Counted from the first letter of the stretch, positions 1 through 33,776 are shown. The stretch: DNA of 33,776 bases from Anaerolineales bacterium (GCA_015484985.1 WFUL01000173.1:1-33776); one strand, 5' to 3'. Notes: generated by a model not told the origin, from the sequence alone. Program-made: numbers and translations.

Positions 1-466
1 TGGCTTTTCGTACCAACATCCAGCGCAACATATCCGCAGGAAACCGCTTCCAGTTGTCTTTGTTCAGAAGATTCTCCCGCTTAGCATCTTCAGGTGTCAC
101 CTCAAACGTAATGCTGGTCGTACCATCCCAGCGAGTAAACGTCGCTTTTGCCCGCCGGGCCGTGGTCTCGTGCCACTTCACCTTCCCGCCCCGGCTCAGG
201 AACAGGGCCAACATCGCCTGGGCGGACATCGTGGGTCGCCCTTTCACCACATGGAACACACCGAACGCCTGGGCGGGATGCATCCCCAGAGCGTGGGCCA
301 TCATCACGATGGCAAACGCCTGGTCCTTGTCCCGCACGTCGAAAAAGCCCGACCGGGCAAAACGCTCGGCTATGCGCTCCAACGCCTCTATCGTCCATTC
401 CGCCCGCATGGGCGCTATCTGAGACCGCTGCGACTCGTGTTCGTAACGGGCCAGTTCTTCCGTCAT
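1..466 (-). CDS. RecT/Red-beta-like single-strand annealing protein (3' end runs off the window)
   Basis: Not in the ORF track because there is no stop in the window. ATG at 466..464 follows TGAAGGAGGTGTGCC. 155 open codons: MTEELARYEHESQRSQIAPMRAEWTIEALERIAERFARSGFFDVRDKDQAFAIVMMAHALGMHPAQAFGVFHVVKGRPTMSAQAMLALFLSRGGKVKW...NWKRFPADMLRWMLVRKA. The pattern (LG-hPxQA, I-x-G+P, late W..FP..ML+) resembles the RecT/Bet family from memory. Confidence 0.55.
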   Translation of the reverse strand, partial: MTEELARYEHESQRSQIAPMRAEWTIEALERIAERFARSGFFDVRDKDQAFAIVMMAHALGMHPAQAFGVFHVVKGRPTMSAQAMLALFLSRGGKVKWHETTARRAKATFTRWDGTTSITFEVTPEDAKRENLLNKDNWKRFPADMLRWMLVRKA

Positions 467-478
467 GGCACACCTCCT

Positions 479-1153
479 TCAGCTTAGGCTGAAAGGCCCT
501 TTCAGGCCAAAGTTCCCAAAAATCTTTCCGGCAAAGTCCATCATGATTCGATGGACACGCTCAAGCAGGTTCTGAAGGTCCCGAAAATCACCACTTTTCA
601 GAGCCTTTTCCAAGTCCCGGTAGAACGCCTGTTCTATATCCTGGTGTCCTTTGCCGAAGTAAAGCACCCGGGACCGATATATGGCATCGGCCAACATCCA
701 GGCGATATTCTCTACAGCCAGTCGCTTTTCTACTGGAACCTTATCGGGCGGCAACACCATCGCGGTCAAGTAAGCGAAAATCGAACCATGCATCAGGTTC
801 CAGAAGTGCTCCGGGCCTCCTCCCGCATGCCGGACGCCCTGGGCATACTTCAGGGTCGTACGCAATACAGGCGAAATGGCTCCGGCCCAGGGCATCCCAA
901 ACACATGTGCCATCTCCGCAACCATGCGCTCGATAACAAATTGCGCCAGCGGTTCAGGAACGTATTCCCTGGCCTGTTGGTCCAGGTCGTCTCGCATATG
1001 CACGGCGATGAACAACACCATCGCGTAGAAATCAGTCATATAGTCCACCACGCGAACGGACACCGCAGGCCGCTCATTCCCTTCCTTCAGGAAACGCTCC
1101 AGGTCTTCCTGAAGGACGCGCAAAAATTCGAGAAAAGATTCCCGATGTCCCAT
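479..1153 (-). CDS. hypothetical protein (224 aa, predicted helical), member of the MoxR-VWA operon
   Basis: Internal ATG at 1153 is preceded by AGGAGGTGTGTC. The track's longer N-terminal extension (to 1318) overlaps the upstream gene and reads as low-complexity junk. No motif recognised. Confidence 0.75.
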   Translation of the reverse strand: MGHRESFLEFLRVLQEDLERFLKEGNERPAVSVRVVDYMTDFYAMVLFIAVHMRDDLDQQAREYVPEPLAQFVIERMVAEMAHVFGMPWAGAISPVLRTTLKYAQGVRHAGGGPEHFWNLMHGSIFAYLTAMVLPPDKVPVEKRLAVENIAWMLADAIYRSRVLYFGKGHQDIEQAFYRDLEKALKSGDFRDLQNLLERVHRIMMDFAGKIFGNFGLKGPFSLS

Positions 1154-1163
1154 GACACACCTC

Positions 1164-1913
1164 CTAACGTCGAGATTGCAGTTCCGCTTCCAGGGCTTCC
1201 AGGACTTCGTACAGGGGTGGCTGAGTCTGGGAGAACACGATGTAGTCGGGATGCGCAGCCACACCGCCCAGGGCTTCCAGTTTCTCCCGGACCTTCTCCG
1301 GGACGGGACGCCCACCACGCCGGGCTACCACCACAACCCGAAACTCCGGCGCGCCGATATACCAGTCGTAGCCACGGCGCGCAAACATCTCGTTCATCAT
1401 GTTGCGCGCCACGGTCACAATGGCAACCGACTCCCCGTCCGCCGTCCGGGCAACCATCGGGGCATAGGCCAGAAGTTCCTTCCTGGCCCAGTCCAGGCGC
1501 TTCATTAGGGCCGGAAACCGGTCCCGGAGCCAGCGCACAAACCGCTTGGTCTGCCAGTCCTGGGCGGGCACGCCCAGGGCCATGTCCAGCACCTGGAACA
1601 GTTCGGATTCCTCGCCCGGTTCCAGGATGTCCCGCAGGCCCCAGACGGCCCACTTCAGGCTTCCCCAACCGAAACGGTCCTTGCTGGTTCCGCCCCGGGC
1701 TGCCTCGGACAGGTACAGAACCAGCACGCGCATCTTCGCAATTTCCTGCATCACCGTGAAATTCATCTGGTCCGCAGCCAGAGCCAGGTTCAGGCCCTGG
1801 TGAATAGCGGCCCAAGTCTCATCCCCATCCCACTCTTCCCGCAGGACGGGCAGCGGGATAGGTTTCTGGGCCAGGTACTCATACACAAGTCGGGGAATGC
1901 TTTTTGTAATCAT
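1164..1913 (-). CDS. hypothetical protein (249 aa), member of the MoxR-VWA operon
   Basis: ATG after GAAGGAGGAGAGTC. ATGA overlap with the upstream gene's stop (1910-1913). No motif recognised. Confidence 0.8.
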   Translation of the reverse strand: MITKSIPRLVYEYLAQKPIPLPVLREEWDGDETWAAIHQGLNLALAADQMNFTVMQEIAKMRVLVLYLSEAARGGTSKDRFGWGSLKWAVWGLRDILEPGEESELFQVLDMALGVPAQDWQTKRFVRWLRDRFPALMKRLDWARKELLAYAPMVARTADGESVAIVTVARNMMNEMFARRGYDWYIGAPEFRVVVVARRGGRPVPEKVREKLEALGGVAAHPDYIVFSQTQPPLYEVLEALEAELQSRR

Positions 1914-2662
1914 GACTCTCCTCCTTCGTCGGAAGTCTCGGGTTGTGTTGTACTGCTTGTTATCTGAAATCGTAGATTTATGGTCGTAACTGTGGAATTC
2001 GAAAGTGGCGGTTTTTCAGGCACGGAAAAGCCCGGCACCGAAACGGCAGGGTTCGGCAGGGCATCATCGGGGTTGGTGGTCAGCACCAGGCACAGGTCAA
2101 AGTCCATGTCAAAAGTAATGCACACCGCCCCGCCAAAATTCTTCGGGTCCAGCAAAAACCCGGATTTCGGCGAACCACGGTCGCCAAGCCACCATCGGGC
2201 AACCAGGGTGCGGATGGAAACCACGGGCACCCTCTGTTTCCACACCAAAGCCTCTGTGTTCCAGGTTACCCGGGCCGTGCGCCAGATGTTTCCTTCTTCC
2301 AGGTCCCAATCGGTGTACCGCCAGCGGGGGCGAACCTTGATAGCCGGGACCTCAACCAGACGATGGTCCTGGTCCCGCATCTTCAGAACCGTCGTGCCCA
2401 GAAGGAACGTCATCATGATGGCCCGGGCCTGGGCCAGGTCGGTCTGGTCATGCTTCCAGCGCACGAAAGGCTGAAGGAACACCGGATAGGTATGAACCGC
2501 GAGCACGCCTGGGACGTAGCGGACCACGCCATTGCGCTCGGTCACCAGTTCGCCCAGAACGCCGGCCTCTCGGACGTAGAGGTGCATCAGCGCCGGAGCA
2601 AACCGGGCCATCTCATGGCTGTTTTTCACGAATTCGTAGACCTCCCGCATGACGTCCTGCAT
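1910..2662 (-). CDS. hypothetical protein (250 aa), member of the MoxR-VWA operon
   Basis: Start MQDVMREV at 2662 is preceded by GGAGGAGTGAG and lies 1 nt after the VWA stop codon. No motif recognised. Confidence 0.8.
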   Translation of the reverse strand: MQDVMREVYEFVKNSHEMARFAPALMHLYVREAGVLGELVTERNGVVRYVPGVLAVHTYPVFLQPFVRWKHDQTDLAQARAIMMTFLLGTTVLKMRDQDHRLVEVPAIKVRPRWRYTDWDLEEGNIWRTARVTWNTEALVWKQRVPVVSIRTLVARWWLGDRGSPKSGFLLDPKNFGGAVCITFDMDFDLCLVLTTNPDDALPNPAVSVPGFSVPEKPPLSNSTVTTINLRFQITSSTTQPETSDEGGES

Positions 2663-2663
2663 C

Positions 2664-4202
2664 TCACTCCTCCATAACCTCATCGAAGACTCGGGCCACC
2701 AAGGGCACGGCCTGTTCCACGAAAGCCTTTGGCTCGGCCACGGTCAGGGCCATGCCCCGGACGCCCGGGACCTGAGAGAAGTACTCCACCACCTCCTCGG
2801 CACCGTGCCCAATACCAAGAAAGGCAAAACGCACGCCCTGGACCGCCAGTTCTGCCACCTTCGTGAGTGCTTCCTCGGCATCGTAAAAATCCATGTCGGT
2901 GATGACCACCACGTCAGCGGCCCGAAATTCGCTCTCCTCCAACAGGTCCTGTACCTGCCACAGGCCCCGCAAGAATCGTGTCCCACCGCCCTCCCAGGCC
3001 GCCACAGCCCGGGCCATATCCTGGGGGGCTTCAATGACCTGTCTCCAGGCCGACCCTGAAAAACCCACATACGCCACGGGCCGGCCTTCCTCGTGGACAG
3101 CCTGGGCCAAAGCGTAGAACAGGGCCTTGGCGTGAATGCGCAAACCATCCATCGAACCGGACTCATCCAGGACGAAAATCACCGGCCCATCGGCCTTCCC
3201 AGGGGCCATGTCCAGGCCGAGGGTCTGGCGCTGCTGCAAGCGCCGAATTTGCTCGGCCCGGACCACGGCCGGAACCTGGGGAGCCAGGCGGACCAATTCA
3301 AAAGGAAGAAGGGCCAGCACATTGTCCGTACCCTGGACACGGCCCCGGATGCCCCGGTTGTCCAGGCCCTGCATAGCCTGATTTAGCCGGGACCGCAGGG
3401 CACGACCCAGGCGCACGATGTCCAGGGCCTGCATGTCACCCAGGACGCGTAGCAGGTTCAGGTCCCAGGTCCGCTCTTGGACCTCGGTCCCCGCCCCAGG
3501 CATAGCCTGCTCCATATCCTTTGCCGCGCCCTCGCCCTGGGCGACGCTCTGGATTTCCCACTCAATCTGCTTGCCCTGTTCTTGCATCATCTGAGCCATC
3601 GCCTGGGCCATTGCCTGGGCCATTGCCTGGGCCAGGTCTTGACCTTGTCCCTGCCCCTGTCCCTGGCCTTGCTGGCCGCCATTGTCTCCATCATCCCCAC
3701 CACCTTCACCAGGCGGCTCTTCACGGAACAGGTACTGTGCCAGGCCCTGGGCGACCCTTTCCCAGGCTGCCGCGGACCGGTACAGGCTGTAACGTGTGGA
3801 CCGAACCAGACGCATGAGGTCCCGGTACTGGTCCGGGTACTGTTCCTTCAGAAGGCCCAGGGCTTCCCGAATGCGGGAAACACCGGGACCGGAAGGGTCG
3901 CCGCCCAAAATGCCTATCATCATGGACGGCCCGGAAATCAGAGAAGTCAGGCCGCCCCCGCCCGACACCTTTTCCGAGTCATCCGGGCGGAGACGACCCT
4001 CGAAGAAGAGCCAGTACAGGTCCCCCAGGGCTCCCTCGATGGCCGGGACCTGGGAGACCTTCTCGTCCGGGACCTCGGTCCGCACCTGTTCCCGCACCCC
4101 CAGGGCGCGCAACAGCATGGCGTGCCGCGCATCCCCGGGGATGCGGACCTGGGTCTCACGGCGAATATGTGCCGGGTTCAGGTTCAGAATAACCTCGCTC
4201 AT
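2664..4202 (-). CDS. von Willebrand factor A (VWA) domain protein, ViaA/CoxE/CobT-like
   Basis: C-terminal VWA fold with MIDAS motif DESGS (VIFVLDESGSMDG ... GGGTRF ... VVVITDMDF). An LLPFELVRL...RRLQQRQ segment sits upstream, as in ViaA/CoxE-type proteins. Central low-complexity (GQ)n/(AQAM)n linker. ATGA overlap with the MoxR gene. Confidence 0.9.
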   Translation of the reverse strand: MSEVILNLNPAHIRRETQVRIPGDARHAMLLRALGVREQVRTEVPDEKVSQVPAIEGALGDLYWLFFEGRLRPDDSEKVSGGGGLTSLISGPSMMIGILGGDPSGPGVSRIREALGLLKEQYPDQYRDLMRLVRSTRYSLYRSAAAWERVAQGLAQYLFREEPPGEGGGDDGDNGGQQGQGQGQGQGQDLAQAMAQAMAQAMAQMMQEQGKQIEWEIQSVAQGEGAAKDMEQAMPGAGTEVQERTWDLNLLRVLGDMQALDIVRLGRALRSRLNQAMQGLDNRGIRGRVQGTDNVLALLPFELVRLAPQVPAVVRAEQIRRLQQRQTLGLDMAPGKADGPVIFVLDESGSMDGLRIHAKALFYALAQAVHEEGRPVAYVGFSGSAWRQVIEAPQDMARAVAAWEGGGTRFLRGLWQVQDLLEESEFRAADVVVITDMDFYDAEEALTKVAELAVQGVRFAFLGIGHGAEEVVEYFSQVPGVRGMALTVAEPKAFVEQAVPLVARVFDEVMEE

Positions 4203-5443
4203 TCCTCATCCTCCTCGGTTTCCTGGAAATACTCAGGCATGACCTCCCGCACCCAGTCAGGCACCAGGGCCTGCCATCCGGTACCGCGCAAGGCCGCTCC
4301 CAAAACGTCCTGCAAGGTCTTCATCTCTTCCTTCCATTCCTGAGTCGCGGCCACTCCCGCGGCCTGAGCGTCTTTCTCGACGTTCTTGGCGGCCTCGATG
4401 ACGGCCTGTAAAGCCATGACATTCATTTGTTCCTGGCCCTGGGCCTCATCCAGGAATTGCCGCCAGACTGCTTCCAACAGACCTCGAACCTTTGTCCGGG
4501 CACCCCCGCCCAGGGGTTGCGCAAACAAGTCAGCAATGACTGCCCGAATGTCAGCCGAGGGCGCGGGCAGGGTCAGAGGCAACAGGCCAACCCAGACATC
4601 CGCCACGGCCCCAGGGATGTTGTGGTTGTTGGCCCGCACCAGAAAAGCCACCCCAGACACCAGGAGCCGCGCCCATTGGCGCTCAAGCCGAGGCGTCAAA
4701 CGCTCCCGGATGGTCGCCAGGGCGTTTTGGACCTGCTGTTCACCCATACCCCCCAAACCCAGAAGGGCTACCACCTGGTCATCAGGCATCGCCAGCAGGT
4801 CCAGGAACCGGGCCAGGATGCCCGTGGCCTCCTGGACAGCCTGGGCCTTTTCTTCATCCGAGGGGCCGCTTTCGAACAGTTCCCAGGCCACGGGAGCCAT
4901 ATCTGCCACGTGCTGACGCACCGCACCAATGACCGGGTCGCTCTGCCCGGCCAGGGCATGCGCCCGAAAAATATCGAGTAGATGCTTTTTCTCTGGGTCG
5001 GTCTTCCACTCAATCCAGACCGCAAACCGGCTTGCCAGAGCCTCGAACCGTTGGCCGCGGGGCCACCAGTTCGCGGTGGCAACCGTGACCATATGGCGAC
5101 CCTGGGGCGGGTCCAAGACGGGCAAGAGCGCATCCAAAGCGGCCTCGTTAGCGCGGCTGATTTCATCAAAGAGCCAAGCGGAAATTTGCTGGTCGTGAGG
5201 TGTGCCAACGCGGCTGATGACCAACCGCCCGGACTGCAAGTATTCGGCCACGTCCACGGCCCCACTTACCACCTCGGGCGGCGTGTTTGGGGCGAATTCA
5301 ATCACCCCAAAGCCACCTTCACCAAAGACCTCGGCCAACACCGCCCAGGTGGTCTTGGTTTTGCCCCATCCGGGCGGACCCACAAGCAGGACATGCTCAC
5401 GGGCGGAAATGGCGATAAGCAGGGACTCAATTCGACTTAGCAT
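4199..5443 (-). CDS. MoxR-type AAA+ ATPase
   Basis: Walker A LLVGPPGWGKTK. MoxR-style Walker B WLFDEISRANEAALDALLPVLD. Sensor-1 TVATAN. LASRF Arg. Start MLSRIESLL at 5443 follows AGGAGGTGCATC. Confidence 0.9.
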   Translation of the reverse strand: MLSRIESLLIAISAREHVLLVGPPGWGKTKTTWAVLAEVFGEGGFGVIEFAPNTPPEVVSGAVDVAEYLQSGRLVISRVGTPHDQQISAWLFDEISRANEAALDALLPVLDPPQGRHMVTVATANWWPRGQRFEALASRFAVWIEWKTDPEKKHLLDIFRAHALAGQSDPVIGAVRQHVADMAPVAWELFESGPSDEEKAQAVQEATGILARFLDLLAMPDDQVVALLGLGGMGEQQVQNALATIRERLTPRLERQWARLLVSGVAFLVRANNHNIPGAVADVWVGLLPLTLPAPSADIRAVIADLFAQPLGGGARTKVRGLLEAVWRQFLDEAQGQEQMNVMALQAVIEAAKNVEKDAQAAGVAATQEWKEEMKTLQDVLGAALRGTGWQALVPDWVREVMPEYFQETEEDEE

Positions 5444-5471
5444 GATGCACCTCCTCATTTGATATTCCAAA

Positions 5472-5515
5472 GCCCCGGGCCGGAGTCGAACCGGCCCAAA
5501 CGCTACCCGCGGGGC
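5472..5515 (-). ncRNA. tRNA 'top-half' minihelix-like element (acceptor-like stem plus T-arm, no D or anticodon arm)
   Basis: Minus strand reads GCCCCGC-GGGTAGCGTTTGG-GCCGG-TTCGACT-CCGGC-CCGGGGC-t. It has a 5-bp T-stem, a 7-nt TTCGACT loop and a contiguous 3' acceptor strand pairing (6 of 7) with the 5' end. It starts at the G of the upstream TAG stop. Confidence 0.4.
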
Positions 5516-6141
5516 TACTTCGAAGCAATCAGGGCCTCAATCGCGGTTTTCACAGTCTCCAGTTGCTCCAGGTCCATATCCTGGAGCAGTTGCAACACCG
5601 CGGCCACCTTCGGGTCCACTTCGGTATCGCCACCATTGGCCCGGGCCTGGAGTTCGGCCTTACGCCGCTCCAGTTCGGCCAGGGCCTGTCGGTACACCTT
5701 CTTGGCAGCGGCCAGGATATCCGCCACAGCCTCATCGGGGACCCGATGCTTCTGGGGCAGGTAACCCATCCAGCGGAGATGCCCGGGATGGACCCTCACC
5801 CAGGCATCTGCGATACGAAGTACCGCACTATCGCGCCGGATGGCGCAACCAGTGCGAAAATCTTTCACGAGACGCTTCTTGGCCTCGTAGGTGTCGGGAT
5901 GTTTCCTGCTTCCCCCGATACCGTTGGGAAAGGTGATGTCCAGCATCACCTCCCCGTCCTTTTCATAGGCCACAACCCAAATGGGCATCTCGATGATGGT
6001 TGGCTCCTCATGAGCCAGAGCGGAAGGCTTCTCTTGGCGGGCAACCCAACCAGTAAATTCGACGGCCAGGACTTCATGGTCCTGGTCTAATTCGGGCATC
6101 TCACTTCGCTCAATTCGGAAATACTCCGTTCGGCCAATCAT
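5515..6141 (-). CDS. hypothetical protein (208 aa), first gene after promoter P4
   Basis: ATG at 6141 (MIGRTEYF) follows GAGGAGTGAGAGCG. An alternative ATG lies at 6159. C-terminal coiled-coil-like region. No motif recognised. Confidence 0.75.
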   Translation of the reverse strand: MIGRTEYFRIERSEMPELDQDHEVLAVEFTGWVARQEKPSALAHEEPTIIEMPIWVVAYEKDGEVMLDITFPNGIGGSRKHPDTYEAKKRLVKDFRTGCAIRRDSAVLRIADAWVRVHPGHLRWMGYLPQKHRVPDEAVADILAAAKKVYRQALAELERRKAELQARANGGDTEVDPKVAAVLQLLQDMDLEQLETVKTAIEALIASK

Positions 6142-6177
6142 CGCTCTCACTCCTCTCATTTGGGATTTTCACCCCCT

Positions 6178-6205
6178 ATTATACAGAGACTGTCCGGCTT
6201 GTCAA
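6178..6205 (-). promoter_or_regulatory. consensus sigma70-type promoter P4
   Basis: Minus strand: AAAACCCC TTGACA (16 nt) TATAAT AGGGGGTGA. Same cassette as P1-P3. Confidence 0.8.
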
Positions 6206-6222
6206 GGGGTTTTTACGAAAAA

Positions 6223-6243
6223 GGGCCGGGAAAATCCCGGCCC
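6223..6243. terminator. bidirectional intrinsic terminator
   Basis: GGGCCGGGA-aaa-TCCCGGCCC is flanked by an A-run and a T-run on both strands. The stem sequence is the same as at 33331-33352. Confidence 0.8.
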
Positions 6244-6261
6244 TTTTTGTTAAAAAAACTA

Positions 6262-6570
6262 TCAACGTAAGCGCCCAACGGCCCGCAGGGCCTCCTCGAT
6301 GGTGTGCACCACAACAACCTTCCCGGCAAGGTGCCAAGACTTCCAGGTTTCGAAAAATCGACGCTCAGCCTCGGTAAAACGCTCCCGGCCTGGCGTCTTC
6401 AGTTCCAACAGGAAAATCTCTGGCATATCGGTATAGCGATTCCATCCGCCCACCACCAGGTCCGGGAACCCGTTTCCCACACCCGACGCAACGAACACCG
6501 GACATCCAGCCTGGCGCAAAGCATGAACAATGTCACGCTGAACCGTATCTATCTTTCCGGCCCGTCGCAT
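6262..6570 (-). CDS. VRR-NUC domain nuclease
   Basis: PD-(D/E)xK signature GFPDLVV ... LLELKTPG. About 100 aa. SD GGAGGTGAGCC. Confidence 0.8.
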   Translation of the reverse strand: MRRAGKIDTVQRDIVHALRQAGCPVFVASGVGNGFPDLVVGGWNRYTDMPEIFLLELKTPGRERFTEAERRFFETWKSWHLAGKVVVVHTIEEALRAVGRLR

Positions 6571-6868
6571 GGCTCACCTCCTGCAATCCTCGTCTTGAAG
6601 CCCACTCTGGCGGTGCGAATAGCCAGAGTTGCCCAGGCCGATACCTGGCCTGGAGACTGAGATGACATCGCTGACATAACGCCACCAAGTTCTCATAAGC
6701 ACAATTGGCAGGATTGCCATCCAGATGATGAACGGTCAAAGTGTGCCCCGTGGCCGGGTCATGTGGATGACCGCAATGCTCACATTTCCACCCGGCCCGC
6801 TCTTTCACCTGCCGGGCAATTGCATCCCAATCGTCTGGGTATCTTTCCCGTTTCCACGGCATCGTCAT
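6533..6868 (-). CDS. HNH endonuclease
   Basis: CEHCGHPHD...LTVHHLDGNPANCAYENLVALCQRCH (HNH with CxxC...CxxC). Confidence 0.9.
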   Translation of the reverse strand: MTMPWKRERYPDDWDAIARQVKERAGWKCEHCGHPHDPATGHTLTVHHLDGNPANCAYENLVALCQRCHLSLQARYRPGQLWLFAPPEWASRRGLQEVSHATGRKDRYGSA

Positions 6869-6877
6869 ATCTCCTTG

Positions 6878-7753
6878 CTACTTCTCCGGCCCCTCGCCGT
6901 TTTGGGACATGGCAAATCGGCGCACGGCATAGGACGCCGTACTCGTGGACACCCCATAGCGCCGGGCGATTTCCCGAACGCCAGGCAGGGCATCCGGGCT
7001 TCCATAGTCCTGGCGCAAACGTTCCGCCAATCTGACCACAGCGGGGCGGCTCAGGCGGTCCTGTTCGCGCTGTTCGCGCGAACGTCCCTGCGAACGCCCC
7101 GAGAACGCCTGTTCCTTCAGGGCCTGGTACGCCTCGGTGCGTTCCCAAGCCTTTTTCAGGCCCATCTCCCAGGCCCGCATTTCCGCCTTCCAACGTTCCA
7201 GGGCCTGGCGGTTTCGAATGAGCACCGCCGCGGCATCCGCCCCGGCCACCTCAGACATACCAAACACCGCCAGGCTCCCGCCCACGCCCTGGGTCAAAAC
7301 CAACATCCATTCCACCACAGGGGCCAGGCCCTGGGCCAGGTCCTGAGTCATACCCAGGGCCTGAACCACGCCCGCGATGGCGGAGATAGACAGGAAGAGG
7401 CCCACCACGAGCCAATATCGAAAACCCGAACCCAGGTCGGCCTCATCGTTTTTCGTCGCCTGGTTCCAGGAACGCACATAGCCCAGGGTCGCCAGGCCGC
7501 CCTCGACGAAGAGCATAGCGAAAAAGGCTTCCAGGACGGCCAGGCCCTGGCCCAGGCCCGAAGCCTGCGCCGCCCGGTAAAAAGCGTGCGCGGTACGCAG
7601 GCTCACGGCCAGCACCCCGGCCAGGGCCGCCAGGATGAGGAACCACGTCCGCAAGGGCATCCCTTCCCGCAGGCTCGGTTTTTGTGGGGGCGGGACAACC
7701 CGGGCGTAATACTCCCGAAACCGCTCAAACGCCTGGGCCATCTCCATCGTCAT
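6878..7753 (-). CDS. membrane protein (about 4 TM) with a C-terminal helix-turn-helix
   Basis: Hydrophobic segments (WFLILAALAGVLAV, LAVLEAFFAMLFV, YWLVVGLFLSISAIAGVV, MLVLTQGVGGSLAVFG), then a charged coil and VREIARRYGVSTSTASYAVRRF. Confidence 0.75.
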   Translation of the reverse strand: MTMEMAQAFERFREYYARVVPPPQKPSLREGMPLRTWFLILAALAGVLAVSLRTAHAFYRAAQASGLGQGLAVLEAFFAMLFVEGGLATLGYVRSWNQATKNDEADLGSGFRYWLVVGLFLSISAIAGVVQALGMTQDLAQGLAPVVEWMLVLTQGVGGSLAVFGMSEVAGADAAAVLIRNRQALERWKAEMRAWEMGLKKAWERTEAYQALKEQAFSGRSQGRSREQREQDRLSRPAVVRLAERLRQDYGSPDALPGVREIARRYGVSTSTASYAVRRFAMSQNGEGPEK

Positions 7754-7763
7754 GGCCGCCTCC

Positions 7764-8498
7764 TCAGAAGTCCAGCAGGCTATTCAGGCGCTTCTGAATG
7801 CCCTTGGAGTCGGCCTTCTGGGTCTGGGTCTGGGGCTGAATGCCAGACCGGACCTGGGGCTTCGCCACCTTCTTCACCGGAACGGTTCGGACTGCAACGG
7901 GCTTCGGCCCCGTACCATTCACACTCTGGGCCATCCGGCGCAGGTAGGACGTGACCAGGATGCTCAGAGGTTCATTCGCACCGGACAGCAGGCCAATGAG
8001 CCCGGCCATCACCCGGTACATGACACCACCTTCCTTCCAGGCAAACCCGGGCGTATCGGCCAGGCCCATCCACACCCGCACGGGCGAGATGTCCACCAGG
8101 ATGTCGTACACGCCCACAGCCAGGGCCACAATGATAAGGGAGACCGAAGCCAGAAGCCCCAGGGCCTCTTTCCATGAGGGCTTGCGCAAACGCAGCCCGG
8201 ACCGAGGCAAGAGTTCGATGGCGATGTTCCAGAACACCATGCCCACCACAGACGTAGCCAGGCTGAAGGCGAAGAACAGCGCCCAGTCCGCCCAGGCATC
8301 GCCCGTATTCAGGTGGGGCAGGTTCATGTCCCAACCGACCGCGCCCACGGCCACGTCAATCAGCATCAGCGCCGGATAACCCAAGGCGGCCATGAGCAGG
8401 TTCAGTACCCGGCGCAAGACGTGGGTCACGTCCGAGACCATCGCCCAAAACTCCTCCGCTGACGCGTTCATCAGGTACTCCATGATACCACCACGCAT
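7764..8498 (-). CDS. multi-pass membrane protein with a basic C-terminal tail
   Basis: Start MRGGIMEY follows AAAGGAGGTGCGTT. There are several TM segments. C-terminus is K/Q/P-rich. Confidence 0.75.
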   Translation of the reverse strand: MRGGIMEYLMNASAEEFWAMVSDVTHVLRRVLNLLMAALGYPALMLIDVAVGAVGWDMNLPHLNTGDAWADWALFFAFSLATSVVGMVFWNIAIELLPRSGLRLRKPSWKEALGLLASVSLIIVALAVGVYDILVDISPVRVWMGLADTPGFAWKEGGVMYRVMAGLIGLLSGANEPLSILVTSYLRRMAQSVNGTGPKPVAVRTVPVKKVAKPQVRSGIQPQTQTQKADSKGIQKRLNSLLDF

Positions 8499-8511
8499 AA
8501 CGCACCTCCTT

Positions 8512-8613
8512 TCAGGAATTCCAGATGACAATAAGCAGGGCCAGGGTCGTCATAAGCATCACGGCCATGATGTAGAGGATGCATCCCCACGTGAGCCAGC
8601 GTTCACGCCACAT
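8512..8613 (-). CDS. possible 33-aa single-TM peptide (below the ORF-track cutoff)
   Basis: MWRERWLTWGCILYIMAVMLMTTLALLIVIWNS. The ATG lies 4 nt after GAGGAGGTG and overlaps the stop of the upstream gene. Confidence 0.35.
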   Translation of the reverse strand: MWRERWLTWGCILYIMAVMLMTTLALLIVIWNS

Positions 8614-8908
8614 CGCGCACCTCCTCGAAAGCCTGGTCTATGTCTTCCAGCAGTTCTCGCAGTTCCTGCGCCTCAACCCGGTCCATCGGCCCGGAAAAGT
8701 CCGGGGTCACGTAATAGGTGGGCGTACCGGTCAGGTCGGCCACGCGCACGTGAATCCGCAGCGCCGGATTCTGTCGCACGGCAAAGAACAAGTCCAGGCC
8801 GCCCGGAATCACCGACACCGTGTAAGGCCAGGACTCCCGCACACCGCGGGATTCCAGGGCCTTCAGGAACCTCATACGTCGCTCGACCAGCACCTGTTGC
8901 CGGTTCAT
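8603..8908 (-). CDS. hypothetical protein (101 aa)
   Basis: ATG at 8908 (MNRQQVLV) follows GGGAGGTGTGGCG. ATGA overlap with the upstream gene. Confidence 0.7.
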   Translation of the reverse strand: MNRQQVLVERRMRFLKALESRGVRESWPYTVSVIPGGLDLFFAVRQNPALRIHVRVADLTGTPTYYVTPDFSGPMDRVEAQELRELLEDIDQAFEEVRDVA

Positions 8909-9069
8909 CGCCACACCTCCCGCCCGAAAAGGTAGACAAAAGGCCAGAGGAAAAGGGTCAGGGCGAAACGGATGAAGGACTGTAACACGGCATCATCATC
9001 CACGGCGAAGAAAAACCCCGCCAAAAAGTACATCGTCACCAGGAAGAACAGAATGCCTTTCAGCGTCAT
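8905..9069 (-). CDS. small 2-TM membrane protein (54 aa)
   Basis: MTLKGILFFLVTMYFLAGFFFAV...FALTLFLWPFVYLF. SD GAGGAGGTGCGTC. Confidence 0.6.
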   Translation of the reverse strand: MTLKGILFFLVTMYFLAGFFFAVDDDAVLQSFIRFALTLFLWPFVYLFGREVWR

Positions 9070-9080
9070 GACGCACCTCC

Positions 9081-9392
9081 TCAATTTTCGAAAATGTCCG
9101 GCCCGACGCGCACCCAGCGCTTCAGGTCTGGGTCCCATTCAAAGATGGGTTGCGTCCGGGTCACCATGAGGGGCTTGTTTGGCCTTTCATACACCCGGAG
9201 CCGGGGCCGGGTGCCGGCATACCACCAGGTATAGCCCGACGCCCACTCATCTTGCGAGACCCGAACCTCAATCCATCCGGCCTGAACCTCATGCTCCAGG
9301 TCGGCCTCCCATTTGGCCTTCATCTGGGCCTCCAGGACATCAGGGCAGAGGTCCTGAATGAACACGTTCCGCGGTCCCACCTGCGCCGCCAT
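9081..9392 (-). CDS. hypothetical protein (103 aa)
   Basis: ATG after GGAGGGATGAGCG. Consistent codon bias. Confidence 0.7.
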   Translation of the reverse strand: MAAQVGPRNVFIQDLCPDVLEAQMKAKWEADLEHEVQAGWIEVRVSQDEWASGYTWWYAGTRPRLRVYERPNKPLMVTRTQPIFEWDPDLKRWVRVGPDIFEN

Positions 9393-9395
9393 CGC

Positions 9396-9617
9396 TCATC
9401 CCTCCAGAACCAACAGGGCTTCGATTTCCTGCACGCTGCCCTCGTCCGTCACGCCGATGACCATCGCCTTTCCGGGCAGGGAAACGTAAAGTTCATAGCC
9501 CACCAATTCATCGTTCTCCCCATAAATCTCACGCACGGCCGCGATGGTCCCAGGGCGCAAGTGCCAGGTCTTCCCCGTGATGTCTACCACGGTCACAAAA
9601 GGCTTCTGTCCCTTCAT
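9396..9617 (-). CDS. hypothetical protein (73 aa)
   Basis: Start MKGQKPF follows GGAGGTGAGGCC. Confidence 0.65.
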   Translation of the reverse strand: MKGQKPFVTVVDITGKTWHLRPGTIAAVREIYGENDELVGYELYVSLPGKAMVIGVTDEGSVQEIEALLVLEG

Positions 9618-9621
9618 GGCC

Positions 9622-10107
9622 TCACCTCCATTTTGGATAGGATTCCGGCGAAATGCCGTATGCATCGGCCATTTTCAGGTAGGCCGCCGTCCAGAGAATA
9701 CGCCGCAAAGCCAGGTGCCCAACACCAAAATCCTCTTTGACGCCTATCTCCCGGGCCACGTGGTCATGGGCGCGGGCAAAGGCATAGGCCACGGCGATAC
9801 CCGGCCCGCCACCCCAAATCCGCTTCTCCCGGACTTCAGCCAGGGCATTTTCGATGACCTCATCCGCCATTTCCAGAACCCGGTCCAGGTCCTCTTCGCT
9901 GAGCCAGTCCGAGGGCAGCATTCCGGCCTGCTTCAGACGCTCGTACCAGACCGGTTGCAGGTCCGGCTCTACAACGTCCCACACTTCGCGGTAAGCCACG
10001 ATGCTACGCAGGATGTGGCTTTTCTCATATTCGCTCAGGCTGTTCCATGAGGACTCACTTACATACCGACGCATGCACTGCAATACCTCCTTCGCCATGT
10101 CCACCAT
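9622..10107 (-). CDS. hypothetical protein (161 aa)
   Basis: ATG after GGAGGGATAACA. Confidence 0.7.
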   Translation of the reverse strand: MVDMAKEVLQCMRRYVSESSWNSLSEYEKSHILRSIVAYREVWDVVEPDLQPVWYERLKQAGMLPSDWLSEEDLDRVLEMADEVIENALAEVREKRIWGGGPGIAVAYAFARAHDHVAREIGVKEDFGVGHLALRRILWTAAYLKMADAYGISPESYPKWR

Positions 10108-10109
10108 TG

Positions 10110-10997
10110 TTATCCCTCCTTTTCGAGATTTTCGAGAATCGTTTTCAACGCCGGGTCATCCAGGTACGGGCGCAGGTCCAGGTCGCCCAGTTCGATATAG
10201 GCGAAACGGGCGTCACCCGCACGACTGGCGATGTAGCCCGGAAGGTCGCCCAGGGGCAAATTTGTTGCGGCCAACAAAATTCGCTTCCCCGCCAGGGCCG
10301 ACTCGTACCATCGGCCCCAAAGCATGGTCATGATTTCCTGTCGCCAGTCGGTGCCGCCCACCTTTTCGGCCTCATCCAGGGCCAGAAGTTCGAAGGATTG
10401 AAGCGTCTCAAGGCGCTTGCTCAGGGCATCAGGTTCGGGTCGTCCAAAGGCGTCCTGAAGGTAGCGCACCACTTCGGCCATGAGCCAGTACCGGCTCCAG
10501 ATGCGCCGGTACACGGCTTCCACCGCGGCCACCTTCAGTAGAAAGGTCTTGCCCGAGCCATATCCGCCGGACAGCAAAGCCCAGGTTCCTGGTCGCTCTT
10601 CGCCCTTCGCCAGGGCCACGGCCAGTTCCACGGCGTCCTTCACTGCCCGGGCTGCCTGTATCAGTTTCTCCACGTGTTCCGTCAGCGCCCGGTCCTTCTT
10701 CTGACGGGCCAGAACGCGCATAGCCCGAACGAAGGTCCGCACCGTGTCCCAGCGGTAGGGCCAACGTCGCCCAGCCCAGAAGTGCCAGGGCTCGACCAGG
10801 CCCGCCCGCTCAGCAAAGGTTTCGTAAGGCATATGGTCAGGGCAAGGAAAACCCATCGGCCGCCCGTTCCGCTCTACAATGAGCCAGCCGTCCATGCAGC
10901 AGGTCGCCTCCTGGACCTGGGGTTGAACCTGCTCAGAACCGGCCGCCTCGGGCTTCTCAGAGACCGCACCGCGCAGGGCCTCAGAAATCGTCTTCAT
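10110..10997 (-). CDS. DnaC/IstB-like AAA+ helicase loader
   Basis: Walker A LLSGGYGSGKTFLL. Walker B LLALDEAEK. N-terminal Cys cluster CCMDGW...FPCPDH. Confidence 0.85.
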   Translation of the reverse strand: MKTISEALRGAVSEKPEAAGSEQVQPQVQEATCCMDGWLIVERNGRPMGFPCPDHMPYETFAERAGLVEPWHFWAGRRWPYRWDTVRTFVRAMRVLARQKKDRALTEHVEKLIQAARAVKDAVELAVALAKGEERPGTWALLSGGYGSGKTFLLKVAAVEAVYRRIWSRYWLMAEVVRYLQDAFGRPEPDALSKRLETLQSFELLALDEAEKVGGTDWRQEIMTMLWGRWYESALAGKRILLAATNLPLGDLPGYIASRAGDARFAYIELGDLDLRPYLDDPALKTILENLEKEG

Positions 10998-11970
10998 CGC
11001 TCACCTCCTTTCGAAGATGCTCAGGGATATAGACCCGGTACTCATGCTTTACGCCCTCGCCCGTGAACCCGCGATGCAAGGGGCTGTCCCGCCGGTCCTT
11101 GCGCCCATTCCCGTTCCGGGCCGTGCCATTCTTCACCCGCCAGGCCATGTCCACGGCCTGGGTCGGCGTCGGCGGGTTCGGGAAGGGCCAGACCTTCGGC
11201 ACCTCGATGAGCCACTTACGCATCCGCTCCGCCGCCTGGGCCAGGGCCTCCCGGTCTGCATCCGGTCCGGCCTCGGCCCGAATGGCCTCCGCAGCCTCTT
11301 TGCGCAGACGGCCCAGGCGACTCTGGGGAAGCCGCGGAAACTCATCCGGGTTCTTCACAAAACCGCAAGCGTAAGCCAGGGCACGAATGACCTTGCCATG
11401 CGCCTCTTGGGGGATGGGAGCCTGTTTCTTTTTGCGAGATTTTTTCCGGGAAGGGGTTTGGGCAGGCGCTTCCTGCGCCTGCACCGATGCGTCAGCATCG
11501 GTGTCAGGATTAATCTCTGAAGTAGTCTTTGTTGTAGTCTTTGTTAATAGGTTGCCCGATTCGTCCAAACCTGTTTGTCCGTTTTGTGCATCCTTGTTTG
11601 GCGCATTTGTGCAATCTTGTTTCTCGCTTGCCGCTTTTTCCAGGGCACGGGCCAGGGCCTCCAGGTTCACGCGGAAATAGAGTTTGGCCGGAAGCCCACG
11701 GCGCTCCTCGTGCCAAAATCCGGTCGCCCGTAGGCGCTTACGGGCCGTTTCCTGTTCCCGCCGGGTCATACCGGTTTCCTGTTGCCACTCTTCGGCGGTC
11801 TTCCAGAACCATCCTTCCGGGTCCTCGGTGCGGGCCGTCCAGTACAGCGCCTGGGACAACATCAGCGCACCCAGGACGCCCAGGCGCTTGTCGCCAGCCG
11901 GAAGGTCCACAAAAATGCGATGAAAGGCGATAGGGCGGTCCAGGATGTGGGCCAGAAGTTTCTTACGCAT
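10981..11970 (-). CDS. replication initiator / replisome organiser (winged-helix N-domain)
   Basis: N-terminus (LGALMLSQALYWTAR...WFWKTAEEWQQETGMTRREQETARKRL) resembles phage O/DnaD-type initiators. It has a low-complexity linker (TKTTTKTT). The C-terminus ends in an acidic ...SDEDDF tail. It lies directly upstream of the loader. Confidence 0.7.
   Translation of the reverse strand: MRKKLLAHILDRPIAFHRIFVDLPAGDKRLGVLGALMLSQALYWTARTEDPEGWFWKTAEEWQQETGMTRREQETARKRLRATGFWHEERRGLPAKLYFRVNLEALARALEKAASEKQDCTNAPNKDAQNGQTGLDESGNLLTKTTTKTTSEINPDTDADASVQAQEAPAQTPSRKKSRKKKQAPIPQEAHGKVIRALAYACGFVKNPDEFPRLPQSRLGRLRKEAAEAIRAEAGPDADREALAQAAERMRKWLIEVPKVWPFPNPPTPTQAVDMAWRVKNGTARNGNGRKDRRDSPLHRGFTGEGVKHEYRVYIPEHLRKEVSDEDDF
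11463..11625. repeat. ori-like cluster of inverted and direct repeats inside the initiator gene
   Basis: Inverted repeats: CAGGCGC-N5-GCGCCTG (11463-11481) and CACCGATGC-gtca-GCATCGGTG (11482-11503). Tandem direct repeat: 12-bp GTAGTCTTTGTT x2 (11522-11545). Other direct repeats: TTTGTGCA x2 (11583, 11606) and CTTGTTT x2. This is the most A+T-rich part of the gene. Confidence 0.4.
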
Positions 11971-11993
11971 GACTTTCCTCCCAGGGTTTCTCG

Positions 11994-12089
11994 TGGTAGA
12001 ATATGCAAGGGCAGACTGGCCAGAGGGCCAGCGCTGCGTCCAGGAGGCGGTCAGAAAGGCGGGGCGAAACGCCCCGCCTTTCGTTTTTT
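11994..12089 (+). ncRNA. candidate plus-strand small RNA (extended -10 promoter to T-tract terminator)
   Basis: Plus strand has TGgTAGAAT at 11994-12002. About 80 nt downstream are the 12-bp hairpin 12055-12081 and TTTTTT (12084-12089). There is an internal hairpin CTGGCC-agag-GGCCAG. No ORF. Confidence 0.3.
12055..12081. terminator. GC-rich hairpin terminator (better U-tract on the plus strand)
   Basis: AAAGGCGGGGCG-aaa-CGCCCCGCCTTT. The plus strand continues cgTTTTTTa. The minus strand continues only CTGACC. Confidence 0.7.
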
Positions 12090-12090
12090 A

Positions 12091-12390
12091 TCATCCCTTG
12101 CCCTCCAGGAAAGCGTCAAGGGTCTTTTGCAGGCGCTCCAGGACGGCCAGGTATCGGTGCGCCTTCAAGTCCTCCAGATATTCCTGAAGAGACAGTTCCA
12201 GCACCTGGCCGTTTGCTCCCAGGCGGACCTTCACATCAAAGGCCCCGCCTGCCATAAGCGCCAGGACAGCAGGGTCATCGGGAACGTCCTCGACCAAATC
12301 TCTCTGGGCCTTTTCTGAGGCTCGCTTCCATGTCTCGTAAGCCCCAAGAAGGGCCACCAGCAGGTCACCGACGCGCAGGTCCTCCGTCAT
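12091..12390 (-). CDS. hypothetical protein (99 aa)
   Basis: Start MTEDLRVG lies 7 nt after GGAGGTG. The track's longer N-terminus overlaps the upstream gene. Confidence 0.65.
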   Translation of the reverse strand: MTEDLRVGDLLVALLGAYETWKRASEKAQRDLVEDVPDDPAVLALMAGGAFDVKVRLGANGQVLELSLQEYLEDLKAHRYLAVLERLQKTLDAFLEGKG

Positions 12391-12805
12391 TTTTTTCACC
12401 TCCATTCTGTGGGATAGCCTTTGCCAGTCGCCGGGTCGTGCCTCGTTGCGGCCACCAGTTACGGAACACCCATCGGGCCAGGCGCACAGCCTCCGCCGGG
12501 TCCGCACCCAGTAGGGTATCCCGGGTCATATGCACTACGCGGAACAGGTTTGACCGCGTGCGACCGCGGCCGTCCACCAGGACGTTGTATCGCCAGAGTT
12601 TGGGATGAGTCTGGGGAAGTAAGAGGGCTTGGGAGGCCTCTTCCCGGCTCAGGGTCTGACCGTACTTCTGAACCGCCAGACCCAGCACCAGACCGCGCAA
12701 CATAGAAGGGGGAAGGTACAGGGCGGCAATCACGGGGATTTCCACGGTCAGGATTTCATCGCTCGTGCCTTCCAGGTCTTTTCGAATCCGCTCAGCAAGA
12801 GTCAT
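12365..12805 (-). CDS. hypothetical protein (146 aa)
   Basis: Start MTLAERIRKD follows AAGGAGGTGGAGCC. It is the first gene after P3 and the leader terminator. Confidence 0.7.
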   Translation of the reverse strand: MTLAERIRKDLEGTSDEILTVEIPVIAALYLPPSMLRGLVLGLAVQKYGQTLSREEASQALLLPQTHPKLWRYNVLVDGRGRTRSNLFRVVHMTRDTLLGADPAEAVRLARWVFRNWWPQRGTTRRLAKAIPQNGGEKNDGGPARR

Positions 12806-12830
12806 GGCTCCACCTCCTTGACTGGTTATG

Positions 12831-12864
12831 AAAAAGGGGAGTGAGTATTTCACACTCACTCCCC
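12831..12864 (-). terminator. promoter-proximal intrinsic terminator (attenuator or sRNA terminator) in the P3 leader
   Basis: Minus strand: GGGGAGTGAGT-gtgaaat-ACTCACTCCCC-TTTTT. Perfect 11-bp stem. It lies about 35 nt after the predicted TSS and about 25 nt before the SD. Confidence 0.75.
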
Positions 12865-12906
12865 GGTCCGTGGGTATCGGGCTTTCAGCCACTCACTTCA
12901 CCCGTT

Positions 12907-12935
12907 ATTATACAGCACCAGGGGCGGCCTGTCAA
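12907..12935 (-). promoter_or_regulatory. consensus sigma70-type promoter P3
   Basis: AAAAACAC TTGACA (17 nt) TATAAT AACGGGTGA. Confidence 0.8.
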
Positions 12936-12960
12936 GTGTTTTTGACCGCCCCCGCTACGC

Positions 12961-13671
12961 TCAGTCCTCCAGTTCCACGGCTTGTTGCAGCAATTGGACG
13001 TAAAGCCGTAGACGCTTCGCCAGGTCTTCCAGGCCCTCCCGGTGCTGTTCGTCCAGGTCCAGCACCTCGGCCAGCATAGGCACGATGTTGGCCGTACTAT
13101 CCACCACCTGGACAAGCAGGCACATGACCTCTTTGCGGTCCGGACGGCTTTCGAGCCACTCCCGGACCTCTTCAACCGTCAACTCGCCCCGGCTGATGCG
13201 CTGGACCATGAGGCTGACGGAAATCGGGGCGATGTCATCATCCGGGAAGACCGCGCCCATCTCGGGTTCGGCTTCTACGATTCCCAGGTTCTCCTTGGCC
13301 CGGGCCAGGGCCTCTTCGGCTCGTAGCGTCATGTCTTGGGCTGCAATTTCGAGAAACTCTTTCAGAAGTTCGGGGTTTGAGCGGATACGGTAGGCCATTT
13401 CCCAATGGGCTAGACCAAGGTTCGGGTACTGGTCCCGAACCCCAGTCTGACCAAAGGCCCGCCACAGGTACAGAAAACGATAGATGCGGCTCGGCGACCG
13501 GCCCGTGATACGGGCCACGGCCGCCACAACCTTACCCACCTTGCCCCGGTCGGGCGGCAGGGCGTCTATGATTTCCGCAGTGATGCGCCCGACCTCGAAG
13601 GCGTTCGATACGGATTCTTCACGCAGTTCCAGAAGCCGCTGGATGACCTCGTCGGGCAATTTCACGCTCAT
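12961..13671 (-). CDS. putative HTH DNA-binding protein (236 aa)
   Basis: HTH-like VAAVARITGRSPSRIYRFLYLW followed by LGLAHWEMA (ParB/KorB-like 'L..SH' flavour). Acidic C-terminal half. Function not established. Confidence 0.7.
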   Translation of the reverse strand: MSVKLPDEVIQRLLELREESVSNAFEVGRITAEIIDALPPDRGKVGKVVAAVARITGRSPSRIYRFLYLWRAFGQTGVRDQYPNLGLAHWEMAYRIRSNPELLKEFLEIAAQDMTLRAEEALARAKENLGIVEAEPEMGAVFPDDDIAPISVSLMVQRISRGELTVEEVREWLESRPDRKEVMCLLVQVVDSTANIVPMLAEVLDLDEQHREGLEDLAKRLRLYVQLLQQAVELED

Positions 13672-13728
13672 GACCTTCCTCCTTTGCTGGGGTTTCGTGC
13701 CAGGGCCCGCGGTGCGGACCCAAACACG

Positions 13729-13759
13729 AAACCCCAGGCCCGCCAGGGGCCTGGGGTTT
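13729..13759 (-). terminator. hairpin terminator after the 132-aa gene
   Basis: AAACCCCAGGCC-cctggcg-GGCCTGGGGTTT, then CGTGTTTGGG. The 3' arm can alternatively pair with CACGAAACCCC at 13689-13699. Confidence 0.55.
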
Positions 13760-13763
13760 GGCT

Positions 13764-14162
13764 TTACTCGACCTGAATCAGGCCTTTACAACCCACCACG
13801 CGGCCCTGCTCATCACGTACAAGTTGACCAGGTACGTACAGGGGCGGTTTGGCCAGGGGATGATAACCGGTCTTACGCAGGGCCTCGGCAGCGACACGGC
13901 TCACAATCAGGCCGGTAGCCTGCGGGAAGGGGTCAATCAGGAAAACAGCCAGGCGGGTCCCGTCCACAAAAGTCTCATTGCCTTTGGGGTCCACCAGCAC
14001 CGGACGGCCAAGGGCTTCCCGGTACACAGGAATGCCGTCCACTTCACCGGCCTCTTCCACGGTCGCGCTTACGCGGACAGTATAGCCAGAAGGCGGAATC
14101 TCTACCTTGTCACCATCCTCGCGGATAACCACAATCTTGTGGGGCGTCAGGTTTACCAACAT
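13764..14162 (-). CDS. conserved-looking hypothetical protein (132 aa)
   Basis: MLVNLTPHKIVVI...IPPSG...VRV...GCKGL. SD GAGGAGGTGAGTC. It is transcribed together with the tRNA-like RNA. Confidence 0.8.
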   Translation of the reverse strand: MLVNLTPHKIVVIREDGDKVEIPPSGYTVRVSATVEEAGEVDGIPVYREALGRPVLVDPKGNETFVDGTRLAVFLIDPFPQATGLIVSRVAAEALRKTGYHPLAKPPLYVPGQLVRDEQGRVVGCKGLIQVE

Positions 14163-14191
14163 GACTCACCTCCTCAGTAAGGAATTTGACA

Positions 14192-14356
14192 GGGCCTGGC
14201 AGGAATCGAACCTGCGACCCCGGTGGGCCACTCCGGGGCTGGGCGTCCCATCCGCTCCCCGGTCAAGGGCCGGAGCCCATCCCGACCCGGCCAGGCCGCG
14301 CACCTGGCCTTCCCGGTTTTACCCTGGGCGTCCCCAGGGGGAGCCGCCCCAGGCCC
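14192..14356 (-). ncRNA. about 165-nt structured RNA closed by a tRNA-like acceptor stem plus T-arm
   Basis: 5' GGGCCTG (14356..14350) pairs perfectly with 3' CAGGCCC (14198..14192). The 3' strand directly follows GCAGG-TTCGATT-CCTGC. The element starts 5-8 nt after the predicted P2 TSS. The interior is GC-rich with strong hairpins and an 11-nt repeat GGGACGCCCAG x2. Confidence 0.45.
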
Positions 14357-14369
14357 ATGCTCACTCCCT

Positions 14370-14397
14370 ATTATACGCAAGCCGTTCGGTTTGTCAA
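14370..14397 (-). promoter_or_regulatory. consensus sigma70-type promoter P2
   Basis: AAAACCCC TTGACA (16 nt) TATAAT AGGGAGTGA. Confidence 0.85.
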
Positions 14398-14411
14398 GGG
14401 GTTTTACAATG

Positions 14412-14435
14412 TTTTTTGTTGCTGGCAACAAAAAA
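14412..14435. repeat. AT-rich palindrome TTTTTTGTTGC-tg-GCAACAAAAAA (copy 1 of 4)
   Basis: Lies 15 nt upstream of the P2 -35 and directly after the GC terminator stem. Confidence 0.8.
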
Positions 14436-14455
14436 CCCGGGCCTTTCGGCCCGGG
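14436..14455 (-). terminator. intrinsic terminator at the end of the late/lysis operon
   Basis: Minus strand: CCCGGGCC-gaaa-GGCCCGGG followed by TTTTTTGTTG. Confidence 0.8.
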
Positions 14456-14532
14456 TCTCACTGGTGAAGCACCCCCTATCCCGCCACAAGAAGGAGGAAG
14501 AAGGCCCTACACGGTGCGGCTATGATACCACA

Positions 14533-14859
14533 TCATCCCTGGGCGCGCAAGTTTTCCTTCCATCCTCGCACGCCCTCAAGGAAGTCGTGGACGAAGTTCG
14601 AGCCGCGGCCGATAATGAGGCCCGCCAGAACCTGGCCGAGCCAGGGCGCCCATACCGCGGTCGGCCGGAAGCCCATCAGGGCGAACAGGTCGAAGCCCAG
14701 GGCAAAAGCCACGGCCAGGCCCAGAGCCAGGGCCACGTAACGGGCCACGGGAACCTCGCCCACCTGGTGCCACGCCTTCGGCACCAGGTCCATGAGAATC
14801 TGGGTCACGTGCTCTACCACAAAGGCCGCAAGAACGAAAATCAGCGCCAGTTCCATCAT
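14533..14859 (-). CDS. putative holin (3 TM)
   Basis: LALIFVLAAFVV / YVALALGLAVAFALGFDLFALMGF / WLGQVLAGLIIG, then GSNFVHDF. Last gene of the lysis cassette. Confidence 0.65.
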   Translation of the reverse strand: MMELALIFVLAAFVVEHVTQILMDLVPKAWHQVGEVPVARYVALALGLAVAFALGFDLFALMGFRPTAVWAPWLGQVLAGLIIGRGSNFVHDFLEGVRGWKENLRAQG

Positions 14860-14888
14860 GATGACACCTCCTGCTTAGGATTTGCATT

Positions 14889-15227
14889 TCATGGGACGGG
14901 AACGCCCAGAAGGGCACCCATCCAGCGAAGGAAATCGGGCACGGTGAACCCGGTCACCGCCTGAACGAAAAGGGCCAAAAGAACGGCAAGCAAAATCCGG
15001 TCCCGCTTCTCGATGGCCGTCAGAAGTTCCGCGATGGCCTTCTGGTTCTCGCGAACCTGCTGAATCAGGCCCGGATGTTCCCATCCCCCGTTCCCGTAGA
15101 GTATCTTCTTAACCTGCCGAAAATCCTGGCTCATCGTTCCCAGACCTTCCTTGACATCTTTCCTTAGTTCGTGCAGGGCCTGCTCCAAAAGTGCAATGCG
15201 GGTCTCGAGGTCCGGCGCAGCAGGCAT
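14889..15227 (-). CDS. lysis-associated protein with a coiled-coil N-terminus and a C-terminal TM
   Basis: ILLAVLLALFVQAVTGF TM. It lies between the endolysin and the holin. Its role (holin partner or spanin-like) is inferred from position only. Confidence 0.55.
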   Translation of the reverse strand: MPAAPDLETRIALLEQALHELRKDVKEGLGTMSQDFRQVKKILYGNGGWEHPGLIQQVRENQKAIAELLTAIEKRDRILLAVLLALFVQAVTGFTVPDFLRWMGALLGVPVP

Positions 15228-15230
15228 GGT

Positions 15231-16124
15231 CTATCCCTCCATCTTTTCACAGAATTCCAGCGCGGTATAGCCGCCAACAAACTTCCCGTCCACGATACGG
15301 CCCCAGGTATAGCCATCGGCCTGAACCTTGTCACCGACACCAATGACATCCCCACGATGTAGCAGGCCGATGGCATCGTAATTCAGGCCAGGTCCCTTAC
15401 GCACCCGCAGGGCCGAGGCTTTTACCTGCCACTTTTCGCCCTTTACCAGCACCAGTTCAGGCGTAGTGGACTGTAATTCGCACAGCCAGGCGATGGCCTT
15501 CCACTCCCGGCCCTGAAAGGCCCAGCGAAGCAGGGCGGCCAGGTCGCCGTTGAACCGGTTCAGGTCCACCAGGCCCGAACCCACGCCGTATTTCTTTCCG
15601 TCGCCCTGGTTGGTATACTGCCACAGCCGCCAGGTCCTGCGGGTTTCCTTCCAGGCCCTGGGAAGCACAGGCTCGGGAGCGTCAGTATAATGGGCGACCC
15701 ACAGGTCCAGGTCCAGAATGATCTTCGGCGGGTCGCCCAGGGAATCCAGGAAGGCCGGACGGCTATACAGGATGGGCGGCCGCCGGAAGCGGGTTTCCAC
15801 GGCCTGGGCAAACACCACCACCTCCGGCCATGTCACTGGCCCCTTCTCCAAATCCAGTACGGGCGGAAGTTCTCCCAAGTCGCCTGTTGAGGATACGGCC
15901 TCAAAGAACGTCTCGGCCTGGCGCATGGCCGGGACGCCAGGCTGCCAGAAATGGTATGCGCCGCGCAAGAGTTTGCCGCGGCTGCCCTGCCAGAATTCCC
16001 GGAATTTCGGGTCCTCAAAGAGGCCCTGGGTTGCCTTGATGAAAACGAACCGGGCTCCGGCAGCGCGCATGACGTGCCAGTCTATGTCGCGCTGCCACTT
16101 CGATACGTCAGTCCCAATGACCAT
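15231..16124 (-). CDS. endolysin: GH25 muramidase plus a C-terminal SH3-like wall-binding domain
   Basis: GTDVSKWQRDIDWHVMRAAGARFVFIKATQG...GAYHF (GH25 signature). C-terminus has ALRVRKGPGLNYDAIGLLHRGDVI...DGYTWGRI (SH3b-like). Confidence 0.9.
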   Translation of the reverse strand: MVIGTDVSKWQRDIDWHVMRAAGARFVFIKATQGLFEDPKFREFWQGSRGKLLRGAYHFWQPGVPAMRQAETFFEAVSSTGDLGELPPVLDLEKGPVTWPEVVVFAQAVETRFRRPPILYSRPAFLDSLGDPPKIILDLDLWVAHYTDAPEPVLPRAWKETRRTWRLWQYTNQGDGKKYGVGSGLVDLNRFNGDLAALLRWAFQGREWKAIAWLCELQSTTPELVLVKGEKWQVKASALRVRKGPGLNYDAIGLLHRGDVIGVGDKVQADGYTWGRIVDGKFVGGYTALEFCEKMEG

Positions 16125-16135
16125 ATTTCACCTCC

Positions 16136-16501
16136 TCACCCCATCGGTCTCCCGGTTTTTCCTGGACCCGATGGTTTCCGAACCTCGCCGGTGCTGGGGT
16201 CCAGATATGCGGGCATACCCGGCGATTGCGAACCGCCGCGCTTCCCGCCGCCTGGCCCTGCGCCGGGCGCAAGCGGGGAAGAGGTACGAGCAATGAGGCC
16301 CAGCCGCAATGCAATGAGATTGAGCTTTTGCTCGACCGTGAGGCGCTGCCATTCATCCAAAATCAGCTGCGCGTGTTTCGCACGGCGCTCTTCCGCATCT
16401 TCCGGCTCAATGACGCCGTCCGGACGCAACCGGACGGGCGGATAATGATGGTGCTTTTCGTGACGTAGTTTTCTTTTCACGCGCATATTCTTTCGCTGCA
16501 T
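16136..16501 (-). CDS. hypothetical basic protein (121 aa)
   Basis: Start MQRKNMRVKRK follows GGAGGTGTGAC. The track's longer N-terminus overlaps the upstream gene. Confidence 0.6.
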   Translation of the reverse strand: MQRKNMRVKRKLRHEKHHHYPPVRLRPDGVIEPEDAEERRAKHAQLILDEWQRLTVEQKLNLIALRLGLIARTSSPLAPGAGPGGGKRGGSQSPGMPAYLDPSTGEVRKPSGPGKTGRPMG

Positions 16502-16502
16502 G

Positions 16503-16832
16503 TCACACCTCCAGAGTTCGAATGCATCCGGGTACGGGCATGCCAGACACGATTTCCGGCGCGCCCACCACCGCAACCTCATACGTGGTCCCCGGGATGT
16601 TCGCCAGGGATACCTCGCCACGGCCCTGGGCGTCCAGGGATATGGAGACAATAGCATCATTCACGCGGATGTCCACAAAAGCCGTGCCAGGGTCAGCCTG
16701 GACAGGGACGCGCCACGTGTCCGAGGCTGCGTCATAGTATGGCTTGTCCAGGATCGCGGGAGAGTTTGCCTCTCTCGTGATATATTCCACATTTCCGCCC
16801 CGAATATGCATTTCATTCCATTGCACCCTCAT
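16503..16832 (-). CDS. small beta-rich (Ig-like?) tail-fibre-associated protein
   Basis: 109 aa. SD AGGAGGTGAAGC. It lies immediately downstream of the fibre gene. Confidence 0.6.
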   Translation of the reverse strand: MRVQWNEMHIRGGNVEYITREANSPAILDKPYYDAASDTWRVPVQADPGTAFVDIRVNDAIVSISLDAQGRGEVSLANIPGTTYEVAVVGAPEIVSGMPVPGCIRTLEV

Positions 16833-16842
16833 GCTTCACCTC

Positions 16843-17760
16843 CTATTTCAGGCCCACAACAATAAATTTACTACCGGCCAGAATGAGTGTCCCGGCCTTT
16901 ATGGTCAGTGTAATGTCTGTGATGGGAGGAGTGATAGAAATCACTCCTTGCCGTATCGAAAATCTATCCTCGACCGAGGATATAGTTCTTACCAGAGCAT
17001 TTGCCTCATTCGAGATGACGGCCGTCGCACCGCCCTTCGCAGCAGTACCGCCGACCAAGAAATCGATATATGTAAGTGCTCCCCCCACGACAGAGCCCGA
17101 AGTAAGCACATCTACATACATCGCGTTCACGGCCGACGAATTTCCATTTAGGGAAATCTGTATCCCATCTCGGTTTGACGTATAGTTGCCCTGCGCCGAT
17201 GCATATATGATGAATGCGCTGTATTCATCATCGGGAACAGATATATTCACGGACGAAACGTCCGTGGCAAGCGTAATATCTGCGATAATGTCTGCTCGCC
17301 CAGGATCAGCAAATATTCGTCTGTCGGTGATAGTCGAAACAGATGTGGCACCCGCGGCGATGTAGACTTCAGCGATAGGAATTTCCCACAACACGCCAGC
17401 ATTTTGCGTCGGTGTGGGCGCGACAGGGGAAGCCGCAGGAGTGCCCTCAAGAACGGCAAGGCCAGACTGAGCCGAACCATTCACGAAATCCACTCGCACG
17501 ACCACCAGGTCTATGCGCGGATTGCTCGGGTCGGCAGGAGAAAGAGCCAGATTCTTTGTAGCCGTGTTTTCGTACCAAACGCCCTGGACCATTGCCACAC
17601 CTGATGCCACATCCACCGACAGGCCGGTCCCGGGCGAAACAGCAAGTTCTCCCCCTAAGCCTTTAATTACGCCATCGCCGCGCCACAACGAGGCGATTTT
17701 CGCCCACGTCGCGCTGTCAGGAATAGGTGAATCATCAAGGGGAAATAGAATCTCCGCCAT
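16843..17760 (-). CDS. tail fibre / receptor-binding protein
   Basis: N-terminus (WRGDGVIKGLGGELAVSPGTGLSVDVASGVAMVQGVWYEN...NPRIDLVVVRVD) is typical of siphovirus minor tail/fibre proteins. The C-terminal half has visibly lower G+C. Confidence 0.7.
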   Translation of the reverse strand: MAEILFPLDDSPIPDSATWAKIASLWRGDGVIKGLGGELAVSPGTGLSVDVASGVAMVQGVWYENTATKNLALSPADPSNPRIDLVVVRVDFVNGSAQSGLAVLEGTPAASPVAPTPTQNAGVLWEIPIAEVYIAAGATSVSTITDRRIFADPGRADIIADITLATDVSSVNISVPDDEYSAFIIYASAQGNYTSNRDGIQISLNGNSSAVNAMYVDVLTSGSVVGGALTYIDFLVGGTAAKGGATAVISNEANALVRTISSVEDRFSIRQGVISITPPITDITLTIKAGTLILAGSKFIVVGLK

Positions 17761-17770
17761 GTCTGTCCTC

Positions 17771-18826
17771 CTACTTCGTACTCAGAAGTTCCACACCTCG
17801 AACCAGTTTTTCGATGCCCAGGCGCACCAGGTCGGGCGTGGACACTCCCGGGCGCTCGGCCACGGTGAGGGTCCACCCCTGAAGCGAGTAGGTCACTGCC
17901 GTTACCACCATGTTCCGCTCCTGCCCGTCCACATACACGCGTACGGTGTCACCGGGAAGGATGCCCGACCGAATGGCGATGCTGGGCGTGACCACCGCGC
18001 TATAGCCGCTGGCACGCGCCCGGAGCCATTGTAGCGCCATCTCTTCCAGGTCTGAGGCCACAGACACACCCCGCACGTCCCAAAACGCCTCGATGTTCCC
18101 CCAGGCCGCCAGGTCCGAGGGCATGTACTTCACCACGATGACGCGGGTCGTGCCGCTGCCCTCGCCCGCGGCCACCACGGAAGACGCCTCGGGGACCTGA
18201 TACTCCCACTCGATTTTTTCCACCGTCCCAGCGTTCACATCGAAAAGCAGGCTGTCATATCGCACGCCCTGGTCCACTACCAGTGTCGTACCCTGGAACC
18301 GGAACCGGACCTCGCCCAGGGTCGCAATCTCTTTTAGTAGATTGCGGAGCCGGTCGAACCGGGCGGAAACCTTTACATCGTTCCCCAGACTCGGGTCCGA
18401 GCCCAACGTAATACCGAGACGTCGCCAGGACAGGGCCGAAGGTCCGGCATTCACGTCCACGTAATGCAGGATGGCCGAGGACGCCTTCCCGGTGAAACTG
18501 TCAAATTCCTGCGCCGCAAAGTTCCCGGACGGCTCAGGCCAGGCCAGGCAATCACCCAGGATGCCCACTAAGTCCATCAGGTACACGGTCAGGTCCTTCT
18601 GCTGATTGTTGCGCGCCTGGCTACCGCGGTATCCCCGAATCTTCCCACGCCATACCTCGGTGCCGTCCGCCAGCACGGCCACCAGGCCCCGGGCTTCCAC
18701 AGGCGGACGCACGGTGACCGTGACCATCCCCGGCCCGGCATCATTCAGGCGCAGGGTCAGGCTCGCGGAAGAGGCCACGGCCTCGGCCAGGTACTGCCAT
18801 CCGCTATCCGTCCAGAATAGCCGCAT
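17771..18826 (-). CDS. tail-associated (Tal / prophage-tail) hub protein
   Basis: 351 aa, directly after Dit. Assigned by sequence style and position. Confidence 0.75.
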   Translation of the reverse strand: MRLFWTDSGWQYLAEAVASSASLTLRLNDAGPGMVTVTVRPPVEARGLVAVLADGTEVWRGKIRGYRGSQARNNQQKDLTVYLMDLVGILGDCLAWPEPSGNFAAQEFDSFTGKASSAILHYVDVNAGPSALSWRRLGITLGSDPSLGNDVKVSARFDRLRNLLKEIATLGEVRFRFQGTTLVVDQGVRYDSLLFDVNAGTVEKIEWEYQVPEASSVVAAGEGSGTTRVIVVKYMPSDLAAWGNIEAFWDVRGVSVASDLEEMALQWLRARASGYSAVVTPSIAIRSGILPGDTVRVYVDGQERNMVVTAVTYSLQGWTLTVAERPGVSTPDLVRLGIEKLVRGVELLSTK

Positions 18827-18827
18827 G

Positions 18828-19631
18828 TCACCACGCTCCCGAGTACGATGGGTTCCAGGTCATGCTCACCGACGTGCCCGCCGAAGAATTCGGAGCCAGG
18901 ATGCGAATCTGGTTCGTCCCGGGCACCAGCGGCCAGAACCGGCCCTCGACCTCGCTCATCCTATTTGCCCCCGTCCCATCCACGACCGTAGCGGGCGGGC
19001 GCGTGTTCACGATGCGCGTCTCGCCTGCCGCCAAAGGCTGCGCCAGTTTCAACGTCAAGCCCAAGGTCCGGTTTTCCAGCACCACATAATCGCACGGCCC
19101 AATAATAGTGAACGTGGGCCAGGCCACATCCTGGCCGTCCACGGTCACCGTTTCCTCTGAATACACCGCGCCCGACGTGACGTAGAGGGGCGGAACCGGA
19201 AAGAACAGGGGCCGTGCACCCTGACTGAAGGTTTTGGACTGGGTCGGCCCGAGCCACCAGGGCCAGGGCGCGAAAAACCGCACGCTGATGGCCCACTCCC
19301 CGCCCCGGTGCTGGACCTGTTCCACAGCCCGGACGTAAGCCTCCATCGTGCGCGTCTCCGTCGCCTCAGCAACGAGGCGGCCCTTCTTTCCCACCTGAAG
19401 CACGGCCATGAGCGCGTCCCGCTTCGTGGTGTCCTCGGCGATGATGTTCAGCAGGACTTCCCGGCCCTGGGCCACCACATCCCGCACATAGGCCCCGCCC
19501 AGGTCCAGGTCGGACATCTCGAAGCGCAGGGCTGGAAAGGAAAACACGCCGGACTCGGACACCAGAACGTACCCGTTATCCGGCGACAGGTCTATGGTGG
19601 TCCCTTCCAGTTCCCACTTCAACCGGTTCAT
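18828..19631 (-). CDS. distal tail protein (Dit, Sipho_tail-like)
   Basis: 267 aa, directly after the tape measure. N-terminus MNRLKWELEGTTIDLS... Confidence 0.8.
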   Translation of the reverse strand: MNRLKWELEGTTIDLSPDNGYVLVSESGVFSFPALRFEMSDLDLGGAYVRDVVAQGREVLLNIIAEDTTKRDALMAVLQVGKKGRLVAEATETRTMEAYVRAVEQVQHRGGEWAISVRFFAPWPWWLGPTQSKTFSQGARPLFFPVPPLYVTSGAVYSEETVTVDGQDVAWPTFTIIGPCDYVVLENRTLGLTLKLAQPLAAGETRIVNTRPPATVVDGTGANRMSEVEGRFWPLVPGTNQIRILAPNSSAGTSVSMTWNPSYSGAW

Positions 19632-19634
19632 GCC

Positions 19635-21536
19635 TTACACCCGCTCGAGTATTCCCAGAAATTGCGCCTGGCGCAAGACATTCAGCATGGCCTGCGGCGC
19701 AACCTCGCCACGTACACCCTGGAAAATGAATGTGGCGTTGATAGACGGCTCCGCCGCGCGCTCAGGGCGTGCCGGTCGCTCCAGCATAGGCACGGTCAGG
19801 GACGGGTAGATAAAACCGGGCACACGAGGCATGAAAATCTCCGGCCCTCGCTCGCCCACCACGTAAGCAAAGCCGGGCATCACCGGCCCGCCGTGCTGTC
19901 GGGGCTCTTTAGAACCGCCGCCCCCAACGCTGCCGCCTTGCACGCCCGGAATGGCGCCCGTCCAGTTCGACTGAACGTTCACCGTCACGTCTATCTCTTC
20001 CGGGATGGTTTCCAGGCGTTGCAAAATCTGGTCCAGTTTCTCCCGGAAGGCGTCTATGTCCTCATCCTCAGCGAGCGCGGCCAGGGCCTGGTCTATGGAG
20101 ATGGCGGCTTGGGCCGTCTTCTGGTCTATCAGACCCCACTTCGAGGCAATGTCCACCAGGGCCGCCAGTTCCGTCTCGGTCAGGCCGTCCATCGCAGCAC
20201 GTTGCTGAAGCAGGTTGAAAATGATACGCTTCGTAGCCTCATCATGCCGCTCTTTTTCTTCCTCAATTTTCGCGATGACCTCATCGTATCGCTGTCGCAG
20301 TTCTTCCAGTTCCTGGCGCTGTCTGCGGGTCAGATACCTACGGCTTTCCAGTTCCGTGATACGGTCCCGCAGGTCCGCCGCCTTCTTTTCCAGTCGGGCC
20401 ATGCGTTCCTCGTGGCGTTCCTCCTCTTCCCGAAGTGGCCCGGCCACGAAGAGGCGCAGGTCGGCGAAGGATTGTTTCACCTCGTCTACACTCATAGCAA
20501 TGCGGTCCATCGCGTCCTCGGTGCCCTGGGCCATATCTTTCATAGCCACAAGCCAGCCGTCAGTCAGTTCCGGTGCGGTAAGCATCATGCGCCGCATCTG
20601 CCATTCGGCCTCGGACACCGGGCGGATGATGTCCGAGGCCACAGCTTGGGCAATAGCAGGAAGTTGCCGCCGCCACTCCCAGGACATGCGCAGGTATTCA
20701 TCATAGGAACCGGCGCTGCGGATGATTTCGTCATGCGCCTGCCGTGCTGCGCTCCGTATGGCCTCCGTGCCGCCAATAAACCCCTCTACCGCGTCAGCGA
20801 ACCGTGTTGCAGCCGTGGTCCACCAGTCCTGCATTCGGGCTTTAAGTCGTTCTACCGACGTGGCCGTTTTGTATCCTTGCTTTTCAAGCGCTGCGAGTTT
20901 CTCTTCAGCGATTTCCAGTGTGGCCGTCACAAAGGCCGTCTGCCGGTCCAGACCGGGCATCTCTTCCTGGAGTTCCCGGATGCGCTCCCGCACCTTCGCC
21001 GCGCTGATACCGAAGGTGTCCAGGCGCGGAATAGAGGCGTTCGCCAGCATCAGCGTGAAATCCTCGAAGGCCGTCTGGACATCCCGGCCCATCGAGGTTC
21101 CCAGCATGACCGCAACCCGCGCAAGTCGCCCGGCCTCTTCCGCATTTTTCGCCAGGTTCATCGCCATCAGCCGGGCCGCCATCTGCGCCGCGGTCATCCG
21201 GTCCACCGCGCCATCCGTGGCTTCCTGAACCGCGCGAATGGCAGCCTCGGCTTCCCAGGAAGAACCAGCATAGGCCTGAAGCGCTATCTCGGCCCGTTGC
21301 GCCTGAATACCTGTTTCGTACAGGCCCTTGGCAAATTCCCACACCTGCTGAAGCGTGTACCCGGCCAGGAAGCTTGCAACCAGGTTCCCGGCCATAGACA
21401 GCGCACGCATGGCTCCAGAGGCCTTCTGGGCGCTTTTTTCCAGACCTTCCAGGCCCTGGGCCATACGCCGTACTTGGGCCTCGCCCTCAGCCTGCGCTCG
21501 TATCAGAATCTCGACCGTGCTCTGTACCCTCGCCAT
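19635..21536 (-). CDS. tail tape measure protein
   Basis: 633 aa, helical, A/E/R/Q-rich. It lies after the G/GT chaperones. Confidence 0.9.
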   Translation of the reverse strand: MARVQSTVEILIRAQAEGEAQVRRMAQGLEGLEKSAQKASGAMRALSMAGNLVASFLAGYTLQQVWEFAKGLYETGIQAQRAEIALQAYAGSSWEAEAAIRAVQEATDGAVDRMTAAQMAARLMAMNLAKNAEEAGRLARVAVMLGTSMGRDVQTAFEDFTLMLANASIPRLDTFGISAAKVRERIRELQEEMPGLDRQTAFVTATLEIAEEKLAALEKQGYKTATSVERLKARMQDWWTTAATRFADAVEGFIGGTEAIRSAARQAHDEIIRSAGSYDEYLRMSWEWRRQLPAIAQAVASDIIRPVSEAEWQMRRMMLTAPELTDGWLVAMKDMAQGTEDAMDRIAMSVDEVKQSFADLRLFVAGPLREEEERHEERMARLEKKAADLRDRITELESRRYLTRRQRQELEELRQRYDEVIAKIEEEKERHDEATKRIIFNLLQQRAAMDGLTETELAALVDIASKWGLIDQKTAQAAISIDQALAALAEDEDIDAFREKLDQILQRLETIPEEIDVTVNVQSNWTGAIPGVQGGSVGGGGSKEPRQHGGPVMPGFAYVVGERGPEIFMPRVPGFIYPSLTVPMLERPARPERAAEPSINATFIFQGVRGEVAPQAMLNVLRQAQFLGILERV

Positions 21537-22127
21537 GCTTCATCACCTCGCGCGCCCATTTCACCAGCTGCCAGGCACTGGGGTTTTCCCGGGTCCACTT
21601 TCCCAGTTCACCGGGCCGCAACGTGCGGTATTCCATCCACGCGTGAAACAGGTCCTCGGCCAGCGCCATGCGCCCGAGAAGGCCCACGGGTTGGTCCCAC
21701 AGTCCACCTCCGTAAGGAAGCACGCCCCAGCGCCGGAAATCGAAAACCCACCTGAGTATACGGGGCGGAGAGAGTTCCAGGTCACCACGCCCTTCTCGGT
21801 GGGCCAGTACACTCTCAGCATATTCCACGACCTCACGTACGGTTTTCAGGAGCCTTTTTTTGCCACGTTCAGCACGTCCGCGACGGTGTTCAGCACCTCA
21901 TCCGCCAGGCGAACCACCTCGGCGGGCGGCAGGTTACCCACCTGCTCTGGCTCCAGTCCTTCTACCCATCCCAGAGACGCGGCCGCGCGCAGGGCCGCAC
22001 CTCGGTACACCGAAAGTACGTACCGCTTTCGGCCCTGGGGGAGATAGTCCTCCATCGCCATCTGGAATTCTTCCAGATGGCGCTGAAGGAAAGGCTTGGG
22101 CATGTTTACCTTGTGCTTCCCGCTCAT
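21487..22127 (-). CDS. tail assembly chaperone GT (-1 programmed frameshift product)
   Basis: The -1 frame is open from the slippery site into ORF 21487..21828 (…RLLKTVREVVEYAESVLAHREG…). Slip at GCA_AAA_AAA. Confidence 0.65.
21846..22127 (-). CDS. tail assembly chaperone G
   Basis: 93 aa, between the major tail and tape measure genes. ATGA overlap with the major tail gene. Confidence 0.8.
   Translation of the reverse strand: MSGKHKVNMPKPFLQRHLEEFQMAMEDYLPQGRKRYVLSVYRGAALRAAASLGWVEGLEPEQVGNLPPAEVVRLADEVLNTVADVLNVAKKGS
21855..21861 (-). promoter_or_regulatory. A_AAA_AAA -1 ribosomal slippery heptamer
   Basis: Seven A on the minus strand in X_XXY_YYZ register, 2 codons before the G stop. Confidence 0.7.
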
Positions 22128-23122
22128 GGCAACGTCGCCACCTCCGTTTTGGTCTGGGCCTTGAGCCAGTTGCCCATGCCGCCCGTCTTCGTGTCCACCA
22201 GGCCCATCAGGGTCAGGTCCACGGCCAGCACGCCGTCCTGGTCACCAATATCCGGCGTTTGCGGTATATAGCCCGCAAAGTCGAAGGTCAGTTGCTCCTG
22301 GACACCGTTCGCATTCGTGCGGGTCGCCCGGATGCGGACCACCTTCTTCATCGGACCAGTACCGGTCATGTGTGCCTCAAAAATACTCTTCGCTGTGCCC
22401 GTGAGTTCCAGGCTCAGCACCAGACGACCGGACCAGCGCGCCTTGCGGTACCCCACAGGCTCCAGGAAGCGCAGGTCAGGCTTCAGCGCCCGGTTTGTGT
22501 TCATCTGAAGTTCGAACCGGAAAAGGGTCTCCGAGTTCGGTAGCAGCGTGGTCCCCGGGGCCGTGCCAAAGTCGTCTATGTAGATGGTCAGGTCCAGCCC
22601 GCGCAAGTAATTCACCGCCCGGTCGGAAAGGGTCGCCAAGGTGCCCGTATCCAGTTTCTTCCCAATGAATTCTGCGCTGAACCGGAGTGCAGGCTCGGTA
22701 TTGTTACCAGAGATGGTCAGGCTTGCCAGGGTCGCACCGGTCAACGTGTATATGGCACCGCTTTTCCCCCAAACCAACGTGCTAATGCGGGGAGTCGGCT
22801 CCACATCATCCGGTGCAGCATAGTCTCGCGTGTAGGGAGCGGCCGCGCCCTGGGGCGTGGCCTCGCCAAAAAGGGCGTCCAGGAAATACACGAAGTCGGG
22901 CAGGCAAACGTATCCTTCTACGGTCATACCGCCCTCTTTCCGGGTACTCTCGGCGTCATGCGCCGGAGCCAGCGAGCCCCGAAAGTCCGCGATGGCTTCC
23001 ACGTCGTGCGTACCGCGCGGCCGCACGTCCAGGATGCCCATCAGCCGCGCCGTGGGCGTGACTGGCGTTCCCCAAGCGGTTTCTTTTCCGATTTGCAGTT
23101 CCACCAGGTCTTTCGTGGTCAT
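22124..23122 (-). CDS. major tail (tube) protein
   Basis: 332 aa, beta-rich, upstream of the chaperones. ATG at 23122 lies 5 nt after GGAGG. The track's GTG at 23128 lies inside the SD. Confidence 0.75.
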   Translation of the reverse strand: MTTKDLVELQIGKETAWGTPVTPTARLMGILDVRPRGTHDVEAIADFRGSLAPAHDAESTRKEGGMTVEGYVCLPDFVYFLDALFGEATPQGAAAPYTRDYAAPDDVEPTPRISTLVWGKSGAIYTLTGATLASLTISGNNTEPALRFSAEFIGKKLDTGTLATLSDRAVNYLRGLDLTIYIDDFGTAPGTTLLPNSETLFRFELQMNTNRALKPDLRFLEPVGYRKARWSGRLVLSLELTGTAKSIFEAHMTGTGPMKKVVRIRATRTNANGVQEQLTFDFAGYIPQTPDIGDQDGVLAVDLTLMGLVDTKTGGMGNWLKAQTKTEVATLP

Positions 23123-23139
23123 GTCCACCTCCTATGGTC

Positions 23140-23170
23140 CCGGTTTTTGTTGCGACCAACAAAAAACCGG
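23140..23170. repeat. AT-rich palindrome with a GC clamp, CCGG-TTTTTGTTG-cgac-CAACAAAAAA-CCGG (copy 2 of 4)
   Basis: It fills the 42-nt gap just upstream of the major tail SD. No downstream U-tract on the minus strand. Confidence 0.75.
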
Positions 23171-23623
23171 TCAGCGGATTTCGTCTCCCACCATCACGTC
23201 CGCCCGTGCGCCAAAGTACAGATTTCCACTGCGGGCAGGATACTCGAAAACGCCCGTGCTGATGCTGATTTCCCGAAGTACCGCGGTGGTCGTGAGTTTT
23301 CGGAGAGGCTTCAGGGCTTCCAGGTACGCCTGCGCATAGGCCACCAGGTCCGGGGCCACGGTGTGCAGGCCCTCACCCTGGGCCAGAGGCCGGACCAGAA
23401 GCAGGTCCGTAATGACCCAGGTCACGGTGACCAGGCCTCCCTGGATGCCCGCATAGACGAAGTTTTCGCCTTCCCGTGGCTCCAGGGGAAGCAACAGGCG
23501 GCAGGGCAGGTCCGCCGTGGTTACCGACTCGGGAAGGCTGTCCACGTTGAACACCGTGACCGCCTTCCCGCCCACGGTCAGGCTCACCGCGGCCAGGGCG
23601 TCATACACGTCCCGAAGCGCCAT
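23171..23623 (-). CDS. head-tail joining / tail terminator-like protein (by position)
   Basis: 150 aa, between the adaptor and the major tail gene. TGATG overlap. Confidence 0.55.
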   Translation of the reverse strand: MALRDVYDALAAVSLTVGGKAVTVFNVDSLPESVTTADLPCRLLLPLEPREGENFVYAGIQGGLVTVTWVITDLLLVRPLAQGEGLHTVAPDLVAYAQAYLEALKPLRKLTTTAVLREISISTGVFEYPARSGNLYFGARADVMVGDEIR

Positions 23624-24204
23624 CAGACGAGCCTCCTGTACGGTGCCAGCATCTGCTGTATATCCTTCGGGAGCGCGCCGGGCATGATGACCACGCCATC
23701 ATTCGTAAGCAGGGGGCGGTCCAGGTCTGCGCTGGTGTCTTTCTGTCGGTACAGCCAGGCCGCCAGGCGGATGGTGGCGTGTTTCACAGCGTCAGGCGGC
23801 GTTTGGCTATATCCCCAAAGACCCGTTACCTGGACGGCCTTATCGCTTCGGCCCTCAGTCCAGGTCCAGTCGGTGTCCGCATGTTCCCAAGGAATCCACA
23901 GTGCCCAGTAAGGCGGCTTGGCGTTCGGCGGCCAGACCTGGACCTTGGCCGTGATGTCTGTGCCGTCGCCATTTACAACCTGGGTCAGACTTGCCAGGTC
24001 CTCGTCCAGGTACAGGATGCGGCCCTGAAAGGCATCAGAAAACATGTACTTGCGCGTGCCTGCGACCGCCGCAAACTCCCGGCCTGTAAAGGTTCGCACC
24101 AGGTCTGTTGCCCGGTTTAGCAATTCCGTGAGCAAAGCGTCATCCGCTGTAGACGTGCCAATGCCCAGGTATTGCTTCAGGTCGTCCAGCGTGGCGTATG
24201 CCAT
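23623..24204 (-). CDS. head-tail adaptor (gp6-like connector)
   Basis: MAYATLDDLKQYLGIGTSTADDALLTELLNRATDLVRTFTGREF is the typical gp6-like N-terminus. Confidence 0.8.
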   Translation of the reverse strand: MAYATLDDLKQYLGIGTSTADDALLTELLNRATDLVRTFTGREFAAVAGTRKYMFSDAFQGRILYLDEDLASLTQVVNGDGTDITAKVQVWPPNAKPPYWALWIPWEHADTDWTWTEGRSDKAVQVTGLWGYSQTPPDAVKHATIRLAAWLYRQKDTSADLDRPLLTNDGVVIMPGALPKDIQQMLAPYRRLV

Positions 24205-24223
24205 GCCCAGCGCTCCTCACCTA

Positions 24224-24430
24224 CTATTTTTTGCTCTCAGCCTTGGTCGCAGGCTCAGAGGGCGGGGGAGAGGCCACCTTCACCCGGGAAGCCTTGTACT
24301 TCTTGACGTAGCCCTTTTTCTCCCATTCTTTCGCCACGTCCTCGGGCACGGTCACCAGGTCGTCGGCCATGTAGGGCGTACCGGGAATGTGCTGAAGCAC
24401 CTGTACGGTCACGAATTTCTTTTCCGCCAT
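24224..24430 (-). CDS. small head-associated protein (68 aa)
   Basis: SD GGGAGGTATAGTA. Lysine-rich C-terminus. Role unknown. Confidence 0.6.
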   Translation of the reverse strand: MAEKKFVTVQVLQHIPGTPYMADDLVTVPEDVAKEWEKKGYVKKYKASRVKVASPPPSEPATKAESKK

Positions 24431-24455
24431 TACTATACCTCCCGGAAAGGGTTAG

Positions 24456-24479
24456 GGGCGGGGACATCAGTCCCCGCCC
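24456..24479 (-). other. 10-bp GC hairpin just after the capsid gene (no U-tract)
   Basis: GGGCGGGGAC-tgat-GTCCCCGCCC on the minus strand. Probably a 3' stabiliser or a weak terminator. Confidence 0.5.
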
Positions 24480-24491
24480 GTCAGGTTAGCG

Positions 24492-26726
24492 TTACGGTCG
24501 CACGCCCAGGATGACGTGGAAGGCTTCGGGGTAGCGCAGGAAGAAGCCGACCCGCATCACGGCCTTGATTTGCATCGTGTCGTTCTCGAAGGTCCCGGCC
24601 CCCTCCGTGGTGGCTTCGAGGCGGATGGTGCGACGCTGTACGATGACCGCCTCGGGCATCCGACCCAAATAGATTTCGGAGCAATCGGTGCTGATGCCCA
24701 CGGTCAGGTTGATGGGAATTTGCGTGGTTTCATAGACCGGAATGCCCCAGATGGTGGGCGGCAGGCCAGGCTCTTTCGGGTCAGCCCAAATATACTGCCC
24801 GTTGGAATCCTTGAGTTTCCGCAGCGTGTTCTTGGTGCGCGGATGGATGATGAACACCCGCCGGTCCTGCGGCACGTTCGCGGCGTCGAGTTGGTACAGG
24901 ACGTCGGCCAGGTCGTCGAAGGTCGGGGTCGCACCGTCCGCGCCCAGAGTCGTGGTCCCAACACCGGTCGTGTTCAGGATGCCGGTGATGGGCACGGTCG
25001 TACCATCACCGCGCAGGTAGGCAATATCCTCTGCCAGGGCCAACCGGGTCGCGATGTCTTGGCGCACGATGGCCTCTACAGAGGGATTGCTGTCCTCGAC
25101 CAGTTCCCGGCTCATCTCTACCCGGGCCGCCAGTTTCTTCACGCTCCAGGCCACCTGGCCGAAGGTCGGCTGGCTCGCGGTGATAGCGCTTGCCTCACCG
25201 ACCCAGTATGCGGTAGCCCCAGCGGTAACTTTCGGGAAGGTCCCGCTGTTCGTGTTCACGTTGATGACCGTGGCCCCGGCCCGACGCACCACAGCCTGGG
25301 CGTTCAGAAGTTCGATAATTTGCGTGCCATGCTCGGGCGGGACCAGGTAGCCACCCGCGGTGTCGGTGCCCTCCACCAGGGCCTTGTACGCCTTATCGAA
25401 GGTGGGTTTGTCGAGCGCGATGACAACGGATTTTGCCTGGCCGTTCGCCATCGCCAGGATAGCCTGGCTCAAGGGATACTCACCGCCCAGCACGAACCGG
25501 GACTTACCGTTGGTCTGGTACACGTTCTTGCGCACAAACGCACCGGGTTCGGTGATGGGAGCCTGGTCCAGAAAAGCCTTGACCACTTCGGTGGCAACCT
25601 GCTTGGCAACCTCGGCCACCAGTTCGGGGTCCACAGTGGGCGCAGGCTGCGCCTTGGGTTCGGGCTGAGGTTCGGGCTTGGTTTCAGCCTTGGTAGCAGT
25701 AGGTTCAGGTTCGGGTTGCTGCTGAGTCTGGTTGCGGATTTTTTCGTCCATCTTCATCCCTCCATGTTGAGATTGGGCTTCCCCGGTCTCCGCCTTGGCC
25801 TTCGCCTCATTAGCCTTCGCCTCAGCCTTTTCGACCGGTTCCGCGATGGCCCAGGGATTCGCGGGCCGTCGCCACTCGTTCACGTCCAGGAGCGCCAGTT
25901 CGGCCACGGGCCACACCGTAAGGTGCGCCCGGTTCCCCTGTTCCGAACGCACCAGATGGGCCACCGCACCGCTACTGGCTTTCACGTCTGCGGCCTCGAT
26001 GATGCGCTGGGCCAGGGGTTCATTCGGGTCCAGACGTACCCGGAACCAATGGCCCTTGGCGTCCGCCCCTTCGTACTTCGCCACGCCAATGACCACAGGC
26101 GGGTTCTGTAATTCCCAGGGCGCGTCTACACCGAAACCGTGGTTGTAGGTCACCGGGACCTCTTGTCCAGGAAGCAGCCAGATATCCGTCTTCGGGGAGA
26201 AGTACTCGCCATGCAGGTCCTTACCATCATACGGCCCGCCAAAAGGTACGCCCAGAACCAGGTACTCCGGCCCGGTCAGGTCCTCCCAGGTTTTCACGCT
26301 TTTGGCCGCCGGGCGTGGTGCCAGGATGCTCTTCAAGTAGTCTTCCGGAAGCATGACCTTCAAGCGCATCCCTTTGGCCTCGCCCCGCATCCGGCGGAAA
26401 TAGGCGTCCAAGACCTTACGCGCCCGTTCCAGCACGTCCGCTGGTGCATCGGCTTGAGGAAGCCGAGATGCCGCCGCCCGAAGGCCGGACGGGATGGCTT
26501 TCAGTTGCCCGTCTATCACGTCAGCAAAGGGCAATTTGTACGCACCCTTGTTCTCCGGGTTCTCCGCGTCATAAATCAGGAAGGCTCGGCGAGCTTTGGA
26601 GGGCTGTGGATTGTTAGGCCATCCGGCCCAGGCAAAAATCCGGTTTCGAGCCGCATCGCCATCCCAGGATCGGTCGGCTTGGGCGATGGGAAGGCCTCGG
26701 TCCGCTCCTACGGTCCACTTCGCCAT
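24492..26726 (-). CDS. fusion polyprotein: N-domain, prohead protease, scaffold-like linker and HK97-fold major capsid protein
   Basis: Protease-like LVLGVPFGGPYDGKDLHGEYFSPKTD. E/K/A/P-rich linker. C-terminal capsid motifs GGYLVPPEH...VINVNTNSGTFPKV...YWVGE...ARVEMSRELVEDS... Confidence 0.9.
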   Translation of the reverse strand: MAKWTVGADRGLPIAQADRSWDGDAARNRIFAWAGWPNNPQPSKARRAFLIYDAENPENKGAYKLPFADVIDGQLKAIPSGLRAAASRLPQADAPADVLERARKVLDAYFRRMRGEAKGMRLKVMLPEDYLKSILAPRPAAKSVKTWEDLTGPEYLVLGVPFGGPYDGKDLHGEYFSPKTDIWLLPGQEVPVTYNHGFGVDAPWELQNPPVVIGVAKYEGADAKGHWFRVRLDPNEPLAQRIIEAADVKASSGAVAHLVRSEQGNRAHLTVWPVAELALLDVNEWRRPANPWAIAEPVEKAEAKANEAKAKAETGEAQSQHGGMKMDEKIRNQTQQQPEPEPTATKAETKPEPQPEPKAQPAPTVDPELVAEVAKQVATEVVKAFLDQAPITEPGAFVRKNVYQTNGKSRFVLGGEYPLSQAILAMANGQAKSVVIALDKPTFDKAYKALVEGTDTAGGYLVPPEHGTQIIELLNAQAVVRRAGATVINVNTNSGTFPKVTAGATAYWVGEASAITASQPTFGQVAWSVKKLAARVEMSRELVEDSNPSVEAIVRQDIATRLALAEDIAYLRGDGTTVPITGILNTTGVGTTTLGADGATPTFDDLADVLYQLDAANVPQDRRVFIIHPRTKNTLRKLKDSNGQYIWADPKEPGLPPTIWGIPVYETTQIPINLTVGISTDCSEIYLGRMPEAVIVQRRTIRLEATTEGAGTFENDTMQIKAVMRVGFFLRYPEAFHVILGVRP

Positions 26727-26738
26727 GAGTCTTCCCTC

Positions 26739-27005
26739 CTACACCAGGCCAACGATTCCCGTGGCCGTCGTCCCCGTGAGGTAGACACGAGTCACCCGGA
26801 TAGGAAGCAGCGTCCCTGCAGGAACGGCGGTGAACGTCACCGTTCCGCCATCCATCATGTCCACCTTCAGGTCTCCAGCACTGCCCACGTACACGTACCG
26901 GGGAATCTCGGCCAGGTCCGCGGTATCGCTGGGTGTGATGTCAAAGGCCTTTGTCGCGGGAGCGTCCAAGCCTTTCGAAAAAGCCGCAAAAGCGTCAGTT
27001 GCCAT
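26739..27005 (-). CDS. small conserved head-module protein (88 aa)
   Basis: Start MATDAFAAF follows GGAGGAGGGGAGACAT. TPSDTADL...YVGSAGDLKV...LPIRVTRV resembles a small beta protein often found next to capsid genes. Confidence 0.7.
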   Translation of the reverse strand: MATDAFAAFSKGLDAPATKAFDITPSDTADLAEIPRYVYVGSAGDLKVDMMDGGTVTFTAVPAGTLLPIRVTRVYLTGTTATGIVGLV

Positions 27006-27028
27006 ATGTCTCCCCTCCTCCCAAATAG

Positions 27029-27070
27029 AAAAAACCCGGTCCCGGACGCTCAAAAGCGCCCGGAGCCGGG
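27029..27070 (-). terminator. intrinsic terminator-like hairpin inside the morphogenesis operon
   Basis: Minus strand: CCCGGCTCCGGGCGC-ttttga-GCGTCCGGGACCGGG followed by TTTTTT. 15-position stem with 1 mismatch and 2 G-U pairs. Confidence 0.7.
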
Positions 27071-27086
27071 CCCGGCTACTCACATT

Positions 27087-27557
27087 CTACCCGATTCGAA
27101 GTACCCGCGCAAGAGCCACACGAACAATTGTTTGCAAACGTTCTTTCACCCAAGAACGGGCCACCTTCTCCTCGGTGTGCCAGCCACGCCGCCCGTGAAA
27201 ACCCGCCTGCTCGGTGCTCCCCACCACGAAAGGCGCGTAGGTGACACCCGTCCACACCCGGCCCACAGGTCCCTGTGCGCGAGCGTGCCAGGACTTCTGT
27301 AGTTGCTCAGACGTATTTCGGCCTCTGAGCTCGCCCTTCTTCGTCATCCACCTTGGCCCCCAGAGGCGCTGGTGCCAGCGGGAGCCCGGCCCGGCAGGCC
27401 GGTTCCAGGGACCTTCCGGCGGATAAACGGCCATGCGCTCCATAATCTCCGGCGTTGCCTGTTTCACAATGTCCCGGAGAACCTGGCGCAGGCCAGGCCC
27501 GGAGATGGACAACAGCAAACGCCTGGCTCTATCAAGATGTTTGACTTCCACCTCCAT
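27087..27557 (-). CDS. virion morphogenesis protein (HK97 gp10-like?)
   Basis: 156 aa. ...VTYAPFVVG... is reminiscent of gp10-family proteins. Function uncertain. Confidence 0.5.
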   Translation of the reverse strand: MEVEVKHLDRARRLLLSISGPGLRQVLRDIVKQATPEIMERMAVYPPEGPWNRPAGPGSRWHQRLWGPRWMTKKGELRGRNTSEQLQKSWHARAQGPVGRVWTGVTYAPFVVGSTEQAGFHGRRGWHTEEKVARSWVKERLQTIVRVALARVLRIG

Positions 27558-29646
27558 CTTTCTGCCTCCGCGTCAGTTCCACGGCCACACGGCACCGGCA
27601 GCGGGGATGCGCAGGCGGCCCTTCAGGGTATCCCGCGGCCTGCCAGGCCCCGCTCTCCCTGGTGGTATGGTCCAGGGGTCGGCACACCGGGCAGACTCTT
27701 TCGTCTTCTGCGGTCAGCCATCGGCGCACCGTGCGGATGCCCTGCTTTGCCAGGTTGTTCTGCAGGAACCTTGCTACCGCGCTGTGCGCACGGGTCACCT
27801 CGGTAATGGCCGTCAGTTCCGCGTGCACCGGTCCATAGCGCAGGGCCAGGCGTCGCAGAAATTCCTGTTCGTCCCATCCGGTAACCAGCAAGTCACTAAT
27901 GACCGTTTCCACGGTGCGCTTCGTGTTTTCCATGATGCGCTTCGCCCAGTCGGTGATGACGTCCCGGCTCCAACGGTTCAGGTCCTGGACGATTTCGTCC
28001 CATAGCAGACCCAGGGGCGTATCCTGCATCCAGTCCCGGGCCGCCTGAAGCATGTAATCTACCAGGACCTCGGTCATAGCCTGATTCAGCGCCTGGGCGA
28101 AGTCTTCCCAGTACGACTCGGGGACGTTTGTCAAATGCGGCGGGCTACCCAAGAGGTCCCGCAACTTCTGGAACCACTCGAATTCCAGGCGGCCCAGTTT
28201 TCGGGCCAGGCGTCGCTCGAAAGGGTCCGGGTCCAAGGCCTTCGCCATCTCCTGGATGCCCGCCCTGGTCATGGTGAAAACCGTCTTTACCTGGGCTGCA
28301 TCCTGACAGGCTTCCAGCGCACCGCGCACAGCCTCCATGAGCACCGGCCCCAGGGCCTCGCTTTCGAAGGTCACGTCCGCCGGGGCCTTGCCCGCCTTCA
28401 CCCGCTTGAGTACTTTCCGCTCCCAGCGGTCCAGGTCTTCCAGAGTCGCCCTGGGGTCGGCAAGGTGCGCGTGTTTTTTGTTGTCGCCAACAAAAGTCCG
28501 GGTCGGAGTCGGGCCGATACGTACCAGGTTCCCGGCCTCGTCCACGTCCCAACCCTCGGGAAGTTCGTAGCCCAGAACCTGAAGGGCCAAACCCAGAGGC
28601 ATCCCGGCCCGGGTCAGGGCCACCAGCGCGCCCGCCCGCCGGTTCTCGTCTTCCTGATACATGTCCATCTCTTCCGGCGCGAAGCGCAGGTCCAGGCCGA
28701 GGGGGTTCAGCACCTGGCGGTTCAGTTCGGCCTCAAACAGGGCCAGGCGCGGCAGGATGGTTTCATCATAGAACGATTTACGATGCTCCCGGGCCGTGGC
28801 ATAGTTCGCCGCGTCCTCCAGCAGAGTTTGCGGGATGCCGAAGGCCAGAGCCACATCCCGCCGGGCCTGCTCGTGCAGGTCCGGGATGACCAGGTTCCGT
28901 AGTTCAGGTTGAAACGTCTTGGCCTCCAGCGTCCCAGACCGCACGGCCAGCACCCGCCAGGCCCGGCGCACGCCCTGGGTCAGCCTGCGGAACCAGTTTT
29001 CCACTCGCTGGCGCTCTGGCTCGGGCGTGTTCGTCGGTACAACGATGGTGGTCACGGGCATACCGCCGCTCTCAAAATACGTCGCCGCGTACTCGGTGAG
29101 CGCCCACAAAAGCCGGATGTCCCCCAGGGCCACCTGCGCTGCCGATGGGCCAGGGTCATAGTCACTCTCTGGGTTCGGCTCGAACATGTGGAACACCTGT
29201 TCAGGTTGCCACGGGCCATATGTGCGCCCGTCCACGTGTTGCTCCAGGACATACCGCTTCCGCCAGTCCTCGGTTTCCAGTACCCGGACTTCCATCGTAT
29301 CGGGATGCAGGCGCTGAAAGGTCTCTATCCGGCCCGAACGCATCTGGATTTTCAGCCAATACGTCGCGCCGAAAATAAGCATGTCGAATTCCGCCTGCCA
29401 CAGCAGGCGTTCCAAGGGTACATCCGGCCAGGGCCAGTCCACCTCGTTTCCCCGCCGGTCGTGTAGATGCCAGGGCACCCGCACCAGGCCGTTACAGCGC
29501 AGCATCACGGCCCGGAACACCAGCGGCACCAGGCCGTATGCCTGTTCCGGCTTCTTCAGCCAGTCCGGGTCCTCCCGCTGCCATACGCCCGGCCGGATGT
29601 ACAGCAGCCGAGAGCCATCGGGCAGTTGCACCGCTTTCACCGCCAT
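27532..29646 (-). CDS. portal protein fused to a MuF/SPP1-gp7-like minor head domain
   Basis: Start MAVKAVQL follows GAGGAGGGGAGGCA. Portal-like N-terminal about 400 aa. C-terminus has VCPVCRPL...PPAHPRCRCRV (MuF signature). Confidence 0.85.
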   Translation of the reverse strand: MAVKAVQLPDGSRLLYIRPGVWQREDPDWLKKPEQAYGLVPLVFRAVMLRCNGLVRVPWHLHDRRGNEVDWPWPDVPLERLLWQAEFDMLIFGATYWLKIQMRSGRIETFQRLHPDTMEVRVLETEDWRKRYVLEQHVDGRTYGPWQPEQVFHMFEPNPESDYDPGPSAAQVALGDIRLLWALTEYAATYFESGGMPVTTIVVPTNTPEPERQRVENWFRRLTQGVRRAWRVLAVRSGTLEAKTFQPELRNLVIPDLHEQARRDVALAFGIPQTLLEDAANYATAREHRKSFYDETILPRLALFEAELNRQVLNPLGLDLRFAPEEMDMYQEDENRRAGALVALTRAGMPLGLALQVLGYELPEGWDVDEAGNLVRIGPTPTRTFVGDNKKHAHLADPRATLEDLDRWERKVLKRVKAGKAPADVTFESEALGPVLMEAVRGALEACQDAAQVKTVFTMTRAGIQEMAKALDPDPFERRLARKLGRLEFEWFQKLRDLLGSPPHLTNVPESYWEDFAQALNQAMTEVLVDYMLQAARDWMQDTPLGLLWDEIVQDLNRWSRDVITDWAKRIMENTKRTVETVISDLLVTGWDEQEFLRRLALRYGPVHAELTAITEVTRAHSAVARFLQNNLAKQGIRTVRRWLTAEDERVCPVCRPLDHTTRESGAWQAAGYPEGPPAHPRCRCRVAVELTRRQKDGGGSQTS
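28474..28495. repeat. AT-rich palindrome TTTTTTGTTG-tcgc-CAACAAAA (copy 3 of 4), inside the portal ORF
   Basis: It encodes ...TFVGDNKKHA... The core matches the three intergenic copies. Confidence 0.7.
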
Positions 29647-29662
29647 TGCCTCCCCTCCTCGC

Positions 29663-30895
29663 CTAAATCTCGAAAAGTACCTCAAGCCCGGGCTCGGCCA
29701 CCACGTGCCAGGCCAGGGCCAGGGCCATCACCGTATCGTCATGCAGGCCCTCAGGCGCACCGTACCGAATTCGGCCCGAAGGCATGGTCTCACCCTGGTA
29801 TGCCTGTAACTCGGCGATAAGTACGTCGTCCGGCAAGATACGGATTTCCCGGTTCTCAAAGGCCAGGGCCAGGGCGTCTATCACGTTCTGCTTCGTGACC
29901 TGGGTCGTGGTGAAAGGCACCACGGGATACCCTTCCCGTTGCAGGCTCTCAATCAGCGGAAGGCCCATCGCGTTCGCCTCGGCCACGATGGTATGGGGCC
30001 GGAAGCGCCGGTACAGGGCCTTCAGCCGGTTCACCTGGACCGCATACTCGATGCCCGTGAACCGGTCCAGGTATACCAGGGCTTTCAGGGTCACATCCAG
30101 CACGGCGATGACCGTATAGTCGTGTACCCGGCCCCAGTCCACGCCGAACACGTACTCATGCCCCGGCACGGCCTCATCTTGCGGCTCCGCCGTGGCACAT
30201 TCCACCACGTGCCGGAAGACCTGGCCTGCATCGTCCAGAATCTCGGCCAGGAATTCCTGGCGGAAAATCCGGTCAGGAAGCCGCTCCCTCAGTTCGTCAA
30301 TTTTCGCGTGGTCTATATGCGGGTTCTCGTAGGATGTGGCGTGAATCTGAAGCCAGGCCGGGTCCTCGCCCGCCTGTACCCATTCCCGCCAGGCCCAGTT
30401 TTTCCCTTTCGGCACACCCAGCATGGCAACCCATCCGCCGAAGTCTGTCAGGGTCGGCGCGACGTACTCCGTCCACACCCGTTCCCGCATCAGGGAAAAT
30501 TCATCCAGCACCACGCCCCGGATACCCTCGCCCGCCAAACTGTCCTCATTCTCCGCCGTACGGAACCACAGTTCCAGCAGGCCCGGGATGACGATTTCGC
30601 TCTTGGCCTCCCGGATATGCCCGTGCTCGGGAAGGTCCAGGGCGCGCAAGATGCCCCGGGCGATGGTCTTCGCTTCACGCCAGGCCCGTTTCATCGAGGC
30701 ACTACGCCAGGACAGACCAACCCACCAGTACAGGCCGGGCTTTCGGGCCGCGTGATAGAAAATGCGTTGTATCCCCGCCATCGTCTTTCCCCAACGGCGG
30801 CCCGTAAAGGCCACCACCGAACCCGGCCAGGTCACCAGGGCCTTCTGTTTCTCACTATGTGGCTTCTTCATTGGAATGACGACTGTCTTCATCAT
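29663..30895 (-). CDS. terL: terminase large subunit
   Basis: Walker A FTGRRWGKTMAG. Walker B VVLDEFS. C-terminal nuclease-like DWGRVHDYT...HDD. Confidence 0.9.
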   Translation of the reverse strand: MMKTVVIPMKKPHSEKQKALVTWPGSVVAFTGRRWGKTMAGIQRIFYHAARKPGLYWWVGLSWRSASMKRAWREAKTIARGILRALDLPEHGHIREAKSEIVIPGLLELWFRTAENEDSLAGEGIRGVVLDEFSLMRERVWTEYVAPTLTDFGGWVAMLGVPKGKNWAWREWVQAGEDPAWLQIHATSYENPHIDHAKIDELRERLPDRIFRQEFLAEILDDAGQVFRHVVECATAEPQDEAVPGHEYVFGVDWGRVHDYTVIAVLDVTLKALVYLDRFTGIEYAVQVNRLKALYRRFRPHTIVAEANAMGLPLIESLQREGYPVVPFTTTQVTKQNVIDALALAFENREIRILPDDVLIAELQAYQGETMPSGRIRYGAPEGLHDDTVMALALAWHVVAEPGLEVLFEI

Positions 30896-31286
30896 CTTCC
30901 CACCGGAAAACTATTTGAAAAGGCTCAGCAAAATTCAGGGTTACCGGGGCATCCAAACCCAAAAGTCGGGCTCTACGCTCTTTGATTTTCAATCGGGCAT
31001 TGAACCATTTGAGGCTTTTCGTCTGCTGATACTGCAAAGCCGCTTCACGTTCCATCATGTCCAATTCAGCCAGTTCACGGGCTTTCACTTTCTCGATGGT
31101 CTGCATAGCCTCTTTTTGCCATTGTTCCTCAAGGGCTTTCAGGTCCCTGGAAACAGTAGACTGATGAATGCCCAAAGCGCGGGCTATGTCTTCCTGACTC
31201 ATATGATGCTGCAAATAAAGTATTGCCACCTTTCGGCGGCGTTCCTGAATTTCAACCTTTTTATGTCGTTTGTGTCGTTTGGTCAT
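30855..31286 (-). CDS. terS: terminase small subunit candidate (HTH)
   Basis: MTKRHKRHKK... MSQEDIARALGIHQSTVSRDLKAL, then a coiled coil. It overlaps the terL start. Visibly lower G+C than the surroundings. An alternative GTG start lies at 31295. Confidence 0.6.
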   Translation of the reverse strand: MTKRHKRHKKVEIQERRRKVAILYLQHHMSQEDIARALGIHQSTVSRDLKALEEQWQKEAMQTIEKVKARELAELDMMEREAALQYQQTKSLKWFNARLKIKERRARLLGLDAPVTLNFAEPFQIVFRWEDDEDSRHSNEEAT

Positions 31287-31301
31287 CTTATGCACCCTAT
31301 A

Positions 31302-32363
31302 TCATGCAATTTTCGCAAGAATCTCTTTCCGAATGTGCCGCGTAATGGCTTCCATCATGAGAGGCGGCACGCTGTTTCCAATGATGGCCCATTGTTCTTG
31401 GTACGTCCCAGTTATCACGAATTCATCCGGGAATGATTGCAGCCGCTTCCCTTCCCCAACACTAAGCGCCCGCGGTTCTGCCCAGTGCACTATCGTGGCA
31501 AAACCGCGGCCGGTTTGTGTTTTCCTCAATGTAAATGAAGGTTTGCGAGGATGCAGTTTTTGGCAATCAGTATATCCTTTGCCTTCCTTGAGGACATCTT
31601 CTGCACTTTTCCCCAAAGGCACAAGCGGCCAAAGTTTCCCATACCGGTCTGTCAATTTCGGTACCCCAGAGGTGTCTGCCCCCTCTATTGCATCCGCACA
31701 AGCCACAGGTTGCCATTCTGGTTTCGGATGGGATGGCTCGATACCCAGGTCTTCCCGCACGCCTATGAAAATCACCCGCTCCCGACTCTGGGGCACGCCG
31801 AACCACATTGCGTTAAGCAGCCTGGCTTTCACGCGGTACCCAGACGCCCGGAGTTCTTGCATGATTTCGGCAAAGAGTAACTTCATTTTCCCTTTCACCA
31901 TCCCGCTGACGTTTTCCATGACGAAAACCTTCGGCCTGAGACCGCGAAGTAGCCGCACAAACTCCCGAAAAAGTTGGTTCCGCGGGTCATCCAGGATGCG
32001 TTTCCCCGCGGTGCTGAAGCCCTGACATGGGGGCGAGCCATCCAAAACGTCCAATTCCCCAGGCTGGATGCCCGCCATGTCCAGGGCCTGTTCTACCGAA
32101 AGGGTCGCAATGTCCCCATGATACACCGGCACATCCGGGAAGTTCGCGCGGAACGTTCGCACCGCGTTGTCATCCCATTCCACGGCCAGGAGTTCCCGAA
32201 ACCCCGCCATCGAATAGCCAAGCGAAGAGCCTCCCCCACCAGCAAAAAGACTGATGACGGTCGGGGCGTCTGGCTCCCGCGGGGCCAGGTGCTTTTCCCA
32301 CATCCGGTGAAGGTGGGCCGGATAGTCGTCTATTTTGGGAAGCGGAAGCCGCACTTGGGACAT
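31302..32363 (-). CDS. DNA (cytosine-5) methyltransferase
   Basis: Motif I ISLFAGGGGSSLGY. Motif IV GSPPCQGFS. Motif VI VMENV. Motif VIII QSRERVIFIG. Motif X GNSVPP. Confidence 0.95.
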   Translation of the reverse strand: MSQVRLPLPKIDDYPAHLHRMWEKHLAPREPDAPTVISLFAGGGGSSLGYSMAGFRELLAVEWDDNAVRTFRANFPDVPVYHGDIATLSVEQALDMAGIQPGELDVLDGSPPCQGFSTAGKRILDDPRNQLFREFVRLLRGLRPKVFVMENVSGMVKGKMKLLFAEIMQELRASGYRVKARLLNAMWFGVPQSRERVIFIGVREDLGIEPSHPKPEWQPVACADAIEGADTSGVPKLTDRYGKLWPLVPLGKSAEDVLKEGKGYTDCQKLHPRKPSFTLRKTQTGRGFATIVHWAEPRALSVGEGKRLQSFPDEFVITGTYQEQWAIIGNSVPPLMMEAITRHIRKEILAKIA

Positions 32364-32848
32364 GTAACCATCTCCACCTTTTCCGCTACGTCTTCATCAA
32401 TCGCCGGGAATTCATCCGGCGGCTCAAAGTCCACCTGGTAGTTTTCCGCGACTTGTTGGAGTAAGGTTGCGATTTGCTTCTCCTCGGTTTCGATTTGAGC
32501 CAGGAGGTCGGCCAGCACTTGCTCATCCGCCGCAGCCATCGCGGAAATAGGGTCGAGCGTAGCCAGGATGATTTTCTCTTCCTCCTCATCCAGGTCTACA
32601 TATTGCACCGGGACCTTTTTCTCCCCGCGTCGCATGGCAAGAAGGATGCGCAAGTGCCCATCCACTACGTGGCCCGTGCGCCGGTTCACGATGACCGGCG
32701 GACCGGCCCATCCGATGCGGTCCAGGATGTCAAGCAAGGCATCCTGTTGCTTTTGAGGATGCACCCGCCAGTTCCAGGGATTGGCCTGAAGTTGCCGCGG
32801 GTCCTCTTCGCCATAACCCACAATGCGATTTTTCCAGCGGTTCATCAT
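32330..32848 (-). CDS. ParB-like nuclease-domain protein with a C-terminal zinc ribbon
   Basis: VIVNRRTGHVVDGHLRILLAMRRGEKKVPVQYVDL (ParB N-domain DGHHR-type). C-terminal CPKCGFRF. ATG ATG start follows GGGAGGGA. 34-nt overlap with the methyltransferase gene. Confidence 0.8.
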   Translation of the reverse strand: MMNRWKNRIVGYGEEDPRQLQANPWNWRVHPQKQQDALLDILDRIGWAGPPVIVNRRTGHVVDGHLRILLAMRRGEKKVPVQYVDLDEEEEKIILATLDPISAMAAADEQVLADLLAQIETEEKQIATLLQQVAENYQVDFEPPDEFPAIDEDVAEKVEMVTCPKCGFRFPK

Positions 32849-32956
32849 TCCCTCCCAAATGCAAAAAGTCCGGCGGGTCGTGCACGTGACACGACCTACC
32901 GGACCGGTCCGGTTCACCCCCTACCCCGCCCCGCAGCGGTTCGGGAGTTCACGTAT

Positions 32957-32965
32957 AGTATAGCA
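32957..32965 (-). promoter_or_regulatory. candidate extended -10 promoter (TGcTATACT) for the morphogenesis operon
   Basis: This is the only promoter-like element between the upstream terminator and the ParB-like gene. No good -35. Confidence 0.3.
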
Positions 32966-32968
32966 TGA

Positions 32969-33009
32969 GCAAAACAAAAGAAAAAGGGCGCAGGCTTTTA
33001 CCTGCGCCC
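32969..33009 (-). terminator. strong intrinsic terminator after the 64-aa gene
   Basis: GGGCGCAGG-taaaag-CCTGCGCCC followed by TTTTTCTTTTGTTTTG. Confidence 0.85.
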
Positions 33010-33031
33010 ACCTTGACCTACTGGCCTATAA

Positions 33032-33226
33032 TCACCGCTCACGCACCTCAACTTCCACTTTCCCATCCCGCCAGGTGAACACCGCCACACGGGACGGAAA
33101 CTCAACTACCCATTGCTCCTCCCCTTGCTCCACGCGAGTGGGGAATTCTCCCCAGACCCGCGCAGCCGTCATCACCGCGTTGAACATATCCTTGACAAAC
33201 TGCACTTGCGCCAATTGCTCTTTCAT
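33032..33226 (-). CDS. hypothetical 64-aa protein, monocistronic unit
   Basis: MKEQLAQVQF... SD AAGGAGTGAGGAGCC. It is bracketed by P1 and a strong terminator. Confidence 0.7.
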   Translation of the reverse strand: MKEQLAQVQFVKDMFNAVMTAARVWGEFPTRVEQGEEQWVVEFPSRVAVFTWRDGKVEVEVRER

Positions 33227-33264
33227 GGCTCCTCACTCCTTTCATTGGACTTTGTTCACTTCCT

Positions 33265-33292
33265 ATTATACGCAAGCCACCAGGTTTGTCAA
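33265..33292 (-). promoter_or_regulatory. consensus sigma70-type promoter P1
   Basis: AAAACCCC TTGACA (16 nt) TATAAT AGGAAGTGA. Confidence 0.85.
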
Positions 33293-33306
33293 GGGGTTTT
33301 CCCGAC

Positions 33307-33330
33307 TTTTTTGTTGCGAACAACAAAAAA
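33307..33330. repeat. AT-rich palindrome TTTTTTGTTG-cgaa-CAACAAAAAA (copy 4 of 4)
   Basis: Lies 15 nt upstream of the P1 -35, the same spacing as at P2. Confidence 0.8.
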
Positions 33331-33352
33331 GGGCCGGGAACATTCCCGGCCC
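33331..33352 (-). terminator. intrinsic terminator
   Basis: Minus strand: GGGCCGGGA-atgt-TCCCGGCCC followed by TTTTTTGTTG. Confidence 0.8.
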
Positions 33353-33373
33353 TTCTTGGACAGGTCCCAACTT

Positions 33374-33776
33374 CTACGCCTCAGCCTCTTCCTGCGATTC
33401 CTTTGGAGTCAGTTCTTGTACCGCCCGGTCGTAAACCAATTGGAATTGCTCCTGAACCTCCGGCGGAACCAGGCCGCTTTCCTCGTCATAAAGCACGTCC
33501 AGCAGGGCTTTCAGGGAGTGGTCCCGCAGGCCCTTCAGGCTCTCCTTGCCGTAAAGCCACCAGGTCACAATGTGACGGGCTTCCACGGCCATTGGCCCAC
33601 CACCAAACACGCCCTCGATGGCCTGGGCCACCAGGCCAATAGCCCCGGCCCGGTTCTGGAACCGGAAGCCTTCCCGATAATACCGGACCGCCAGGGTGCG
33701 CATATACTCCCGGAATTTCTCAGGGTCCAATGGGAGCAACTTGCGCAGGTCCTGGGCGTCCAAGGCTTGCTGTACC
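33374..33776 (-). CDS. hypothetical protein, possibly 5'-truncated by the window edge
   Basis: The track start at 33763 is a TTG. The frame stays open to the window end. The C-terminus is acidic. No motif recognised. Confidence 0.6.
   Translation of the reverse strand, partial: VQQALDAQDLRKLLPLDPEKFREYMRTLAVRYYREGFRFQNRAGAIGLVAQAIEGVFGGGPMAVEARHIVTWWLYGKESLKGLRDHSLKALLDVLYDEESGLVPPEVQEQFQLVYDRAVQELTPKESQEEAEA

Follow-up and report, generated by a model that had tools for sequence, protein, structure and literature searches.

A seven-gene operon of a small tailed phage, a siphovirus with a genome of ~34 kb, encodes a MoxR-class AAA+ ATPase, a VWA/MIDAS protein, a RecT-like protein and four orphan proteins (g1, g4, g5 and g6). 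The best explanation overall, to which we give about an even chance, is that MoxR, VWA and RecT form the core, that the client belongs to DNA metabolism and that the orphans are accessory. No new multi-protein system comes to light here, and the genes of the four supposed partners behave as phage orphans ordinarily do. The window analysed, a stretch of 33,776 nt, represents a circular genome of ~33,954 bp in permuted form, opened within the RecT gene; comparison with a 34,009-bp ENA copy places 178 absent nucleotides between its ends.

All seven genes lie on the minus strand in the order g1, MoxR, VWA, g4, g5, g6 and RecT, and the operon is one terminator-to-terminator transcription unit. Its promoter, P4 (TTGACA-N16-TATAAT, 6205–6178, minus strand), was originally described as a consensus promoter driving seven consecutive genes, and it matches the sigma-70-type consensus at 12 of 12 positions. 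A strong intrinsic terminator just upstream (~6248–6216, minus strand; −25.5 kcal/mol, z = −5.28, a stability reached by none of 200 shuffles), consisting of an A-tract, a GC stem and a U-tract, closes the preceding unit after a VRR-NUC gene; genes for an O-like initiator, a DnaC-like loader, an HNH protein and this VRR-NUC protein lie upstream of the operon. A near-identical terminator 3′ of the RecT stop codon (~33356–33321, minus strand; −28.9 kcal/mol, z = −5.52) ends the operon. The next consensus promoter, found in the perfect-site scan at 33292–33265 on the minus strand, belongs to the packaging/structural unit and begins 82 nt downstream of the operon end. Perfect TTGACA-N16/17-TATAAT sites occur four times in the genome, always on the minus strand, where 100 shuffles gave an expectation of 0, and host RNA polymerase would transcribe the operon from one of these four. 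The packaging and structural genes are preceded by a promoter of the same consensus type, so that the label 'early' for P4 is not established.

The MoxR protein (414 aa; 4199–5443, minus strand) scores highest in Pfam against bpMoxR (PF20030; 39.6 bits, cutoff 27, E = 3.7e-10), followed by AAA_5 (PF07728; 32.1 bits, cutoff 22, E = 1.4e-7). Its Walker A motif GPPGWGKT occupies residues 22–29 (window positions 5380–5357) and its Walker B motif LFDEISRA residues 91–98 (5173–5150); the C-terminal tail is acidic (ETEEDEE). In an alignment of 31 clade members, G25, G27, K28, D93, E94, R97, N125, R139 and R252 are invariant, and 29 of these 31 match bpMoxR. Walker A, Walker B, sensor-1 and the conserved arginines are intact, and the ATPase is accordingly predicted from these residues to be catalytically intact. 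The Pfam search matched no AAA lid model in the 414 residues, although relatives do carry AAA_lid_8. When the clade profile was searched against the PDB, RavA was the best match (1.1e-15), with midasin, the Cytophaga MoxR 2R44 and McrB also listed; the initial assignment to MoxR thus stands, with RavA as the nearest solved relative of the clade profile.

The adjacent gene encodes a VWA/MIDAS protein of 512 aa (2664–4202, minus strand), with an N-terminal helical region, a low-complexity (GQ)n/(AQAM)n linker and a C-terminal VWA domain bearing the motifs DESGS (residues 346–350, window positions 3167–3153), GGGT and ITD. The MIDAS is complete, with D346, S348, S350, T408 and D436 invariant in seven relatives, and the protein is 50% identical to its counterpart in the relative L005. 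Its top matches are ViaA and CoxE models, and the assignment to VWA holds, the cutoff of VWA_CoxE being exceeded (34.7 bits, cutoff 26.4, E = 1.6e-8). Closer placements were rejected: the protein scores 38 bits on PRK10997, the NCBIfam equivalog for ViaA, whose cutoff is 500, and for a CobS/CobT-like pair both CobT_C (18.3 bits, cutoff 21) and TIGR02442 (17.6 bits, cutoff 779) stay below cutoff.

A MoxR with intact motifs beside a C-terminal-VWA partner with a complete MIDAS is the arrangement of the cellular pairs RavA–ViaA, CbbQ–CbbO, NorQ–NorD and CoxD–CoxE. The pair described here, however, is orthologous to none of these, sits in a mobile element and has none of their client enzyme genes (Rubisco, NOR, CODH, Frd/Nuo) nearby. 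By analogy with RavA–ViaA, CbbQ–CbbO and p618/p892 of Acidianus two-tailed virus (ATV), the pair most likely works by capture and remodelling. The ~500-aa VWA/MIDAS adaptor would bind an acidic residue or tail of the client through its MIDAS site, and the MoxR ring would then spend ATP on its remodelling, assembly or release; together with the RecT single-strand annealing protein, the two would make up the functional core.

To which process the client belongs is suggested by the neighbourhoods of related pairs. The MoxR clade is small, a search of 1.84 billion representative proteins having detected 257 relatives at E ≤ 1e-3 (best non-self match 4.9e-23), and is confined to phages and plasmid-like elements; tblastn with MoxR gave 0 matches in 50,697 phage records. 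A VWA gene (~340–510-aa product) follows MoxR in eight of the nine other assessable contexts, which are phage- or plasmid-like and usually place the pair amid replication, recombination or partition genes. Neighbours include an initiator, DnaB, DdrB and DNA polymerase III beta (L072/L073); polymerase III beta, a DnaG zinc ribbon, an SMC-like ATPase and a helicase in an Alicyclobacillus element (L006); RNR and a Holliday-junction resolvase in Moorella phage MTATph1; ParA, an antirepressor and RadC (L078 and L079); and a DnaG zinc ribbon (L080). In L007, an SSB gene sits between the MoxR and VWA genes. Three contexts (L074, L075 and L076) contain no recognisable replication gene, one of them having a Ro60/TROVE RNA-binding protein instead. 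Because the pair recurs in unrelated elements amid DnaB, primase-like, SSB, DdrB, beta-clamp, ParA, RadC and RecT genes, its client, whether a single protein or a nucleoprotein complex, most probably takes part in the DNA replication or recombination of phage or host. This argument is weak, since DNA-metabolism genes dominate phage early regions anyway. Among the roles first proposed for the operon, recombination or replication remodelling gains from these neighbourhoods, whereas host takeover and anti-defence gain nothing.

A client in virion assembly, for which the pair would act as a chaperone expressed just before the structural genes, is improbable. It would have precedents in the ATV pair and in the role proposed for that of group 2.2 jumbo phages, according to PMC7824862 and to Scheele et al. 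2011 as cited in PMC7911831 and PMC7159879, and the short distance from the operon end to the packaging/structural-unit promoter fits it. Yet no structural genes adjoin the pair in any other clade context examined, and the pair is missing from phages whose terminase and portal genes are related. The Alicyclobacillus context and those with ParA resemble plasmids or ICEs more than elements that form virions. Phages with related terminases in fact lack the entire module, which is therefore best described as a mosaic accessory cassette.

Among tailed phages and archaeal viruses, MoxR–VWA pairs have been documented in replication or accessory regions, with no assigned function (PMC2147016, PMC7911831, PMC7824862). 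Viral pairs include orf66/orf63 of Bacillus phage 0305phi8-36, HrrHc1_240/245 of the haloarchaeal siphovirus Hardycor1, ATV p618/p892 and the pairs of group 2.2 jumbo phages. The earlier remark that the operon maps to no described system was, in this light, overstated. A further example is CDS0115/0114 of Moorella phage MTATph1, whose VWA protein aligns with ours over the full architecture at 27–32% identity. All share adjacent, co-oriented AAA+ (MoxR) and VWA/MIDAS genes, usually in a replication or accessory region, but sequence identity between deposited phages and the present pair is very low, and here RecT and four orphans are encoded in the same operon as the pair. Tail development, in which the ATV pair acts, is a role unseen here, and the jumbo-phage VWA protein has a metallopeptidase domain that ours lacks.

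RecT, the last gene of the operon, had been placed inside 479–6205. It lies instead at the two window edges: the N-terminal 155 codons occupy 1–466 (minus strand), starting at 466 and running off the edge, and the C-terminal 134 codons occupy 33374–33776 (minus strand) at the other end, a result of circular permutation. The complete gene in L001 encodes 348 aa. Its identification as RecT-like holds: the full N-terminal domain matches PF03837 at 34.7 bits (cutoff 24), 17 of 21 relatives also match that model, and the PHROG RecT-like match is 1.5e-12. An extra C-terminal domain of ~125 aa is lineage-specific and shared only with L005; none of 62 IMG/VR RecT relatives aligns past residue ~230, and none has a MoxR or VWA gene nearby.

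As in RecET/Red modules, a RecT-family protein ends an operon adjacent to replication and recombination genes, and g6 occupies the usual position of the exonuclease. The present operon differs in its extra RecT domain and in that no exonuclease partner is recognisable anywhere in the genome; the sole recognised nucleases, VRR-NUC and HNH, lie upstream of P4. This missing partner could mean that at least one orphan is a diverged exonuclease, SSB or Gam-like inhibitor, in a standard recombination module to which MoxR–VWA is incidental. The acidic, disordered-looking C-terminus of g4 (…TSDEGGES) is reminiscent of SSB tips, and the SSB gene between MoxR and VWA in L007 points the same way. We nevertheless consider such a module unlikely. 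Family-profile searches found no nuclease family in g4, g5 or g6, and no SSB, nuclease or Gam family was matched by g1, g4, g5 or g6 even at E = 0.1. The AF2 model of g6, of low confidence (pLDDT 47), contains nine helices and is all-helical, unlike known exonuclease folds, and the poor g5 model (pLDDT 53.9) has no fold match. Structure prediction, proposed in the first-pass annotation as a check on the orphans, gave no usable model of either.

The orphans themselves were unrecognisable in Pfam, PHROGs, NCBIfam, PADLOC and PDB sequence searches, as had been noted from the outset. The first operon gene, g1 (208 aa, soluble; 5515–6141, minus strand; ribosome-binding site GAGAGGAG), has no family, PDB or phage-genome match and forms a cluster by itself among 15 billion proteins. 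Neither g4 (250 aa; 1910–2662, minus strand; ribosome-binding site GGAGGAG) nor g6 (224 aa; 479–1153, minus strand; ribosome-binding site AGGAGG) has family or PDB-sequence matches. The sole orphan with a homologue is g5 (249 aa; 1164–1913, minus strand), whose single counterpart (P0006/L005) is 43% identical; its conserved core is RFGWGSLKWAVWGLRD, and it carries a strikingly invariant Trp-rich motif.

The gene junctions had been described as ATGA overlaps or gaps of 1–12 nt, each with its own GGAGG. This holds for MoxR/VWA and g4/g5 (ATGA overlaps), VWA–g4 (1 nt), g5–g6 (10 nt) and g6–RecT (12 nt), but not for g1–MoxR, where a 71-nt spacer (5444–5514, minus strand) forms the sole non-tight junction. 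The spacer contains the hairpin GGGCCGG-TTCGACT-CCGGCCC, is no more stably folded than shuffles (z = 0.52) and shows no tRNA or Rfam match. A GGAGG-type ribosome-binding site precedes every operon gene, and all of them show the GC3-rich signature of coding sequence. According to the gene table, overlaps, short gaps and GGAGG sites are the norm throughout the genome, and the junctions therefore do not single out the MoxR–VWA operon.

These junctions bear on the proposal that all six or seven products form a co-translated, stoichiometric machine, with the orphans as dedicated MoxR–VWA subunits or adaptors acting with RecT. The genes do share one promoter and one terminator and, g1 apart, are closely spaced; the order VWA, g5, RecT is the same in L005, and in L072 the VWA gene is likewise followed by six unrecognised proteins and then by the annealing protein DdrB. 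In L005, however, g4 is missing, with the VWA gene followed directly by the g5 homologue, and the protein in the g6 position has no detectable similarity to g6. The six L072 proteins show no similarity to g1 or g4–g6, and g1, g4, g5 and g6 were absent near all other related MoxR–VWA pairs examined, the outcome of a co-occurrence search that the first-pass annotation had proposed. With orphans that are not conserved, packing that is tight genome-wide and 71 nt between g1 and MoxR, a dedicated seven-protein machine is unsupported, and we regard it as very unlikely. As far as one known relative, L005, can represent their conservation (a thin sampling), g1, g4, g5 and g6 are accessory proteins, specific to the lineage and evolving fast, that share a transcript with MoxR–VWA and are not obligatory to it. 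They may include clients or modulators of the pair, and at least one could be a true partner, given that g5 adjoins the VWA gene in L005 and has the Trp-rich motif.

Anti-defence proteins are typically fast-evolving and lack homologues. The rapid turnover of the orphans between relatives would suit a role of this kind, in which MoxR–VWA takes apart a complex of host defence or housekeeping while the orphans serve as anti-defence proteins. The top Pfam model is moreover the MoxR of NTP-dependent conflict systems, and a host CRISPR spacer from a metagenomic array targets g5, matching the gene at 29 of 31 positions; this tells us no more than that host immunity reaches the region. Against such a role, no known anti-defence family occurs among the operon proteins, and PADLOC returned only P-loop noise (weak matches for MoxR at E = 0.002–0.05 and none for the other six operon proteins); we judge the role quite unlikely. 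The MoxR–vWA–beta-propeller/VMAP ternary conflict systems (Kaur et al. 2020, PMC7159879) resemble the pair in their bpMoxR and adjacent VWA protein but reside on the chromosome of a multicellular bacterium, whereas the present pair is phage-encoded. Membership was rejected, as the third component (beta-propeller, VMAP or FtsH-like) and the effector domains are absent from the operon: g1, g4, g5 and g6 match no WD40, beta-propeller, VMAP or effector family at E ≤ 0.1.

Within the favoured reading of a MoxR–VWA and RecT core with a client in DNA metabolism, a more specific version has only a slim chance of being right: that the clade is a dedicated replication/recombination remodeller, with g5 and possibly other orphans as lineage-specific adaptors to RecT. 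It could, for example, capture acidic tails at the MIDAS and so act on an annealing protein, SSB or the beta clamp, which it would load, recycle or strip. If true, this would define a new functional class of MoxR–VWA chaperones, and phage recombination would gain a new accessory layer. Phage MoxR–VWA pairs have been noted for ~20 years with no function in tailed phages; the present pair adds a very divergent member, the comparison of neighbourhoods narrows the search for the client, and the compact 34-kb genome offers a test bed.

All genes in the window (33,776 bp) lie on the minus strand. A perfect TTGACA-N16-TATAAT promoter (6205–6178, minus strand) drives an operon of seven genes: g1 (5515–6141, 208 aa), the MoxR gene (4199–5443, 414 aa), the VWA gene (2664–4202, 512 aa), g4 (1910–2662, 250 aa), g5 (1164–1913, 249 aa), g6 (479–1153, 224 aa) and the RecT gene, which starts at 466 and encodes 348 aa in its full form, as found in L001, the ENA copy of this phage genome. 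All seven genes have ribosome-binding sites of the GGAGG type, and their coding pattern is GC3-rich. These features confirm the operon described in the first-pass annotation, with minor corrections. Of the tight junctions it reported, the ATGA overlaps at MoxR/VWA and g4/g5 and the gaps of 1, 10 and 12 nt stand, but g1 and MoxR are separated by 71 nt. According to the gene table, overlaps or gaps below ~16 nt are the rule across the whole phage genome; tight packing therefore says nothing specific about the MoxR operon. The g1–MoxR spacer contains a hairpin resembling a tRNA T-arm (GGGCCGG-TTCGACT-CCGGCCC, 5476–5496). A tRNA-like element was ruled out here, as searches for tRNA and Rfam families gave nothing and the whole spacer folds no better than shuffled sequences.

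Perfect TTGACA-N16/17-TATAAT sites occur four times in the window (33265–33292, 14370–14397, 12907–12935 and 6178–6205), all on the minus strand, against none expected in shuffled sequence. Because the structural genes and the operon have promoters of one type, the earlier description of the operon as 'early' is not established. Three of the four promoters share an extended context, CCCCTTGACAA…TGCGTATAATAG or a close variant, and host-type consensus promoters seem to transcribe the entire phage genome, structural genes included. The MoxR operon is flanked by two near-identical terminator–promoter cassettes. A strong hairpin terminator (~6248–6216; fold −25.5 kcal/mol, z −5.3) lies directly upstream of the operon promoter, and a near-identical one (~33356–33321; −28.9 kcal/mol, z −5.5) follows the last gene of the operon.

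The RecT gene leaves the window at position 1, and its 134 C-terminal codons are found at 33374–33776. Both L001 (34,009 bp) and a Logan contig encode the full 348-aa RecT, followed by the genes of the window's right end. Mapping to L001 placed the window ends 178 nt apart (L001 11913–12091), so the genome is a circle, or circularly permuted, of ~33,954 bp; the ENA copy is longer than this circle of 33,954 bp by an assembly overlap of 55 nt. The window is thus a complete circularly permuted phage genome, cut within RecT.

Outside the operon, the genome is that of a typical small siphovirus. Past the operon terminator follow a consensus promoter, a ParB-like protein, a DNA methylase, a candidate HTH/small-terminase protein, and TerL, and then a portal–MuF fusion, an HK97-type capsid, tape measure, Dit, tail proteins and an endolysin. 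Two structural genes (24492–26726 and 27532–29685) are unusually long: one product, of 744 aa, has an HK97-type capsid domain and is possibly a protease/scaffold–capsid fusion, and the other is the 717-aa portal–MuF fusion. On the upstream side of the operon lie an O-like replication initiator, a DnaC-like loader, small and membrane proteins, an HNH endonuclease and a VRR-NUC nuclease. The HNH gene (6533–6868) overlaps the VRR-NUC gene (6262–6570) by 38 nt just upstream of the operon promoter. It is not called in the ENA gene set, and, measured around the circle, it is ~7 kb away from the terminase instead of adjoining it.

MoxR scores above threshold on the Pfam families bpMoxR and AAA_5. An exhaustive HMMER search of 1.84 billion representative proteins identified only 257 relatives at E ≤ 1e-3, with the best non-self match at 4.9e-23 and 37% identity. 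The top matches form a family of ~370 aa, alignable end to end, with no variation at the Walker A, Walker B, sensor-1 and arginine positions; the best solved relative of the family profile is RavA (1.1e-15). A word-indexed search of 5.8 billion proteins returned only MoxR itself, and a hand-made motif for the MoxR clade had no match in IMG/VR.

The VWA protein scores above threshold on VWA_CoxE and has a complete metal-site (MIDAS) motif (D346, S348, S350, T408 and D436); seven relatives of the same overall architecture (~500 aa) conserve this site. It is orthologous to neither ViaA nor CobT. Its search against 5.8 billion proteins was swamped owing to a low-complexity linker, (GQ)6 followed by (AQAM)4 (3560–3690, residues ~172–215), which is shorter in L005, a contig from a metagenome-assembled genome (MAG). 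That word-indexed profile search gave four distant matches, with the query itself absent, and scanning GTDB genomes and IMG/VR with a pattern from the VWA alignment gave nothing. Among 50,697 phage records, VWA matches were weak only, and DNA and protein searches found no close relative of the region, MoxR, g1, g4, g5 or g6.

The alignment of the MoxR clade (A1) was too divergent for the locus finder; the contexts examined were L003, L006, L007, L072/73, L074, L075, L076/77, L078, L079 and L080, and all have a phage- or plasmid-like appearance. A VWA gene follows MoxR, directly or past a few small genes, in eight of the nine other assessable contexts. The L079 contig stops at the MoxR gene, and the 347-aa protein downstream in L080 is not recognisably a VWA protein. 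Recognisable neighbours mostly belong to DNA metabolism: initiator, DnaB, DdrB, pol III beta and DnaG zinc-ribbon proteins, along with SSB, an SMC-like ATPase, helicases, RNR, a Holliday-junction resolvase, ParA and RadC. The recurrence of such neighbours suggests that the client belongs to replication or recombination, but phage early regions are generally rich in genes of this kind, which weakens the argument. A role for the pair as a virion-assembly chaperone is not favoured. The metagenomic context L076 (580–5015) encodes a Ro60/TROVE-vWA RNA-binding protein, followed by the closest MoxR relative (37% identical) and a VWA protein of only 336 aa; this is a hint that the targets of some clade members may be RNPs instead of proteins of DNA metabolism.

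The remaining four proteins are soluble and near-neutral to mildly acidic. None of g1, g4, g5 and g6 matched Pfam, PHROGs, NCBIfam, PADLOC, PDB sequences or 50,697 phage genomes. In a collection of 15 billion proteins, g1, g5 and g6 are singleton clusters, and the exact g4 sequence, queried with a 257-aa start, is absent. Paralogy among the four was ruled out by BLASTP and hhalign. The word-indexed search of 5.8 billion proteins yielded one homologue of g5. With so few homologues, AlphaFold2 models were unusable: g5 (two-sequence alignment, pLDDT 53.9) is helical in its N-terminal half and ends in a small alpha/beta part, and g6 (single sequence, pLDDT 47) is all-helical. Foldseek found nothing in the PDB for the g5 model (pLDDT 53.9; best E 0.89). 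We favour neither an anti-defence module nor a set of diverged standard recombination proteins as the identity of this operon.

RecT passes the Pfam threshold over its full N-terminal domain and also matches PHROG RecT-like families. Its C-terminal domain of ~125 aa (33374–33776; L001 12120–12494; …YRxGFxFxNRxGAIGL…GGG…AVE…GKxSLKxLxDHxLKA…) is conserved with L005 only and absent from 62 IMG/VR relatives of RecT; it may be a partner-binding domain. The 62 IMG/VR loci encoding these relatives contain no MoxR, VWA, g1, g4, g5 or g6.

A single relative of the module was found, the 3,850-bp MAG contig L005. Its genes encode a VWA protein (50% identity) and, immediately next to it, a g5 homologue (43%), then a 255-aa helical protein and RecT (38%). 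The helical protein has no detectable similarity to g6 or g4, and homology to g6, its positional analogue, was ruled out by BLASTP and hhalign. That lineage can thus do without g4, and what occupies the g6 position varies; the order VWA, g5, RecT alone is kept. Such an order is expected for two related phages and by itself is no proof of a functional link. Ten terminase-relative loci (40–49% identity) lack the module, which indicates that the operon is a mosaic accessory cassette, and no locus of the MoxR clade examined encodes anything similar to g1, g4, g5 or g6. The proposal of dedicated partners in a stoichiometric complex is therefore unsupported by the available comparative evidence, and we do not favour a seven-protein machine. 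The evidence best supports an ordinary transcription unit of a phage, combining a MoxR–VWA remodelling pair, from a small clade restricted to mobile elements, with a RecT annealing protein and four lineage-specific orphans.

By analogy with the characterised MoxR–VWA systems RavA–ViaA, CbbQ–CbbO and ATV p618/p892 (summarised in PMC7159879, PMC7911831 and PMC7824862), the MIDAS site of the VWA protein would bind an acidic residue of the client, which the MoxR ring would then remodel using ATP. MoxR, VWA, g4 and RecT all have acidic C-terminal tails, which are plausible as putative MIDAS ligands. That the pair is a remodeller specific to replication or recombination, with g5 as its adaptor, we consider unlikely. 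MoxR–VWA pairs in phage and archaeal-virus genomes, including replication or accessory modules, have been described and are uncharacterised (PMC2147016, PMC7911831, PMC7824862); new here is a very divergent member in a tidy operon with RecT.

The g5 homologue in L005 carries an in-frame TAG (1751–1753) within a well-conserved stretch (NMGS*MLGR); a sequencing error, recoding, or a nonsense mutation of a decaying prophage could each account for it. The g5 motif WGSLKWAVWG had no match in IMG/VR or GTDB, and in JGI metagenomes it matched only one CRISPR spacer and one chance sequence. The CRISPR array, on the metagenome contig L070 (Ga0256833_1089920), has at least 19 repeats of GTTCCGAGCCTACCTATGAGGGATTGAAAC. 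One of its spacers (792–828) corresponds to the Trp-rich conserved core of g5, agreeing with L005 at 32/34 positions and with the window (1637–1667) at 29/31, showing that a third relative exists and giving a lead to the host.

Follow-up and report, generated by a model that had tools for sequence, protein, structure and literature searches.

Genomic setting of the unit

Between the lysis and replication modules of a phage genome lies a compact transcription unit that consists of a consensus sigma-70 promoter, a GC-rich RNA segment with tRNA-like ends, a single predicted protein-coding gene and an intrinsic terminator (Table 1). The window, by which we mean the whole 33,776-nt stretch of DNA analysed, has a GC content of ~61%, and all of its recognisable genes lie on the minus strand. 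As determined by searches for protein domains (Pfam, PHROGs), it encodes terminase, portal, capsid and siphovirus tail proteins, an O-like replication initiator together with a DnaC-like loader, a MoxR/VWA pair and a C5 methylase. A 34,009-bp ENA scaffold and a Logan contig both carry the sequence and are identical to the window; the 34,009-bp source scaffold is apparently circular. A second assembly of the phage has another break point and is contiguous inside the window, so that almost the whole genome is covered. Since the same sequence is found on the scaffold and on the Logan contig, we regard the window as the essentially complete ~34 kb genome of an uncultured siphovirus-like phage. These independent assemblies originate from the same sample and are identical, and therefore offer no usable polymorphisms.

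The phage is an orphan: no close relative is present in any collection searched, and its large terminase displays only 27-37% identity to the terminases of Tunturiibacter, Thermus and Meiothermus phages. According to ARAGORN the phage has no tRNA genes, so that the RNA module stands alone. SmpB is absent from the phage as well, and a Ro/Rsr gene was not found in the window.

Table 1. Features of the unit and of its upstream neighbourhood (coordinates counted from the first letter of the window; RNA positions counted from the first nucleotide of the module)
Feature	Position	Strand	Description	Basis
GH25 endolysin gene	16124..15231	minus	upstream of the promoter-RNA unit	Pfam/PHROGs
Intrinsic terminator closing the lysis cassette	14430..14455	minus	CCCGGGCC-GAAA-GGCCCGGG then TTTTTT	read directly
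Consensus sigma-70 promoter	14370..14397	minus	TTGACA 14397-14392, 16-nt spacer, TATAAT 14375-14370	score 12/12
tRNA-like RNA module	14192..14356	minus	165 nt, 76% GC	sequence and fold
Acceptor 5' strand	14350..14356	minus	GGGCCUG, RNA positions 1-7	sequence
Direct repeat, copy 1	14324..14334	minus	GGGACGCCCAG, RNA positions 23-33; inside hairpin 1 CCCUGGG-GACG-CCCAGGG
Direct repeat, copy 2	14239..14249	minus	GGGACGCCCAG, RNA positions 108-118; CGCCC pairs with GGGCG (8-12)
Hairpin C	14217..14239	minus	RNA positions 118-140, in place of the anticodon arm	predicted
T-arm	14199..14215	minus	GCAGG-UUCGAUU-CCUGC, RNA positions 142-158	sequence
Acceptor 3' strand	14192..14198	minus	CAGGCCC, RNA positions 159-165	sequence
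Ribosome-binding site of the 132-aa gene	14175-14169	minus	GAGGAGG
132-aa gene, predicted Crn4-family (Crn4b-like) ring nuclease	13764..14162	minus		profile search against the PDB
Intrinsic terminator at the unit end	13729..13759	minus	stem CCCCAGGCCC paired with GGGCCUGGGG	sequence and terminator scan

Perfect (12/12) promoters are rare in the window; only four exist, all on the minus strand, and one of them drives the module. Its TATAAT is separated from the acceptor 5' strand by 13 nt (leader agggagtgagcat). The bacterial RNase P favours a uridine at position -1, and this nucleotide is found here: transcription is predicted to start at ~14364-14361, which leaves a leader of 5-8 nt ending in U(-1) and puts the start of the terminal helix at about +6 to +8. 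The leader is thus of the RNase P-compatible size that the earlier note on this DNA had claimed. The same holds true for two statements of that note on the surroundings, namely that the unit is bracketed by terminators, which are found at 14455-14430 and 13759-13729, and that it is placed right after the lysis cassette, as confirmed by the GH25 endolysin gene upstream. The stem of the downstream terminator repeats the acceptor-stem sequence.

Three of the four perfect promoters, those at 14397, 33292 and 6205, are part of paralogous terminator-promoter-leader cassettes, which we aligned. The leaders at 33292 and 6205 comprise ~40 nt, and the 14397 cassette has the same flanks plus an extra block. 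This block is found only in the 14397 cassette of the three and contains the 165-nt module. In the alignment, the 165-nt segment is thereby shown to be a modular insertion relative to the paralogous cassettes.

Downstream, 29 nt separate the module from the start codon of the 132-aa gene, with no intervening terminator. A profile constructed from the encoded protein and its three distant homologues was searched against the PDB and matched Crn4b (9r7b, E = 3.8e-23), Crn4a (9sma, E = 7.4e-13) and Crn4 (9qs9, E = 4.8e-11). Residues T6, H8 and R116 align with the catalytic residues T13, H15 and R112 defined for Crn4 (PMC12830947) and are invariant in the family alignment. By sequence criteria, the 132-aa protein therefore belongs to the Crn4 family of ring nucleases and conserves the three catalytic residues, an assignment that the earlier note did not make. 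Crn4 degrades cA3, cA4 and cA6, and its orthologues from phages and plasmids, including the phage Crn4b, were proposed to be anti-CRISPRs (PMC12830947). An AlphaFold model of the 132-aa protein (pLDDT 48) was too poor for use.

Because the downstream gene is assigned to the Crn4 ring nucleases, the RNA and the gene probably form an anti-defence operon, composed of promoter, tRNA-like RNA, ring nuclease and terminator. This operon is short, probably an early one and driven by a consensus promoter of the host type; the Crn4-type ring nuclease is the sole protein it encodes. To our knowledge, no bacterial or phage tRNA-like element has been described in an anti-defence operon. A conserved association of RNA and Crn4 was considered and rejected: at the other phage Crn4 loci examined (Paenibacillus, Bacillus, Microcystis and Thermobifida phages, and the P0002-P0004 contigs) neither a tRNA nor a tRNA-like RNA is adjacent, and this phage is so far the only one with the pairing.

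Ends, interior and predicted fold of the 165-nt module

The first 7 nt of the module pair perfectly with its last 7 nt, and the acceptor 3' strand abuts the T-stem without a gap, resulting in a 12-bp coaxial stack. The T-arm displays all invariant tRNA positions, that is G53, U54, U55, C56, R57, A58 and C61. The central claim of the earlier note, that the two ends of the segment form a tRNA acceptor stem stacked on a canonical T-arm behind a promoter, is hence borne out by the 12/12 promoter and the perfect 7-bp helix. The acceptor pair 3:70 is G-C, the discriminator position is a U (14191, T in the DNA) and no CCA is encoded. Between the acceptor 5' strand and the T-arm, the interior spans 134 nt. 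None of the gene callers placed an ORF in the module region.

Every sequence feature listed previously is present in the DNA, the direct repeat included: two copies of the 11-mer GGGACGCCCAG are found in the window and no others, at 14334 and 14249, a distance of 85 nt. Copy 2 of the repeat provides the 3' strand of the predicted helix B (see below). The three internal hairpins that had been named all exist as well, but one of them, CCGGGG-N18-CCCCGG, competes with the more stable CCCCGG-N9-CCGGGG.

As predicted from the single sequence, the minimum free energy (MFE) fold is a four-way junction of acceptor helix, helix B, hairpin C and T-arm. In this fold, the acceptor helix is formed by positions 1-7 with 159-165, and helix B, formed by positions 8-12 with 112-116, opens into a domain of ~100 nt with three hairpins. 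Hairpin C has a 7-bp stem, built from six G-C pairs and a closing G-U pair, and a 9-nt loop (AGUGGCCCA), and thereby differs from a canonical anticodon arm. Pairing probabilities for the RNA alone amount to 0.97-1.0 for the acceptor, 0.85 for the T-arm and 0.73-0.83 for hairpin C; in the context of the transcript they are 0.84 for the acceptor and 0.87 for the T-arm. Acceptor and T-arm pairs thus predominate in the thermodynamic ensemble, also in the transcript context. A near-isoenergetic switch between the two repeat copies was rejected, as pairing with copy 1 instead costs 4.4 kcal/mol.

To trace the ends of the module, we compared them with tRNA genes. The 21-mer GGTTCGATTCCTGCCAGGCCC is present in 31 contigs of the species-level genome collection, and most matches are located inside called tRNA genes, namely tRNA-Arg(CCG/CCT), tRNA-Met/Ile(CAT) and a few others. 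Five matches are without a tRNA call in bacterial mode; one of these is truncated by the contig end, and the remaining four are archaeal loci, which we read from their sequence as intron-containing tRNAs. Several tRNAs share 28 nt with the 3' end of the RNA (GGTCGCAGG...CAGGCCC) and also start with GGGCCTG. The tRNAs identical at both the 28-nt 3' end and the 7-nt 5' end include tRNA-Arg(CCG) and tRNA-Met(CAT), and the matching tRNAs stem from Gaiellaceae, Vicinamibacterales and Thermomicrobiales. At the discriminator position the module has T, whereas all but one of the matching tRNAs examined have A (G in the exception, L012). Judged from these comparisons, the identity of the 28-nt 3' part to genuine tRNA 3' parts is not a matter of chance. 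Since both ends match tRNA genes, the ends of the module correspond to those of a real tRNA type.

The interior displays a different picture. Its similarity to the D/anticodon regions of the matching tRNAs is no better than that of shuffles (z ~0 to -2). A tRNA interrupted by one intron was also considered; for this purpose every single-segment deletion was tried, and the resulting ARAGORN calls were of low quality and inconsistent, with an interior unlike tRNA cores. These data indicate replacement of the tRNA core rather than a simple insertion or an intron. Our best reading is that three parts of a tRNA are retained in the module, the acceptor stem, the T-arm and a portion of the variable loop, with a GC-rich structured domain of ~130 nt replacing the D and anticodon arms. 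As far as sequence identity can tell, derivation of the module from a tRNA is shown.

Homologues of the RNA were not found in any of the phage, plasmid, viral, metagenome and genome collections. blastn searches with the 3-kb region and with the RNA alone against phages and plasmids were negative. Six DNA patterns run on viral contigs failed to retrieve a homologue; the 120 T-arm matches obtained there are either genuine tRNAs or fragments that lack a distal 5' partner. Thirteen matches to the 5' 17-mer were taken as chance, since none is followed by a T-arm or by CAGGCCC. Two patterns were run on metagenome contigs, of which one gave no match and the other three true tRNAs; a single pattern run on genome contigs gave 31 matches, none of them a homologue of the module. 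Using the proteins as anchors (the Crn4-like protein, the upstream 108-aa protein, the endolysin, the replication protein and a tail protein) identified distant relatives only, on contigs without such an RNA. With one sequence at hand and all homologue searches negative, we treat the structure as a single-sequence prediction and any function as putative.

Comparison with known RNA classes

Of the features that characterize a canonical tRNA, the module displays the 7-bp acceptor stem contiguous with a 5-bp T-stem and the invariant 7-nt T-loop, including the G53-C61 pair. D and anticodon arms at tRNA distances, a length of ~70-95 nt and detection by a tRNA model were not found. ARAGORN at default settings reports no tRNA or tmRNA gene, and no Rfam family matches at gathering thresholds. 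The best match within the tRNA clan of Rfam, obtained in permissive mode, is tRNA-Sec with 18 bits, and membership in this family was rejected, as the score is far below the cut-off of 47. These ARAGORN (tmRNA included) and Rfam checks, which had been suggested before and yielded no call at default or threshold settings, together with the G-C pair at 3:70 agree with the previous statement that the module is neither a normal tRNA nor a tmRNA. With a CRISPR-repeat mimic (an RNA anti-CRISPR) in mind, the module was also compared with the CRISPR-DR families of Rfam, none of which matches at E <= 10.

The bacterial Y RNAs were weighed as a further class. The topology of YrlA is permuted, in that the ends of the RNA form the Ro-binding stem and not the acceptor. 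YrlA is non-coding, combines a T-arm with an acceptor-like helix and is found in bacteria and some phages (PMC4201824). We rejected this assignment, because the module scores 14.4 bits against RF02553 (gathering threshold 69) and its ends form the acceptor helix.

Since the 1970s, phages have been known to encode tRNA look-alikes reduced to the acceptor/T-arm half, the T4 species 1 RNA (rnaC) being the example. The likeness of the module to this RNA was overlooked in the earlier note. T4 rnaC is also phage-encoded and of similar size (139 nt, compared with 165 nt here), and its terminal helix of seven positions abuts a canonical T-arm, CCGGG-UUCGAAU-CCCGG, as in the module. This terminal helix pairs CGAUUCG with CGUUUCG, two strands that are ~100 nt apart, and includes two U-U mismatches. 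The mismatches are conserved, whereas the helix of the module is free of mismatches and matches that of a real tRNA in full. Both RNAs have the same order of elements at the junction, namely terminal helix, helix to the long domain, hairpin and T-arm, which on the side of the module is predicted only. In rnaC, the four-way junction is conserved across five diverse T4-like phages, with compensatory changes in 19 of the 46 pairs; depending on the phage, pair 3 of the T-stem is G-C, U-A or A-U, and pair 3 of the terminal helix varies between A-U and G-C. The T4 rnaC family hence provides a conserved phage example of an architecture composed of terminal helix, long domain, hairpin and T-arm.

Despite this likeness of architecture, sequence homology between T4 rnaC and the module is absent beyond the T-loop. 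A covariance model (R1) built from the five diverse T4-like rnaC genes scored the module with 6.8 bits (E = 0.18) and covered only hairpin C and the T-arm. The two RNAs give the same sub-threshold match to the Rfam family tRNA-Sec (~18 bits), and rnaC is likewise without any match at gathering score. Their genomic settings differ: T4 rnaC is part of a cluster of tRNA genes and is assigned to the late class (PMC9697503), whereas the module stands alone in the leader of a putative ring-nuclease operon. In the literature, the role of T4 rnaC is listed as unknown (PMC3014915, PMC9697503). We conclude that the module is an architectural analogue of T4 rnaC and not a member of its family.

Three further systems share part of this design. 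The tRNA-like domain of tmRNA keeps acceptor and T-arm and replaces the D/anticodon region by a large structured insert, as does the module; however, the module lacks the G3-U70 pair, a plausible tag and an Rfam tmRNA match and has about half the size, and the phage is devoid of SmpB. In plant mitochondrial t-elements and mascRNA-type elements, an acceptor/T-arm structure is located within a longer transcript beside an mRNA, as observed here, and processing by RNase P and RNase Z is expected. Yet these elements are eukaryotic or organellar and ~tRNA-sized or smaller, and none is known to have an interior domain of 130 nt. Finally, AcrIIIA1, an anti-CRISPR of the type III-A kind, is reported to carry host tRNAs and tmRNA in fragmented form, and these acrIIIA1-RNAs co-purify with Cas10-Csm and bind RNase R (PMC11662646). 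They are a case of tRNA/tmRNA-like RNA tied to a phage function against type III CRISPR, which suggests a likeness to the module; the acrIIIA1-RNAs are, however, fragments derived from the host and not encoded by the phage, and AcrIIIA1 is unrelated to Crn4.

Possible roles of the RNA

A stack of 12 bp made of acceptor stem and T-arm, together with the T-loop, is the recognition element for RNase P, RNase Z and the CCA-adding enzyme, and for this reason we infer that processing releases the module from the 5' part of the operon transcript. We favour the view, with a probability of roughly 0.55, that the segment is a real, transcribed and tRNA-derived mimic RNA, which would be released by RNase P and RNase Z and accumulate; its transcription, processing, stability and action in trans are deduced from the features described above. 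RNase P would cut between U(-1) at 14357 and G1 at 14356, and a second cut would follow U 14191. The excised module may then accumulate as a stable RNA of ~165 nt, like the T4 species 1 RNA, and could act as a tRNA look-alike, possibly together with the ring nuclease. In view of its operon partner, the released RNA would most likely have a role in counter-defence.

A more specific version of this proposal, which we consider speculative and improbable in its details, is that the RNA represents the second half of a two-part anti-defence operon: a tRNA/tmRNA look-alike, freed by tRNA-processing enzymes of the host, would bind or distract immunity factors that sense the tRNA shape, while Crn4 destroys the cyclic-oligoadenylate alarm. 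Candidate targets would be the effector complex of type III CRISPR, one of its accessory nucleases, for instance RNase R, as reported for the acrIIIA1-RNAs, or a toxin directed against tRNA acceptor ends. If true, this two-part reading might point to the role of the T4 species 1 RNA.

The main functional rival to a released mimic RNA is a role in mRNA end formation. Here, the module would act only in cis as a processing or stability signal, in the manner of plant mitochondrial t-elements or tRNA punctuation. Cleavage by RNase P and RNase Z would fix where the mRNA of the ring nuclease begins and thereby its stability or timing, and the RNA cut out would do nothing by itself. The short distance of the module to the start codon, with no terminator in between, is consistent with this idea, and so is the fact that the leader otherwise resembles the paralogous leaders. 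Furthermore, t-elements, which consist of an acceptor-like helix and a T-arm-like hairpin only, are established as mRNA end-forming signals (PMC1920247). For such a purpose, however, a minihelix would suffice and the interior of ~130 nt would be superfluous, yet it coincides with the highest GC content and the strongest fold of the genome. In addition, the three other units with a consensus promoter do without such a module. We therefore regard a role exclusively in cis as unlikely, albeit worth keeping in mind.

The main null explanation is a non-functional relic, in which the 3' part is a tRNA fragment left by a decayed phage tRNA or an old attachment site and the GGGCCTG at the 5' end has arisen by chance. 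This 7-mer is common: 33 copies are found on the strand of the module, about one per kb, probably due to a frequent GGC-CTG codon pair, and taken alone it is therefore weak evidence. Partnerless tRNA 3' fragments do occur in viral contigs, where 14 of the 120 T-arm matches are without a tRNA call, and the interior retains no residual similarity to D or anticodon arms. The segment also folds no better than its own dinucleotide shuffles (z = -1.5), and its internal hairpins are roughly those expected from a sequence of 76% GC. Against a relic, the 5' strand is located exactly at the start of the transcript, and from the copy counts we estimate the chance of a GGGCCTG starting within ~15 nt of the transcription start to be ~1.5%. 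Moreover, it is the same 7-mer that starts those tRNAs which share the 3' end, the helix comprises exactly 7 bp and adjoins the T-stem gap-free, and the segment is driven by one of only four perfect promoters. The stretch 14356..14192 is the single most GC-rich one of 165 nt in the genome (76.4%) and has the lowest MFE of the 841 windows compared (-100.3 kcal/mol, with a mean of -62.5 and a standard deviation of 10.2 kcal/mol), extremes that are not expected of a decaying spacer. Altogether, we judge a mere relic to be rather improbable.

Very improbable, in our view, is an active attP core, through which a host tRNA gene would serve as integration site and be restored by the copy of its 3' end on the phage. 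This idea had been raised before and is compatible with the 28 nt identical to the 3' parts of tRNA-Arg(CCG) and tRNA-Met(CAT) from Gaiellaceae, Thermomicrobiales and others. It is contradicted by the absence of an integrase or recombinase domain from all ORFs of at least 200 aa in the nearly complete genome, by the location of all genes on one strand and by the discriminator T in place of the A that the matching tRNAs examined have, one excepted; furthermore, it leaves the 5' complement at the transcription start unexplained. Least probable of all is a miniature tmRNA with a charged tRNA-like domain and an interior encoding the tag ARPGRVGMGSGP*: ARAGORN does call a tmRNA of 166 nt with this tag and a GCG resume codon at the 80% threshold, but this call disappears at the default threshold, the tmRNA families of Rfam give no match even at E <= 10, position 3:70 is G-C and not the G-U required for alanylation, the tag is atypical in lacking the usual hydrophobic C-terminal residues, its proposed frame is buried in strong hairpins, and the module is smaller than any tmRNA known to us.

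If the module is a released, tRNA-derived RNA, as we favour, it provides a counterpart to the T4 species 1 RNA that is unrelated in sequence and originates from a very different, GC-rich phage. As the module is joined to a gene whose family copies in phages are proposed anti-CRISPRs, it supplies a concrete and testable context for such RNAs, which are missed by standard tRNA, tmRNA and Rfam screens. With the 132-aa protein, a predicted Crn4 ring nuclease whose catalytic residues are intact, the window also contributes a phage member to a family described as recently as 2025.

Regulatory cassettes of the phage genome

Sequence comparison revealed three paralogous terminator-promoter cassettes, all with the same order of elements: a GC hairpin leads into a T-run, then AAAACCCC-TTGACAA...TATAATAGG..GTGA, and finally a short leader. 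In two of the three, the palindrome TTTTTTGTTG...CAACAAAAAA is located between terminator and promoter. The phage seems to reuse one regulatory cassette that partitions its genome into units.

The leader behind one of the promoters with perfect sigma-70 consensus (12/12) contains a strong terminator-like hairpin, GGGGAGTGAGTGTGAAATACTCACTCCCC, followed by TTTTT and positioned ahead of the start codon of the next gene. This hairpin leader could be a transcription attenuator, an antitermination site or a ~70-nt small RNA. Elsewhere in this small siphovirus genome, a MoxR-like ATPase is encoded together with a VWA-domain protein.

Coordinates of regulatory elements, RNA segments and genes in the phage sequence
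Feature	Position	Strand	Remarks
MoxR-like AAA+ ATPase (423 aa) adjoining VWA-domain protein (512 aa)	2664..5470	-	phage-encoded
Paralogous terminator-promoter cassettes (n=3)	33223..33352, 14370..14462, 6138..6250	-	sequence comparison
12/12 promoter	12935..12907	-	leader of ~100 nt, then ATG of next gene at 12805
Terminator-like hairpin with TTTTT	12864..12836	-	
Ring-nuclease terminator	13729..13759	-	
Crn4-family ring nuclease gene (132 aa)	13764..14162	-	located after the tRNA-like RNA; retains the catalytic T, H and R
Tail of RNA hairpin 1	14314..14321	-	
RNA hairpin 1	14322..14339	-	
RNA acceptor-stem sequence	14347..14356	-	

The tRNA-like RNA and the ring-nuclease gene

In the terminator of the ring-nuclease gene, the stem is formed by CCCCAGGCCC paired with GGGCCTGGGG, a repeat of the acceptor-stem sequence of the upstream tRNA-like RNA. 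On the minus strand of the window, GGGCCTGGGG occurs at these two sites only, and the 5′ end of the RNA could in principle compete with formation of the terminator. Hairpin 1 of the RNA together with its tail reads CCCUGGG-GACG-CCCAGGG-UAAAACCG, an arrangement loosely similar to that of type I-E CRISPR repeats, in which the hairpin precedes the AUAAACCG handle. None of the Rfam CRISPR-DR families matched the RNA at E <= 10.

Compared with its three nearest homologues, the Crn4-family protein carries an insertion of ~15 residues at positions 83-97. Crn4 is rare on phages, being found in 11 of 28,137 phage genomes (PMC12830947).

tRNA-like loci in other genomes

The 21-nt tRNA 3′ end of the RNA is also present on four archaeal (DPANN-type) contigs (L018, L022, L028 and L029), where ARAGORN in bacterial mode called no tRNA at the match. 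Inspection by eye points to tRNA genes in which the D-arm is intact and followed by a long intron or insertion; none of these loci is related to the phage RNA.

The phage T4 species 1 RNA rnaC (L171:1409-1547) and its relatives in four T4-like loci (L172-L175) form a tRNA-like four-way junction that is conserved among them and shows clear covariation. In a comparison of the rnaC loci with Rfam, no family reached its gathering score, the best being tRNA-Sec at 17.5 bits, and the five sequences could serve as the basis for a curated family.
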